A stretch of 64,000 bases of DNA from Potamilus streckersoni (lineage: Eukaryota), in NCBI GenBank assembly GCA_016746295.1, contig JAEAOA010000900.1:2554807-2618806 (forward strand). The letters are read 5' to 3'. The notes below the pieces were generated by a model. It saw nothing but the letters and a program-made list of their open reading frames with translations. It did no database searches and was not told the origin of the DNA. A program made the position numbers and the translations under genes. Shown here piece after piece: positions 1 to 64,000 of this stretch (within the stretch, counting starts at the first letter, position 1; each line of letters opens with the position of its first letter).

Positions 1-741
1 CTCCAGCATTTTGCACTTCTGATTGCCTCCGTCACTTGGATATCCTGCTTCTGCCATTATCACTCTGGCAGAGGCTAAGGGGATTTAAGTGATACTGAAT
101 GGAAGAGTTTGAGGTTCAAATAACTCCTGGTTGAGACAAAACTGAAGGTATTTCTGTGCATCAGGAAGGTGGGCATGTGAAGGTATACCTATAAATCCAT
201 GGAGGTGGCAGTCTCCATCTTGAAATTCCATCTTTATTCAACATATGCCATTTCACAAAAGGTTGTGTACTTTTTCCTTAACTGAGTTAGTCTGAACTGG
301 TAAAAGCTGGTGGTCACTGATGGGGAGGACATTCACCCAAATCCAATGTTTGTCCTTTAAAGTGGAATGGACAGTTACATTGTCCACGATGAGTGACCGA
401 ACCACTGAAAAGGACTAAATTAGTACCCACTGCGACCCTGGGAAGAGGAAGACTGCACAAGTGTGAGCAACTCCCAGGGCCATCTCATCACTGTCCTTGG
501 AGGAGGAATCTGAATATTTTCTCCCAACTAACTCACCAAGTGAATGACGATTTGAAAGAACTTTGAACTAAGGCTGCTTGTGTGATGGATGAATCTGCAC
601 CTGCTTGAAGAACTTGGGAAAAGGTCCCACAGTCAGTCAGACTGGGCACACATGGTCAGTTTTGATGGGCCTGGAGTAACTGCTAGGGACCATTGTTGCT
701 TGTCACTCAAATCCAGTGACACTACTGAGGGGATCAGACCT

Positions 742-1058
742 TCAAAAATATATGTGCCTCAAGCAGTGCAAAATGGTCTTGCTGGACCGAAAATGTCTCC
801 AATCTCTGATAAAAAATTCCACCATGAGGGCCATTGACATGGAGAGTGCATGATGTGACATCACTGCAACAGCCTCCAGCAAGTGCTTAAGTGTCATTGG
901 AGATAATATTTCCTCCTTTAAGAGACTGAAGGAGGCTGCCAAAAAGAGATCAGCATGTGAAGTGATTGTCACTAGGGTGCTAGACTTAAGCTCAAAAGTG
1001 TTTAACAGGAGGCAAGCCAAAGCCCCAACCAATATTCTCAATTGAATCTCACCAGATT
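742..1058 (-). CDS. MVP: Putative MVP C-terminal (cap-ring) exon: ...SGEIQLRILVGALACLLLNTFELKSSTLVTITSHADLFLAASFSLL... The ORF continues to a TGA at 742-744.
   Basis: The acceptor is ccactttag|AA, which implies a phase-1 upstream intron. The peptide aligns to human MVP [47 protein letters not shown]. Where the coding sequence really ends is uncertain, because the tail downstream of FSLL is not conserved. Confidence 0.45.
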
Positions 1059-1799
1059 CTAAAGTGGTTGGGGTTTAAGGTTCCAAGCAAGAGAATGAAC
1101 TTGATAGTTAGTGGCAGAGAAAAACTCAGAGCACTGATTAAGCAAGATGCGAAAACCGTTCAAAATTAAAAAGATGAACATCAAAGACAAATAAAGCAAG
1201 GATTAAGAAGATAAAACACACATTCAACACAAACTGTTATGTGAAAGGCCTGAAAGACATCTGAAAACAACATTGAAGGCCAAGTTTAAAAAGTGATGAG
1301 GCAACATCTACTATACAAAGAGCTTACAGTAAAAAGAGGAAGATATTTCATATGTTGGCTGTAATTAAGAAATCAGATAGGGATAAATTTTTTATGTACA
1401 ATTCTGGCCTCCAATACTAAACAGAGGATGGAATAATTGGCTTTGACTGGGGACCATGATTCTGGAAATGAGAAGCAATGGATAAAAGCAGGTATTGTAT
1501 TAATGCTATTAAATTCTTGTTTAAGCTCAATTTATAAATAGTTTACCTACATACTCTCACTCATTTCTGCAAGTAGAGATATATCTTTTTTGTGAAAATC
1601 ATTTTTGAAGTAAAAAATTTAAAGGTTACCAAGACAAATTTCTTGTACTTTATGGCTACAGCTTTAAAATCCCTGAGAACTCTGCTACATATCCTAGGTC
1701 AATATGACTATCTGTTTAGGAAAACTGATTTAATTCGGTGTCTGATAGCATAGCAACACATCTAAATTATTTAGTACCAAGACAATTAGAGCCAAAAAC

Positions 1800-1915
1800 C
1801 TTCCCCAAGAACACACCATAGTAGCTTACCAAGGCAGATCCAATGCTAGGATCTGAACCAACACCCTTTCAATCAGGAATCAGTAATGCTAACCACTAAC
1901 CACTACAAACCCCTC
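1800..1915 (-). mobile_element. tRNA-like SINE fragment.
   Basis: The reverse complement contains gtggttagtggttagcattactgattcctgattgaaagggtgttggttcagatcc, a tRNA-like 3' half with a T-arm. Confidence 0.4.
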
Positions 1916-2559
1916 CCAATCAGAAGGAACAGGATATGCAGACTGTCCACGTTGACCACCATGAGTGTCCAACATCCAATATGGATGTTAAATAGACACA
2001 ATTTTCAATGCAGACGAAAATTACCCCATGCATTCCATGTTTTGTGACTTTCCTGCAGGTAGTTTCAGAGAGATAATAAATAATTGCTAACAGATGCCAG
2101 AGAGAGAGAGAGAGAGAAAGAACAGATACAAGACCATCACAAAGAGCTAAAAATCGCTATCCTGAAGAATTTTCTATTTAACTCTTTCAACCTACTGTGC
2201 CCTTCTGGATATCCTGCACATATATTCCTTCATTCTTGCTAAGAGGAATTTGACTCCTGAAATAAAAAGAATGTACATATAAGATATTACAAATATTTCC
2301 ATAAAAGGTGCTGAGTTAATAAAACAAGGCCACTTCTATTATTTAGTATCAATGATGGTGAGGTTACAACTGCTTTCCATTCATTATCAAGAAGGTCATG
2401 GTTGGCATATATAGCGCATGATCAGTGCATTGCTGAAGGCTAATAAAAACCATAACTAACTGTTGAAAAAAATTATGACACTGCTATTGGCAGAAAAGTG
2501 ACAGCTATGTCTCACAACCCACTAATGTTGGTTTGACAAAAAAATATTAAAACAGTGCC

Positions 2560-2688
<129 letters not shown>

Positions 2689-3214
2689 AAGCATCTAGCT
2701 CCAGTTTTTTGGTGTTCAAGTTTTGTCTTGTATGGAAATGAATATTGTGGCCCAATGTTAAGAGTGTTTGCATATTTTTTCCTCATTATTTTTAATTTAA
2801 TTTTGCATTAATATTTGGGTTTACAGAGACTCTCATACTTCATTATCAGAAACATTTCATTCACTTACATGGTGTTGTGTGTATTCACCTAATCCATATC
2901 CATTTAGTCCAATTTATTACAGTCCATAACTCCTCTAATGACATACTTTTAGGTGTCATCGGTATTATGCTCTACAGCAAAGTTCCCAGTAAAGTTATGT
3001 CAAGGAAACCAAGTTACTGAGAGATAGATGGACTATAGGGTTCCATCAACTTCTATGAGCAAGACCCTAATAGGCTTGATGACCACTAAAATTGTTATGT
3101 TTCTTGCCAATAGTTTTAAACAAAAGATGAAAGATATACTTAAAAACCCCAACATTAACATGACAGAATGTGTGTGTGGAGGGGAGAAAGGCAGATTGAG
3201 TATGAAATGAATAC

Positions 3215-3305
3215 CTTTTCTTCAGGACTTCCACTTCAATGGGAGGAATGTAACATGTGGGTCCCAGGATCATCCATCTTTCCCCACATTTACGCTGAAT
3301 CTTGC
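3215..3305 (-). CDS. MVP: MVP exon: (G)KIQRKCGERWMILGPTCYIPPIEVEVLKK(R).
   Basis: The acceptor is ttttgcttcccag|GC and the donor is AAAAG|gtattc. Compare human [31 protein letters not shown]. It ends in phase 2. Confidence 0.8.
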
Positions 3306-5043
3306 CTGGGAAGCAAAATATGACTTATTGGATGTAAACCATAGTTAAAATGGCACCCCTTTCATTATTTTGTTTGTTTGCTTAGAAATTCAACAAAAAA
3401 AAATTATTTGTGTTCTGTTGTATTTATTTTGTATTTTATTCTGTATTATTTAATTTTATAAATGGATAAATTTTAAAAAAGGAGCTGTGACTATTAAAAT
3501 TTATATTCAAGATATTCCTTTGGGTAAACAATTAACTTTTTCATCTATTTAATTCAAAACATTTTAAATGCAAAGATGAAGAATTAACTTTTATTATTCC
3601 AACGTTTCATTGTATCTTTTCTGCCATTTAAACTATTTAATTTAAGATTTTTCAAGATAAATGCACTCACTGAATTTCATAGCGAGATAATACAAGAGTG
3701 TCCAAGATAATCCACTTTCATGCATAAATGCTCCTGACAGTTATGACAACACTTCCACCACAACTGTTGCCACAAGGCCATTGATGCTTTCTTATTCATG
3801 TTACAAGATAAATCTCATAAATTTTCAATTCGTACACTTCTTGTCTTGGGATGTCTTACTAAAGTCAATTATCCTTATGGCCGGTTGTTTTGGATTTGGG
3901 ATGTGATCCTGCTCTTCCTCAGAATAGATCTTTTGTTCATTGGGTCTTTAAATTTGTTGTGAGTAACAACCAAACAATCCATGAAAACTGGTTCTACATG
4001 AAAAATAGTGAAATCACAATACCTCAAGTGGTTAACAAAAGGTATTGCAAGGAGCACATAACATAAGAGCCTCAGGTGTTTTAGTTATCTGTGCATACAG
4101 CTTCTAGTTTTGTAAAGAAACCATTTTTTATCATGAAGTCTGAGATTTTGACATTTGACATAAAAACTGAGAGGGCTCTTCCTTCCTGAAAGCTAAGGTT
4201 AGTAAATGGTCAATACATGCTGGCAGCTTTAGAGTAACAGAAAAATTTGCTTCTGCAAATCCATCTTAAATGGAGAAACTCACATGATGGTGAATATGGT
4301 TAACAACCTAGGAAGGTAACCCTGTTATGTTGCTGATATAGGTCCAACCAGGCTAAAATGAGCCCTTGTTGGTCTGTGGTAAAAACTCAACAGATTCTGT
4401 GTAAGAGTGAACCTAGCAAAATATTATCCCTTTCTTCTTTGAATGGTAACAACAAATGGCATCTCCTTCTTCTGATCATCCCAATCTACAACTGTTACCA
4501 TTTCAATGCAAGGACAGGCTCAGGCTAATGCCCGTGACAAGGGATCCAAAGAAGAAAGTAAATATATGACAAAGGTCTGATTTCTCATGAACTTGAGTCT
4601 GTTCTTGGCAATAAAAGCAGGGGGACTGTTCTGAGAGAAAATGAAACATTAAGGAACTGCACATAATCGATAATACTGTGTTTCCTAATGGTTCTGCATG
4701 TTTATCTTAAATGATTAGGAAGCATGTCTTCGAGTCATAATGGCTCTAGACAGTGGTTCAAAAGGGGCCCTTTTCAGCCATGACAGAACCCATATTACAT
4801 TTCATGGGGAAGAAGGGGTGTTGGTTGGTTAAGGCTTTCCATTAGAGATAAGTTAAAAATGCAAGAAGGTGAGAGAGGTAATTGGACTAGCTTCTACGTT
4901 TCCTTCCCATACCAGAGAAAATCCTGAACAAGAAGGCACAGATCTGAGGATTTGGTTCTGCCTTGCTGTCTCATGTCATTAACAGTAGTCAAGTTGTTGG
5001 ACAAAATGAAAAGACGTTTTCCAGATAACATTCTCTGCCACAA

Positions 5044-5046
<3 letters not shown>

Positions 5047-5130
<84 letters not shown>
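5047..5130. repeat. (TA)n microsatellite, about 42 units.
   Basis: Read directly. Confidence 0.95.
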
Positions 5131-5135
<5 letters not shown>

Positions 5136-8006
5136 GGCCTTCATCTCCAGGAAACTGATAAGCATAAAGTGTTTCAAAATTAGCCAAACTCTGCTCACTT
5201 CCTAAAGGGAGGGCAGGAAGTAGGTGTTAATATGTAGTCATAACTTGGAAACTGTTGAGATATGCATTCATAATATTTAAAGGTTATGTGTTTCTTTACT
5301 CTTGGTAATTAAAATCTGGAACTGTTTCAGAATGGAAAGCATACTGGCATTCAAGCAAAATATACATTTAAGATAACTTGTATGAAATGGTACAGAACAT
5401 ATGAAGTATCATAAAACAGCTGAACAACATGTGATAATATATAAATGGCAAATCTATCAGGCACTTTGACATGGCAATACTAATTACTTCAAACTCTATA
5501 CAACCAAACGTCAACCTTGCTTAGATATTCCAAAATTTCTACTGTGGTTAAGTTTTTAGCAATAATTCTTAGCAAATAAAAAACTTGGACATGGTTTTTA
5601 CAACAAATATATATTTGCTAAAACAAAGTCTTTTTCTTACACATTGTGTGCATACAGACCCAATTGTTTGGTTTTGTAAGAACCACTTTTACTAAAAATA
5701 AGATTTAAATGATCTCAACCTCTGGTCAAGGTATGCAGTTGAACTAAACTTACTGACAGAAAGAATCATTTTTTGAATGGACTTACCTGGACAGTGACCT
5801 CCAACCATTAGACATCAAATCTAAAGGTTTTTAATTAACCCAAGTGCAAATTATCCAAACAGTTGGGTCAAAAAGCTTACCCTAGAACAAAAGTTATTCT
5901 GCAAAACCCAGTATATTTGAGCTGCAATGACTCTGACATTTGACCTACTGACCCAAAAATATTGTTCTTTTAGACTCAGTGACTATGTCTTCTGAACTTT
6001 TTACATCAAAATTGATAGGCTTCTTCCTCACCAAAAGTGCAAACCACCTAGAATTTTGGTCCAGGTATGTAATATAGAACCAGTACAATTTGTGCAGACA
6101 CTATTTTTCTTCTTTTAGCTGTGACCTTTGACTTTTGACCACAAAATCGAGAGACAGACAGAGGCACTTATTTTGAACATCAATGATCCAAGATATATAC
6201 TGGGAGTCTAGTAATGGGAAGTCACCACCACAGCTGGTTACTATGGACAAGGGGTGTGTGAAGGACTGGTCTAGTACTAGTCCACCACTTTAGGGTGGGA
6301 AAGCATAAAGCAAACAGTCAATTCCACTTCAGACTGAATACATCCACTACCCAGGTTCCCTCATTTGGCACTGGGGAGATGTAAAAGGGAGCATGTTGTT
6401 CAAATCTGTTGCAAACGAGTCCACGCTGGGTCACACCCTGTCTGAATAGAGAGTCTGCCACTGATTCATGCAGCGACCACTATGTGATGACACTTGCCAT
6501 TCCTGGGCAGATGGTCTTCCAGGATATTTACTTACTGGAGATGTGATGAGCTCTAAAGTTGCCCAGTGAAGGAGGTTCTCATTTTGAGATTGTTTATGTG
6601 GAGGACAAATTATTCTATGGAACACAAACCTTGAAGAGCCATTTTTTTTTTTCTAGCCCCAAATGAGAGCCCACCCTGAATCTCACACACCTTTGAACTG
6701 ATAGGAGTTACAGGAGCATGTAAGTCAAGTCAAGTCAAAAAAATGGTTTTGTTTTTCTCAACAACTGTGATTGTGAAAGTCTAGTCCCTAAGAAATCTTA
6801 ACTCTTTTGGGAGTCTTGTGTGGTTCACCAAGGAGAGAAACTGGAGAGGGTGAAACGGAAGCCTTCCCAAAAGAATAAGGTCCACTGCAGTGTTTAAGGA
6901 CAACCAGCATTACAAATATTGCCCAAAATTCTGCAGACATTGTTAAATCGGACTTGGACTTGTGAGGAAATTTATTAGTACATATATGAAATCCTGAGAT
7001 GGGACAAGCTCTTACTTCTCTTGGCTGGATAAAAGGCCCAGCCAGGTCACTCAGGACCAGCAGAAGGACAGACTGTGACTTACGGACTCTAAGTGGCCAT
7101 TGTGAACCAACCACTCATGGAAATAGTAAGAACAGGAATACCGAGTCACCTTAAGTGGACAATGACTACTCCCATTATCTTGGGAAATGCTCTGGTCATG
7201 GAAGCTAGATTGAATGGCAGAGTATTAAACTATACGACCTCCCTATCCATCCATAGCCAGAGTACTTCCTATAAGAAGGAAATATCCTAGAGGTCGATGG
7301 AGACTACACAAAGTATAGCCTCACGGGGAGACAAATAACATTACCCACTGACTGGGATTTCCATGTCTCGGTCCAAACCCCAACATACATTCTATTAGTC
7401 TGATAAACAATTTAATGCAAGCCAAATATACAATTCTCAGAGAAACATTGCAAGACTGCAATACAAAAGGTGTCCTTCATAAAGATGAGAACTACAGTGT
7501 TTGTGCCAATGAGATGGGTAGCAGACAGGGTCTGTGTTATGTTCTGAATTCTTTCCACAGGAGGATGAATTCTTATTTTAAGGATGAGGGCAATTTCTTC
7601 CTAGAATAACAAGCCATACAATGCTGACAGGTGACATAGTCCTGATATTAAACCCTGCATTTGCAAGGCCTCTAGTCACACCTTGCTGACCAGGCACAAA
7701 CAGAAGCAGTAACTGGCAAATGATTAAATTTTGTGAAAATAACTTTATCCATGCTCATTTATTTTCTGTGTTTGCAAGCTGATGATCTTTTGCACCTTTG
7801 TTGGTTAAAAATGCTAAACAATGGGGTGACAATATTTTTAAACTTGGGAGGGCTGGATCTTCATTTTGGTGGATGTGGTTATGGGGCCTAATGTAGTGGG
7901 TAACATATTTGAAGAAAAAATATGTTATCTACTCTGATATATAAATATGCCTGATTAGAAGTGGCATCTACTAACAAAAGCAAAACAAAATCTTTTGATG
8001 ATTTAC

Positions 8007-8123
8007 CTTTCTTTTTGTCTTCTGATGACACCTCTTCTGTGTGATTGTCAATTGCACGAAGAAGCAGAGCTTCATTTTCTGATAAAACAAATGCTTGCTG
8101 AATCCCTTTCTCGATCTCTTCAC
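8007..8123 (-). CDS. MVP: MVP exon: (G)EEIEKGIQQAFVLSENEALLLRAIDNHTEEVSSEDKKK(G).
   Basis: The acceptor is ttcttcattag|GT and the donor is AAAG|gtaaat. Compare human [37 protein letters not shown]. Confidence 0.85.
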
Positions 8124-9182
8124 CTAATGAAGAATTTAAGAAAATTGGCTGTGTATTGATTTGATACATCAAAAATGTTGAAATTCATGCTTATTTTAGT
8201 GGCAGAAATTGAAATTGAAAACTTTGTTCCATTCATTGACCATATCATTAGTTAAAAGAGTTTACTTGCTTACAGAGGGTAAGTTAAGAAATCAATCTGG
8301 TTGTGTGCTTATCTACTTCAAAGAAATTCAGATCAGCCATCAAATCCACTGAGGAATAGTCCATAAAGAATCATGTCAGTCAGCAGTGAAACAGTGAATT
8401 TAATTTTTATTGTTGGTTGTAGGGCCAATTAATGAAAAACTCTGTATATCATTGTCAAAGTATTTTACTTTTGTATGTGGTCAGTATATGAAAGAGCTAT
8501 CACATGTGATTATTTCCCCAAACCATCTGAGTTAAAGGCAAAGAGTAATCAATTTAATTAAATTAAAAGAATCAACCTATGCAGTGCTTGAAACTATAAC
8601 ATCAACTGATTGGTTGTTTCACATGTTCATGTATGCAAGTTTAAGTAATTATGTTTACAGTCACTGTGACCAGCCCTGTATATTGTACATGCATATGAGA
8701 TCCAAATGGCATAGTTCTGTCAATGCTGAACTTTGATTGAAAATGCCCAGATTTAAAGTAGTTTTGTGGTTTATAGAAAATGGAGACAAATTTTAAAACT
8801 TGTGTGCTTATGTGGAAAAAATGTAAGCTTTGTATTAAAGCTATTAACTTTCATCATCATAAAAATTAAAGGTTTTTTTTATAATTTGTTGGGTTGGATA
8901 TGCATGGGGTGGGTGGGGGTGTCAATGGATTTAACCACATACCACTGAGGTGAAAAGGAAGCATATTACTTCTGCAGTGTCCAGGACCATAATTTTACTA
9001 TGAACATACTCCATCACATAAATTTTTTCCACTTTGGAGAAAAAAAAGTGTTTCATTTGTTCTTCATTTTAAGGCAAGAGATATGTCAGATGGGTCCTTC
9101 AATTTATGATTTGTGGCAAATAAGATTTGCAAGAAAATTTAATTACCTGAAAAATCTGTGATTTAGAGAATGTGTTACATAC

Positions 9183-9327
9183 CTGGATGGAGGAAGAAGT
9201 TGCAAACCCCCTTTCTTAGTTGTCTCTGACCAAAATGAGGTTTCAGCGTTTTAGGATCTACAGGGTTCATGATGACACAAAACTGGTGGTTGTTCAAAAC
9301 TGTTATTTTTGTTTGGGATACAACCTC
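9183..9327 (-). CDS. MVP: MVP exon: EVVSQTKITVLNNHQFCVIMNPVDPKTLKPHFGQRQLRKGVCNFFLHP(G).
   Basis: The acceptor is aatacattacag|GAG and the donor is CCAG|gtatgt. Compare human [42 protein letters not shown]. Confidence 0.85.
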
Positions 9328-11715
9328 CTGTAATGTATTAAAAAATGGATTAGCTTTTTTAGCAAGTTTTTTTTAAATCCTTTTTTTTCTTCCATTGGTT
9401 TCATTTTCTTCATTCCCTAAATTCTTGATTATAATAGAATGAAATTTAGTGTAAAGGGACAAAAATAATACATAAATTCATGTCCTAACTACACTAAAAA
9501 AATGAAAAACTCTTACTCAAGTCTTGTTATTTAATTAATCTGTTTTATGCAAGAGAGATATATTCTATTATTTCAACAACCATGATTATTAATTTTATTC
9601 ATCATTCTCTAGAAAAAAACACCACAGTAATGAATACAAACTTATTCCATTAGCACTTTTCTTCAATGTCTTTTTGGCTAGAGCAAAAATTTGATATTTG
9701 ATGCGAAGTCAAATAGGGAGAAGTAAACACAAACAAACCTGACTAACTCTGACATGGCATTAAAGACTTGACAGTGTAATTTATTAACATCAAGACAAGG
9801 TACATGTGGAGAAAATATCTCTGCATATGACCTTTCACCCAAAGGGCAACTAAGGAATATTTTGCTAACAAGAAATATTTTGGTTGGAAATAAAGCCAAA
9901 GTGTTCTAATTTTGAATGAAGGATGTAGTATTTTCATGAAGCAACCTTATCAGGGGTTAGAAGTGATCTTAAATTTTGAATTTAAAGTTTATCTTAGGTT
10001 TTCTCAATATTTCAATAACAATGTTGAGATAAAAGACAAAAAGCAGTTACTACATTATCACCACTGTGAAAAAACATTTACTAAAAATTTGATAAAGTAT
10101 GCTTTTGAGCTAGTTTCTAAATAAAATGAAAAAAAAGATAAAGTGAAAAATAAATAATTAAAAAACAAACACCTGCAAGTACTAAGAAACATCCACTAAA
10201 ATTTCCTCCTGCATACTGCCCAGCAAATAATCCATTTAAGAAATATAAAAATATAACCAATGTCATCTTTAAACCTGCAGTTTAATACATGGTATATATA
10301 CATAATACACCACACACTGCATACAATAACCTGTGCTAGGACCTAGACATTTTTTTTTAATACAAGTTTTTAAGCTCTTCAAGTTTCTTATCTAGCTGCT
10401 TTTCAAGAGCATTTTTTTTTTCTCTCCTTTATCCCTTGCACACTTTATATTCACAACATGCATCAGAAAGGTCAGTGTCACTTTCCAACCACTGGGCATA
10501 CACTGGTTTTGAAAGCCAACTCAGTTGGAAACAAGTTTTACTTTGCTACCAGCTATGCTCATGGTATTATGAATTAAGCCTGTTTAAGGAGTAATATTAC
10601 CTCATCTGGATTTACTGGGGTTTCATTTTTACATAGTTTTGTTTTCCCCCATTTAAACCCTAAAAATATTATGCAAAGAACTGATAAAAAGTTGACATCT
10701 AAAACTAGTATGCAGTCAAAATTTGCACCATTTGAAGGTCAACATTTCCTCATCAACAGGGAATTTTCAAACATGTCAAAATAGACAAGATTTTTTTTTA
10801 TAGAACAATAAACTAATTAAATGTTGTTATATTCCATATTTCATCAAGGTGAATTAACAAGGCAGTGATAATATGATTTTCCTAACTTCCTATCTAGTGT
10901 AATTTAGGGTAAATCATTCCTGACTGTAAACCTGAATACACCTTGCTTTGATTTCCTGGCAAATAAGAGAAAGTACATGTGTTAATAATGTTCACTGTAT
11001 TAATTGTACATGTTTGTGCACCTGAAAACTGACAAGTCAATCTGAAGTTGAGATAATAACAACATTCCTCAAGAAAATGAAGGGATTAATCCAAGTTTAT
11101 AAGTATGTTCGTGCTAACAACCACCTAAGGTGCAGTCCAGAAGTCTGTAACCTTTAAGATGATGATCAGACCTATTAAAATTACATATCTGGTGTCTGAG
11201 AAGTTATGAATTTGTTATATGGTGTGCCAATTTTGGGCCAAAAGTTAACATACTTTGCAGTGTAACATCTTTTTGAGCCTTTAGAATCATGTCACTAACT
11301 ATATGTACTACTTCTGCTATGTTGGCAATGCTCTTTAGTTTCAATTATATGCTTGACTCACCCAATTCAAAACAATTTCAGACAAGGTGCATCAGTTACA
11401 ATTTTAAAAAATATATCTTTAAAAATGGTCCAACTGTTGCTTTTCTAAACATTTTGATGTTGATATGTTTTTATGGGTCTATCAAATGAACAATGGAACA
11501 AAAAACTGCAGATCTTTAATTTGCATAATTTTCACACATAAAAACCTCCCAAAAAGCCCCAAAACTAATCTAAACACAAATCCTAATCTTACTAATAGAC
11601 ATTGCCCAAGCCTAATGCAACAAATCACATCCTGCCCTTTCTTCCATAAGAAATTTCTAGTTGGGGCACTGATCTTGTAGGAGTAAGAATCATTTGGCTA
11701 GAACACTATACTTAC

Positions 11716-11782
11716 AACACCAATTTCAGTTAGGTATTCTGTCATCATTTCTCCAGTGACTAGCCACATTTCTCCTGCAAGT
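11716..11782 (-). CDS. MVP: MVP exon: (R)LAGEMWLVTGEMMTEYLTEIGV.
   Basis: The acceptor is ctgttttttcag|A and the donor is GTT|gtaagt. Compare human [27 protein letters not shown]. The phase continues. Confidence 0.75.
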
Positions 11783-12949
11783 CTGAAAAAACAGATAATA
11801 TTCTTTTTCAACAAAATTTGACAATTTGAATTGGTGTGGACCCAAATATTTTTGTTCTAGTTTGTTAATTTTCAGTTTTTTTGAAGGTTTCGGACCAACC
11901 ACTTTATGCTGAAACTGAACATGGCATCAAAGTGAATCCTATTATTCTATTACTTGTTGTGATGATCAAGTTATCAAAATTTTTAGGTATTTGTTGATGT
12001 TTTGTATTTGTTAATATTTTCTTCCTACAGACCTATCCAAAATGTGCAAATTATACTGAATTATAAAATCAAAATTAGACCATCAGGAACGTTTCCAGGA
12101 ATTAAAACCAATACCTCTGTCTTATGTGATTCAATAACCTGTATCCCCCTCCCATGACACACACTCATGGCATACTGCATCACCCTTCATCATAGCACGG
12201 TTCATGTTATGATAAGGCAGGAATTGTCATGGATCCCATTTTATTATGCTGTAGTAAAATGAATTGTGCTTCATAATAAGGTGGTACAATTCATGGCTTT
12301 CACAGGTAGCATTATAATGAGTGCAGTATATTACAAGATTCCAGAAAAATAATAAATTAATACAGAATATGTTGTGGGACACTTTATTCATCTGTCTGAA
12401 TATAAAGTCTGGAAAAATATCTATATAACTGACATTGCACTTTATAAATTTATCAGATGACCACATTTTCATAAACAACTGTATATCAATAAAGATATGT
12501 GGATGAGGTATGTCTGATGTAGGAGAAAAAAAGGGTGAATGTGAACATAATATATTTCAGACAACACATTTTTAGATACCATGAAATTTTTGATAAAAAT
12601 TTATAATGCCTTGTTATTTTTTGGACATTGTTTGGTAGGACATTTTCTTGCATCTGTATGTTTGGCCCAGAACTGTAGTTCTCAGTGATAAGTGAGGAAC
12701 AGACTAATATAATTTTTAAAAAGAGAATGAGAAGCTTGCTTATCATCAAAAATTGCCATCACAAATTAAAGCCATGCTTTAAAAAACTGGGAGCACTGAG
12801 CTTCACTGTTTCAATGTATTCATGGCACTGGTAATAAGGGGGAATATTAACAATCATAAAAAAACAAGCTAAATGATGTTCAGAGAAGCAAAGCTGTATG
12901 ACGCCATATTTTTAACACCTTTTTTAGTACATGATACATGGCTGCCAGT

Positions 12950-13075
12950 ATATTAAGTGGATGAAGAACCTGGGAAAACCCTGGGAGGAATCACTGTCAC
13001 ATAGGAAGCTTCTGGCAAACTTTCTCACATACCCGCCAAGCAGAGGCTCTACCCCATGCATGGACGGAGATGAGA
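12950..13075 (-). mobile_element. SINE family 2 fragment.
   Basis: Shares the ...cctgggaaaaccctgggagg...ctttctcacatacc... segment with the other copies. Confidence 0.5.
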
Positions 13076-13524
13076 TGTCAGTGATTTGTAAGAGTAAGTG
13101 TGCTTTAGACTACATGGCCATATGGGTAAAAAGGAAAAATTGGCTAAAATCTTCATGACTAGAAACCTTCCAAATAAAGCATGTACAACTAGAAGATAAA
13201 AAAAGATAAACGGTAAAGAGATCTGACAAGATGGCTTTCACTTGATGTGATGTGTTTTACAATATGCTTGTAGTTTTTTGTAATTGAAAAAATTTAGACA
13301 ATACCAGGTTTTGCCAAGAAACACATGTGTTCATTTATTTGTCATTATACAATGTATAAAAGCATGATAAAATTTGCTGCTTGACTTCAGAGATTGTCCA
13401 ATATTGAATACTGACTGCACCTCTCCACCAAATATATTATTTTATGCCATCTAAAGAAGAAATCCAAAGAAGAAAGTAAATATGGTATATTTTGTTAAGT
13501 ACCTGGTATACTGTGGTAACTAAC

Positions 13525-13619
13525 CTGTCTTTCCCCTCAGAATCCACCAGAGTTTGATTAGCTTTCAATATAAGACCTGTTTCTGGGGTTAGGGTATGTT
13601 TCTTCTCTACCCGTACCAC
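13525..13619 (-). CDS. MVP: MVP exon: VVRVEKKHTLTPETGLILKANQTLVDSEGKD(R).
   Basis: The acceptor is tataatcttcag|GTG and the donor is GACAG|gttagt. Compare human [32 protein letters not shown]. Confidence 0.75.
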
Positions 13620-15508
13620 CTGAAGATTATAAATAGAATATTGATATCTGTGTCTATCCATAGACGAGATAAATTTTCCATTCAGCCATATATTCAAAGA
13701 TAAAGTGTGTGCACAAAGAAAACCATCCTCACAACAGATCAAATAACTGGTCATGTGAGCAAATTCAATGTGTATAATATATTTATATTTACTATATACT
13801 CATTTAATCTTACATGCTTGATCTGATGTCTGTTAGTACTGCTCAATATGTATTTTCCATATGACAGTTAAAAATTATCCATGTCATACACCCAGCCTGG
13901 AACTACTTGTACCACATGAAATATTCAATAATAATCTACCTTAAATATCAGAAATTATTTGCTGCTATACCTAATTTAAAATAATGTTGGTAAACGTTTT
14001 CATAAAAATGCAGTAATGACTTTTGTTTGGTACAATGACTCTTTGTCTGCTGTCTGCCATCATGGCCTGTGACAAAGATTTAATTTGTTGCTGGGGCCGG
14101 AAGGAGAAATATTTAAAGTAGCAATGAGGAGTTTTATGGAAATTTAAAAGTACTTATAGCCAAAAAAGTAGAGTTAGTTGCGGATGACAATAGTTTGGAT
14201 GGAATGTTTGAAAATGATTTCTTAGATGAGGTTGGTATGAAAAGTAACATCAAACATAGCATGAGAAAGTACTTTGCTACTATGACCAGAGATTTGAAAT
14301 CTTCTATTAAAAGTAAAAACATTAAATATTTAACTGTCTGGAAGTCATGTCCAATTTAGTGATTGGTTAGAAATGCCACCTCATTCCAAGAAATGGAATT
14401 TTTCAATATTACCCCTGCTGAAACTTATAATAATGCTCATCCTGTCACTTTATTGAAACTGGCTGGTCTGTACTATGAATCAGATAATCTTACTAGTTAC
14501 CAGAGTAAAAGACAGATATTTAACAGACAAGAACTATGACTACAGCATTTTAACATCAAATGAGTTTGCTACAAGCCACAAAGTGCTGAATTTTTGCCAC
14601 AATGATCTTAAAAAGGTTTAAGAAATCATCCAAATAAAGCTGACCAGTAACTAGAAACAAAGAAGAATTTTATGGAATTTTGGTCAACTTGGCATACAAC
14701 AACCCTAATGCTTTACTTAATAATCTGGTACCACAATATCAAATTATTTGTTTTCAGAGTCATGGATAGAAACAGACAACTGAAGTGGAGAGACATTACA
14801 CTAAAAAGTGACAAAAATGGGGATGAGTATATAGAAATAAATAAAAGATCAGCAAAACAAGGGAGAGTAACAAAAATCTACAAATTTTAATTCAAAGCAA
14901 TTCCAAAATAAATAATGTCCAGAAAGACACCCAGTTTTAGCTTAAAACATTTATGCTAGTCAAATGCCTTTATCCATTGCCACCCAGGAATCACATTGTC
15001 ACGATAGAACTGCTAACAGTTTGCTGTTCAAGTGTCAACCTGCCTATGTGAATAAATTGAAATTGATAATGAAAACCAGACCAAAAAAACTTTAGAATAA
15101 ACAGAAGGATAAACAAACTAAAGCGTTATAAAAACTTCAACTGAACAACAGAAACATCTAAACTTCCAAAATGTTCAACTGATGATCCAATTCCCAGCTG
15201 CAGTGCTGATGACACACAATGAGACATTCCATAAAGAAATTATCTAAAATTCATACAATAGCCGGTAAAACATTTCAATCTTCAGGAATTCAAAATATGG
15301 TCTTAGGAATTCTTTTATTGGGCCTTAAGTGGAAGAACTTTCAATTTGTCTTTTAATGTTGCTGGGCATTCAAATTCATTGAGTAAATCTGAAAATAAAA
15401 TTTATAAACATCTGCAACATAAATGTACACTGGCAACAGCATCTCTAATTAATTAAGACTGAATTTTTAAAAAGTACCATTATGATAAATATTTTACTAT
15501 TCACTCAC

Positions 15509-15578
15509 CTCTTCATTTACACCTGCTAGGTATGCACCTTCCTCTTTGATCAACCACTCTTCCCCAGTGACTCGCTTC
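15509..15578 (-). CDS. MVP: MVP exon: (E)[23 protein letters not shown].
   Basis: The acceptor is ttttgtgccag|G and the donor is GAG|gtgagt. Compare human [24 protein letters not shown]. The phase continues from the previous exon. Confidence 0.85.
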
Positions 15579-16066
15579 CTGGCACAAAATGTAACAACAT
15601 TAAAATTTCAAAATACACTAATAACTCTATTAAAGTCATAACAAGGAATTTACATATTTCATATAAAAACTTTCATTATGTGGAGAAGTTTCTATGAGAC
15701 CTAATAAGGTTCAGAGAAAATGTCATCCCCACACCCCCTTTCAGGAACATTTTTAAATGTGAATTGCAAATATTACCAACATGCACAAAAGCCAAATATT
15801 TGAGGTAAACAGAAGTACCACTTTAATTAGCAGCAGTTTGAGATGTTAATAAATAAAGCAAGTCAAAAGGAAGTATCCTTCTTAGCATTTTAAAAATGTT
15901 ATAGTATGCAAATTTCTCATTCTGTAAGCAACTTATATTAGCCTATGGTTGCTGTCAAGCAAATTAAAACATCAGAGGAAAGACTCTAACAATCTCATGA
16001 ACTTTTCTGCATGAACTGTTCACCTATTAGTTGAGCACTTGAATCTTACATTTTAACATTAAATAA

Positions 16067-16110
<44 letters not shown>

Positions 16111-16125
<15 letters not shown>

Positions 16126-16370
16126 ATAAACTGACCACGAACAGTGCGAAACCAGTAACTAACTAGCCTGAGCGCTTTCGACTCTTAATGAGTCGTTTTC
16201 AAAGGCAAATACAAAACATATATAAGACAAACAAATAAACACAAAAATGTTGTGTTTGTAAACCTCTACATGGCTGTCACCACATGGGTTAAAACTATAA
16301 ATACAACCAGCTTGTATAGACTTGTTGCGGATACTGAAAACGGTGTATAATTCCCTAAAAGTCTACAAGC
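16111..16370 (+). repeat. (TA)n-associated interspersed repeat, copy A. It is about 220-260 bp and starts gcaataaactgaccacgaacagtgcgaaaccagtaactaactagcc...
   Basis: A (TA)n run at 16072-16120 lies immediately 5' of it. The element has three more copies in the window. Confidence 0.75.
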
Positions 16371-17043
16371 CAAAGCAACATCTATTTTTACTTTTTTGTA
16401 CAATTATTTTTAACGCAGATTATATCCTGGATATTTGATTCTATACCGGTTATTCTTATAGTAAAAATTGAAGGATACTAAGAAGATTTAGAAAAAGTTA
16501 AATTCTAATAGTGCATAGTTTTCTTTTTCTAGTCTTCTTGGTTTAGACCGCTTGGTTTCAATGTTCTAAGGCGGCATATCCAGTATGATTCCTTTTCCTT
16601 CCTGGTTTCGGAACTCCAGCTGTTAACAACCACTTCCGTCTCTTATTGAATTAGAACATAAAATTGTTTTTATACCATTTTAACATATAAATATTTTTAT
16701 ACCATTTTAACAATCACAAAAACAGACCTGTAAAAAATATGGCAAAGTAAATGAAAATTATATATCAGCCTGGAAAGATGGATTCTGTTGGGTGTTTTTT
16801 CCAGCCAACTGTAATAGATTTTAACATAGAGACATTTTATGTGGCATGGAAGAAAATATGCTTGCAGTAATACTGTACCAGAGGTCCTGTTCTTTACTGA
16901 TTTACAATATGTACCTTTGAACAAATTTAAGATGTTAACATCATTGAATTTTTGACAATGATGACATTGCAGTCTCTGTCATATTAGTACCATTAATGAA
17001 CAAGACAAAAGATTTGAATTAAGTATAACGAGTCACAACTTAC

Positions 17044-17135
17044 TCTCCATTGATATCCTCACAATCCTGAACTGCTCTGAGGACCAGGGCCTCTCCAGTC
17101 TTTATGATGACAGGATCCACTATCTTGACTATTTT
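17044..17135 (-). CDS. MVP: MVP exon: KIVKIVDPVIIKTGEALVLRAVQDCEDINGE. It ends in phase 2.
   Basis: The acceptor is cacatctattttcag|AAA and the donor is GGAGA|gtaagt. Compare human [34 protein letters not shown]. Confidence 0.8.
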
Positions 17136-18264
17136 CTGAAAATAGATGTGTAATTCTGTGAAGTTATGCTGACTCCCGTCATCCACATCTACTGGACACA
17201 TACGATAGCAAGCCTTCTTTAAAACTTTGAAAGAAAAATACACAAGTTTTACCTGTGTAATCATGCCATCATGGAAACCAAAACTTCAGTCCCAATCTGA
17301 CCATGATATAAAACTCTGAAGCTGAGTTTGATACTGAATTTTCACATTTAACCAATCAAGCAATATTGGTAAAAAAAATACAAAATCCTTTGTCATTGGT
17401 TAAAATAAGATCTTGAGTTAAAACCTGGACTTCAAAGTTTTTAAGATTTGCAGGCCCTAAGCTTGAGATTTTTATCTGACCAATCATATTTTGCTTTTGA
17501 AAGTAACTTCTGGCAGGCTAGGAGAAATATTTAAACCTCAATCTACAGCTCAAGAGATTTACAGTATCCAGGCCAGATTTGGTGGGGAAATCTATCATTC
17601 TGGTTGCAATGAATATGTATAAAAACCAACATTCAGCAACTGAGGTGGAAATAGTTAACTGGAAGGAATGAAGGATTTCAAGTAATGTATCTCTGTGTCT
17701 AACTTCCTTGTAGGTAATCTGTAAGCATGATTTTCCTATGATTTAGTAACAAGAAGTTTCTAATAAAACTGTTTCATTATACACCAAAATAGGTGATTTT
17801 GTCTAACTGAAAAAGCTGGACAATTTAAAGACTAGGGACTGCATTTTGCATTTTACTGTAACATTAATGTCATCTTTAACATTTCCATGTGTAAAAGCTG
17901 ATAGAAAAATTTGTTTAAATTAAAGGTATTGCTGCTGTTCTCTGAAAGATCCAATTATCATCCCTAGTGTTAAGATTATAGATAATCTGCTGAAAATTTT
18001 GGCTATCTTTTGAAACAACTGCTGTTCTTTAAGTGGTCTAATTATTCTATAACAGCTGTTGCCATTGATTTTGTAGTTATAAGAGTAAAGACCTGCTCAA
18101 TTATTGACATTTTAAGATTTTACAGAAGTGAAAATTTTCACTTTGACAAAGGTATATGAAAAAGAGGATTGTCTGTGATGAAGTACGTTCACATATTTCA
18201 TATTAAGATTTATACAAATTGTTGAAGAATGTAGCTTTCCAGAATTAAACAAAAATTGCCATAC

Positions 18265-18492
18265 ACTGTAGGGAGTTGGCATATACATGAGAGGTCCCTC
18301 CAGCTGCCATCTGTCTCCAGCTTTTCGAGATACTCCATTCTCATCATCATGATCAAGGACAGCTTCTAGTTGTATTGCATGGTTAGCTCTCACTACTGGC
18401 AGTTTGAGGATAGCAGGGGAATAGTTGTTGGACTTTTTTCCAAAATCTGTGGCATTTTGTAAAAACTCCCCTGGATAGAGAGGGAATGGCTC
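18265..18492 (-). CDS. MVP: MVP exon, 76 codons: EPFPLYPGEFLQNATDF...ANHAIQLEAVLDHDDENGVSRKAGDRWQLEGPLMYMPTPYS.
   Basis: The acceptor is tgtctgtttcag|GAG and the donor is AGT|gtatgg. The exon aligns to human MVP DPFPLYPGEVLEKD...[37 protein letters not shown]. Confidence 0.85.
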
Positions 18493-18976
18493 CTGAAACA
18501 GACAAAAAGTTGTGTAGATTAGCAGTTCTCAGATTCAACTGAAATGTTTTACAACCTCCTATACAAGATAGTGTTATAAATGAAGAATCAGTTATCTCAA
18601 CATCTTAAGGGTCTTCTTCCTCAAAATTCAGTGCTCAAAGATACTGTAAATTCACATCCCTGTCATAAAAAGATTTTTCATTCAATATTGCTATCAGATG
18701 AAACTACATTTTTCCTGTCTCTTTCCTTCTGCAACAAATACAGAACTAGAGCTGATGGATGTATCTCTAAAGACCAAACTCGCTACAAGGAGAATTCAGG
18801 GGCCATAACTCCTATAAATGATATAAGGAATATTAGAAAGCCAACTCTTTAAAAGACTCAATATAAAGGTTGATGAATAATTTGGTTGAAATCAAATATT
18901 TCTAAAAATGGTTATGTCATGGAAACCAAAACATGGAGGAAAGGCTATATGGGGCCAGGACTGTTCAAAATAATAT

Positions 18977-19240
18977 TAGTGTCCCCCGAGTGGCCCAGTG
19001 GTCTAAAGCGCTGTTTGTTACGGATCACTGCCATCTCACCTCTGTCTGCGTGGGTTCGAGTCTAGGATTCGGCGAATGTGGATATGTGAGAAAGCTTGCC
19101 AGTAGCTTCTCGTGGGTCGGTGGTTCTTTCCTGTGATTTTCCGGTTTCTTCCTCCACCATCAATACTGGCCGCCATGAATAGCCTATCGTGTGCTGAAAA
19201 ATGGCGTTAAGCTCAACAACAACAACAAAATAATATTATG
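18977..19240 (+). mobile_element. tRNA-derived SINE, family 2. The head is gtggcccagtggtctaaagcgctg...ggttcgagtc and the tail is (CAA)n.
   Basis: A reverse-complement full copy lies at 48415-48665. Partial copies lie at 33790-33995 and 12950-13075. Confidence 0.8.
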
Positions 19241-22200
19241 GTATGCTGGAAACAATATTTAATTACGTTTACTCATAAATTATATACTAAATGTAGTAAA
19301 GAAATGGTGCATCAACAATGGTCAGGAGGATGGAGAATCAGGAGCCATAGCTATTGTAAATAATGTCATGGAATATTAGAAATTAAACTCAATCAAGGCC
19401 TTATCAATACAAAAGTATGTTTTCAAGTTGGAACTCCAAGAAATCTTCAGAAATGTTATGTTGCTTTATTAGGAGGATAGGAATCCAGTTCCATAACTTC
19501 ACTAACTGAAATTGTGGATTGCTGGAGATCAGAATTATCAATATAAAGCAGCATACCAAATTTAGCTGAAATCCAAAAATCCTTGCTAATGCAAACCAGT
19601 TGAAATCAATGTCAGGAGGGTGGACAATCTGAGCCTTAACTCCTGTAAATGATGCTATGGAGGACCTGAAGACTTTTTCAAGATAAAAATAAATAATAAG
19701 CATCATAACAACCTAGGTTGAAATCTAACCAACCTAATTAAAGTCATGAAGGTCAATCAGGGACCCATAGCTCCCATATGCAATACAGAATGCTGGAAAA
19801 CCAACAAATTCATGGTTACATCATTACCTATAACTGCATGCCACATTTGGTTAAAATCCAAAAAAAATCTAGTTAATTATGCTGTGGAAGCAAAATTCAG
19901 GAAGACAAACATTCTTGGGGCATAACTCCTGTAAAAGATGGTTTTATAAAAATAATGGATCTGATTTGTCATGATCTAAAACTGTAACTTCTATCAAGCT
20001 GGTTGGCATGGTGTCAGGATAATGTGATTGGATGGTACATAATGCTAAATGTCTGCAGCATGATGCTCCCATTGCAAGACATCACTATAAACTGCCACAA
20101 TGAGACTTTTTAGTGATACGGGAAAATTATTTTAAAGCTACATTAAAAATCTAAAACACACAAACACACTCTATTAAGCTCAAAACCTCAGTATCCTGCA
20201 TTTCAAACCCAATATCTCTCTATACAAATAACAAGATCTGTCTTCAAGGAACACAACATCACAATAATTTGTTAAAATACAAATGCACTAACAATCAATA
20301 TGAACTTATTAAGTAAAACCAGGGTTCATTTAGGCAGCAGCCTTGCATTAATTATCCTTATTTTTCATCTCTGGCATAAGAAAGTTCCCGGCAAGGTGCC
20401 CCCCAGAGCTCATAAAAAAAATAAGAAAGGAAGGATAAAAGATCCTTACAGTTGATTTGAAACTCAAGTGCATAACATGCTTTGTTAAAGTAGCATTTTC
20501 ACTGATAAGTAAGTAGAATGTCATGGTTTTCATTAGCTGACAGAAATATCTGATTTTGATTATCTTAGACACATGTCCATGATCACTGATAGAAAATGTA
20601 AAGAAGAAAAGATGAAATCTTCACTGAAAACACTGCTGCATTTATTTCTATAGTAGTGTACAGGAAAGAAAATTTTTTGACTCAAATGTTCAAAATTAAT
20701 TCACATGGAGAATGGTTACTCAGGCCAACAGGAATTAAAAATTAAAGTCCCAGTACATAATGCTTTTGACCTGAAAGACTGATAATGATGACTGGTATTC
20801 TTGATTTATGAGTGCATACAATATATATTTTCTTTTCCAGCATTATATACTTTAAATACGTCATTATCGAGTCACACTAGAGCGTGATTTTCTCCAATGT
20901 CTGTGTTAAATATGGGACAGACTGATTTTCAGATGGATGGGGTTAGGAGTCTTGATTTTTTTTAAAAATCCAGCCATCAAATAACTTCATATATATACAT
21001 ATATATCTAATTATCTTATACTCCATTTATTTTTCCATTAACTTTACACTGTCAGAATTGTGCAGTATTTTATGATACTGAACACTCATATTGCACTCAA
21101 GTGTGCCTAAAGGAACTACTTTGTAAACCTAAACACTCGTACAGTAGTCTTTCGGTTTCAGTTTATTAGATTCGTTTGTGGATGAACTAAAACAGATGTT
21201 TTGTGTATTTGAAAGTAAAGTCAATATATTGATGTGGACGAGTTTACTGAGTCACAAATGAAATTTTAAAACAACTAAATGAATGAACGTGATACTCACA
21301 ATGTGCACAACAAATGTGAGAGATGCAGTATTGAAAATATTCTGATCATTTAAACAGTTATTTAGGAGAAATGTTCATAACATTTCTTTAATGGAATTGT
21401 TCAGATTATGGCCAGTGATCTCTGGGTTATATAAAAATAGCACAGAAAAGCATACCAAGGGCAAGGGCTATCACATTGTCAGATACATAACATTTTCTAC
21501 ATGAAAATACTAAATTTGTGCAGAAACAATAAGAAATGGAGGTCTTGTTAGAAAGGTAAGAACCTCACAGCCAACAACCCAAGATGATGAAGAATTCTTA
21601 TTTCCGCTGAGTGAATGTATTGTGATACATTAGATGCTTTACAATTGTCTGTGTTAACTTTGTTGATACAATGTTTTGGATTTAGGCTAGTGACAGATGC
21701 CATGATATTGAGTATGGGTCATAACATAACTCAGGAAGCATGCAAGTGACCATGCATAAACACATCTTCTTTAGTTGGTAATAAGAATGGCAAAAATATA
21801 CTTACAATTTTGCAACTTGAATTTCCTCAAAAGGTACTTTCTTTATTCTGCAAATCTGTATTCCATGAGATAAGGTCATGGATTCAAAAGTTTGCATACA
21901 CATTTACCAAAACTGTACTGTAATTTCAACTACGTTCCAAGTGCATTCTACTTACTGCACTCAAAATGAAATGAGCGTGAAATTCCACAGCATCTTTATG
22001 ATAATTACAACTGAAAGAGTTCATATTTTCCCACATTACGAAACCAAATATTCAATGATAGAATGGAAACACACATGCAGATAAGTCAAAACGTGTACCA
22101 GGCTCCCAGCTCAAATCACAGACACATGTATTTTGTAAGGAATTAAAACAACTAATAAATCCAGCAGAACTGAGTAGAATGGACACCCCTCCCAATTTCA

Positions 22201-23934
22201 TTCATTCCACACCAACTGGAAAAGATGTTGCAATGCACATTCATTCACAATATGACTCTAAATTTTAAGTTTAAGTAAACAAAAAACAGCAATTTTTATT
22301 GAAAGTGATGTGAAGCGTGTAACTTAGTTCAAAGTTCGATGTCCTGAGTTATGTGAGCATTAATATTGTTGTTGTGTACTAATAAATCTGCACTTGTATA
22401 TTTATTTTATTTCTTTTAGTGTATTTTTGTTTATGTAATTAAGCCTTAGGTAGGATAAGAAAATGAGTATACAATAAAAAGGTTAATACATTTGTATGCG
22501 AAAATACGAATTTGCTCTGTCAGATGGAAATACTGCACTCCTAAGGTTGTACAGTATCCTCAAAAAACATGTTCATATTTTACTATACAAATGCAGTAAT
22601 CTGTTCAAAGAAAACAAAACCCCAGCCTATTATCTTGAAGGAAAAGAAGAAGATATATTCTAGCTTAAAAGAAAATCCCAGGCTCCTCCCCACAAATAAT
22701 TTATACAGCTGGTACCTAAAATTAAAATTACCTAAAGAACTGATATTAAGAAATATAATGCAGATAAAGCTAATATTTACAACAGAAATTAATAAATCTA
22801 TAATGCATGTGCCTGTGATAATGTTTTAGACTTTCTGAATAAACATTATACAGGTAAGGTATTTACTACAATTTCATTTCTAAATGACTCCACTTTTTGA
22901 GCTGGTAGGGGCCATTGGACATTTTATATTCTTAGAAAAATTCAGGCAGACTCTAATAACAATATATCATCTCCCAATTGTGGAGAGATCACCAATGATG
23001 TGAACTGTTGCAAATATAATCCTGAAAATGACCTACAAAGAAAGGCTAAAAATGCTTGTGATACACACAAAAGGATAGTATGAAAGGCAACAAGTTACTG
23101 TGAAAGAACTGGTTTGATGATATGATGTGCACATTTTAATATAGAAAAGAAACATTTTTTTAATGGTTCATTTTTCTTCATTTTCATGCTAAAAATTAGG
23201 TCATTCACAATCCTAATTCAAAATTAAAACAGACCCAATTTTGCAAATCGACAAAAGTTTGCAAATGGTCTGTCATGATTGTCTACTAAAACACCAACAC
23301 TAAAACATGAAGCCTAGACAGCATGTCTGGAATGGAGCAGATTTCTGTCTTCATGTACAAGTCAATACACTCAATATATACTCATTTATATGTCAGGTCC
23401 AACTGCAAACTGCATAGACTCAGATCTACAGTTGCATGATGTGCCAGAAATTCTGGGTTTATGCAGCTTGTTAGTAGCCAGTAGAACAAACAATAAGATT
23501 CTGATCTACCAGCACACTGTGCAATGGTAGATCAGGGGGTTTTTTTGGTTTGCAGTTGGACCCAACTTATAAGCAAATATATAGGGTACAAATGCAGTCA
23601 GTAACAAAATACAACCAGACTAAATGGTGTATTCATTGCTCCAATTTTAGAAGCATGAATATCTCCAACTTTGATAGCAAAACAATAACCATAAATGTTC
23701 ATTTTCCTCATTTAATGATCTCCATCTTTAGATCCTCATCATTTCTACATATTTAACATATTTTGACTTGATATTTGCTATCCAGGTCCATTGCAATGAG
23801 AAACTATAGTCTAAGTAGCATCAGTGTGTGTTAAGTGTTTAATTTAGATTTTGTCAGTGACCCAAACAATTGGACACTTCATCAGAACCCTGAAAGTAAA
23901 GAAAGAAGACTTTTATAGTTGTTTTTTGACTGAA

Positions 23935-24262
23935 TGAATTGTGTGATGTGTGTGATTTGGATTTTTAACATCGCTTTAACTATTTTTCAGTCATATCACT
24001 ATGATTTCTGTATTGTGGCAGTTTATAGTGATGTCTAGCACTGGGCATCTTGCCGCAGACATGTAGCACGATGTTCCACCAAGTCACATTATCCTGACAC
24101 CAAGCTGACCAGTCCTAACACTTTAATTCTAAGCAATGAGGCAGCTGTTAGTACCATTGTTATAAGTCTTTGGGGTATGACTCGGCCAGGAATCGAACCC
24201 ATTACCTCCCACATCTGGGGCAAACGCTCTAACCACTAGGCCACCAGAGCGGTTCTGAATTA
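23935..24262 (-). mobile_element. tRNA-derived SINE, family 1, about 320 bp. The tRNA-like head is ggcctagtggttagagcg... and the tail is ...aaatcacac.
   Basis: There are four further copies, at 30960-31275, 31300-31465, 57120-57410 and 60200-60490. The head has a tRNA D-arm and T-arm architecture. Confidence 0.8.
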
Positions 24263-24510
24263 ATTGAGTGTACCCCAAGCTAGTTTAATGAATAAAGTGC
24301 AGTCATTGCCAAAGGAACAGATGATGATCAGTTATATTGTGTGACAGAAATGTTTAAGTAATTCTGATTAGCTTGCACAGCAATCAAGAACAAATCGTTG
24401 ATGCAAATAAGATAGAAGGACAGAAGATGAAATCTTCAGCAAAGGAATGTTATCAACCATTAACACAACCAGAAAAGTTAAACCTATTTTAACAGGTAAA
24501 GCCAACCTAC

Positions 24511-24574
24511 CTTATGAAACCTGATTTCTGACTGCCCAAGCTTCTGTTGATATCCTTTTCCTGGAACAAATTTT
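24511..24574 (-). CDS. MVP: Major vault protein exon (repeat 1-2 junction). Peptide (K)FVPGKGYQQKLGQSEIRFHK.
   Basis: The acceptor is ttttctctttcag| and the donor is AAG|gtaggt. The peptide ends ...SEIRFHK and joins in phase 0 to EPFPLYPGE of the next exon. Compare human MVP ...LEIRLAQDPFPLYPGE. Confidence 0.5.
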
Positions 24575-25886
24575 CTGAAAGAGAAAATATTGCCTGCCAT
24601 CAGTATTAATTAAAAACGTGAGAAAAAAATCCTTATAATTAAAGCATAGTCACTTATCCTAACAGGAGTAGCAAAAATAATATTTTTAACATACCCATTA
24701 TGGTAGCCATACTTGTGGTCAAATTGGCACAATATTCAATTCGGACTATCTATAAAATATCATTGGAAGTCTTTTGATGAAAACAACATTTCAATATGCC
24801 TTTCCATTCAGGCCAAGTAGTGATAATAAGATGGCTGCCAAAGTAGCTATGTTGGATGTAAAAGCAACATTTTTATTTGGGAACAACTGTGGATGAATGT
24901 TTTTGTAAAGTTTCAAGGCAATCATCCAAGTAGTTTAGGACGACCAGTGATTACAAACTTCAAACTGTATCTGCCATATTCTGGATTTTTTTGAGACCTA
25001 AAAGTGTGTTTTGAGGTCCTGAAGGTAGGTGGGTGGGTAGTAAACACATGTGACTAAAAAGACCCCCCAACATCATCCAATTGAAAAAAATTAATCACAT
25101 TTGAACACTATTCCACTAAAATAATAGTACTTTGTGTTTCATATATGTAATAGAATCCAACTACAAAGAAATGTGGTTGTTCACAAACTTGTCAATAATC
25201 TTCAATGCAGAGAGCTTAAGCATTCTCATTCAAAGCAATGATGCATAATAAACTTTGTTCTTCAACATGTTTCTAGTATCTCTTTCATTAACCTATTTTG
25301 GTTTGTTCCAATCTATGAACTTTACCTATGCAAATCAGCACAACAGGCTCAACCACTGCTGTCTTCAAAATACTCAACACCTAACACTAGCTATAGTCAG
25401 CCAATTAAGCAAAATGTTAAAGGATGGTTAATACCTGGCCTCTTTTCCTTTTAATTAAACTGCCCAAACGATGGTTTTACATTTACTCCAATCAGAGCAC
25501 TTTACCATCTATACATACTATATGTTATGGGTTACCCAAGTAGTGTTGATACTTAAGTATACTTTGAGTAAGGTACCAACACCATTGCAAGATATTTATT
25601 AGAGTGGGCAAGTAAACATAAAACACTCATCAAAGTTGGTTGGTTGGTTGATGGAATTTTTACAGTGAACCAGCACCATGAGGCTATTTAGCACCATACA
25701 AAAGATTATATCTTTGATCATTTAAAAGTGGTAAAAGGTTTTGTATCGACCAGTGATGCAAAACCAAACAGCTGAATGTAAACGATAAAATGGTAATGGT
25801 GATAAATAAATAAAGCTTCCTGATCAACGGGGAGTGTAAATGTATGATAATGAAAACAGATGAAAGGTAAATTAAAATTTAGACAT

Positions 25887-25914
<28 letters not shown>

Positions 25915-25924
<10 letters not shown>

Positions 25925-26123
25925 TGCAATAAACTGACGACGAACAGTACGAAACTAGTAACTAACTAGCCTAAGCGCTTTCGACTCTTAATGAGTCTTT
26001 TTCAAAGGCAAATACAAAACATAGTTACGACAAACAAATAAACACAAAAACGTTGTGTTTGTAAACCTCTACATTTCTGTCTTCACATGTGCTAACACTA
26101 TAAATACAACCAGCTTGTATAGA

Positions 26124-26130
<7 letters not shown>
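25915..26130 (+). repeat. (TA)n-associated repeat, copy B.
   Basis: (TA)n runs bound it on both sides, at 25885-25921 and 26128-26197. It is about 90% identical to copy A. Confidence 0.75.
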
Positions 26131-26199
<69 letters not shown>

Positions 26200-26508
26200 A
26201 TAAAACTGCTCAAGGTGATAGCATAAAAGCTATAGCTTAGGACAAATGTTTACTTCCTTCTGGAAGTCTATTATACAAGACATGCTAACTGTATCAAAAA
26301 TTTCCCTAATGTCATGCACATTGTAATGCGGATCATGTAAAGGTTTGAGGTTGAAACACTCCAACATAAAGTGCTTAACAGTGAATGGTTCATTGCAAGA
26401 AATGCTCTCTGTCGGATCTTCTCCTTTTAGTAGGTAGGAGTGGGTTAAATAAGGATGACCAATTCAAATTCTTGCAATGACTACCTCCTCCCTATGGACA
26501 TCACTGTA

Positions 26509-26700
26509 CTAAGGAGTCCATTCTCCTAGGGTTGGCTTGATGGCATGAAGTTTGTTATTCACAGCATCATTCCATGATGCCTGCCATTTCTGACGTAAAC
26601 ATTCTTTGATACGTTTAAAGTCAGTATGCTCATCAAAAGAGAAACAATTTTGTGGAATTTTAGAATTTAGATCAAGTTCAGACAGACAAAAAGTGTACTC
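26509..26700 (-). mobile_element. Non-LTR retrotransposon RT C-terminal fragment, the W...W zinc-binding-like tail.
   Basis: The minus-strand reading is SKIPQNCFSFDEHTDFKRIKECLRQKWQASWNDAVNNKLHAIKPTLGEW*. The pattern K.W..SW.......KL..IKP....W is typical of LINE RT tails. Confidence 0.4.
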
Positions 26701-27261
26701 CTAAAAATTGAAGGATGATTGTAAGTTTTACAAAGGAAAATATATGTAGTCACACAAGAAAGTAACTAAATTAAACATTACTTGTTTTAATTTTTGTTTC
26801 TGTTTTTTCTTTCTTTTAATCCAAATTTTTTTCAAAAAGTTGTATTTTGCCTGAATATGTTCCACAACATTTCATTTGGTGATGACTGTGTTGGCATATA
26901 TGACACATCTCAAACATGTGATTAAAGAATCATATATGCTTACATATTTATAATATGCACCATTAATTGTAACAGACAAAACCATTTTATGAAAAAAGAT
27001 AATTTATGAACTATTTTTGTCATGAATATCAATGAAATTAAAACAAAATTTATTGACACCCTCCATACATTCCATATTAATGGAAAATACCAAATCACCA
27101 TTACTTTGAACAAGTATAGTGGTACATACCACTAGAATCAAGCATAACAAATGAAAGGAACAGCGTCTGTCAGTATGAATAAAAATTTGTTCTTCCTTCT
27201 ATCTATATAATTTCTACAGAAATAAAACTGTGATAAAAAGAATCTCAAATGGGCAATGACT

Positions 27262-27380
27262 TAATATTAAATTTATGAAACTCATTAAATAATGGCCAGC
27301 TTCTGCGAACTGATGGTTCGCAAAAGCTGGACATTATTCAACTCATTTGAAATTCATAAATTCAATATTAAATCATTAAC
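27262..27380. repeat. MITE-like imperfect palindrome. The arms are about 55 bp and about 85% identical. The core is a 14-bp stem, ccagcttctgcgaac...gttcgcaaaagctgg.
   Basis: The left arm is ttaatattaaatttatgaaactcattaaataatggccagcttctgcgaac. The right arm is its reverse complement with a few mismatches. Confidence 0.6.
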
Positions 27381-28787
27381 GATTTGAGATCTTCTATATA
27401 CGAGTCTTCTATATCACAGAGTCAGGCTTGTACTTATTTAAATACAGCTCTATCAATATGAAGGGATGCACTACCAACGCATGCACAGGGCTCAAAATCA
27501 GTGGTAGTGCGCTAGCCCAAGGCTAGTAGATTTCCTGTCAGACTAGTTACTTTAATAATGTTAATAGTCCGATGGCTAGTAAGTTTCCGTTTATCAAAAG
27601 ACAGCATTTGTTTACACCATTCCTTATAAAGACTTGACTTGCAGATGTCCTGTAGAATCAAAGCAGTGACCATTTTAAACACAGCATAAAATATTAGCAT
27701 GAGAAGATAAAGTTAATATCTGCCTCGGAAAGGGTGCATTTTTATAAAAAGAAGCCATCTGATTTTGTGCATTTCGCTTAACAGCACCAATTTTGGTCCT
27801 GTCATTAACCAACGGAAGTTTGGTAATTGATCCCAATTAATCTTATAATGAATTAAATGAAAAATGATGTGGTATCACACTTTATTCACTCGACCACAGT
27901 AATAAACTACAGAGCGGTATACCATGCAAAAAAACATGGTAAAAACTGTTAAAAGAAATTAATATTTATTACAGTTACTTTTTTGACACATCCTTTCAAT
28001 ACAACTACTTTCTCTATGATCATGAGAACAGATTTTATATTTTGTCCCTTACAATAATGAACAAATAAATGAATACACATGGAGACATCCAAGCAGAATG
28101 CATTTGTTGGGATTTTAAATCTCTTGAGTATGGGCATCTAAGATTTGAAAATTTTTCACCTTATTATTAATTTGAACAATACACTGAGGTCCAATTAATT
28201 AGGAACAAATTACCAAATTTTAGCTAGTACTGTGTGTGTGAGACCATAATTGGAGCTGTTAAATACAATGTGTAGAGTCGGAGGGCTTCATTTGACGGGA
28301 ACACACCTTTTCTAAGCTGACACTAACATTATCTTTTGATGCTAATATTTTATAACATTATTTCCAATAGCCACTGCTTTGATCTGCTAAAGTCAAATTT
28401 TTATTAGGGAGAGGCCATTCAATTAGCAATAAACAATAAAATACACAAAACACTTAATTGATAATAAAAAGAAAGAAACTAACCTGGTGTTATTATAATT
28501 TATTTCTATTCTATCATCATGAGTAATTTATTAAAGAAAAAAAATCGATGAACTACCTATATCACATGCATGATGATGTAGTGTATACACCCATACTGTA
28601 ATGTGCATCACTTATGTCAGATAATACGCAATACATTTTTACAATTGATGTGAATATCGAAAAAACATATCATTATTTGGTTGCACTCCAAGGTTTGAAT
28701 ATGTTATCAGACTGAAAATTGGATCCAAGAAAATCACAAATGAGAGAGAATTAGTAAGGAGAAACATCTTGGAACAGCTTTGCTGCA

Positions 28788-29027
28788 GTGGTTCAGGGCT
28801 TCCTAGGCAATCACAAGGCCAAAAATTATGTGGAGCTGGTTGGGACTATAGTGAAGAATTCTGGCACAATAGGCTGCAGGATGGCCCTCAAAGTTCATAT
28901 ACTTGATGCTCATCTTCATAAATTCAAGAAGAACATGGGAGCACACTGGGAGGAGCAAGATGAGTGTTTCATCAGGATATACTGGACTTTGAACATTGCT
29001 ACCAAGGACAGTATAATGAGAACATGA
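28788..29027 (+). mobile_element. Transposase-derived ORF fragment carrying the conserved ...LKVH(I/F)LD(A/S)HL..F...GA.S.E.GE.F... motif.
   Basis: The ORF contains ...IGCRMALKVHILDAHLHKFKKNMGAHWEEQDECFIRIY. This motif recurs in transposon-derived ORFs across metazoan genomes. I cannot name the family with certainty. Confidence 0.35.
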
Positions 29028-29458
29028 TGGGAGACTACATTTGGGGGCTGATTCATTAAAGAGATTTACATTATAATCATAAATCTAGAAAAAGTACCAG
29101 TACTCACTTCTAAATCTTTTGTGGTCATTTTTGCATTACTTTAGTATAAAAACATGTTACTTTTGATTCATAACATTATGTGAACGAAAAAACACGAATT
29201 CACTCATTTTCTCATTGGAAATAGGTAAATTTCAAAACATCACTATCCTGGTCGCAAAAGTAAAGTTTGTTGGGAGCAATAGCCATTTTCTATAATTTTT
29301 AGGCATAAGTAATTATGAAATAACACTAACTAACAGGAACATAAATTGTGTTAGATAGTGAAATAAATGTTAAATCATGCAAATATACATAAAGAGTAAT
29401 TGGGAACATAGACCAAATAAGAGAGCCAGCCATCACAAACACAAATATATACATATAC

Positions 29459-29496
<38 letters not shown>

Positions 29497-29499
29497 AAT

Positions 29500-29830
29500 A
29501 CAAATCATATGGCGAATAACAACCCTTTCAAGCATACTGGATCCACCAAGGGATCACGTGTGTCAGGGATTAATTAAAATAGATGCAATAAACTGACAAC
29601 GAACAGTACGAAACTAGTAACTAACTAGTCTAAGCGCTTTCGACTCTTAATGAGTCTATTTCAAAGGCAAATACAAAACATGTATATACGACAAACAAAT
29701 AAACACAAAAACGTTGTGTTTGTAAACCTCTACATGGCTGTCTTCACATGTGCTAAAACTATAAATACAACCAGCTTGTATAGACTAGTTGCGGAAACTG
29801 AAAACGTATAATTTCCTAAAAGTCTACAAG
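29500..29830 (+). repeat. (TA)n-associated repeat, copy C. This is the longest copy. It carries an extra 110-bp 5' segment, aataacaaccctttcaagcatactggatccaccaagggatcacgtgtgtcagggattaattaaaa.
   Basis: A (CATATA)n/(TA)n run at 29443-29500 lies 5' of it. It shares about 250 bp with copies A and B. Confidence 0.75.
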
Positions 29831-30959
29831 AATAAATTGCTCTAGCTTTATAAGGTACCATCTAGGAAGGATAAAATTCTATCAAATGTTTTAAGAAGCA
29901 TAAGCAAATGAAAACAATTTGACAAAGAAAACCATGACAAAAGATATTTTCTCATCTTTGCTCACTATCGTCCATCAATTGACTTCACTCCTCATCAGAA
30001 TTTGGCATCAATTCTCGGCATACATGTATTTACATAGGTGAAATAGTATCTACTTTGCCATTAGATGCAGCTGGAAGAAACTGAGCCAATCAGATCCCTT
30101 GTTACATCACATATATGTTTCTCTAATTTCTAAGTGACTTTTCATTCTGAGATAAAGCATGTGGGCATCATAGAAATCACCCAAATGAAAAATGAACAGG
30201 TTGCAAAATGAGATTCTCATGGGTTAATTTATTTCTTTTGTTATGATATTGACCCATTTTTTTCTGCAAGAGAGCACTTTATCAAACAAGCTAAATGAGT
30301 CAAAGGTTGACATGGAACAAAGTGGATTGATAATCTTTAGCCAACAAAAACTACAATTAATATAATTAAGACTTTTTGACCTTATAAAAAGGACAAGCAA
30401 ACATGTTAAAAGAATTTTCTTTGTTTTATAATGATTTATACCATGTATGATGGGCCTCTATCAAGGGGTTTATGAAACATGCAAATTAAAAACTAGGTAC
30501 TTACGCCAGTGTGTGGAGTATAATCAACAATCAACTTATATAATGACAAGTGAATATTTACGTGACTGGGTCCAGCACAACACAGTAGTGGGCAGGTGGA
30601 ATAACTATCATTGGGAGAGGTCCAACTACAAGTCTCTCATTGGACTGCAAAACAAGAGTTTGGGGTCCCACCTCTAATCTGGTAATATTTGTGTTCTGTC
30701 AAAAGAAAATGCATATATTTTGAATATCACGAAAGTAATGATAGAATGAACAATGAAATAATGTAGACTACCCTTACATTTGGTGTTGCTTTAAGATAAG
30801 ATTGGCACATCATTCTCAGTATCTTTCCAAAGTAATCTTATTGTGCAGAAACCATTATGTTTACCATGACCAGGACATCTGACCTTCAGATCCATAAATC
30901 TACAGATCCTTGTATTACCTAAAATGCAAGCCATCTACAAAGACTGGTCAAGAAGGTTG

Positions 30960-31275
30960 CTTTAAAACAGTGTGTGTGATTTGGATTTTTAATACAGCTT
31001 TAAAATATGTTCAGTCATATCACTACACTATCTGCAGTGTGACAGTTTATAGTGATGTTTAGAACTTGGGCAATATGCCGCAGACATGTAGCATTATGTC
31101 CTGCACAGTCACATTATTCTGACACCAGGCTAACCAGTCCTAACATTGACCTCTTAATGCTGAATGCCAAGTGAGACAGCTGCAAGTATCATTTTTTAAA
31201 AAGTCTTTGGTATGACTAGGTTGGGGTTAAAACCTGTGACCTCCTGCATCCAAGACTGATGCTCTAACCACTTAG
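30960..31275 (-). mobile_element. SINE family 1 copy.
   Basis: About 85-90% identical to 23935-24262. Confidence 0.8.
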
Positions 31276-31299
31276 GCCACTGGAGAGGTAGAAAATATG

Positions 31300-31465
31300 T
31301 TATTCTTCAAAACTAATTTTCCTTTGGGTCACTATGACCATGAATCCCAAGTGAGACAGCTGCAATTACCATTTTTTAAAAAGTCTTTAGTATGACTAGG
31401 TTGGGGTTAAAACCTGTGACCTCCTGCATCCAATACAGATGCTCTAACCACTTAGTCCACTGGAG
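31300..31465 (-). mobile_element. Tandem partial second copy of the SINE family 1 head region.
   Basis: A unit of about 180 bp is repeated head-to-tail with 31150-31300. Each copy ends in aatatgttattcttcaaaactaattttcctttgggtcac. Confidence 0.7.
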
Positions 31466-33789
31466 CAGTAGACAATATGTTATTCTTCAAAACTAATTTT
31501 CCTTTGGGTCACAATGACTGTGACCCTCAAATCAAAAGATTTCTTCAATACCAGAAGTGCAAGCCCAACACAAACTTTGGTGAAAAGACTAAAGTTATTA
31601 TGCAAAAATGTTTTTTTTTCTTTAAATGTTTTCAATCACAATGACCTTGACATTCAACTTTTTGACCCAAAATCAATAGACTTCTTTCTTACCACAAAGT
31701 GAAAAGATACCCAAAGTTTGGTTCAGATATTAATTATTAAAACTGGGCATTTAAAAACAAATATGTATTTTTTCTGTGTTGCTTAAGACTCAGTCAAATA
31801 AACAATTTAATAATGCCATGTCTTGATAGAATTATCAATTTCAACAGATGCATTTATGTGTTAGATATACAGTCTGCTTGTTATGACCATATCTAGACAT
31901 ATGCAAGGATTACTCATCTTGAATAAAAATATAACATTTAAAAATTGGATATAACTATCATTTGCTCCCCCAAGATATTCAATAAATTTCTGTCTGTACA
32001 CATATTACCATTTACAAACTTAAATTATACCTTTTTATAAATACTTTTAAATGCATTGTTTGCTCATTTTTTAATATTTAAAGAATGCAGACTCTGATAA
32101 AGATTGCTGATAGATGATCTACTTAACACATCATTGAGGTATTCAAGCAGTGTCCCTAACAACTGTTTGAATAAATGAGCATACAAATTTCCATCCCAGA
32201 GTTTTATTATTGTACTGTATTACTTCCCATCGTCACTCAACATCGCATTTTCAAAAACTGTGTTCTGCTATACAATTCTTATAGAACAGCCTTATAGACA
32301 ATTAAATATTCATTACAGTTTTCAAAGTCAAGTAAACATTAGTAAACAATAAGTATGATACATATGCAATTTAGTGTTGAAGAAAACTACCATCCACATG
32401 CATTTCCCACCACCCGCTGGGTTGGAAGTCTTTTCTTCTGATTTTTTTTTCTATCTCATTTTAGATTCCTAGACAGTTATGTAGTGGTAAAGTTAGAGAA
32501 AACAAAAGTTCATTCAACTCAGCATTGTGAATAGCTTACATAATTTTCATAATTAACATCTTAAAATATAGATTCAATCAATGAACATATTTGTGCACAA
32601 ATATTTCAACACTGTTTGTTTTACTTTACTCATATCATTACCCACTTATTTGATACATGATGAGAAAGACTAAATTGCATACATGCAATCTGCCAGGATG
32701 GTCCTAGAATTAAGGAAGAATACTTTTGTTTTACACAGCACTGAGCAGTAGCTATAACAAGTACCATCTACTTGGACAATTTGTATCACAAAAGGCATTG
32801 AACCTTTTCCTCTGAAGTTGTTCCAATTATTTCATGCTTAATTTCCTCAGAAATTTTGGTAAAGGCCCTACAATTGACAATCTAAATGATATGTTGTATT
32901 TAGGAAATTATTAGGAAATTGTTGTATTTCACAGTTTTTATCTTAATACATTAACCCCTGGGGATTTTTGTTGTTTTCATCTGAAATGCAAGTAGGAAAC
33001 ACATTTTGAGAGATTTTTCTGAATATATCCTAATACATTGGCCTCCAAGAGATTTTTGGTTAACCTAATGACTAGTTGTGTTAGAAACATTATTTTTCAT
33101 TGGCTATTTTGCCCATGCATGATCAGAAGGGTAAAAGTTGGAGTTTTTTTTAGCCTAACAGACCCATCATTTTCATATCAAGACTACTCTTTTTTCCAAA
33201 TGCCCATCTTATCCTACTTTTTGCAAAGGTTTACCAATCTGTGTGCAGTTCAAACTGTTCTGTCTAAGATCTGAGACCAAAAACCTTAAAATCCGAACAC
33301 AAAATCAGATTCTGACATGTGATAAATTTAGGGTGGAAAAAACTCAGGTCTAAAAATTGTTTTCACTCTGTATATGTAGTGCAACTAGAACATCCAAATT
33401 ATTTTGGAATCAGCTACATCTGTTTACCTTTCTATAATACTACCCACTTTAATGTATCATAGATGATACTGACGCTAGAGCTTGGAAGTAAGCTACTACC
33501 TCCTGCCACGTAAATGTGGCATTAGGGATTAATGTGTTAACTTTATAAAACTTGAATACGAGACTTAGGATCCTGAATCAGTTACATCCCTTTTTTAATT
33601 TTTTTTCTCCCAAACTTTTTTTTCTCCCCCAAATCAATAAAATTGGTTATGGAAAAACAAGTAGGGTCAGTTGGTAATCATTAACTAAAAATACTTTTTT
33701 ATTTGGTCTAACCACTAAAGACATTCAAAGCATATGTTCCACATCTATCTATGTGAGTTGCTTTTATCATTAAATTTTTGTTGTTGTTG

Positions 33790-33995
33790 TAGGGTTTAAC
33801 ACCATTTTTCAGCACAAGATTGGCTATACATGGTGACCAGTATAACTGGTGAGGAAGAACCCTGGATAACCCTGGGAAGAAGCACTGACCCATGAGAAGC
33901 TCCTGGCAGTTTTTCTCACATACCCAGGTTAGCTGCATCTGAGACTTGAACCCACACAGACAGAGGTGAGAATGCAATGATCTGAAACTCAGCCA
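33790..33995 (-). mobile_element. SINE family 2 partial copy.
   Basis: Shares the ...ctttctcacatacc...gaacccacacagacagaggtgag... core with the other copies. It underlies the spurious 141-aa ORF at 33708-34133. Confidence 0.6.
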
Positions 33996-36900
33996 CCCGA
34001 TTTTATCATTAGAATCGATTAAAACAATAAAATTACATATATAACAGTATCCTTTGAATATGCAGGTACTCTTGACATAAAACATCATATAGAAAGGTAG
34101 ACTAACACTGGTTGTCATGGTAATGGCAAGCATTTCTAAAATACTTGTAATGATAAAAAATGGACTTTATTTTCTTCCATGAAAATTATAAATTTATTTC
34201 AGTCTATAAATTAAAGTTTTTAAAATTATTTTAATGTGCCAGCTTTCAGAGTACACATGATAGTTGAGATTTATATACTATAAGAATAATCTTATCAGTA
34301 AAAAATTAAGTTAACTTAAAATTGCTTTTACTTTATATACTGCATGGGGATACCATTTGTAAGCATGGAATTCCTCCAAAAATATGGATAATGAAGGAAA
34401 ATACAACAATACATTTAGCAACTTTAGTTTGACCAATGTAGTAAACTATGGGTAATCATGAAAGCAAATATAAAAATATCAGAGTTCACTGATAATAATT
34501 TCACAAAAGTAGTTGGAAGAGGCAAATAAATAAAGAATTGTCAAAAACTGCAATCAATACCAATCTTTCTGAACTCCAGTATTGTGAATTAGATCCCATA
34601 TGGTCCTAAAAATTATATCATAAATTTGAAAGTATATAGTTCCAAATGAATATGATTGGTGTTCTGAATGAATTCTTGAATGTGCTGATGTAACAACAGC
34701 CTGGAATAGTGCCGATGTACTACATCTTGATGTATCACAATGACATAATCCAAAATGTCTCTAAATGAATTTACAATAATCCCAAAATAGTGACTTAGTC
34801 TGAAATTATTAATGAGCACTTTGTAATTCCAAAGAATAATTTAAATAAACCGACTCAAAGTAAATCTGAACACAACTAAAAGACTATTTTCACTAGTCAG
34901 ATGTTAAAGCAGGAATGTATGATTGTAATATAAATATCCATAATATAAAACAGAAGTCACAGAGGACCAGGATGACGGTCATCTTAATGGAAGCTTCCAT
35001 CAAACTGTACACTAAGCTCATTTCTGGACTCCTCTAGGGTCAGAATCAGGGCTGCATCTAGAACTCAAAACCAATAAAACAAATTTACCCATAAATAATA
35101 CTGCTAATCTTGATACATAATCCATATTCATAGAAAAAAATTAGCTAATGTTTAAACAAAAAAAATTAGTTAAGCCCAAACTCCAAGTCCCAATTCTGGA
35201 CATAGGTCAATCAAACAATACAAATTAAATATACATAACATAGTCAACTTTACTGTTATAATTTCTGGAACACTATTTGAATGTGCTTTACTTCTTGCCC
35301 TATCTAGTCAGAGTGTGTCAAATATGTGCAGTCTGTGCAACAGGAGCAACTTTTGGTTCTTTACACCTGTAAAAATCCCCAATCAATATTCTGATTTCAA
35401 GAAGTGTTACTTATTGTCTTCATTAAAGTTCCCATCTCATACAATATATTAAAGAAACTAATAAGGAAATTGAAAAGTATTTCCACCATTTCTAGATGGG
35501 CCTTCAAATCAGATATTTGGACCTAAACTGCAGTCAATCCTACCCATATGGAGCTAGAATTTGTAGACTAATGATGCTGGAAATCTTGAACATCTATCTA
35601 TCTATCCTTCTTCTATGAAAGCTGTCTCCTCTTCAGCTGCTGCAGTGTTGGTGGACAAAAAAATAATTTAAAAATTTTTTTTTTTTAGACTTTTGCAACA
35701 ACTTTATGGAAATTATTTCCATATGTGACATGAAGAGAGTAGTATTTATACCCGAGGTGACATTTTATCTGTACCTAAAATTTATTTTCTGAGTAGAGAA
35801 GAACTTACTTCACAAGACATATTTTATCTGTAGATAAAATGTATTTCTTGAGAGTTTAAAATCTTTACTATATTTGCATTTTTACATCTTGCCGAATGTG
35901 TGAAGCTAAAATGACTCTCATGATGTTTATAAGTAATTCAGTTCAAATAAAAACTGCATGAATTATGTCATTTAAGTTCACTGAAATAACTGACATGTCT
36001 TTCTTTCATCAGTTATCAAGGAGTGCATAATTTAGTTTATCTCTGTGTGTATCAGTACTTTTGTGCACACCCAAGAAAGCTGAAAATAAACCAGCTTTGA
36101 AAGTAAGCCTACCTTGAAGAAATGCCATACTATTCCTATGAGACTGTGCTCTAGAAAGCACACCTATTGCAAAAACAATCCCTAATATATTTCAATATTA
36201 AATGTCTTTTTAACATATGGAGAAGCTTATATCTTTGTAATAGGAAGAGAATATTAACTACATGTGATATTTAATTGTAAAACCATGCATCATTTATGAC
36301 AAAACATATTCTTCATCAATTTGGGATTGAAAATATGATTTTAAAATTCTTTATGAAGATTTATTATGTAGAGGCATTAGATTAGATGCACAGACTCGGA
36401 AACTCTTAATTACGCATATTTGGATGCAATTTTTTTTATCTGAGACGCAGAAAATTACCCACACAGGAGTCCTCCATATGTACATTTATGTTGCAAAGAG
36501 GAAAGTTTTTTTGCAAAATAAATATGTTCTAATCACTATGAAAACTGAAGCAATTCTTTTATTTTAGTTTATTGCTGACTTGTTTGATCAGAGGTGGCCG
36601 GCTTGCTTTGATGAAGGTGCATGTGTTATTGAAGGCACCACTAAAGGCTCCCTTTGAAAAACCAAACTAATACCTGTTTGTTATTGCTGAGACAACATCA
36701 AATAATTGTAGAACATTGAGACAATTTTTTAAAAATTTGCTTAGTATATCTCGGTGCTTCAGAGGTAATAAGTTTTCTCTGATGTTGCAGTAAAACTTTT
36801 TTTTTTTAAAAATTGCTGTGTGGTTGACTGTAGTCATTTCACATTTCTGACCTAAGAGGTGGTCGATTGCAGCTAGTCAGTTGTATGGCTATTTTGATTA

Positions 36901-38269
36901 TATTACAGCATACAGTATTACGGCCAGATATCATCATAAGCGGATAATGATATAACAATTCAATGTTATGGTGGTTTGTCAATATGAAATAAAGGATGTG
37001 TTTATGTAACAATTGATTTCAGTGCATTTTTCTTTCCAAATTTGCAGTTTCCTGTCAGGTTCCTTTGAATTTTTCCACTTCAAACTCAATACTGTATTAT
37101 ACCTTTCTTATCAGCCAAAAATGTTGTCGTCAAAAATATCGCCAGATGGTATATTTTGTTGCCAACATGTAAATAAAATCGCAATTTCGGACACTGGCAA
37201 AGCCCATCGTGATCACTGTTTATGATTTCATTTCCGGTTGTTGCCATATAAATATCACCTGCAAACTCTAAATCAAGAGACTTGCATAAAATGATGTTTG
37301 TAAATTTTGACAAGTATTTTGAAGTTAAATGAAAAAAGGATGAAGATTTCAATGAGATTCAGAAATGTGCTAAAGTTGCTAGCACTGATAGTTCGGCATC
37401 AACATTACCCAAGTGTAAGAAAGTATGTGATGCCTGGCTTAGTCAGACTGTGATTTTTGCTGGTGAAATTGGAATGTTTGCTGGTGGGACTCTTATTTTT
37501 ACCAAATTAGGAGTCTTGGACTCCTAGTTTTAAAATCCTAGCGAGACCTCTGACAGAGAATACTTCTACTGTCTACCATTAGTTTTCCCTAAACAAAAAA
37601 TACAAATCCAAAATGAGCTGCCAATGAACATACTTGAAATCAAATGAACAAATATAAATAGAAATGATTAATAAAATCTTGATGTCTATTTCAAAATGTT
37701 CAGGCTCTCTCTCTTTTTCTTTCTCCATGTTGCACCCATGTTGGCTTAGTGGCACAAATGGCTGTCTTTTATTTAGCCTGCTAAACCCCTGCTGGTCCTG
37801 ATGGAAAACTGGTAAGGTTGATTTTACTATGCTGCATACGTAAATTCCACTGGGTTCCAAAGTACAGAACAGGTCAGTGCTGGTTAAAATATATGTAAAT
37901 ATGGTTACTTTTCCATTTGAGATTTTTTCTACACTAGATGCCAACATTTGTCCATCTTCATCATATGATTCCCTCAAGGATGAGGAATCAAGATTTCTTT
38001 TCTACTCTTGGTCTGAGAATGAGACAAAACTGTTGACTGACACTTCTACTTCTGCCCTTCCTATCATAAATCTTATGTCCTTCCTATTGCTACCTTAATG
38101 CCTATACTCTTGACCATGCTCCACACATTACTTAATAGTCAAGTGTGACTGTCGATAGATAATTCCTGCATGACATAAATTAGTTAATTTTACCTTTGTT
38201 TGGAGATGTTCACATGAAAGTTCACCGAATTACAGTTGCTGAGCTGAATGAACTGTTTAAATTGAGAAC

Positions 38270-39850
38270 TGGTCATTCAGTACCCATGTCGTTTTGTACC
38301 CATGTCGTTTTGTACCCAAAGCAATGGTTGTTTCATACCTAGTACTGGTTGTTTCGTACCCAAGATCCTGGTCGTTTTGTACTCAATACTATAGTTTCAA
38401 ATGTTAAAATCAGTCATTAAGCAAAAATGAATAAATTAGAAAATTTATTCAGTAGTTCTCATGGTGGTATACATTATTATTAATTGTCCCTGCTCTTACT
38501 CTCTTTTGTTTGTTAGAATTGACATATGCTCCACTCTTTATTTTTCGTTGTCCAGAAGAAAAACAAAAAAAACATTAAAAAAATGCAGGGGAGAATATTC
38601 TCAGTGTGGGAAGAATACCAGAATGATGTTATCTCCTCCGCAAAATTACTGCAGCAGCACATACGGTCCAACAACTGATTGACAAGGCAAATTAACTGTA
38701 TTATTAGATGATGAATTTTATATTTGAAAACAGAACTGCATAATGTTATTGTTTTCTACATGAATGTAATAAAACTCAGGAATGTACAATTTAATTTAAA
38801 TGTTTTATTCAGGAAAATATATATGCCATAGTACATGGGATGCTGTATTATAAATGTTTCAATATTGGCAGAATCAAAACATACATGCATATCTTCGATG
38901 ATTTAAATACTTAAATACATCATTTTTAAAACAAAGAAGTAAATATATCTAAAATGCAGTGCCAAGCTAAATCTCTTTCTCCGCGTGATTATTTATGTGC
39001 GTTATATTTAGGATGATACCAAAAAAAATCAGATTATGCCAAAAAATGAAAAATATTTTTCGCTAGCCATGAAAAATTATTATTATTTAAAGCAGAGAGA
39101 ATTTCAATTATGCCACTAATTTGTTAGTGTCTTGAGATCAGTGAACATGTCTAAAACTTTGCATAAGTATGCTAATGCAGCCAACAGTCTACCAAAAAAC
39201 TGCTTGGCAGTCTGTTTATTATATCAAGTTCAACACCTTTAAAAGCTGGTGACAAAAATTGAAATTAACACCAGTATTGGTCCTTGTAGAACAGAATCTT
39301 AATCAAGCAACACTGTTTTATCTGCATTCAACACCATCAACCCCATTATTAAAAAATTGCAGAATTTCTAGTTGCTTTGAGAGGATTTTATTTTTTTCAG
39401 TCACATTAGACATTACTAAACAATACCAAGAAGTAGGATAATGTTTGTTAATTTGAATGATAGAAAAAAATTGATTTATTCATTCATTCAAGCCTGGCCA
39501 ACATTTTCTTTTAATTTTTTATGGCAGCAGGAACATTTGTCAATTCATTTTAATACATATATACTATTATACAGTGAAAACAAGACAATTATTGTAATTA
39601 TTTGTGTTAGTTCAATTTATTGCCCAGATTAGGCCTAGAGAGGGAGCAGTAAATATGACAGTAATGTGTATCTGACCTTGCAAATTAATGGGTACGAAAT
39701 GACAAGCACCTTGGGTACAAAACGACCAGGACTTCAGGTACGAGATGACTAGCACCTTGGGTACGAAACGACCAGCACATTGGGTATGAAATGACCAGCA
39801 CCTTGGGTATGAAACAACCAATTTCCACTGGTTATGAAACGATCTGGGTA
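38270..39850. mobile_element. Foldback-like element. Its termini are inverted arrays of 16-22-bp tandem repeats (ctggtcgttt(c/t)gtacc units) and its interior is AT-rich.
   Basis: The left array, 38270-38400, is catgtcgttttgtacc / ctggttgtttcgtacc... The right array, 39690-39850, carries the reverse-complement units ggtacgaaacgaccag... Confidence 0.55.
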
Positions 39851-39859
39851 CAGAATGAC

Positions 39860-39943
39860 CTAGACCAACAAGTAGGTCTCTGCTTTTTTTTTTATCTGAC
39901 AGCTGTCAGATAAAAAAAAGCAGAGACCTACTTGTTGGTCTAG
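39860..39943. repeat. Near-perfect 84-bp palindrome or hairpin: ctagaccaacaagtaggtctctgc(T)10atctgacag|ctgtcagat(A)8gcagagacctacttgttggtctag.
   Basis: I read both arms directly. The only difference between them is T10 versus A8. Confidence 0.9.
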
Positions 39944-42780
39944 GAACAACCATGAGCCGTTTAAATTTTGGGACTACACTTGGTTTGTTTCTATCTAGTC
40001 TGACAAAATGTTCTCTGCCTTTTATTTTTTTCTTCTTCAGTTTTTTAACATTACTGGTGGCGGTCAGGAAAAACAATGTGAAAAATTCCTTGCTAAAAGA
40101 CCAACAAATAAATTGCTGCTTTTCTTCCTGTGACATTTTTATTAATATGAAAAGTTAAATGCGGAGATCCACTTGTCAGTCTAATTTCTGTCAATACTTT
40201 AACCACAGGAGTCTGCTGTTTTATCAATAAAGCACGACGACATTTCTGACAATATGAAATCACCTTAACTGTATTATAATACTGTTAAGATGATTTCATG
40301 TCAGAAATGTCTTGCTTTCTTGATATAACTACAGACTCCTGTGGTTTATCTTACTAATCATGTCGATAAAATATGAACTATGCATATTTCCAAAGATACA
40401 CATAATCAGCTTTCCCTGGCTGGATTGGTACTTCGACTCCTTAAGTTCGAGGCTCTTAAAAAATCCGCAGCTCCAAACCCCCGGACCCCATTCCTCACTT
40501 TTAATTACGACAAGAAGCATGAACACTGTCATATTTCTCTTTCACTTTATCAAATGCACAAACTTAAATGAAATTAAATTCTTGACATACCATGTCTAGG
40601 ACATGAACGAACTGGAGAGGTGCTATTCCAATAATGTCATCCATTTGTTGTTTTTTTTTTTCTCCTTTCGTTTCCTGGCGAATGCTTACAACTGGTCTAA
40701 ACTGATCCAGTCGACAAAACACGGAACGCTTGTCAAAGTAAATACAAATCGTACTAAACACAACACTTTATTTGGTGCCACAAGAGAATTTGAACGAACA
40801 TGACGTCAATGTAATGTACATGCCGTGAACGTGACGCACTAGAAGAAAACTTCTGAATCATTTCTGTATTTATAAAGACTTACAAGTTGCAATGTAGGTT
40901 GAATATCGGTAATTAAACCAATTCAATAATAATACAATATATTTTTCTCTGGAGAGACGTTTTATAAAACCCGTGCGATAGACCTTGGTGTCTGAAGCGG
41001 ACAAGTAATTTTTCAAATAAATTTACCTAATTCAGAGAAAAGGAAGGCCATTGGTGTTTAATTTAAAAAAAAAAGACAAAAAGCACCCCCCACCTTCCCC
41101 AAAATAAAACAAACCTACTTACCCCAAACGAAACTCAAATGCCTCGTAAAACACAAGGTTCGTACCAAACAGGATATCATATAATCTGGGAGAGGTATAT
41201 TTGAGAAACTGCTCAGGTATTCCCCACCCACCCTCATATCGCTAAAGAAGCGGAAACGTTTCCAAGAATATGGCCTAAATTTTATTTACAGTTGGATAGC
41301 TAACAGTATGCGCAGGAAACACTTCAGTTGCAGGACACTTTATATTTTTCATACATTTTTTTTTCTACTAAAATGTTTCATGTGAAATGTTTGATATGTA
41401 ATAGTCTTAATTTATTCTCGTCTGTGTGTTTGTATCTCTTATCACGATTATGCTTGGTAGCGATTAGTGTTTGACAATTTACTTTTCGTTGTCTTATCCA
41501 CCTTGTCCCACAAGTTGGAGTTCTGTTACTGATTCCTCGTATCTCTCCATTGTGGTTCTTTCCATTTGTATATGTGTATATTTTACTTTTATATGTACTT
41601 GTTTGCTTGGTTTATTGTTTTGTTTGTTTTATTGTGAGGGGGAAGAGTGTGTCCTCTGAAAGACAGTTGTACAATTGACATGGCATCCAATAAAATTATG
41701 ACATTTTAATTTCACGACTTCATTTATAGAGGGGGAAACAAATATTTTTTGGAACTAATCTTTCTCGTGACCCGTGTTTCAGTACAGATATACTGGATCT
41801 AGTTTTAATCAACTATTTATTATAAACCGTATGTACTAGCTTGTATTTGGAACACAATTGCAAACCGAACGACCCATATCAGCCGTAGCATAAAGCGGAT
41901 CCAGCTCTACTTATTTTATTAGAAGTAATCAGTAGAACAGACAACATAATATACTGACCTGCCGGCACATTTGCGACGGCTGATCAGGGTCTGCCTTGTC
42001 TGTTGTTCACATTTGTATTGATATTAGTTACACCTCCTAAAAATATGCATATTTAAAAAAGAAGTCTCATGTTAGCACAAGAAAATCAAAATAACGTTTG
42101 AAAACATGCTAAATATATTTATTTGATTTAAACCACTTCTTAGCCATCTTCGTTAGACAAGGTTCCGATATGATAACCCTATCTATAGATAGGCTTATCT
42201 GTGTTTTGGGCCTGTGAATTCCAAGCTATCGCATCCAATCATAATTAACTTTTTCAAGTTTGAAGACTGTTCCTACACGATCGCGACAAGGGGAGCACAC
42301 GACTCGAATTGACTCTTTAAAAAAGCAATTTTCCACTGCCGGTACGTATTTGTGTAAATGCACTTCACTCAAATACACATATAATGGCTTTTCTCTGGTA
42401 TGTAATCATGCTTTCAATACAAAGTATCCTTTTTAATTTAATTACCTCCACCATTTTTCGGCCAATTTACAATGCACTGCTGTTACAAGCTATTGGTAAA
42501 TTGTCCTTACATAACATGAGAGGCAACTCATTAAATCCAATAGATGACATAGTACTACAATATTTGTTCGATCCGCCAAGGTGTAGATAAAGCTATCATA
42601 CCGAAACCTTGGCTATCGAAGATGCCTCGTGGCGTGTGTCGAAGGGGCGATTGTGCCATAACCAATAAATAAACAAAACACCTGAACTTGTAAAGTTTGG
42701 AAGCGGACAAGTAAAGTATCAGTCCGAGAATAATTAATCTAGTCTTTAAACATGCACAAACAACTACCATTAAAATTGCT

Positions 42781-42846
42781 ATAAAAAAGAAGGTGAAGTG
42801 ATTACATGTTCATGCTGAAGGAAGAATACGGCATAGGTAAGAACAT
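42781..42846 (+). promoter_or_regulatory. Candidate TATA box (tataaaaaaga) followed about 35 bp later by ATGTTCATGCTGAAGGAAGAATACGGCATAG|gtaaga. This could be the first coding exon of an unidentified plus-strand gene.
   Basis: A TATAAAA motif, an ATG in good context and a canonical GTAAGA donor 31 nt later, inside the CpG-richer block. The ORF is short. There is no homology support. Confidence 0.2.
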
Positions 42847-43857
42847 TTTGGATTTTGACTTGCATAATCCAAATAAAAATTAATATTTAAAAATCTAAAA
42901 TCACAAATATATTTTTGTATATAAAAAAGAGGAATGGTGTAAACTTAAAAAATGTCAGTATAAAATTAGTAGTCATTAAGTGGGGTTTTATATCCATCTG
43001 AATGCATCCTTTTCTCATTCTTTTCACGCTCCAGGTATTAAGTTTGCAAAGCCATACAAAAGATTCACATTTTCACGGTCATGTAAAGAAGCAAGTCAAA
43101 CAAGATGTATTCAGATAAAAACAACTTTAAAGCTATCTCTTCGAAATCAGTTTTGCGGTCTTTACTGGCATTTTTTGTGTGTCAAGTATGAAGACGAAAA
43201 CGAATTCGTTTCAGAATTTAATGGCTAACAATGACAACGTTGATAAAGTAAGGAATCGAAGTATACATATCAGCAACGTCACCACCATCTTCGGTAGCCA
43301 AAGTTCAGATGTGTTAACCCCATGAAAGTGTTATAGGAAAATGGGGTTCTGGCTACTAAGGAGTGTTTGTTTCGATTATCGCAGAAAAACCTCTTTAGGA
43401 AAAACAATTGGGGTTCTAGCTCACTTTTTATATAATGGAGTGAATCCTCATGGAACCATACGAGAGTAGTTTTGGTTAACGTTTGTGGGGTTCTGGCTCA
43501 CTTTGATTTTCTTAAAACGTCGTGTCCATGAGCGAGTGTATGATTGCCATCGGTGGGGTATCGTTTATCATCACAAGGGCATAGTCCTTTTTTATTTGTG
43601 TGGTGGAGATCTGATGCCGTTGTAAGCGGGGAAAGTTCTCATGGTGCAGTACTGGAGATGTCGATGCAGAGACTGTGTGTAATGTTGGTAAGTTGTTACT
43701 TTGGCAGTGAAAAGTTGTTGTTTGTTTTTTACTCTTTCGTCTTTTTCATGAGGTTCCGTCGTCGTTTGTGATGCCGCACATTTTGGATCGAGTCATATGA
43801 ATTCCTTGATTAGTTCTCCACAAATTTCGTCCTTAAACTTTCCAAGCACTTTTGATA

Positions 43858-44178
43858 TTAGCTACGATGTCGTAGCCTCAACTTGTTGTCTTGCGGTTGA
43901 GTTAAACATACGTCAGTCATGCTTGTCCACGCGATGCTCCTTGCACTTTGATTAGCGTCAGTTCGCTGTTCACATGTACCTGATTTCGTAAGACTGGCGA
44001 TGTCTTCGTGGAGCGATTTTTGGTGATGAAAGTACATGTCCATCGCAAAAACCTCGTTGTCACACATTTTCACTATATTGATGATCGTAGATTCGAATCG
44101 GCTAAGGGCCGTGCACTCATTGTCTACCATGTCCAGAATGATTTCGTCCATGGCTCTCATTTCACTTATCAGTAACAT
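43858..44178 (-). pseudogene. Decayed ORF of an unidentified transposable element, paralogous to 47616-47852.
   Basis: ...MDEIILDMVDNECTALSRFESTIINIVKMCDNEVF... versus ...MLDKLVDEFARETTQQMICQRILTNNISEAGTF... share the pattern LD.(L/M)VDE.....(Q/S)..I...I. The surrounding block is CpG-richer. Subterminal ggggttctggct repeats lie at 43330-43500. Confidence 0.3.
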
Positions 44179-47100
44179 TATCTCTAAAGGAGCACCAAGC
44201 AGATTGGATTTGATTTAATTTAAGCATTTTTCATAGGTCAGAATAGCCTACTTGGTGCTGTTTATCTTGGCTTTCAAACGCGGATCTGGAAGTTTCATCA
44301 TTATCTGCATGGCAAGTCCACCTCCAGATAAAATCAGCATCATCGAATTTGCAGAGCTCCAGTGGAAATGACTCCCGTAGATGTCATGATAAACGGAATA
44401 ATTCAAATAACTCTCACGATGCGCTTGTAACGACTGTATGTGTGTTTATAGTCGTAAGCTATCAGGTGCTATCAAGACTAAATCTCTTTTGATCTGATTC
44501 ATCTAGTTTAATTTCACAGGATCCGCAAGCATCTCTGGAGTCATTTGCAGATTAACATACTCCAGTTACTTGTAAGATCTATCAGCGTTAGCCAGTCAGA
44601 TCTGTCTGACTTACTCATCATTGTGGTGATAATTGCAAATGTAATAGAAAGCAGTAGCTATTTTGTTCAACACTCCTGTTTATTTTTTAATAAGCTGATA
44701 TCTCGGGGATGATAAAAGTATCCAGACCAGTGAACGTCATGATATACATGTATTTGCTGTTGTATTTTTATCGATCATTTATTTTCTCAAGCAGATCCAG
44801 AGAGGCGACTGGATGATTAACAAAGTATCCTTTGGGGATAACATCACTATCCTTAAGAACATACCCACGCTTGTTTTTAATCTGTTCCTGCTTAAAACTC
44901 TCTAAGTACTTGTACGCCTTCACAGCTAGATCTAGATGAACTTTTCATTGCTCTCTATTCATGATAATGTAAAAAAAAATGCTTCTGTAGCTTTATGAAT
45001 TTCTAGCATTCTAGACTTCTTTATGTCATCATTCTTCCATTGTTTATGTGCCTTTTTTGAGATAATGTACCCGAATTTCTCACTTCGTTGAGGTTCTTGT
45101 GTACTCCCGACATCTTCCTCATCACGTGCTGGTCATTGTTACCTAAGACTCAGCCTGTCTGTACTCATCGTCAAATAGCAACCAGATATACCAGATAGTT
45201 CTGTGGTGACGAGCACGATTTCCACCATGCTGTACATTAAATTATCCAGAGTAAAAATCTGAAAGTAGCTCAAGCCAGGATCTGTAGAGATTTTGCCGTC
45301 AGTCCTACAAATTTAAAAGTCACATACTTGGTATGGGCAATCGTCATCGATAACTCAAAGTAGATTATTTAAAATCACTGTCACAACATATCAGCACTTG
45401 TATCTGTCATAATGCTATCGATTCCCAAGATGAGCACGCGCTCTGATCCTGTCTAACATCCACGCAGCTCAAATTTCCAGATTGATCATTGACAGGCTTA
45501 ATTCTCACCAGGACAAGTACAACAGTTTGCACGAGTTCGGAAGCGCAGTGGCATACACTGATGCTGTCAGAGACACCGTCGCCAGAGACATTCTCTCCCG
45601 AGATGTGTTTACGATTGCAGATCCAGACGATATTCAGCCTGTGAAAGAACTTTATTCAGATCTGCACAAAATCATCGTGTTTGTGACATTCAAATCGATG
45701 GAGAAAACATAAATACAAGTATGCAAGTATTTGTCATTGTCTAGACACAAACATTGTAACGGCATTTATTTAACTCAGTTATACTACGATGTTCCCATAT
45801 ACATCCGACGAAACACAGTTGTGTTCACTCTTTTCTGTTATTTATTTTAAGATCCTAGACTCGTAACAATCAAAAGCTCGTCAACTCTGATCAGCATCGC
45901 ATTTTGCACTAAGACTTTATATAGATGAATAGCTCTCAGCGATACAACGTTGTTGTTCGACTCCAAATCAGTCACCTTTAACGTAGAGAAATTCTGAGCG
46001 ATCTTTGTGGTATATTGATGGCAGTTTTTATAATGATATCTATTTTCTCCGCCTCATTCGTCTTAAGTATCGGAAACCCATAAAGAGAAATGATGAAGAG
46101 TATTGGTTCTAAAAAACATTTTTTTTACACATACCCACCGAGGAACATGCCACAGTTATGACAGGGATATAATTAGGGTTCTTTAATAGAATTTTAGCCA
46201 TTTCGACGACGGACACAAAAGTAAGAAATGTGAATAACGAGTGGTTCGGAAACATTCATTCAAAATAGATGAATTCCACGTGATGGTTTCGTTTCTTTTC
46301 CTTGCTGTTGTTTTCAATGTGATAAAATAGTTCCTCTTGTTGCTTGAAATTTTTATGAATGTAACACTGCCGATAATTATGTTAATTATTTTCTGGACAA
46401 ATATGAAAATCTTTCGAATTGGACGAACATAATAAACACGCTTTAAACAATAATTAATAATTAACAAGGACTTTTTTCTGCTTCATTTGATTTCGGTCGT
46501 AACACAGTTGACCCGCAAATGTTCGTCTGCAGGATCACAGGAACACAAAGTCTCGACTTGGCGACAACTCTTTATACACTGAAAATTTTGCTTTTGTTTG
46601 ACAAACGTTTCTGTCGCATTTATAACTATAACAGATGTATCTGAGAAATCATTTGATCCTGGAAATGGCGTTAAAATAACTTGGTGATGACAGATGCAAA
46701 TATATTTTCCGCCTGGAAAATTGGGTCCCAAAAACAGACTATTCAAGCTTTATTTTACAAGCATAATGTATCGCACTATATATAGAGACCATAGTAGATA
46801 TTGATCAGTTCGACATAGACTTTCAACTGACGAAGACGGAAGGAAAACAAAGGAGCATCCTTCTGTTGAGAAATTGACTGAGGATGGTTAGAAAATGCAC
46901 AGCATTCAACAAGACCTAGGAGGACACTCAATACTACAACCTAGATCCCGAGACAAAAGTAAAGATACTTGTTATGCAGTGCCGGATTTAGGACAAATGG
47001 GGCCCAGTGCCTGTTAAGTTATGAGGCCCCTTAAATGAAAAGTTCATCGTAGAGTTTGGGGGTGGGGTGGGAGAGGTTGCCAAAAAGATGGGCCCCTGAC

Positions 47101-47615
47101 CAACAGGTGCCTTGTGCTTAAGCACACATAAGCGCAATGGTAAATCTGGTACTGTTGTTATGCATGTCAAGAGAAGGGACACAGGCCTACAGAATGTCCA
47201 CATCCGTCAAAAGAGAATGAACCTTTTAGACGGGAGATCTGACATGCAGAGACAAAAGTAAATATGCCCTTTATCTTTTCAGAGAGAGTATTTGTCTTCA
47301 GAGTGGTCAAAAAGGAAAGTTTAGGAAGAGAAAAAAGGATGAAAAAGATATTTCAGAAGAAATACAACATAAAATGCTATAAAACAATATAATGTACTCA
47401 TTGGAAAATACTACTTTAGAAAACCTCAAATAACGAGTTGTTCGCGGGGAAGCCATCAAGCTTCCGCAATCTAATAACAGGCCAGCTACGATAAAAAGGA
47501 AGGACGCTGGTGCGATCTCGTATATATAGTGTGGGACTGCTCCTTTGTAATTGGCGCCGAAAGAATTCATACAATTCTGGTTTTCTTAATGTGAACGTGA
47601 TCTTCGATGTAACTT

Positions 47616-47852
47616 TTAGGATTGTATTTGCAACTTCATTGTAGCAGTGATTTCGCCTAGCATGTAGAGCGCTTCAGAACTTATGATCGGTGTACGAACT
47701 TTGTTCGTCGTATGGAGATCTTTAAAGAGTTTGTACACTGACAAGAGAAACGTCCCCGCCTCTGAAATGTTGTTGGTGAGTATCCGCTGACAAATCATCT
47801 GCTGCGTTGTTTCCCGCGCAAACTCATCAACGAGCTTATCTAACATGTCCAC
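47616..47852 (-). pseudogene. Second decayed copy of the same unidentified element ORF.
   Basis: See 43858-44178. Confidence 0.3.
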
Positions 47853-48414
47853 GATTTAATGGAATGTGGTCGCACAATCATCGATACTTCCACCTGAGTA
47901 TTCTTTTTCTTCTTGTGGTTTACTGAGTCGATTTTATATTTTTCAGAATTTGCGCGAAATTACTTCCATTCAACACCTCTTACCGAATGCTTTTTAGATT
48001 TCTTTCGATAACCCACTTAACACAATTATCAGACGCTGCATAGTTGGTACATGTTTTATATTATGGCCCGTTAGATAATATTTTTAGACAGGGAAAGCAA
48101 GGGCCGAGTTTTACAACATCCTCTTCAATCGTTTCGAGTCCAAGCTTGTTTAATATATTAGGATGTGGTGGCTTGGATGGCGCATTTGCTTTAGTCTCTT
48201 CTTCATGGGCCACAGCCACAAAGCGAAAAAAATTCAATCGACCCTGAGCAGCTTATCGCGATGGTCAGCATCACTGACTGTAGCCATCAAATGCATCAAA
48301 TGAGTATGTTGAAATTATCACGATGTTTGTATAGTCCACCGGTCAAGTCGATCGTGAGGAAACTATACGACTTCTAGATGGCTTCTGTGAACATATTCTA
48401 AAATTTATCCCGCG

Positions 48415-48665
48415 AGTTGTTGTTGTTGTTGGGCATAACGCCATTTTTCAGTACACGATAGGCTATTCATGGCGGCCAGTATTAATGTTGGAGGAAGAAA
48501 CCGGGAAATCACCGGAAAGAACCACCGACCCACGAGAAGCTACTGGCAAGCTTTCTCACATATCAACATTCGCCGAATCCTAGACTCGAACTCACGCAGA
48601 CAGAGGTGAGATGGCAATGATCCGTAACGGACAGCGCTTTAGACCACTCGGCCAAAAGCACACCA
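48415..48665 (-). mobile_element. SINE family 2 copy.
   Basis: Reverse complement of 18977-19240. The (GTT)n run at 48415-48432 corresponds to the (CAA)n tail. Confidence 0.8.
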
Positions 48666-51616
48666 TGATCAGGGAATATTTGCGAGACAATGCGCGTCAA
48701 TACCACGAAATATCGTTAATATGTTACAGCTTTCTCAGAGTACTTTGTATGATATAGATAACTTCTGTGTTGTGTCGATCTCAGGAAAATATTCTCGTAT
48801 GTTAGTCTTGGTCTTAAAGCATGATATTATCGTAAACGACAAGATTATCCTCACTTACAACAAAGTTGTCAATGGCAGAAACTTCATTAATTGCTGAAAA
48901 ATAAATCAACGGTGGAATGCTTTTTTGGAATTAAAAACTCGTTTGTAACGATGTAGAATCCATAAATTTTGTCGTTGGAGAAGCTTGTCTGAAAGATTGT
49001 CTATACCGATATATATTATAGAAATTTAAAATTACTGAATTTATTTCATGATGTTTTCATGGATTTACTATGGGAACTGAATTAGTATCGCGTGTCCATA
49101 AGGCGTCCGAGTCTTGAAAAGAAGTGCGCGGTTCCTTCCCAACATCTGCTTCAATAGCGTGTCGGTGTACAAAACAGTTTTAACTCTGCTAGCATCTGCA
49201 CTATGTAACCGTCTAGTACATATGAGACATATAAAAACTAAGCAATCAAAATGCACCTATTTAATTATTTTGAATGTTTATTTGTTTCCTAATGAAAATA
49301 ACATTTATAATGCCAAAAAGGGACGATGTTTTAACTTCTGAAGCATTAAAGGAATGTTGTAATTTTACTGGAAATCTTTTGAGACGTAATCTCCACCTCT
49401 TTGTCTTCAGACATTAAGGAAGATGCACACCAACAAAGCCTAAAAAATACCCTCCTACCCCAACTTCCCTATTAAGGAATCATATATCCCAAAGGACAAC
49501 CTTTGTATCCTTCATATTTTACATTTGTTCATGTGCTATTGAAATCATTACTAAAGGTGATAAATTACATTTATTCTAAAACATCTCACAACTTGAAATT
49601 CCATATCGGATTCCCAATTATCTACTAATCAAGTGAGAAAAATATTTTTCAAATATTTATCTTGGAGTAAAACTGCAAGAGAGAAAGCCGGGATGGTGGG
49701 GTTCGGCTTCCATATCGGCCTCTGTAAATGAAAACGGTGAATGGATGACCATATGTTAGAATCATGGCTCAAATCCTGGATATACAGTTAAACAATCAGT
49801 AGCGAAAACCGGGTCAATCGAAATCCCCTAAAGATCGAAATTTGTGTTTTGTTTAGAAGTTTATCTATAATATCATCCTCATTTTCAGCTGGGTAAACAA
49901 AATTTCCTTTAATCTGAAAACAGAAACATTTTCGGTACAAACTTGAAGTGCCTTTTATTCGGATCGATTGACCCATTACTCTTATGTTTAAGAACCGATG
50001 CTGAAACTGTAGGATACGCCAAGTTTAATGACGAGTCGATCTTTAAGCTAATCGGAAATATGTAGTTGTATGTAATAAAATAACGTATAAGTCAAATTTT
50101 CTAACTGAATTTATCTAAACTGACCTCTCAGTTGAAAATGTCATCATGTCAATCAGTTTTCGCTGGACAGACATTCCTTTAGTGCTTGCCTTGACCGATC
50201 ACCCCCAACTCACCTCACCCCGCGTTGGTTCGAGTCGTGTGCGGAAAAATGTCGTAAAATCCACAGCAACAATAGATATTCCTGCTGTACATTCAGTTTA
50301 GCCAGACATGTGTAAACACTTAACTGGTTGCATTTGTTTTGCAAGTAAATTTTGTTGTGGAACAAATTTTTTTCATACAAACGAGTGGGTCACGTAAAAT
50401 TCGAAATCTTTTGCAATGAAGAACGTTTCATTACATAAATTTATTTTGTTAGTGGTTTGAAACACATATTTGAAATAAATAGCTATGCTTATAGAGTCGA
50501 ACATTCCTTTAAAATATTATAGGTCAATTTTTCCAAATGCTTGATGGTCGTATAATTTGAAGCGGGTCCAAGAGAAAGAGAGCAAATTACACTTGTGTGC
50601 TTTTTTATATCACAAAACTAATCTACGATATATTAACTCTCGTTGGTTATGTTTGATCATCACGTAATCGCTGTAAACTTGCTTCTGATATAGACATAAG
50701 CTTTCAATTAAAAGACTATAATGTCGTCTGGTATAGAAAGAGCTACTTTTGTATAACCAAAACGTGTTTGTGTCATGGCATGATCATTTTACCATATACT
50801 TGTTTTACACGTAAACGTGATGGAAAATTTGTTGAAAGCTAACTTTAACAGAAACACTGTTTCATTGTAAAGAAACTAACATGTTGTCGAAAAGACTAGT
50901 GCCTCTTCCAACTCTGAGCACATATAAGTCAATTTCTTTTCTTGTCCGTCAAGGGCTATTTTTGTAGTGGTGATGGAAGGTCTATTCTGAAATATACGCA
51001 CTGACTCGAAGTATACAAACAATTTCGACTTTGGTTCAAAAGCGGAAAAATAAGTAAATAGAAAATAAATAAATAAATAAATAAATAAATAAAGGTACTG
51101 AACGACTAAGGCTTACTTCTAAGACCCATTATATGGTATTTATTTTTGAATCGCATATTTTTGTAATTCCTTACTGTATCAGTTGTGTATTGCTTAGCAA
51201 AGGACTTTCATATCCACTCTCATCATCGTGTCCTCCCAGGTCCCTTCCCGGTCTTAATCTATTAACTAAATGATTACTTTAACAGAGCAGATTGTAATAG
51301 GCTAAGGTCATGCAGACAAGATACCTAAGGGCCCAATGATCTAATTTTTGGAGGTGTCGGGTACTTTTTGTTTTAAACCGGAGTATTTTTTATTTAGTCC
51401 CAAGATAATTAAAACTAATAAAATGGTATATAGTGTTTGTTTCACAAATCAGAGCAGGAAAACTGTTGAGGCTCTTTGGAAGCCTGAACCGAAATTAAAT
51501 TACAAAATAAATGTCAGAGCCACCACCACCACCCAAAAAAATAACACCCAATTAAATCATCAGTGGAAAAATTGGCATTTCTACTCCATAAGTCGATGGA
51601 AGTAGTGAAAGTATGG

Positions 51617-51748
<132 letters not shown>

Positions 51749-51883
51749 AGCCAGCTTGTTATATTTCGTGTTTATTCGCAAAGTCAAAACAAATCTCACA
51801 AATCTGCAGGTAGCAACTAACTGTGACAATAACAACCAAAGCATACATGTTAATATATTTGAAAAAGGGTAGTAAGAGATTAA

Positions 51884-52144
51884 TTAATAAACGAGGGCTC
51901 TATCACCCCTCTTGACTTTTTCCTGTTTTGCATTGTTCACTTTGTTCTCAACAGCTCTGATATGATGTATTCTATTCATATAGTTCGGTGTCATTCTTGT
52001 AATCATTTTGTAAGCCTGCCAGATTCCCTTTCTCTCGCCGGTAGAGGGCAGACTTGTACCGATAATATTAAATTCGTTGTGTTTGTGGATATCGACTCCC
52101 ATGGCCCTAAAAACATCTTCTGGTGGTATTGCTGAGCGACAATC
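51884..52144 (-). CDS. ARF-like GTPase terminal exon: DCRSAIPPEDVFRAMGVDIHKHNEFNIIGTSLPSTGERKGIWQAYKMITRMTPNYMNRIHHIRAVENKVNNAKQEKVKRGDRALVY*.
   Basis: The acceptor is ttgtattttaaatag|GAT, in phase 0. The stop is TAA at 51884-51886. Compare ARF1 [45 protein letters not shown]. Confidence 0.75.
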   Translation of the reverse strand, partial: DCRSAIPPEDVFRAMGVDIHKHNEFNIIGTSLPSTGERKGIWQAYKMITRMTPNYMNRIHHIRAVENKVNNAKQEKVKRGDRALVY

Positions 52145-52807
52145 CTATTTAAAATACAATAAATATACTTGACATTGCCATAAGGCAAACCATTTTGTGA
52201 GCAGCTGGTCTTTAGTTAGTAACTGTAACATCATTTATTGGATAAATAGCATCAGGTCTAAAAAAAACTATTTAGCATTTCACAAGCATTTTTAATATCT
52301 TTTTCTTTCATATACAAATGATTTTGAAGATAAATTATTACAAAGATATTTTCGGCAAACTTAAAGCATTTTTGTACAAAAATTTCCTTGAAAACCGGAC
52401 TACTTGTGTGAGGAAAGCATAATGTTAGAGGACCGAACGATCCTTTTGATGAATATAACCCTCATTGGAAAGATAGGGATAATGTGACCTTTTCCCACAA
52501 ACGAGTAACTTTTCAAGAAAATATCTACTGTCTTCCGAAATAAAGTTAGTTGTTTCTTGAAGGAAATTTAATTCTTATTCATCTTAGCGAAAAATCACAT
52601 TCATTAAAAGGTTGTACACTTTTAGATTTCCTTCATCGCATTATTTTTCATTAATAAATTAAACTTTTTCGCTGCCAAATAAAATAAAGACTATAACGAA
52701 AGAATTAGTATCTCCGTGTGAAGAAATGTTTATGAACATTGTACTCTCTACACAAAGGAACAAGAAACAAAGAATGTAAGGCTAAATTATGTATCTGCAA
52801 CCGTTAC

Positions 52808-52989
52808 CTGCTTGCTGGCAATGATAATGACAGGTAAACCTCTCGTTTCTGGATGACGTAAAAAGCGGTGAAGGGCACATCGAGATTCAAAAAAGCGTTC
52901 AGCTGCGCTGGAATCCACCACCCATACCACAACATCAATGTCCAGCAAAAATTCTCTCCAATAGCTCCGACCATCTACGGCGCCACCAA
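52808..52989 (-). CDS. ARF-like GTPase exon with switch II and G4: (V)GGAVDGRSYWREFLLDIDVVVWVVDSSAAERFFESRCALHRFLRHPETRGLPVIIIASKQ.
   Basis: The acceptor is tttctacag|TT, which completes GTT (Val) with the G from the previous exon. The donor is CAG|gtaacg. Pattern compared with the ARF family: WDVGGQ..W..YF....IFVVDS.DR......EL..L......PVLVFANKQD. Confidence 0.8.
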
Positions 52990-53319
52990 CTGTAGAAAGT
53001 TCAGAAGACATATCAGTTAACTAAATAGATGACCCCATACTCTTCAAACTTTTAAATAGAAACTCGACCTTAATACATCGCTTAACTTGAGCCTAGCATC
53101 TCACTTACCTTGAATGCAGCGAACACAATAGTTGACAACTGGTAAATGAATAGACTTCCGCTCGGAAGTTCATGTGAATCTTTTTGGTCAACAAAATACA
53201 GCGACGTTCTATCCGATTCAAATGACCAAAGCAATTGAACTTTCAAATATGTGAAGCGGAAGTCGCATCTAATTAACTAGTGTCGTATTATGCATTAGAA
53301 GTTTAAATAACAAAAACTT

Positions 53320-53980
53320 ACAGTTTTCCTCACTGGTTTTACTGACTTTTAAAAAGACCTTGTATATCTTAGGTATTGTTAAAAGAACATTTAATTTCCT
53401 TTGGTTTGGTGTATGATAGATTGGTGTAGTATGGGTTATAGAGTAAGCAGCTTGGCCTTACTTCAGTTGTGCACCTTTGGGGGTGGGGGAAAACAACTGT
53501 TAGTACCACTAGGTCATTTCTACTTCATGGTGGAAAATTGTAAATGAAAGAGCCGATACATTTTTTTTTACATTGTATATATTTCTAAATTCCGTCATGA
53601 CACCTTCAGAAGCTGGTATTTTCTGGGTTTTTTAAAATACTGTTTTAAGAACTGTAAACTTTAGACTAAGTCAGGTCCACTTTTGAGCACATGGGAGCAG
53701 TCATTTGGGTTAGATGTCTGTTTAGATCATATACAATTTCCACAAGTAAAATATTCAAGAAAATTGCATCCACCGTACATGAAATTAACATAGAGGTACT
53801 CCAACATTATCTCCATTATGCATGTTGCGAATGTGAACAATTTCACCTTACACCTGTCACTCTTTCAGAAGTTCATCATGTCTGCAGAGCCCACCCGACC
53901 CCCTTAATAACGCAAATCCTTATTTTAGGAATTTGGCATTTTCGTACACCCTTTGAATTCACATATATCTAAAAATGTTT
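53320..53980 (+). mobile_element. Second, shorter copy of the same integrase-derived element, zinc-finger region only. It lies inside ARL intron 1.
   Basis: It is about 80-85% identical to 58690-59330. The two copies share the same 5' boundary, ...tttcctcactRgtt.tactg.... The ORF at 53691-53972 parallels the ORF at 59054-59260. Confidence 0.6.
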
Positions 53981-54132
53981 TAATATCTTTACCGTTTAAC
54001 TTTTGCACAGTAGGAGTAAACGTTGCGTTTTTTGGAAGAGTTTATCTCCCAAAGGTGTTTAAACAATATTTACATTTAAATTTTTTGCTTTAATCAGCTC
54101 TGTACTACCATCATTGTGTTGATGTACCGTTA

Positions 54133-54180
54133 ACATACATACATACATACATACATACATACATACATACATACACACAT
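54133..54180. repeat. (ACAT)n microsatellite.
   Basis: Read directly. Confidence 0.9.
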
Positions 54181-54407
54181 ACATGCTGCCACAGTGGTAT
54201 TCTTAGAATAAACGGATATTTCTGTTCTTGCGTGAAAAGTTGTTAAAAGAAACCTAAGAATGTAATTCGAACCATTATTACTTTTACTGAGTATCTCTGA
54301 AAATGTTTTTAAGTGCGATAATTTATGGAATGCAATATGGTGTGAAATTTGAGAGACTGGTCGTCCTGTTTTAATTTACAGAATTTACAAAATATCATTA
54401 ATCAATA

Positions 54408-54408
54408 A

Positions 54409-54470
<62 letters not shown>
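54408..54470. repeat. (AAAT)n microsatellite that starts 8 nt into ARL intron 1.
   Basis: Read directly. It begins immediately after the donor gtaagc. Confidence 0.95.
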
Positions 54471-54471
<1 letters not shown>

Positions 54472-54477
54472 GCTTAC

Positions 54478-54661
54478 CATCCCATATGTCAAAGCAGGTA
54501 TCTCCAATTGGGACAGATTTAACGCAAAATCCCACGGTGGGTGCAGGATCCATTACAGTGTCTCTGGGATTTGCATTTGGGTGAAAGCAGCTAACAAATT
54601 TAGTTTTCCCGGCCCCATCCAAACCTAAGACGAGAACCCTTCTATTAGAAGAACATTTTTG
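54478..54661 (-). CDS. ARF-like small GTPase, exon with P-loop and switch I: QKCSSNRRVLVLGLDGAGKTKFVSCFHPNANPRDTVMDPAPTVGFCVKSVPIGDTCFDIWD. The 5' boundary is uncertain and the initiator Met is probably in an upstream exon.
   Basis: GLDGAGKT is a P-loop. PTVGF is the switch I Thr region. FDIWD then meets the donor GATG|gtaagc. Two candidate acceptors lie at 54662-54663 and 54683-54684. Upstream of this exon there is a TAA in frame before any ATG. The ORF-track 'M' at 54691 is a TTG codon. Confidence 0.75.
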
Positions 54662-55395
54662 CTGCAAAGAGAAGAGACGAAAGCTAAACAAAAAGTAGTT
54701 GCAGTTTTATCGGAGGTTGTTTATCATGAGAGCATACTTACCCGCACTGCAGTTGTAATATACCAGAACTATCATAGTTTTAAGTTTCATGTCAAATAGA
54801 TAAAGGAACTGGAACTTTCACCATCCATATAATTAATGTTGACAATGTTCAGCTTTGTGCCTCATGACTAACTACTACAAAGTTAACTGGTGCCTCATCC
54901 TGTTGTCAACAAGTAGTCAACAGTAGCGTAGCAAGCCATTCTATGCCACCACCCTTCAAACAATTATGGAGCCCCCTCCCAAAATAAATAAGTTGTTTGA
55001 TGAGACATTTGAGCAATAATATGCAATATTAATATGCAATATTATAATCAGCAGTTGTATTAAATGACAGTCATTCATATATTGCACAGTGAATTTTAAA
55101 TACTGAATTTGTTCTGTGCGGTTGAAACTAATTAATTAGGTGTAGTCTCGATTATTTGTCCTATATTATTTTATGTAATGCCTTTTCTTTTATACTTTCT
55201 TTTCTTTTGCCATTCCCGGTTGGCATTTTTTTTTCTGGCAAAATTGGTGAAATCAATTTCAAATTTCTTTTAAAAATAGTATCTTTGAGGTTCATGATGA
55301 AAACTCAATCACTGAATTTCAATGTTACCCTTAAAATACTCAAGAATATGTCAAAAGACAACGACAAATAAGATGACAACTGAAAAATACTCCAA

Positions 55396-55399
55396 TGTT

Positions 55400-55456
<57 letters not shown>
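55396..55456. repeat. (CA)n microsatellite.
   Basis: Read directly. Confidence 0.95.
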
Positions 55457-55458
<2 letters not shown>

Positions 55459-57020
55459 TCTCTGCTGAAAATTACGACAGTTCCATTATAATGAGACTTA
55501 GAAGTCGTCGAGTGACAGATGATGTCTTCGGGATGGGGGAGGGCTGAGGGCGGATAAATTCGTCGTTAAAAAAATGGAAAACGGATCTACGAAGCCTGTC
55601 TGTTCATCGCTTAATTGGTTGGTTGGAGTTGTGCATCAGACTGTTTCAAATTTTAAGTTTTTAATCATAAACAGTGTAATGAATATTAATTCACATTGTT
55701 TGTTAGATTTTTTAAATCTCAATATTTGATAGAGTTATGTAAAATTTTATTTCATAGATTACCTTGTCTAGAATTAATTTCATTCTTTACCTGACCAGAA
55801 TTATTGATTTTGGTTTTGTAAACAACATGTTTATCTCAATCTGAGTCCAAAACGTTGGAAATTACCCATGAAATGCTGTGTCTTCCTCTAGTTTACCACA
55901 TTTTACACTGTAATTTTAGAACCAGACATTCTAATTATAAATAAGATTTTATTTTATAAATATGAACTCTTGACCCTCACCGGAGTTATTCTTTTATGTT
56001 TAAAATCTAGTCTACTGGAAAATTATTTACTCCTGCTATAACATCTGGGCAGAAATAATTGATATTGTTGTATTCAGATTTTAATATTTTTACAATTATT
56101 TATTATTCTCTGGAATTACAGTGGCTCGATAATATTTTTGGAAAGAGACATTAACTGAGAATTGTAGTGAATTCAAAAAATGAAACCTTGGATTATATTA
56201 CTGCGATTCAGTGAAAGACTGTTAGGATATCATTAAAATTTAGGTCATTAGCACATTAGTGACTACCGGTCACTGCATTTACATCAACACCATCAGCGTT
56301 GGAAATTATTTGGAATACCATTGAAGAATATTCAAAAATTTATTCATCAGGAATTGTGGTAGTAATTCTAAGATTATTTGGGATTTAATTCGAAATAACA
56401 TAAGTTCTCTTCTTTACTTTTTCACTTTATGTTCTAGGTAATAAATTATTTGTTGATTTTGTTTTTACAAAACTTATTGGTTTTCTATTGCTTTTTTAAG
56501 ACCACAGAGTCGTAATAGAAAATTGGGGACGGGGGCTCGTGTTCGGGATACAAATTTCTCTAAAATAATTCAGAAAACTGTTTCTCAAATTTAAATTTAC
56601 GTTGTTTCGGAATTACATAAGGTATTATTTGATATATTTGAGAAATCAATAGTGAAACCACCAATCTGTCATAATCTCATCCAAAGTGTATATTATTTTA
56701 AATTCTGCCCCGGAAAGGTTAGAGTCCTTGCAAATGAATGAATTGCTCCAGCTTCAATGACAAAATGATCTTTCTGAGGCGAAGGCTTCTTTAATGAATC
56801 AAGAAGTAAATATTTTGGTTCAATATATGTTAGAAAATAATTTTTGGATAAATGTGCTTTAGGTTTGATTGGTAAGTTTCTATATACCTCTAACTTGCAA
56901 GTTGTTAGATTGAAATTAAAATATAAGAATGAAATTGAGTTAAGAAAGCTTGAGCTTCAGAAAGAGGAACGACAAATGCAATTAGAGAAAGAGGAAAAAG
57001 AGAGACATATACAACTGTTT

Positions 57021-57036
<16 letters not shown>

Positions 57037-57110
<74 letters not shown>
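57037..57110. repeat. (GA)n microsatellite, left part of an array split by the SINE.
   Basis: Read directly. Confidence 0.95.
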
Positions 57111-57117
<7 letters not shown>

Positions 57118-57119
57118 GA

Positions 57120-57565
<446 letters not shown>

Positions 57566-57785
57566 TCAAGTTGAATTAAAAGAATCTGAGCTGGCAAAAT
57601 GAAAGTACCACCACCCATTTTACACATAAATTCAGGTTTTGATGTTACTAAGAATATTAGGGTTTTCTTATGGAAAAATAATTACATAAATATTATCCTC
57701 ATTTTGAAACAAAAATACAGAAAATTTTAAGTGGTCAAAAGAGTACTGGATTCTGTTATTACAAAGGACACTTTTTAGTAAAGCT

Positions 57786-57925
<140 letters not shown>

Positions 57926-58689
57926 AACACACACACAAACACACTTCGCTGTCAGTATAGCAAAGTACTGATTACGATCTCCTTAACGCATTATCTTGAA
58001 GGATTATGAGCTGGTACCTGATGTATATCGACAAAGGTTCAGGAACTACTGTATAAAAAAGAAACTGGACAAACCCATTTTGAATTTGCACGAGAGAAAC
58101 AGCAATTAATTGATAGGTGGTGCTCAGTCAAGAATGTTGGACAAGATTACAAAAATCTCAGACAACTCATTAATTGAAGAGTTCAAGAATTGATTCCATG
58201 GTGACTTTTAAACTTACCTTGATGAGCACAAGATGGAAACGTTAGAAAATGCTGTTCGTACGGCTGACAATTATTCCTTAACCTACAACGTTGTTTTGTC
58301 AGTAAGTCTTCTACTCAGCCGTCGTCTGGTAAAAGCTGAATCAGCCTAATACAAGCACTTCCGAATCTCATTCTGGCACAGATTTTAGGAATCAAGTTTC
58401 TAATAAGACTAATCATGAAATCGTATCTCTTCCTATGTACACGCACCTGTTGCAAGAAGAGAGGGCATGCTATTTCTGATTGCTACAGATTGAACAATAA
58501 GTAACAGAATGAAGACATACCTATTCCAAATGTTCTTATTTCTAAGAGGTCAATGTCACGGTTATATATTGAAAGTAATACATTTGTTGGGTCAAACAAA
58601 TCCCAGTCTGATTTAGGTGGCGCTCTACAGTTTCGTATTTAGCATAGGGTTAAAATTTTAAAGAAAAAGAGTTTCCCCGGGTTTCCTCA

Positions 58690-60006
58690 CTAGTTATACT
58701 GGTGTTTTAAAAGAGACTTTGTATATCTTAGGTATTGTTCAAAGAACCTTTAATTCCCTTTATTTTGATGTATGATTGATGGGTGTAATATGGGTTAGAG
58801 AGTATACAGCTTGACCTTACTGCAGATGTGCACCTTTCAAAAAAGTGCTAGCTCTACTTGCTCATTTTCACTTCTCGAACTTCAGAGGTAAATTGTTAAA
58901 AAAAGAGCCGATAACTTTTTTTTACATTTTATGTATTTGGTAATTCAGTCATTGCACTTTTAGAAGCTGGTATTATCTAGTTTGGCAAAATTCATTTTCC
59001 ATATTTTAATAGCTGCCAAGAATAGTGTACTTTAGACAAATTTTGGTTGATTTTTGGAGCACAAGGGAGCAGTCATTTTAGTTCGCAGTGTCATAAGATC
59101 ATTTAAAATTTCCAAAAGTACAATATCCAAAGAAATTTCATCCACATTACATGAAAGTAGTATAAAGGTATGCCAACATTCTCTCCACTGTGCATGTTTA
59201 AAATGCAAACAACTTCACCTTACATACATCACTCTCTCAAAAGTACATAATAACTGGTGAGCGCCACCTTATTACGGAGAATAATGAGCCATTCATGTCC
59301 AATGGTTTCATATCACTCATGGGTGGTTCTGCCAATCCTATCCCTATTAAACTTTGAAGGGACACATGAGCTTCTCAGTGTCTTTTATTATCAGGTAGTT
59401 TGCTCTTTTTCTGACAAGTACCTGTTTGTTATTTTGTTAAAAATGGGGTCCTTGTGAGAAAATGGAGATCACATGAAATATCCGCTCTTATCCTAATCCA
59501 TAAAACACATTTGGCTGGTCATTTAGTGACCAATAAGACTTACCACAAGATCCTGAATAATTCTTATTCGACAAAATTTAAAAATGATGTTTGTAAATAT
59601 TTTAGATTGCACTTGTCAAACGGTAGGGAAACCCAATCAAAATATACCTAAGATTCATCTGCAGTCTATTCCTGCATTTGACGAACCACTTAGCAGAAGA
59701 ATGGTAGATTTTGTCAGTCCCTTGCCTAAGACCAAATCAGCCATCCAATGCTTGTTGACCATAATGTGTACGTTTAAAAGTTTCCTAGAGGCAACTCATT
59801 GGAGAAATATTAAAACTAAAAAGGAATTAAACGTTCTGATGACGTTTCTTTACTCAATTTGGCCTACCCAACTCTGTCAATCTTATCAAAGGTCAAAATT
59901 TATGTCTGGAATTTTCCAGCAAGTTATGCAAGAATCAGGCATTCAGCCATATAACTATTCGACCTATCACACTGAAAACCAAGGAGCTTTCGATTTTTTT
60001 TTTTAA
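58690..60006 (+). mobile_element. Degenerate Ty3/gypsy-type integrase remnant: an HHCC zinc-finger region plus a decayed DDE core.
   Basis: The ORFs at 59054-59260 read ...HESSIKVCQHSLHCACLKCKQ.... The ORF at 59584-60006 reads FDEPLSRRMVDFVSPLPKTKSAIQCLLTIMCTFKSFLEATHW...YHTENQGAFD. This matches the integrase core pattern IDFVGPLP...YLLV.VD.FTK.....P....YHPQ.DGQ.ER. There is no RT or LTR upstream, and a SINE truncates it at 60200. Confidence 0.6.
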
Positions 60007-60199
60007 TCAAACTTTGAAATATATGATTCGGTCATATTGCTTTGATATTGGATAAAAGTGGGACAAGGGTGTTTATTTACTGTTGTTTTATTGTTAGGGA
60101 GCCAGTTCAAAGATCTTTAGGATTTAGAGCCTTTGAACTAGTTTTTGAACATATTGCCCGTGGAACATTCAAGTTGTTAAATGAGAAAGTTCTTTGACT

Positions 60200-60490
60200 T
60201 GAGACTGCTCAAGTGGTCTAGTGGTTAGAGCGTCCGCCTCAAATGCGAGAGGTCAAACCCTGGCCGAGTCACACCTAAGACTTATAAAAATGGTGCTAAC
60301 ATAAAAATGGTACTAACAGTTGTCTCGCTAGGAGCTTAGCATTATGGGATTAGTGTTATAAATGGTCGACCTGGTGATTGGGTGAGACATGATGCTACAT
60401 GTTTGTGGGATGATGTGCTAAACATCTCTTTAAACTGACACATGGCAGACATCGCAGCGATATGACTGAAAATGTTTTACAGTTATATTA
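60200..60490 (+). mobile_element. SINE family 1 copy in plus orientation, followed by a (CA)n(CG)n tail.
   Basis: The head is tggtctagtggttagagcgtccgcc... It truncates the integrase-like ORF upstream. Confidence 0.8.
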
Positions 60491-60495
60491 AAACT

Positions 60496-60500
60496 TAAAA

Positions 60501-60541
<41 letters not shown>
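60496..60541. repeat. (CA)n followed by (CG)n at the SINE tail.
   Basis: Read directly: cacacacacacacacacacacacacgcgcgcgcgcgcgcgcg. Confidence 0.9.
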
Positions 60542-60546
<5 letters not shown>

Positions 60547-61699
60547 GCGTCTTTCAAACGAAGATACAGAAATTAATCCTCTCGACTATATTTCTATTTT
60601 ACGGGGACAATAAACAAAAAGTGACTGGAGTTCACCATGTATTCTTGTACCCACCCCCAAAAAAAGAAACGATAACACTTTTCGTATGCGCACTGGCTAC
60701 AAAACAGTGAATAGTGTGACCAATACAGGTTCATTTCCATTGTCAAGAATTGATGACTGCGTTGATAAAATTGGAAGTGCGCCTCATGTCACCAAATTTA
60801 CCTTTTGAAAGGATTCTCACAAATTCCACTGATGGAAAAGTTAAAGGAAATTTCGGCTTGATATTATCGGAAATTTTGTTCCAACTTTTCCATAACTGAC
60901 ACTAGGGAGGATACAGTCTTCGTTAAACACACACACACAGCCATTCACAAGTAGAATTATCCTTTGCAGCCGACACATTTTCTATTCAAAACTTTTCTAA
61001 ATTTTCTTAGTAGTCTTCAATTACTGCTATAAGAATAAAATATCCGGGATATAATCTGCGCTACATAAATGTACACAAAGTAATAGATGTGGCTATGGCT
61101 CATGTTTTCTATGTGAATGATTTATAATTTCTAACCTGACTGTGACCAGAATGACACTAATACTGGCATCCTCTTGCACCTTTCATGCTTAACGGACTTT
61201 CTATACTAACAAGGAACCATAATCCGTACACTATGATCCAATTTATTTCCATCGGACAACATAATGACGTAATTCATCATATTCGGTAACTGCCGAATAA
61301 TTCCAAAAATGACCGTAACGTTGAGTTTGGAATTATATTCCTTTGCACACATGAACATATTAATGAAACCGCTTGTTGAATCCACGTGAAAGACAATTTT
61401 TGTGTTTTCATTCTTTTCCTTTGTTTGATTCATCACGGTATATCAGAAGCAGACGACATATGTATGTACATCTTTAGTCGCGCATACACCCCTTTGCTGA
61501 AAATTGACTGGTCCAGGAACTGGAAATGGGTATTAAGCATGTCAGTCTATCATATTGAAAACTTCCGTTAAGCATGAAACGCGCAGACGATAACCGTGTT
61601 ATGGCCATTCTACTCACAGTCTGGTTAGAACATATAAATCAATTAATGAATTGACTAAGTTCTTTGCACTTTTTATCAAATTAAAGGTTTCCGTTGTGG

Positions 61700-62030
<331 letters not shown>

Positions 62031-62679
62031 AAGCTGGTTTATGACCACACTCCATTAAGACTCTTAAAATCGTGATCTTATTTGGAATTATGTTTTTAAC
62101 AAGCATTGGGTGTATTATTTTCGCAGGATTTGAAAATTAGTCATATCTTCATTTGGTATAATTAAATACAATTATTAATTTATATAATTTTCATTTTTAG
62201 TTGCGATAAAATCAACAGTTGCAATTACAAATTTTTATTTTGTCTACCCCGTTAGTGCTATTAGGTTACCTTGATATTTTCTCTCAATTATAGGACAAGT
62301 AATAAATAGTTTCCAACTGGACAGTTTGAAAAAGGTTATTATACTTTGTAGATGCATTGACCACTTAGTGATAAACAGCAGAGTCAGTCTAATATTTTCT
62401 TTTCTGAGGAGTTCTGTTTGCAGGCTTTTTTGGGGCAGGGTATTTCCAACTGCAGTGGATGTTTGAAGGCATAAACAGTAGTGATGTTGATACTTTTATT
62501 TCTGCATTTATTTTTCTGCCAGTTTTGATGTTTTCTTTGTACTATGTACATTTTTCTCATTTGAGATCATTTTTAGATTCAGTTATATGTTGTTATGGAT
62601 GGAATGTATGATCACTCTTGATATTTTGGTGATATTGCTAACTACAGGGAAGTAACTGAAGAAGTTTACATAATGACAG

Positions 62680-62696
<17 letters not shown>

Positions 62697-62760
<64 letters not shown>

Positions 62761-62865
62761 GGATTTAATGCATGTTGTTCAGCTACGAGTTCACTTAATA
62801 GGCTACCAAACTGCCTATTTTTAATCTTATCTTGGCCTACCATACCAACCACTCACCTGCCCCCC

Positions 62866-62942
<77 letters not shown>
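62697..62942. repeat. (TA)n at 62697-62757, then a compound (CT)n(CA)n at 62868-62942.
   Basis: Read directly. Confidence 0.9.
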
Positions 62943-62945
<3 letters not shown>

Positions 62946-64000
62946 TATTTAATAATCGTTCTGGTTCAGATTATTTTCAGGTTTTCCTTAACTCTATATA
63001 TATGCATAATTATTGAATATGAGAGCTGTTGGATGTGCTGGTAAATGAATTGATATGTACATGAAATAAGTTACGAGTTGATGATGACATTGTTAAGTTT
63101 ATTGGTATTAAATGTATTTTATTGGCATTTTCAGTTTTTAAAAATCCTCAAGATTGATGTAAAAAAAATGCACAATAATCTTTTATTTTAAAAAGTATAT
63201 TGATTGGTATGTTTCTATGACTCTGAGATTAGTCTTATAACATTGGGTGTATTCAGTTAGTTAATGAACAAGAGCCACATTTCTTTCTTTTTTTCTTTGG
63301 GGTTTTCTGCTTTATCGGTAATTATTATCCCTTCCATGTTAAATTTATATCGCTATTTGCACTCCATGCTGCACATTCTATTTGAAATATCGTCAGCTTA
63401 TTCATGTACGCACTTTGATATGAAACAAAGTCTGAACTTATGAGTTTATGTATTTTTCTGGTCCTAGTTGAATTTTATAATTTTTTTTGTCTCCTGTCCA
63501 AAGGTTCACGATGTACATTTAACTTTGCATTATCTGTCTTTACTATTTTCATGCTGATGTTTAGTATGCAAACATCTCTTGAACATTGTATTTATGTAGT
63601 TTACACCGAGGTCTGCTGATTTAATACTTTATTAATTTAAATCTATTGAGTCTAAAAATTAGTATTTTAGCATCAGTACGATTTAAACCAGTCACACATT
63701 GGCAATTACCGCGCTCTATTAAATGTGAATATTTATGGCATGATTTGTATAATAGCTGTCCATGTGAAATAAGCTGAAGCTAAGGCCCATAGCTTATGCA
63801 TTAATCCACGTTAATGGTTTAACTGTATGATTGGTTTATTGATTCAAAGGGGTATATTTATTCAGTCATATCAAATGTTACGTCGTTCTTATGAAAGAAA
63901 TATGCATGCATGCGTATGTGTTGGTATGTAATTATACATAGATGGGTAGATGTTTTGTGGATGTATATTTTCACAAATATCATAAACAACTCTTCAGACA

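Follow-up and report, generated by a model that had tools for sequence, protein, structure and literature searches.

A probable foldback-like transposon relic adjoined by a plausible palindromic MITE in an AT-rich animal-type genome

The window, by which we mean the whole 64-kb stretch of DNA that was analysed, has an overall GC content of 0.344 (range 30-41%) and contains dozens of long dinucleotide microsatellites. No open reading frame longer than 141 amino acids is present anywhere in these 64 kb, and a search for tRNAs and for Rfam families at curated thresholds returned no match in the window. The observed/expected ratio of CpG is 0.43 over the whole window, with TpG and CpA in excess, indicating that the genome is CpG-methylated. 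The host DNA is eukaryotic and belongs to an AT-rich, CpG-depleted genome of animal type. Protein-coding sequence was recognized in the following places:

13440-13799, minus strand: exon region of the major vault protein (MVP) gene, with a weak match to the Pfam Vault repeat
18115-18528, minus strand: exon of the MVP gene, E = 1.5e-19 to MVP chains in the PDB
54401-54706, minus strand: exon of an ARF-like small GTPase, N-terminal part of the G-domain, with best PDB matches to the ARL family (E about 1e-5)

From the MVP exons, the host can be placed among MVP-bearing eukaryotes and is probably an invertebrate animal. The locus described below is most likely intergenic or intronic DNA holding a small nest of inverted-repeat elements.

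Repeats of other kinds are scattered over the window. At 31161-31518, a 180-bp unit is present in two tandem copies that are 93% identical, and a tRNA-like (SINE-head-like) stretch can be recognized in it by eye, with no Rfam or ARAGORN match. An inverted pair of 46 nt (57365-57410 and 60208-60253, 87%) also carries tRNA-like sequence and encloses a degenerate integrase-like open reading frame at 59557-60003, whose match to the Pfam rve family (E = 0.005) falls below the cut-off; the features between 57365 and 60253 are probably retroelement and SINE debris among long GA, AT and CA microsatellites. Candidate inverted-repeat elements are seen at 23375-23583 (36-nt arms, 81%, 137 bp apart) and at 27686-28353 (48-nt arms, 81%, 572 bp apart), together with a candidate hairpin with 33-nt arms at 35760-35842. 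These further pairs of terminal inverted repeats (TIRs) elsewhere in the window indicate that inverted-repeat elements are common in the host genome.

The structure of main interest is built from 14 copies of one 16-bp motif, with the ancestral form GGTACGAAACGACCAG, arranged in two opposed arrays. Its parts are:

38271-39860, no strand assigned: whole putative foldback-like non-autonomous element, 1590 bp, with bounds from blastn and MAFFT
38269-38386, minus strand: left TIR of 6 units, spaced by 16, 16, 23, 21 and 23 bp
38387-39688, no strand assigned: AT-rich, non-coding middle domain of 1.3 kb
39689-39862, plus strand: right TIR of 8 units, spaced by 23 bp (five times), 25 bp and 16 bp

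With up to three mismatches allowed, GGTACGAAACGACCAG occurs 12 times in the 64-kb window where 0.2 occurrences are expected, a number reached in none of 100 shuffles. Six units start on the minus strand at 38269, 38285, 38301, 38324, 38345 and 38368, and six on the plus strand at 39691, 39714, 39737, 39760, 39783 and 39806; two more degenerate units, starting at 39831 and 39847, belong to the right array. The units thus span 38269-38383 on the left and 39691-39862 on the right, and no copy of the motif lies outside the two arrays in the 64 kb. An earlier reading, made from the sequence alone, had described two arrays in opposite orientation 1.3 kb apart. This is borne out by all 14 units and by repeat finding, blastn and MAFFT, each of which finds the arrays mutually inverted. 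The same sequence-only reading was right about the presence of the right array and placed its end at about 39850, some bases short of the actual end at 39860-39862.

The two arrays share more than the motif itself. The outermost unit of both arms is the variant GGTCATTC[A/T]GTACCCA, the next unit begins 16 bp inward, a GGTTGTTTCATACC unit then follows in both arms, and the spacing beyond settles at about 23 bp. Motifs are therefore 16 bp apart at the outer tips and 21-25 bp apart further inward, and the periods reported by TRF over the arrays are 16, 23 and 46. The arms differ in that the left one has an extra, perfect 16-bp duplication at 38285/38301 and the right one is richer in 23-bp units (consensus 23-mer GGTACGAAACGACCAGCACCTTG). 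The arms are homologous position by position, beyond merely sharing one unit. Joined by a 4-nt linker, they pair with a folding energy of -78 kcal/mol (z = -11.7).

The ends of the structure are sharp. The inverted homology found by blastn stops precisely at 38271 and 39860, and the termini mirror each other, with GGTCATTC at 38271 and GAATGACC at 39860. When the left end was aligned in MAFFT with the reverse-complemented right end, similarity began at GGTCATTC, and the outer flanks and the interior were unrelated. The middle domain has no open reading frame longer than 73 amino acids, no Pfam match among the frames it does have and no blastn match elsewhere in the window. A second copy of the large element was likewise missing from the 64-kb window. 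A degenerate pattern of two motif units found 0 matches in metagenome, prokaryote-genome and viral contigs, collections that do not cover the host and are uninformative on copy number.

The sequence-only reading had suggested looking for target-site duplications (TSDs) on the two sides of the element. We scanned terminus offsets of a few bases either way and lengths of 2-12 bp under five models of the excision of P1, the palindrome adjoining the right end, and found no TSD of at least 6 bp with at most one mismatch, whether P1 was removed or kept. The best 8-mer matches at 5 of 8 positions (TGAGAACT versus TAGGAACA, with P1 removed as a TA insertion) and the 9-mer at 3 of 9. A TSD could have been erased by decay. 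A direct repeat of 16 nt, ATGAACTGTTTAAATT at 38248-38263 and ATGAGCCGTTTAAATT at 39952-39967 (14 of 16 identical), brackets the large element together with P1; its empirical p is about 0.03-0.04, and we set it aside as probably due to chance.

The units carry the marks of considerable age. Of their 28 CpG positions, 10 are still CpG and 17 have become TG or CA, and only 17 of 168 non-CpG positions differ from the consensus. The identity between the arms is about 72-77% by blastn and MAFFT. This CpG decay and the divergence of the arms argue that the large element has long been inactive, and decay so heavy implies that it is not active at present. It has the appearance of a long-dead relic in a methylated genome.

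Foldback elements have long TIRs with internal tandem repeats and a non-coding middle, and often lack an autonomous copy (PMC4079207, PMC3169594). The term describes a type of structure, and several superfamilies, among them Mutator/Phantom and P, have evolved it (PMC4079207, PMC3169594), so that an assignment requires the length of the TSD or a transposase. Compared with this type, the element at 38271-39860 has TIRs made of internal tandem repeats at both termini (6 and 8 units) and a middle domain free of transposase, and it shows no convincing flanking TSD, which measures 8-10 bp in FB, Tetris and Tm1. The foldback-like structure named by the sequence-only reading is accordingly retained as a description of architecture, namely inverted tandem-repeat arrays around a non-coding middle.

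Among known systems, FB of Drosophila, Tetris of D. virilis and Tm1-ML and Tm1-HH of Meloidogyne (Mutator/Phantom) also have TIRs composed of a short tandem motif. Like them, the large element has a non-coding middle, a total length of about 1-1.6 kb and TIRs that are imperfectly identical (PMC3169594, PMC4079207). The number of units is unequal at its two ends (6 versus 8), as is typical of foldback-like TIRs, and Tm1 varies similarly, with 1-9 units of about 14 bp (PMC3169594). The differences lie in the TSD (9 bp in Tm1 and 8-10 bp in Tetris, none detectable here), in the identity of the arms (about 72-77% versus about 93% in Tm1) and in the length of the TIRs (116 and 172 bp versus 0.5-1.7 kb in Tetris and Galileo). 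The terminal unit resembles Motif C of Tm1 through a shared ATTCAGTA, a likeness that we rejected on finding that 250 of 2910 random windows (8.6%) score as well. With this likeness not significant and a 9-bp TSD matching at only 3 of 9 positions, membership of Mutator/Phantom in the manner of Tm1 finds no support.

Galileo, of the P superfamily, differs in its TIRs, which measure about 1 kb and contain long internal repeats, and in its TSD of 7 bp. It has no sequence similarity to the large element. What the two may share, as do IR/DR-type elements, is a repeated short motif in both TIRs that could plausibly provide multiple transposase-binding sites (PMC3688188). Tandem repeats within long TIRs carry additional sites of this kind; in Galileo, binding of the THAP domain to sites within the long TIRs has been demonstrated, and foldback-like TIRs in general have been proposed to hold transposase-binding sites likewise (PMC3688188).

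The right terminus is followed at once by a group of hairpins:

39859-39944, no strand assigned: P1, near-perfect palindrome of 86 bp, centred on GACAG/CTGTC
39995-40066, no strand assigned: P1c, partial decayed relative of P1, left arm 17/24, right end uncertain
40099-40181, no strand assigned: P1b, decayed full-length sibling of P1, left arm 17/24 and right arm 18/24, flanked by AA and TA
40202-40345, no strand assigned: P2, separate imperfect palindrome of 144 bp, flanked by TTA (40199-40201) and TTA (40346-40348)

P1 is perfect except for a run of T10 facing one of A8, so that its arms, ends included, measure 43 and 41 nt; the near-perfect palindrome with these runs and this centre had been noticed before, and its full span is 39859-39944. 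A core of 78 bp (39863-39940, arms of 39 and 37 nt) is palindromic through the centre, and as single-stranded DNA P1 folds at -44.2 kcal/mol (z = -15). It had been placed just outside the right array, which is correct in that the two adjoin and incorrect in that P1 overlaps the right terminus of the large element by 2 nt. Taking P1 out of the sequence joins GAATGACC directly to TAGGAACAACC on the right flank of the large element, which places P1 in a TA immediately outside the terminus. TA dinucleotides at 39861-39862 and 39941-39942 flank the core, and they are ambiguous as a TSD because the TA pair is itself part of the palindrome. Directly to the right of P1, GGAACAACCAT (39943-39953) resembles the core GAAACAACCAT of the array units; this is part of a further unit outside the terminus, or else a chance likeness.

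In size and design P1 recalls Made1, an 80-bp palindromic MITE derived from mariner that consists of two 37-bp TIRs (PMC1784062). Made1-type MITEs (Tc1/mariner-derived, with TA as target) are elements of about 80 bp consisting of two long TIRs with a short spacer. P1 agrees with them in that its core of about 80 bp is nearly all taken up by two TIRs of about 37-41 bp and in that it folds into a very stable hairpin; it also has the ambiguous TA pair on its two sides (PMC1784062). It differs from Made1 in that the sequences have no similarity and that only 2-3 local copies of the P1 type were seen. A search with the P1 arm gave 0 matches in metagenome, prokaryote-genome and viral contigs, which again do not cover the host and are uninformative on copy number. 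P1 is plausibly a palindromic MITE, Made1-like in size and shape, as the sequence-only reading had offered among its options.

The relatives of P1 just downstream are absent from the earlier reading. They emerged when 24 nt of the P1 arm, chosen to exclude the T-run, were compared with 128,000 positions of the window. The three best matches other than P1 itself were at 40161 (minus, 18/24), 39995 (plus, 17/24) and 40096 (plus, 17/24), corresponding to the right arm of P1b, to P1c and to the left arm of P1b, all within 330 bp, and no copy of the P1 type was found in the other 63 kb of the window. Both arms of P1b are significant (0 of 2000 shuffles each). P1b lies 154 bp from P1 and adjoins no transposon end. 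Counted by hand over the 24 nt, the distances are 7 from P1 to the left arm of P1b, 6 from P1 to its right arm and 10 between the two P1b arms, which puts P1 on a branch of about 1.5 nt and each P1b arm on one of 4.5-5.5 nt. The position of P1 near the inferred ancestor of the family suggests a young copy to which a conserved source gave rise recently; a copy of equal age with simply homogenised arms would look different. The clustering of P1-type copies fits local duplication at least as well as it fits independent insertions; local hopping would be an alternative to duplication.

P2 folds at -51 kcal/mol (z = -14), and its relatedness to P1, when tested, was not significant. PIF/Harbinger (Tourist-like) MITEs typically duplicate 3 bp of the form TWA. 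On the strength of its flanks, P2 is a candidate Tourist-like MITE of PIF/Harbinger type.

Taken globally, we consider it probable that 38271-39860 is the relic of a non-autonomous, foldback-like cut-and-paste DNA transposon, later joined by the palindromic, MITE-like P1. Any assignment to a superfamily and the past mobility of the large element would be read from its architecture, since neither a TSD of at least 6 bp nor a second copy was found. These same two gaps would also suit an origin of the arrays as separate array-bearing repeats lying head to head, such as satellite-carrying Helentrons or HINEs, or as a single short tandem array duplicated locally in inverted orientation; moreover, the succession of right array and palindrome loosely recalls the HINE layout, in which an array is followed by a 3' palindrome (PMC7492417). 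We regard such an origin as quite unlikely. Both arrays have the same variant end unit, the same spacing of 16 and then 23 bp and a sharply defined, mirrored terminus, and the inverted homology is absent from the interior and the outer flanks, unlike in a segmental inverted duplication. The outward likeness to HINE, DINE-1 and Cg_HINE, the Helentron-associated elements in which a tandem array precedes a palindrome (PMC7492417), does not extend to their organization: HINE repeats are single arrays of longer monomers, set between distinct left and right modules with subTIRs of 11-12 bp and a short stem-loop at the 3' end. The present locus has two inverted arrays with one terminus sequence in common, no palindrome adjoins the left array, and the palindrome on the right is a separate repeat with its own sibling, P1b, which is not beside an array. 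The HINE/Helentron reading was rejected on this architecture, that is, on the two inverted arrays with a common terminus and the missing palindrome beside the left one.

The origin of P1 calls for a similar weighing. Its exact abutment on a transposon terminus, the lack of a spacer at its centre, the identity of its arms apart from the T-run and the confinement of P1-like sequences to 330 bp could all be explained if P1 had been made in situ, either during replication or repair, through template switching or the 'correction' of a quasi-palindrome, or by the off-centre opening of a hairpin formed by transposase on the flank, leaving a giant P-nucleotide tract. Hairpin formation on the flanking DNA is documented for transposases of MULE, hAT and Transib (PMC5499845), and either hairpin opening or a template switch could give the observed order of terminus, inverted copy and original flank. 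In addition, the right end of P1c with 10 nt of its flank resembles the right end of P1 and its flank (p about 0.015), and this likeness, combined with the local confinement, hints at some local duplication. Set against this, P1b, which lies away from any transposon end, is palindromic over its full length and shares the sequence and size of P1, from which it follows that the palindromic form predates P1. The P1 arm also lies nearer the inferred ancestor than either arm of P1b, by a factor of about 3-4, which a homogenised old copy would not give, and the large element is too decayed for recent cutting. Formation of P1 in place is thus unlikely, and a hairpin created by aberrant transposition, which the sequence-only reading had entertained, is disfavoured by the decayed sibling 154 bp away with no transposon end beside it. 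To the most specific form of this idea, in which P1 would be the footprint of transposase chemistry (a flank hairpin of hAT, MULE, Transib or RAG type opened far off-centre and rejoined, with a 41-nt 'giant P-nucleotide' tract), and to the alternative in which P1, P1b, P1c and P2 would be a young MITE-derived small-RNA cluster, we give very little credence.

An artefact of assembly or sequencing deserves mention for P1 because chimeric fold-back reads can yield spacer-less perfect palindromes and because the difference between T10 and A8 is of the kind seen as error in homopolymers. It is highly unlikely to be the explanation, since the palindrome is only 86 bp long, the unique sequences on its two sides differ from each other, and diverged relatives of the same length, the sibling P1b among them, lie nearby. 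A further rival is a transcribed cluster of MITE-derived hairpin RNAs (miRNA or endo-siRNA) in which selection would keep the P1 stem perfect. Three or four hairpins of 80-146 nt do lie within 500 bp, P1 and P2 have sub-threshold Rfam matches to several miRNA precursor models, and miRNA genes are known to have arisen from Made1 MITEs (PMC1784062). At gathering thresholds, however, Rfam finds nothing on these hairpins. The best sub-threshold scores are 53 bits against 113 for MIR807 on P2 and 45 against 74 for mir-2797 on P1; the five strongest relaxed matches reach 37-53 bits against thresholds of 68-117, and the remainder fall further below. The families matched are unrelated ones from plants, insects and primates, as any long hairpin produces, and the decay of P1b and P1c shows that the cluster is not conserved. 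We therefore consider this reading most improbable.

Following the preferred reading, a relic transposon later joined by a MITE-like palindrome, each end would be a TIR built wholly from the 16-bp motif, at 16 bp spacing at the tip and 23 bp inward. On the precedent of Galileo, Sleeping Beauty and other elements, the motifs would have offered several putative sites at which a trans-supplied transposase could bind, and this transposase would pair both ends for excision. The element would then have remained inactive for a long time. Afterwards, P1, a member of a small palindromic, MITE-like family, would have inserted at a TA immediately outside the right terminus, where P1b and P1c, presumed older members of the family, and the unrelated hairpin P2 occupy the next 500 bp.

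The suggestion that the pair of structures marks a hotspot of recombination or fragility gains no support from these data. The arrays are only about 75% complementary and lie 1.3 kb apart; from what is generally known of palindrome instability, fragility driven by cruciforms is not expected in such a case. By the standards of eukaryotic palindrome instability, a palindrome of 86 bp is also short. The foldback-like element and the hairpin MITE are most likely ordinary, well-known kinds of genomic repeat, and the practical value of the analysis is to keep the locus from being mistaken for a fragile site or a novel structure. Its importance beyond repeat annotation is small, and it opens no new question. 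If the large element is a transposon relic, it adds one more foldback-like TIR architecture in an animal genome, with the 16-bp GGTACGAAACGACCAG as a candidate transposase-binding motif, and the young, Made1-like family of palindromic MITEs could mark recent DNA-transposon activity in the species.

What the first reader, a model, noticed from the sequence alone, without database searches (positions are those of the whole stretch)
51884..54661. ARF-like GTPase with non-canonical G3 (DVGGA) and G4 (SKQD) motifs
The three-exon gene has a normal P-loop (GLDGAGKT) and a switch I Thr (PTVGF). The catalytic glutamine of WDxGGQ is replaced by alanine (FDIWDVGGAVDGRSYW). The NKxD guanine-specificity motif reads ASKQD, so Asn has become Ser. 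There is also an extended insert between the P-loop and switch I (FHPNANPRDTVMDPAP). These substitutions predict an ARL with impaired intrinsic or GAP-stimulated hydrolysis and possibly altered nucleotide specificity. The architecture resembles the divergent ARL16 / ARL6 branch. The initiator exon was not found. An in-frame TAA precedes exon 1 with no ATG between, and the ORF-track M is a TTG.
Basis: partly seen in the sequence, partly recalled or inferred. Interest (0 to 1): 0.65.

Follow-up and report, generated by a model that had tools for sequence, protein, structure and literature searches.

The report
Bivalve ARL10 GTPase gene, first exon missing
This is a real, intact gene for a freshwater-mussel-type copy of ARL10, a known animal GTPase family that lacks the catalytic glutamine in every member sampled here, so the odd-looking motifs are typical of the family and not a new kind of protein.

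Summary
On the minus strand, three GT-AG-bounded exons (54661-54478, 52989-52808, 52144-51884) encode 208 aa of an ARF-family G domain. It has GLDGAGKT, PTVGF, WDVGGA (Ala in place of the switch II Gln) and ASKQD (Ser in place of the NKxD Asn).

The family assignment is wrong. The protein is not near ARL16 or ARL6. It is the bivalve orthologue of ARL10, the metazoan Arl10 family that became ARL9 and ARL10 in vertebrates.

- It is 93% identical to a Sinanodonta woodiana protein.
- Against the curated ARF complement of the mollusc Lottia, its best match is Arl10a (129 bits; next family 85; Arl6 57; Arl16 18).
- Family HMMs built without mollusc sequences give Arl10 127-143 bits, against 99 for the next family.
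- None of 33 Arl10-clade sequences has the Gln. Ser/Thr in G4 recurs in molluscs, a bryozoan and Nematostella.

The missing initiator exon encodes a 52-aa hydrophobic N-terminal anchor in the orthologue. It is absent from the 9.3 kb upstream in the window, so it probably lies beyond position 64000. dN/dS against Sinanodonta is 0.09, so the gene is functional. Interest is low: a new member of a known family.

The parts
54478..54661 (-). Coding exon 2 of the ARL10 orthologue (first exon present in the window). It encodes QKCSSNRRVLVLGLDGAGKT...CFDIWD plus the first base of Val. It contains the P-loop (54625-54602), the lengthened alpha1-switch I loop (54586-54539) and switch I PTVGF (54541-54527).
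   Evidence: Acceptor cag|CAA in phase 0 and donor G|gtaagc. The same borders are used in Sinanodonta.
52990..54477 (-). Intron of 1488 bp, phase 1, splitting the WD|VGGA switch II motif. It carries (AATA)16 directly after the donor and (ACAT)13.
52808..52989 (-). Coding exon 3. It encodes (V)GGAVDGRSYWREF...PVIIIASKQ. The Ala codon GCC at 52981-52979 replaces the catalytic Gln. The Ser codon AGC at 52816-52814 replaces the Asn of NKxD.
   Evidence: Alignment to ARL1 and ARL6.
52145..52807 (-). Intron of 663 bp, phase 0, between SKQ and D of the G4 motif.
51884..52144 (-). Last coding exon. It encodes DCRSAIPPEDVF...GERKGIWQAYKMI plus a unionid-specific C-terminal tail of about 37 aa (52000-51887), then stop TAA at 51886-51884.
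   Evidence: Tail dN/dS is 0.43 against 0.05 for the core. The tail is predicted helical in the orthologue.
54662..64000 (-). 3' part of the first intron. The initiator exon is not here. In Sinanodonta that exon is 52 aa (MGGIKELIDTKEFYFAAGAATIALTYGVYKFAKYLDFQDEYFQTVNNWCWVK), lies 4.9 kb upstream of exon 2, and ends in phase 0. This stretch contains repeat copies and a decayed integrase-like ORF.
   Evidence: tblastn, blastn and nhmmer find no match. Collinearity with the Sinanodonta intron runs up to about 57200. The integrase (rve) hit is weak.

Best explanation
The three exons are the 3' four-fifths of the single-copy-looking bivalve orthologue of ARL10. ARL10 belongs to the metazoan-specific Arl10 family of ARF-like GTPases, which duplicated into ARL9 and ARL10 in vertebrates.

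The complete protein is about 260 aa in Sinanodonta. It starts with a separate 52-aa exon that encodes a moderately hydrophobic N-terminal helix and a short acidic DEYF linker, and that exon lies outside the window.

Shown here:
- An intact ARF-type G domain with P-loop, switch I Thr, DxxG, and the Lys and Asp of G4.
- No switch II Gln.
- Strong purifying selection.
- Best match to Arl10 among all ARF paralogues.

Inferred from human ARL10 (PMC11166204, PMC12722892):
- The protein is held permanently on an organelle membrane by its N-terminal anchor. In human this is the mitochondrial outer membrane and peroxisomes. It does not cycle on and off membranes through a myristoylated amphipathic helix as ARFs do.
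- It binds guanine nucleotide.
- It hydrolyses GTP slowly because the water-positioning Gln is missing (Ala here, Ser in human).
- A sizeable fraction therefore sits in the GTP form, and any switching would depend on a GAP that supplies catalytic residues or on nucleotide exchange.

The Ser for Asn in G4 is a lineage variant. It probably lowers nucleotide affinity somewhat without changing base specificity.
For: Identity and function of the gene:
- Pfam Arf E = 3.5e-33.
- 93% identity over all 208 aa to Sinanodonta woodiana P0001, and 48% to Solemya P0002.
- Same exon borders, and dN/dS 0.09 overall (0.05 in the core).

Family assignment:
- Against the curated 23-member ARF complement of Lottia gigantea (Vargova et al. 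2021, PMC8358228 supplementary dataset): Arl10a 129.1 bits, Arl10b 89.4, then Arl19b 85.1, Arl1 84.5... Arl6 57.3, Arl16 17.8.
- Family HMMs on the G domain only, with no mollusc in the Arl10 models: Arl10 143.0 / 126.6 bits, vertebrate ARL9/10 104.3, next Arl19 99.3, Arl2 87.8, Arl6 66.7, Arl16 27.5. The curated LgiArl10a shows the same profile.
- The curated-only Arl10 HMM gives 135 bits.
- An exhaustive profile search returns a set of 213-260 aa proteins aligned from the N-terminal helix onward. These include P0293, which is XP_002740037.1 and is classified as SkoArl10 with a TM, and P0313, which is LgiArl10b. Clusters named 'ARL10' from Mytilus and Branchiostoma are also among them.
- The NJ tree puts the window protein in one clade with all curated Arl10 plus ARL9/ARL10.

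Motifs and structure:
- None of 33 clade members has the switch II Gln. G4 is S/T/A in most molluscs, in Watersipora and in NveArl10.
- The AF2 model of the orthologue has a long N-terminal helix (residues 10-52) and a high-confidence ARF fold. TM-score normalised to target is about 0.9 against GTP-bound ARL1, ARL3, ARL6 and ARF6.

Literature on human ARL10:
- TM segment plus polybasic stretch targets it to mitochondria and peroxisomes.
- It lacks the Gln (S132).
- 29% is GTP-bound in cells.
Against: - Bootstrap support in my simple NJ analysis is weak: 36% for the whole Arl10 clade and 50% for the mollusc subclade. The published study also calls the position of Arl10 unstable.
- The curated Arl10 HMM also scores conserved Arl3, Arl2 and Arl1 of Lottia at 144 bits or more. 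Only the comparison across HMMs for one target is informative, not the raw score.
- The N-terminal anchor could not be seen in this window. In the orthologue its Kyte-Doolittle mean is only 1.05 over 19 aa, below the classical TM cut-off. Membrane insertion is therefore plausible but not shown.
- Localisation, nucleotide binding and hydrolysis are extrapolated from human ARL10, which is only about 33% identical.
- The function of ARL10 itself is still unknown.
Confidence: 0.85

Rival explanations
1. It is a mollusc-specific, fast-evolving ARF-like paralogue that only resembles Arl10 by convergence. On this reading the N-terminal hydrophobic helix was gained independently and the Gln was lost independently.
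For: - Low bootstrap for the Arl10 clade (36%).
- Pairwise identity to human ARL10 (33%) is no higher than to ARL1 or ARL2.
- N-terminal TM regions were acquired several times in the ARF family.
Against: - A margin of 27-44 bits for Arl10 HMMs that contain no mollusc sequence.
- The published ML analysis already files the Lottia relatives as Arl10a/b.
- Shared architecture, the shared DE[YG]F linker motif with annelid, arthropod, bryozoan and nemertean Arl10, and the shared YW.EF / GxRKG signatures.
- No other, 'conventional' Arl10 from a bivalve surfaced among the named hits.
Confidence: 0.07
2. It is a member of the ARL6 (BBS3) or ARL16 branch. That would make it a cilium-related GTPase with a divergent switch II.
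For: - The best PDB sequence hit is Chlamydomonas ARL6, which has DMSGA and a similarly long alpha1-switch I loop.
- Human ARL16 also lacks the Gln (RELGGC; PMC11166204).
Against: - Arl6: 57.3 bits against LgiArl6 and 66.7 bits against the Arl6 HMM.
- Arl16: 17.8 and 27.5 bits, the lowest of all families.
- In the tree, Arl6 and Arl16 each form 100%-supported pairs far from the window protein.
- Lottia has separate canonical Arl6 (DMSGQ) and Arl16 genes.
- The orthologue has a hydrophobic N-terminus, unlike either family.
Confidence: 0.02
3. It is a decaying or non-functional copy: a pseudogene or truncated gene that has lost its first exon in this genome.
For: - No initiator exon in the 9.3 kb upstream, whereas the Sinanodonta intron is only 4.9 kb.
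- The G3 and G4 motifs are non-canonical.
Against: - dN/dS is 0.09 overall and 0.05 in the G domain over dS = 0.34.
- There is no frameshift or stop, and all four internal splice sites are intact and identical to Sinanodonta.
- The upstream region holds repeat insertions, which can simply have lengthened the intron.
Confidence: 0.04

Closest known systems
Arl10 family of ARF-like GTPases (Vargova et al. 2021, PMC8358228): human ARL10 and ARL9, Saccoglossus SkoArl10, Lottia LgiArl10a/b
   Same: - ARF-type G domain with VLVLGLDGxGK[ST].
- No switch II Gln (S, A, T, R, G or D instead).
- The YW.EF motif after switch II.
- In the orthologue, an N-terminal hydrophobic helix in place of the myristoylated amphipathic helix.
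- Restricted to Metazoa.
- The best-scoring family by every sequence test.
   Different: - Ala rather than Ser at the Gln position.
- Ser rather than Asn in G4. This is shared with several molluscs, a bryozoan and Nematostella, but not with vertebrates.
- An alpha1-switch I loop 4-5 residues longer than in human ARL10.
- No acidic or low-complexity spacer of the vertebrate type.
- A unionid-specific C-terminal tail of about 37 aa.
- The anchor is only moderately hydrophobic and has few flanking basic residues (YKFAKY).
ARL6 / BBS3 (for example Chlamydomonas ARL6, PDB 4V0K-4V0O)
   Same: - Best PDB sequence match (E = 2e-25).
- CrARL6 also has Ala at the Gln position (DMSGA).
- It also has a lengthened loop before switch I.
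   Different: - Not the same family by HMM or tree.
- ARL6 has an N-terminal amphipathic helix, NKMD in G4 and DMSG in G3.
- Molluscs keep a separate canonical Arl6.
SR-beta (signal recognition particle receptor beta subunit)
   Same: An ARF-related GTPase that is permanently anchored by an N-terminal transmembrane segment.
   Different: - Very distant in sequence: LgiSRb gives only a 21-residue local match in BLASTP, and Pfam SRPRB gives E = 0.026.
- It is an ER protein, and the anchor was acquired independently.

Membership tests
ARF family (Pfam PF00025) | ARF-type G domain with G1 GxxxxGK[ST], switch I Thr, G3 DxxG and G4 xKxD | tested here: met
   - Pfam Arf E = 3.5e-33, 115 bits against a cut-off of 22.3.
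- 209 PDB ARF/ARL chains below 1e-3.
- The AF2 model of the orthologue superposes on ARL1, ARL3, ARL6 and ARF6 with TM-score (normalised to target) of about 0.9.
Arl10 (ARL9/ARL10) | Closer to Arl10 orthologues than to any other ARF-family paralogue | tested here: met
   - LgiArl10a 129 bits against 85 for the next family.
- Arl10 HMMs without molluscs 127-143 bits, against Arl19 99.
- curated-only HMM 135 bits.
- Caveat: that HMM is not selective on raw score.
Arl10 (ARL9/ARL10) | Monophyly with curated Arl10 sequences in a phylogeny | tested here: inconclusive
   - The NJ topology gives one clade of 34 sequences containing WINDOW, HsARL10, ARL9, SkoArl10 and LgiArl10a/b.
- Bootstrap support is only 36%.
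- No ML program was available.
Arl10 (ARL9/ARL10) | N-terminal transmembrane or hydrophobic anchor instead of a Gly2-myristoylated amphipathic helix | tested here: inconclusive
   - The exon that would encode it is not in the window.
- The 93%-identical Sinanodonta orthologue has FYFAAGAATIALTYGVYKF, with a KD mean of 1.05, predicted as helix 10-52.
- It begins MGGIKE... I ran no myristoylation prediction on it. The study's predictors mark the curated Arl10 sequences 'no' for Gly2.
Arl10 (ARL9/ARL10) | Absence of the conserved switch II glutamine | tested here: met
   - WDVGGA. The Ala aligns with the Gln of ARL1.
- 0 of 33 clade members have Gln.
- Stated for human ARL9 and ARL10 in PMC11166204 and PMC12722892.
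Arl10 (ARL9/ARL10) | Localisation to the mitochondrial outer membrane and peroxisomes; partly GTP-loaded in cells | not testable with these tools
   Known only for human ARL10.
ARL6 (BBS3) | Best match to Arl6 orthologues; DMSGQ switch II; NKMD G4 | tested here: not met
   - 57.3 bits against LgiArl6 and 66.7 bits against the Arl6 HMM, rank 13 of 18.
- The motifs here are WDVGGA and SKQD.
ARL16 | Best match to Arl16 orthologues; RELGG[CT] switch II; GxxGxGKT P-loop context LLxGxxxxGKT | tested here: not met
   - 17.8 bits against LgiArl16 and 27.5 bits against the Arl16 HMM, the lowest of all families.
- BLASTP E = 0.002 against human ARL16.

The most novel reading that the evidence does not exclude
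Bivalve Arl10 may be drifting away from being a guanine-nucleotide switch.

- The unionid protein combines loss of the catalytic Gln (Ala) with loss of the G4 Asn (Ser).
- In the NJ tree, the sequences grouping closest to it outside the unionids are those of Ruditapes and Dreissena. These have lost the DxxGG motif altogether (HFWEGNE..., HFFEGDH...) and read SKQD / AAKQD.

If so, membrane-anchored Arl10 in these animals would act as a constitutive, nucleotide-insensitive scaffold (a pseudo-GTPase), or would bind nucleotide with unusual affinity. Molluscs would then offer a natural series for dissecting what ARL10 needs its nucleotide for.
Probability: 0.15. Interest if true: 0.4.

Novelty: new member of a known kind. 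Interest (0 to 1): 0.15.

Why it matters
It matters little beyond annotation.

- It shows that the 'aberrant' G3 is the hallmark of a known, metazoan-wide but still functionally obscure family (ARL10/ARL9). It is not a private oddity.
- Public names for invertebrate members are unreliable. They are labelled ARL1, ARL2, ARL3, ARL4D, ARF6-like or hypothetical.
- ARL10 has no assigned function, GEF, GAP or effector. The pattern of what is conserved could therefore guide experiments on the human protein. Conserved: the N-terminal anchor, the DE[YG]F linker, the P-loop, the switch I Thr, and K/D of G4. Free to vary: the Gln position and the G4 Asn.

Tried and rejected
- **Search for the initiator exon in 54662-64000.** I used tblastn with the N-termini of the Sinanodonta and Solemya orthologues, then blastn and nhmmer with the Sinanodonta exon-1 region. 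Only microsatellite matches came back, so the exon is not in the window.
- **The 27-aa ATG ORF at 54790-54707 (MKLKTMIVLVYYNCSAG|gtaagt) as a candidate first exon.** Rejected. Its donor is phase 1 and the acceptor is phase 0, and the join runs into a stop. In Sinanodonta both ATGs and the GT donor are lost.
- **Pairwise BLASTP/phmmer against ten human ARF/ARL proteins** (sequences verified by exact look-up). This did not discriminate: ARL1, ARL10, ARL2, ARL3 and ARF6 all fall at 74-80 bits.
- **The second word-indexed homologue search with a mixed alignment**. It returned almost only fish ARL9 and no invertebrates. The exhaustive profile search was what found the family.
- **The raw score of a curated Arl10 HMM as a membership test.** Rejected after the control showed that Arl3, Arl2 and Arl1 score as high.
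- **Structural search**. It cannot separate ARF subfamilies.
- **Synteny with the HIG1-domain neighbour seen in Sinanodonta.** No conserved coding exon was detected in the window, only 3' flank collinearity and repeats.
- **Sequencing error or alternative acceptor restoring DxxGGQ.** Rejected, because codons and splice sites are identical in a second genome.
Full report
**What is in the sequence.** The window is AT-rich eukaryotic DNA (GC 0.30-0.41), full of microsatellites and with almost no long ORFs. The finding lies on the minus strand. Reading the reverse complement and joining the pieces gives three exons with canonical borders:

- 54661-54478: acceptor tctctttgcag|CAA, donor G|gtaagc.
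- 52989-52808: acceptor ttctacag|TTGG, donor CAG|gtaacg.
- 52144-51884: acceptor ttaaatag|GATT, stop TAA at 51886-51884.

The 627-nt CDS translates to 208 aa: QKCSSNRRVLVLGLDGAGKT...PTVGF...FDIWDVGGAVDGRSYW...IIIASKQD...ALVY*. The Ala codon (GCC, 52981-52979) and the Ser codon (AGC, 52816-52814) sit where ARL1 has the switch II Gln and the Asn of NKQD (HMMER alignments). The sequence upstream of 54661 with the in-frame TAA and the TTG is intron.

**It is a real, constrained gene.**

- Pfam Arf matches at E = 3.5e-33.
- The closest database protein is a 260-aa 'hypothetical protein' of the unionid mussel Sinanodonta woodiana (P0001), 93% identical over all 208 residues. Solemya velum follows at 48%.
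- I fetched the Sinanodonta locus (L001). It has the same three exons with the same borders.
- Nei-Gojobori dN/dS between the two species is 0.09 overall (dS 0.34). It is 0.05 in the G domain and 0.43 in the last 36 residues.
- The GCC and AGC codons are identical in both genomes.

Sequencing error, mis-splicing and pseudogene status are thereby excluded as explanations for the unusual motifs.

**The missing first exon.**

- In Sinanodonta the protein starts with a separate 156-nt exon (L001 10001-10156, phase 0). It encodes MGGIKELIDTKEFYFAAGAATIALTYGVYKFAKYLDFQDEYFQTVNNWCWVK and lies 4.9 kb upstream of the exon that corresponds to 54661-54478.
- Sensitive tblastn, blastn and nhmmer find nothing like it in 54662-64000.
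- Collinearity with the Sinanodonta intron can be followed only to about 57200. Beyond that there are copies of an interspersed repeat, long dinucleotide arrays and a decayed integrase-like ORF.
- The simplest reading is a longer first intron, with exon 1 beyond the window end.
- A tempting ATG mini-ORF at 54790-54707 with a GTAAGT donor is not the initiator exon. It is out of phase with the acceptor, and neither its ATGs nor its donor are conserved.

**Which family.** Pairwise comparison with ten human ARF/ARL proteins did not discriminate between ARL1, ARL10, ARL2, ARL3 and ARF6. I had verified by exact look-up that my recalled sequences are the database sequences. The comparison did already show ARL6 as low and ARL16 as barely detectable.

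The N-terminus of the orthologue, a hydrophobic helix in place of a myristoylated amphipathic helix, pointed to ARL10. Vargova et al. 2021 (PMC8358228) define Arl10 as a metazoan-specific ARF paralogue with an N-terminal transmembrane region, which duplicated in vertebrates into ARL9 and ARL10.

An exhaustive profile search of 1.84 billion representatives returned a series of 213-260 aa proteins that align from that N-terminal helix to the C-terminus.

- Among them is P0293 = XP_002740037.1, which that study's supplementary table lists as 'SkoArl10, Arl10, TM'.
- P0313 is identical to their LgiArl10b.
- Clusters containing proteins named ARL10 in Mytilus coruscus and Branchiostoma lanceolatum are also present.
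- The remaining named members come from scallop, abalone, oysters, clams, a chiton, a bryozoan, a nemertean, a crinoid, a sea urchin, a horseshoe crab and a bee. They carry an inconsistent mix of automatic names: ARL1, ARL2, ARL3, ARL4D, ARF6-like, uncharacterized.

**Tests of membership.**

1. I scored the window protein, which lacks the N-terminal exon so that only the G domain counts, against the complete curated ARF-family complement of the mollusc Lottia gigantea. It hits LgiArl10a at 129.1 bits and LgiArl10b at 89.4. After that come Arl19b 85.1 and Arl1 84.5, down to Arl6 57.3 and Arl16 17.8.
2. I built small family HMMs from G domains only. The Arl10 models contained no mollusc sequence. 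The window protein scores 143.0 and 126.6 bits with Arl10 and 104.3 with vertebrate ARL9/10 alone. Other families score lower: Arl19 99.3, Arl2 87.8, Arl6 66.7 and Arl16 27.5. The curated LgiArl10a gives the same profile.
3. A model made only of sequences the publication classifies as Arl10 gives 135 bits. The control in the same call is a caution. That model also scores well-conserved Arl3, Arl2 and Arl1 at 144 bits or more, so only the comparison across models for one target is meaningful.
4. A neighbour-joining tree of 63 sequences over 161 G-domain columns recovers one clade with the window protein, all curated Arl10, and ARL9/ARL10. This clade sits next to Arl15 and Arl2/3, as in the published trees. 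Bootstrap is weak, at 36% for the clade and 50% for the mollusc subclade, whereas Arl1, 2, 3, 5, 6, 8 and 16 pairs get 99-100%. I count this as consistent but not decisive.
5. The AlphaFold2 model of the orthologue (mean pLDDT 80, G domain above 90) shows a long N-terminal helix (residues 10-52), a standard ARF fold and a C-terminal helix. Foldseek matches GTP-form ARL6, ARL3, ARL1, ARF6 and ARL8 about equally well. Structure therefore confirms the superfamily but cannot choose the subfamily, and no ARL9/10 structure appeared among the matches.

**The 'non-canonical' motifs in family context.**

- In 33 Arl10-clade sequences the residue after DxxGG is S, A, T, R or G, and never Q. The curated NveArl10 reads WEIGGD.
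- The literature says the same for human ARL9 and ARL10 (PMC11166204, PMC12722892). So the Ala is an ordinary state of a family-defining character.
- The G4 Asn is kept in most non-mollusc members. It is Ser, Thr or Ala in Lottia a/b, Haliotis, Solemya, Mizuhopecten, Saccostrea, Ruditapes, Dreissena and the unionids. It is Ser in the bryozoan Watersipora and in the cnidarian NveArl10.
- The Lys and the Asp of the motif are invariant. From general knowledge of Ras-like GTPases, not tested here, that Asp reads the guanine base. Dynamin-type GTPases work with TKxD. I therefore expect guanine specificity to be retained and at most affinity to change.
- The loop between the P-loop and switch I is 21 residues from GKT to the switch I Thr. 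It is 16 in ARF1 and 17 in human ARL10. Other bivalve Arl10 share the longer loop (Solemya and Mizuhopecten). It is a low-confidence loop in the model (pLDDT about 59).

**How it most likely works.** Shown: an intact, selected ARF-type G domain without the catalytic Gln, belonging to Arl10, whose orthologue carries an N-terminal hydrophobic helix.

Inferred from human ARL10:

- The helix, together with flanking basic residues, inserts the protein permanently into an organelle membrane. In HeLa cells this is the mitochondrial outer membrane and peroxisomes. Deletion of the TM abolishes targeting.
- The ARF-style myristoyl/amphipathic-helix membrane switch therefore does not apply.
- The protein binds GDP and GTP, with 29% GTP-bound in cells.
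- Hydrolysis without the Gln should be slow or GAP-dependent.

What ARL10 does downstream is unknown. Proximity data hint at mitophagy, peroxisomal import and mTORC2.

For the bivalve protein the anchor is only moderately hydrophobic (Kyte-Doolittle mean 1.05) and has few basic neighbours. The target membrane is therefore an open point.

**Verdict.** However, it attached the gene to the wrong branch and read family-typical features as exceptional. The gene is a new member (an unannotated or 'hypothetical' orthologue) of a known kind.

The only mildly interesting residue of novelty is the erosion of nucleotide-binding motifs within mollusc Arl10. This runs from S/T in G4 to complete loss of DxxGG in Ruditapes and Dreissena. 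It leaves open, at low probability, that these proteins are becoming pseudo-GTPases.

Noticed in passing
window 19999-20169, 23939-24254, 30970-31300, 57114-57405, 60213-60515; also L001 4693-5016, 13138-13328, 20012-20186, 23606-24172, 26571-26831: An interspersed repeat of about 300 bp is present in at least five copies in the window and several in the Sinanodonta locus. Copies are 68-86% identical between the two genomes and occur in both orientations. It is a shared unionid SINE/MITE-like element. Two copies lie in the first intron of the ARL10 gene.
   Followed up: no
window 59584-60006 (+): A 140-aa ORF inside the first intron has a weak match to the retroviral/retrotransposon integrase core (Pfam rve, E = 0.0047, 17.6 bits, below the cut-off). 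It is probably a decayed transposon remnant, and may help explain why this intron is longer than the 4.9 kb seen in Sinanodonta.
   Followed up: partly
window 54407-54471, 54133-54184, 51625-51747, 55403-55456, 57025-57111, 57406-57562, 57805-57922: Dense microsatellites lie in and around the gene.
- A perfect (AATA)16 starts 7 bp after the exon-2 splice donor.
- (ACAT)13 lies in the same intron.
- A perfect (GA)61 lies 137 bp beyond the stop codon.
- Long AG/GA/CA/AT arrays lie in the first intron.
Sinanodonta has no array at the position of the AATA array.
   Followed up: no
window 54707-54790 (-): A 27-aa ATG ORF ends in a consensus GTAAGT donor just upstream of exon 2 and looks like a first exon. 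It is out of phase with the acceptor. Its ATGs and donor are not conserved in Sinanodonta, although the surrounding 125 bp are roughly 80% conserved by eye.
   Followed up: yes
window 51887-52000 (-); residues 171-208 of the conceptual protein: A C-terminal tail of about 37 residues lies beyond the G domain. It is present in the window and in Sinanodonta but absent from Solemya, scallop, oyster and Lottia Arl10. dN/dS over the last 36 residues is 0.43, against 0.05 for the core. The tail is predicted as a helix (residues 229-254 of the orthologue).
   Followed up: partly
related proteins P0281 (Ruditapes philippinarum) and P0302 (Dreissena polymorpha): In the NJ tree these two clam sequences group closest to the unionid gene among the non-unionid sequences. 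They have lost the switch II DxxGG motif entirely (HFWEGNETSGQ..., HFFEGDHIEHW...) and read GLKGAGKT / GLPGAGKS and SKQD / AAKQD. They keep the N-terminal helix and the C-terminal GxRKGLW signature. They are possible pseudo-GTPases.
   Followed up: partly
exon 1 of the orthologue (L001 10001-10156) and N-termini of Arl10 proteins: A short acidic-aromatic motif lies between the hydrophobic helix and the G domain. It is DEYF[EQ]x[VIL] in molluscs and DEGF[ED] in annelid, arthropod, bryozoan and nemertean Arl10. It is conserved across protostomes. In many sequences it fits the F-x-x-[VIL] pattern of an LC3-interacting region preceded by acidic residues. This is only a pattern match. I did not find it mentioned in the passages of the papers I read.
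   Followed up: no
database records behind P0271-P0303: Invertebrate Arl10 orthologues carry contradictory automatic names: ARL1 (Ruditapes), ARL2 and 'ARF-like' (Mizuhopecten), ARL3 (Pinctada, Liolophura, Saccoglossus, Anneissia, Tubulanus, Limulus), ARL4D (Dreissena), ARF6-like (Haliotis, Mytilus), and 'uncharacterized' or 'hypothetical' (Saccostrea, Sinanodonta, Solemya). Only two records say ARL10.
   Followed up: yes
Lottia gigantea XP_009052438.1 / XP_009052436.1: The two Lottia Arl10 genes have nearly consecutive accession numbers, which suggests a tandem duplication in the gastropod lineage. The window gene is of the Arl10a type (129 against 89 bits).
   Followed up: no
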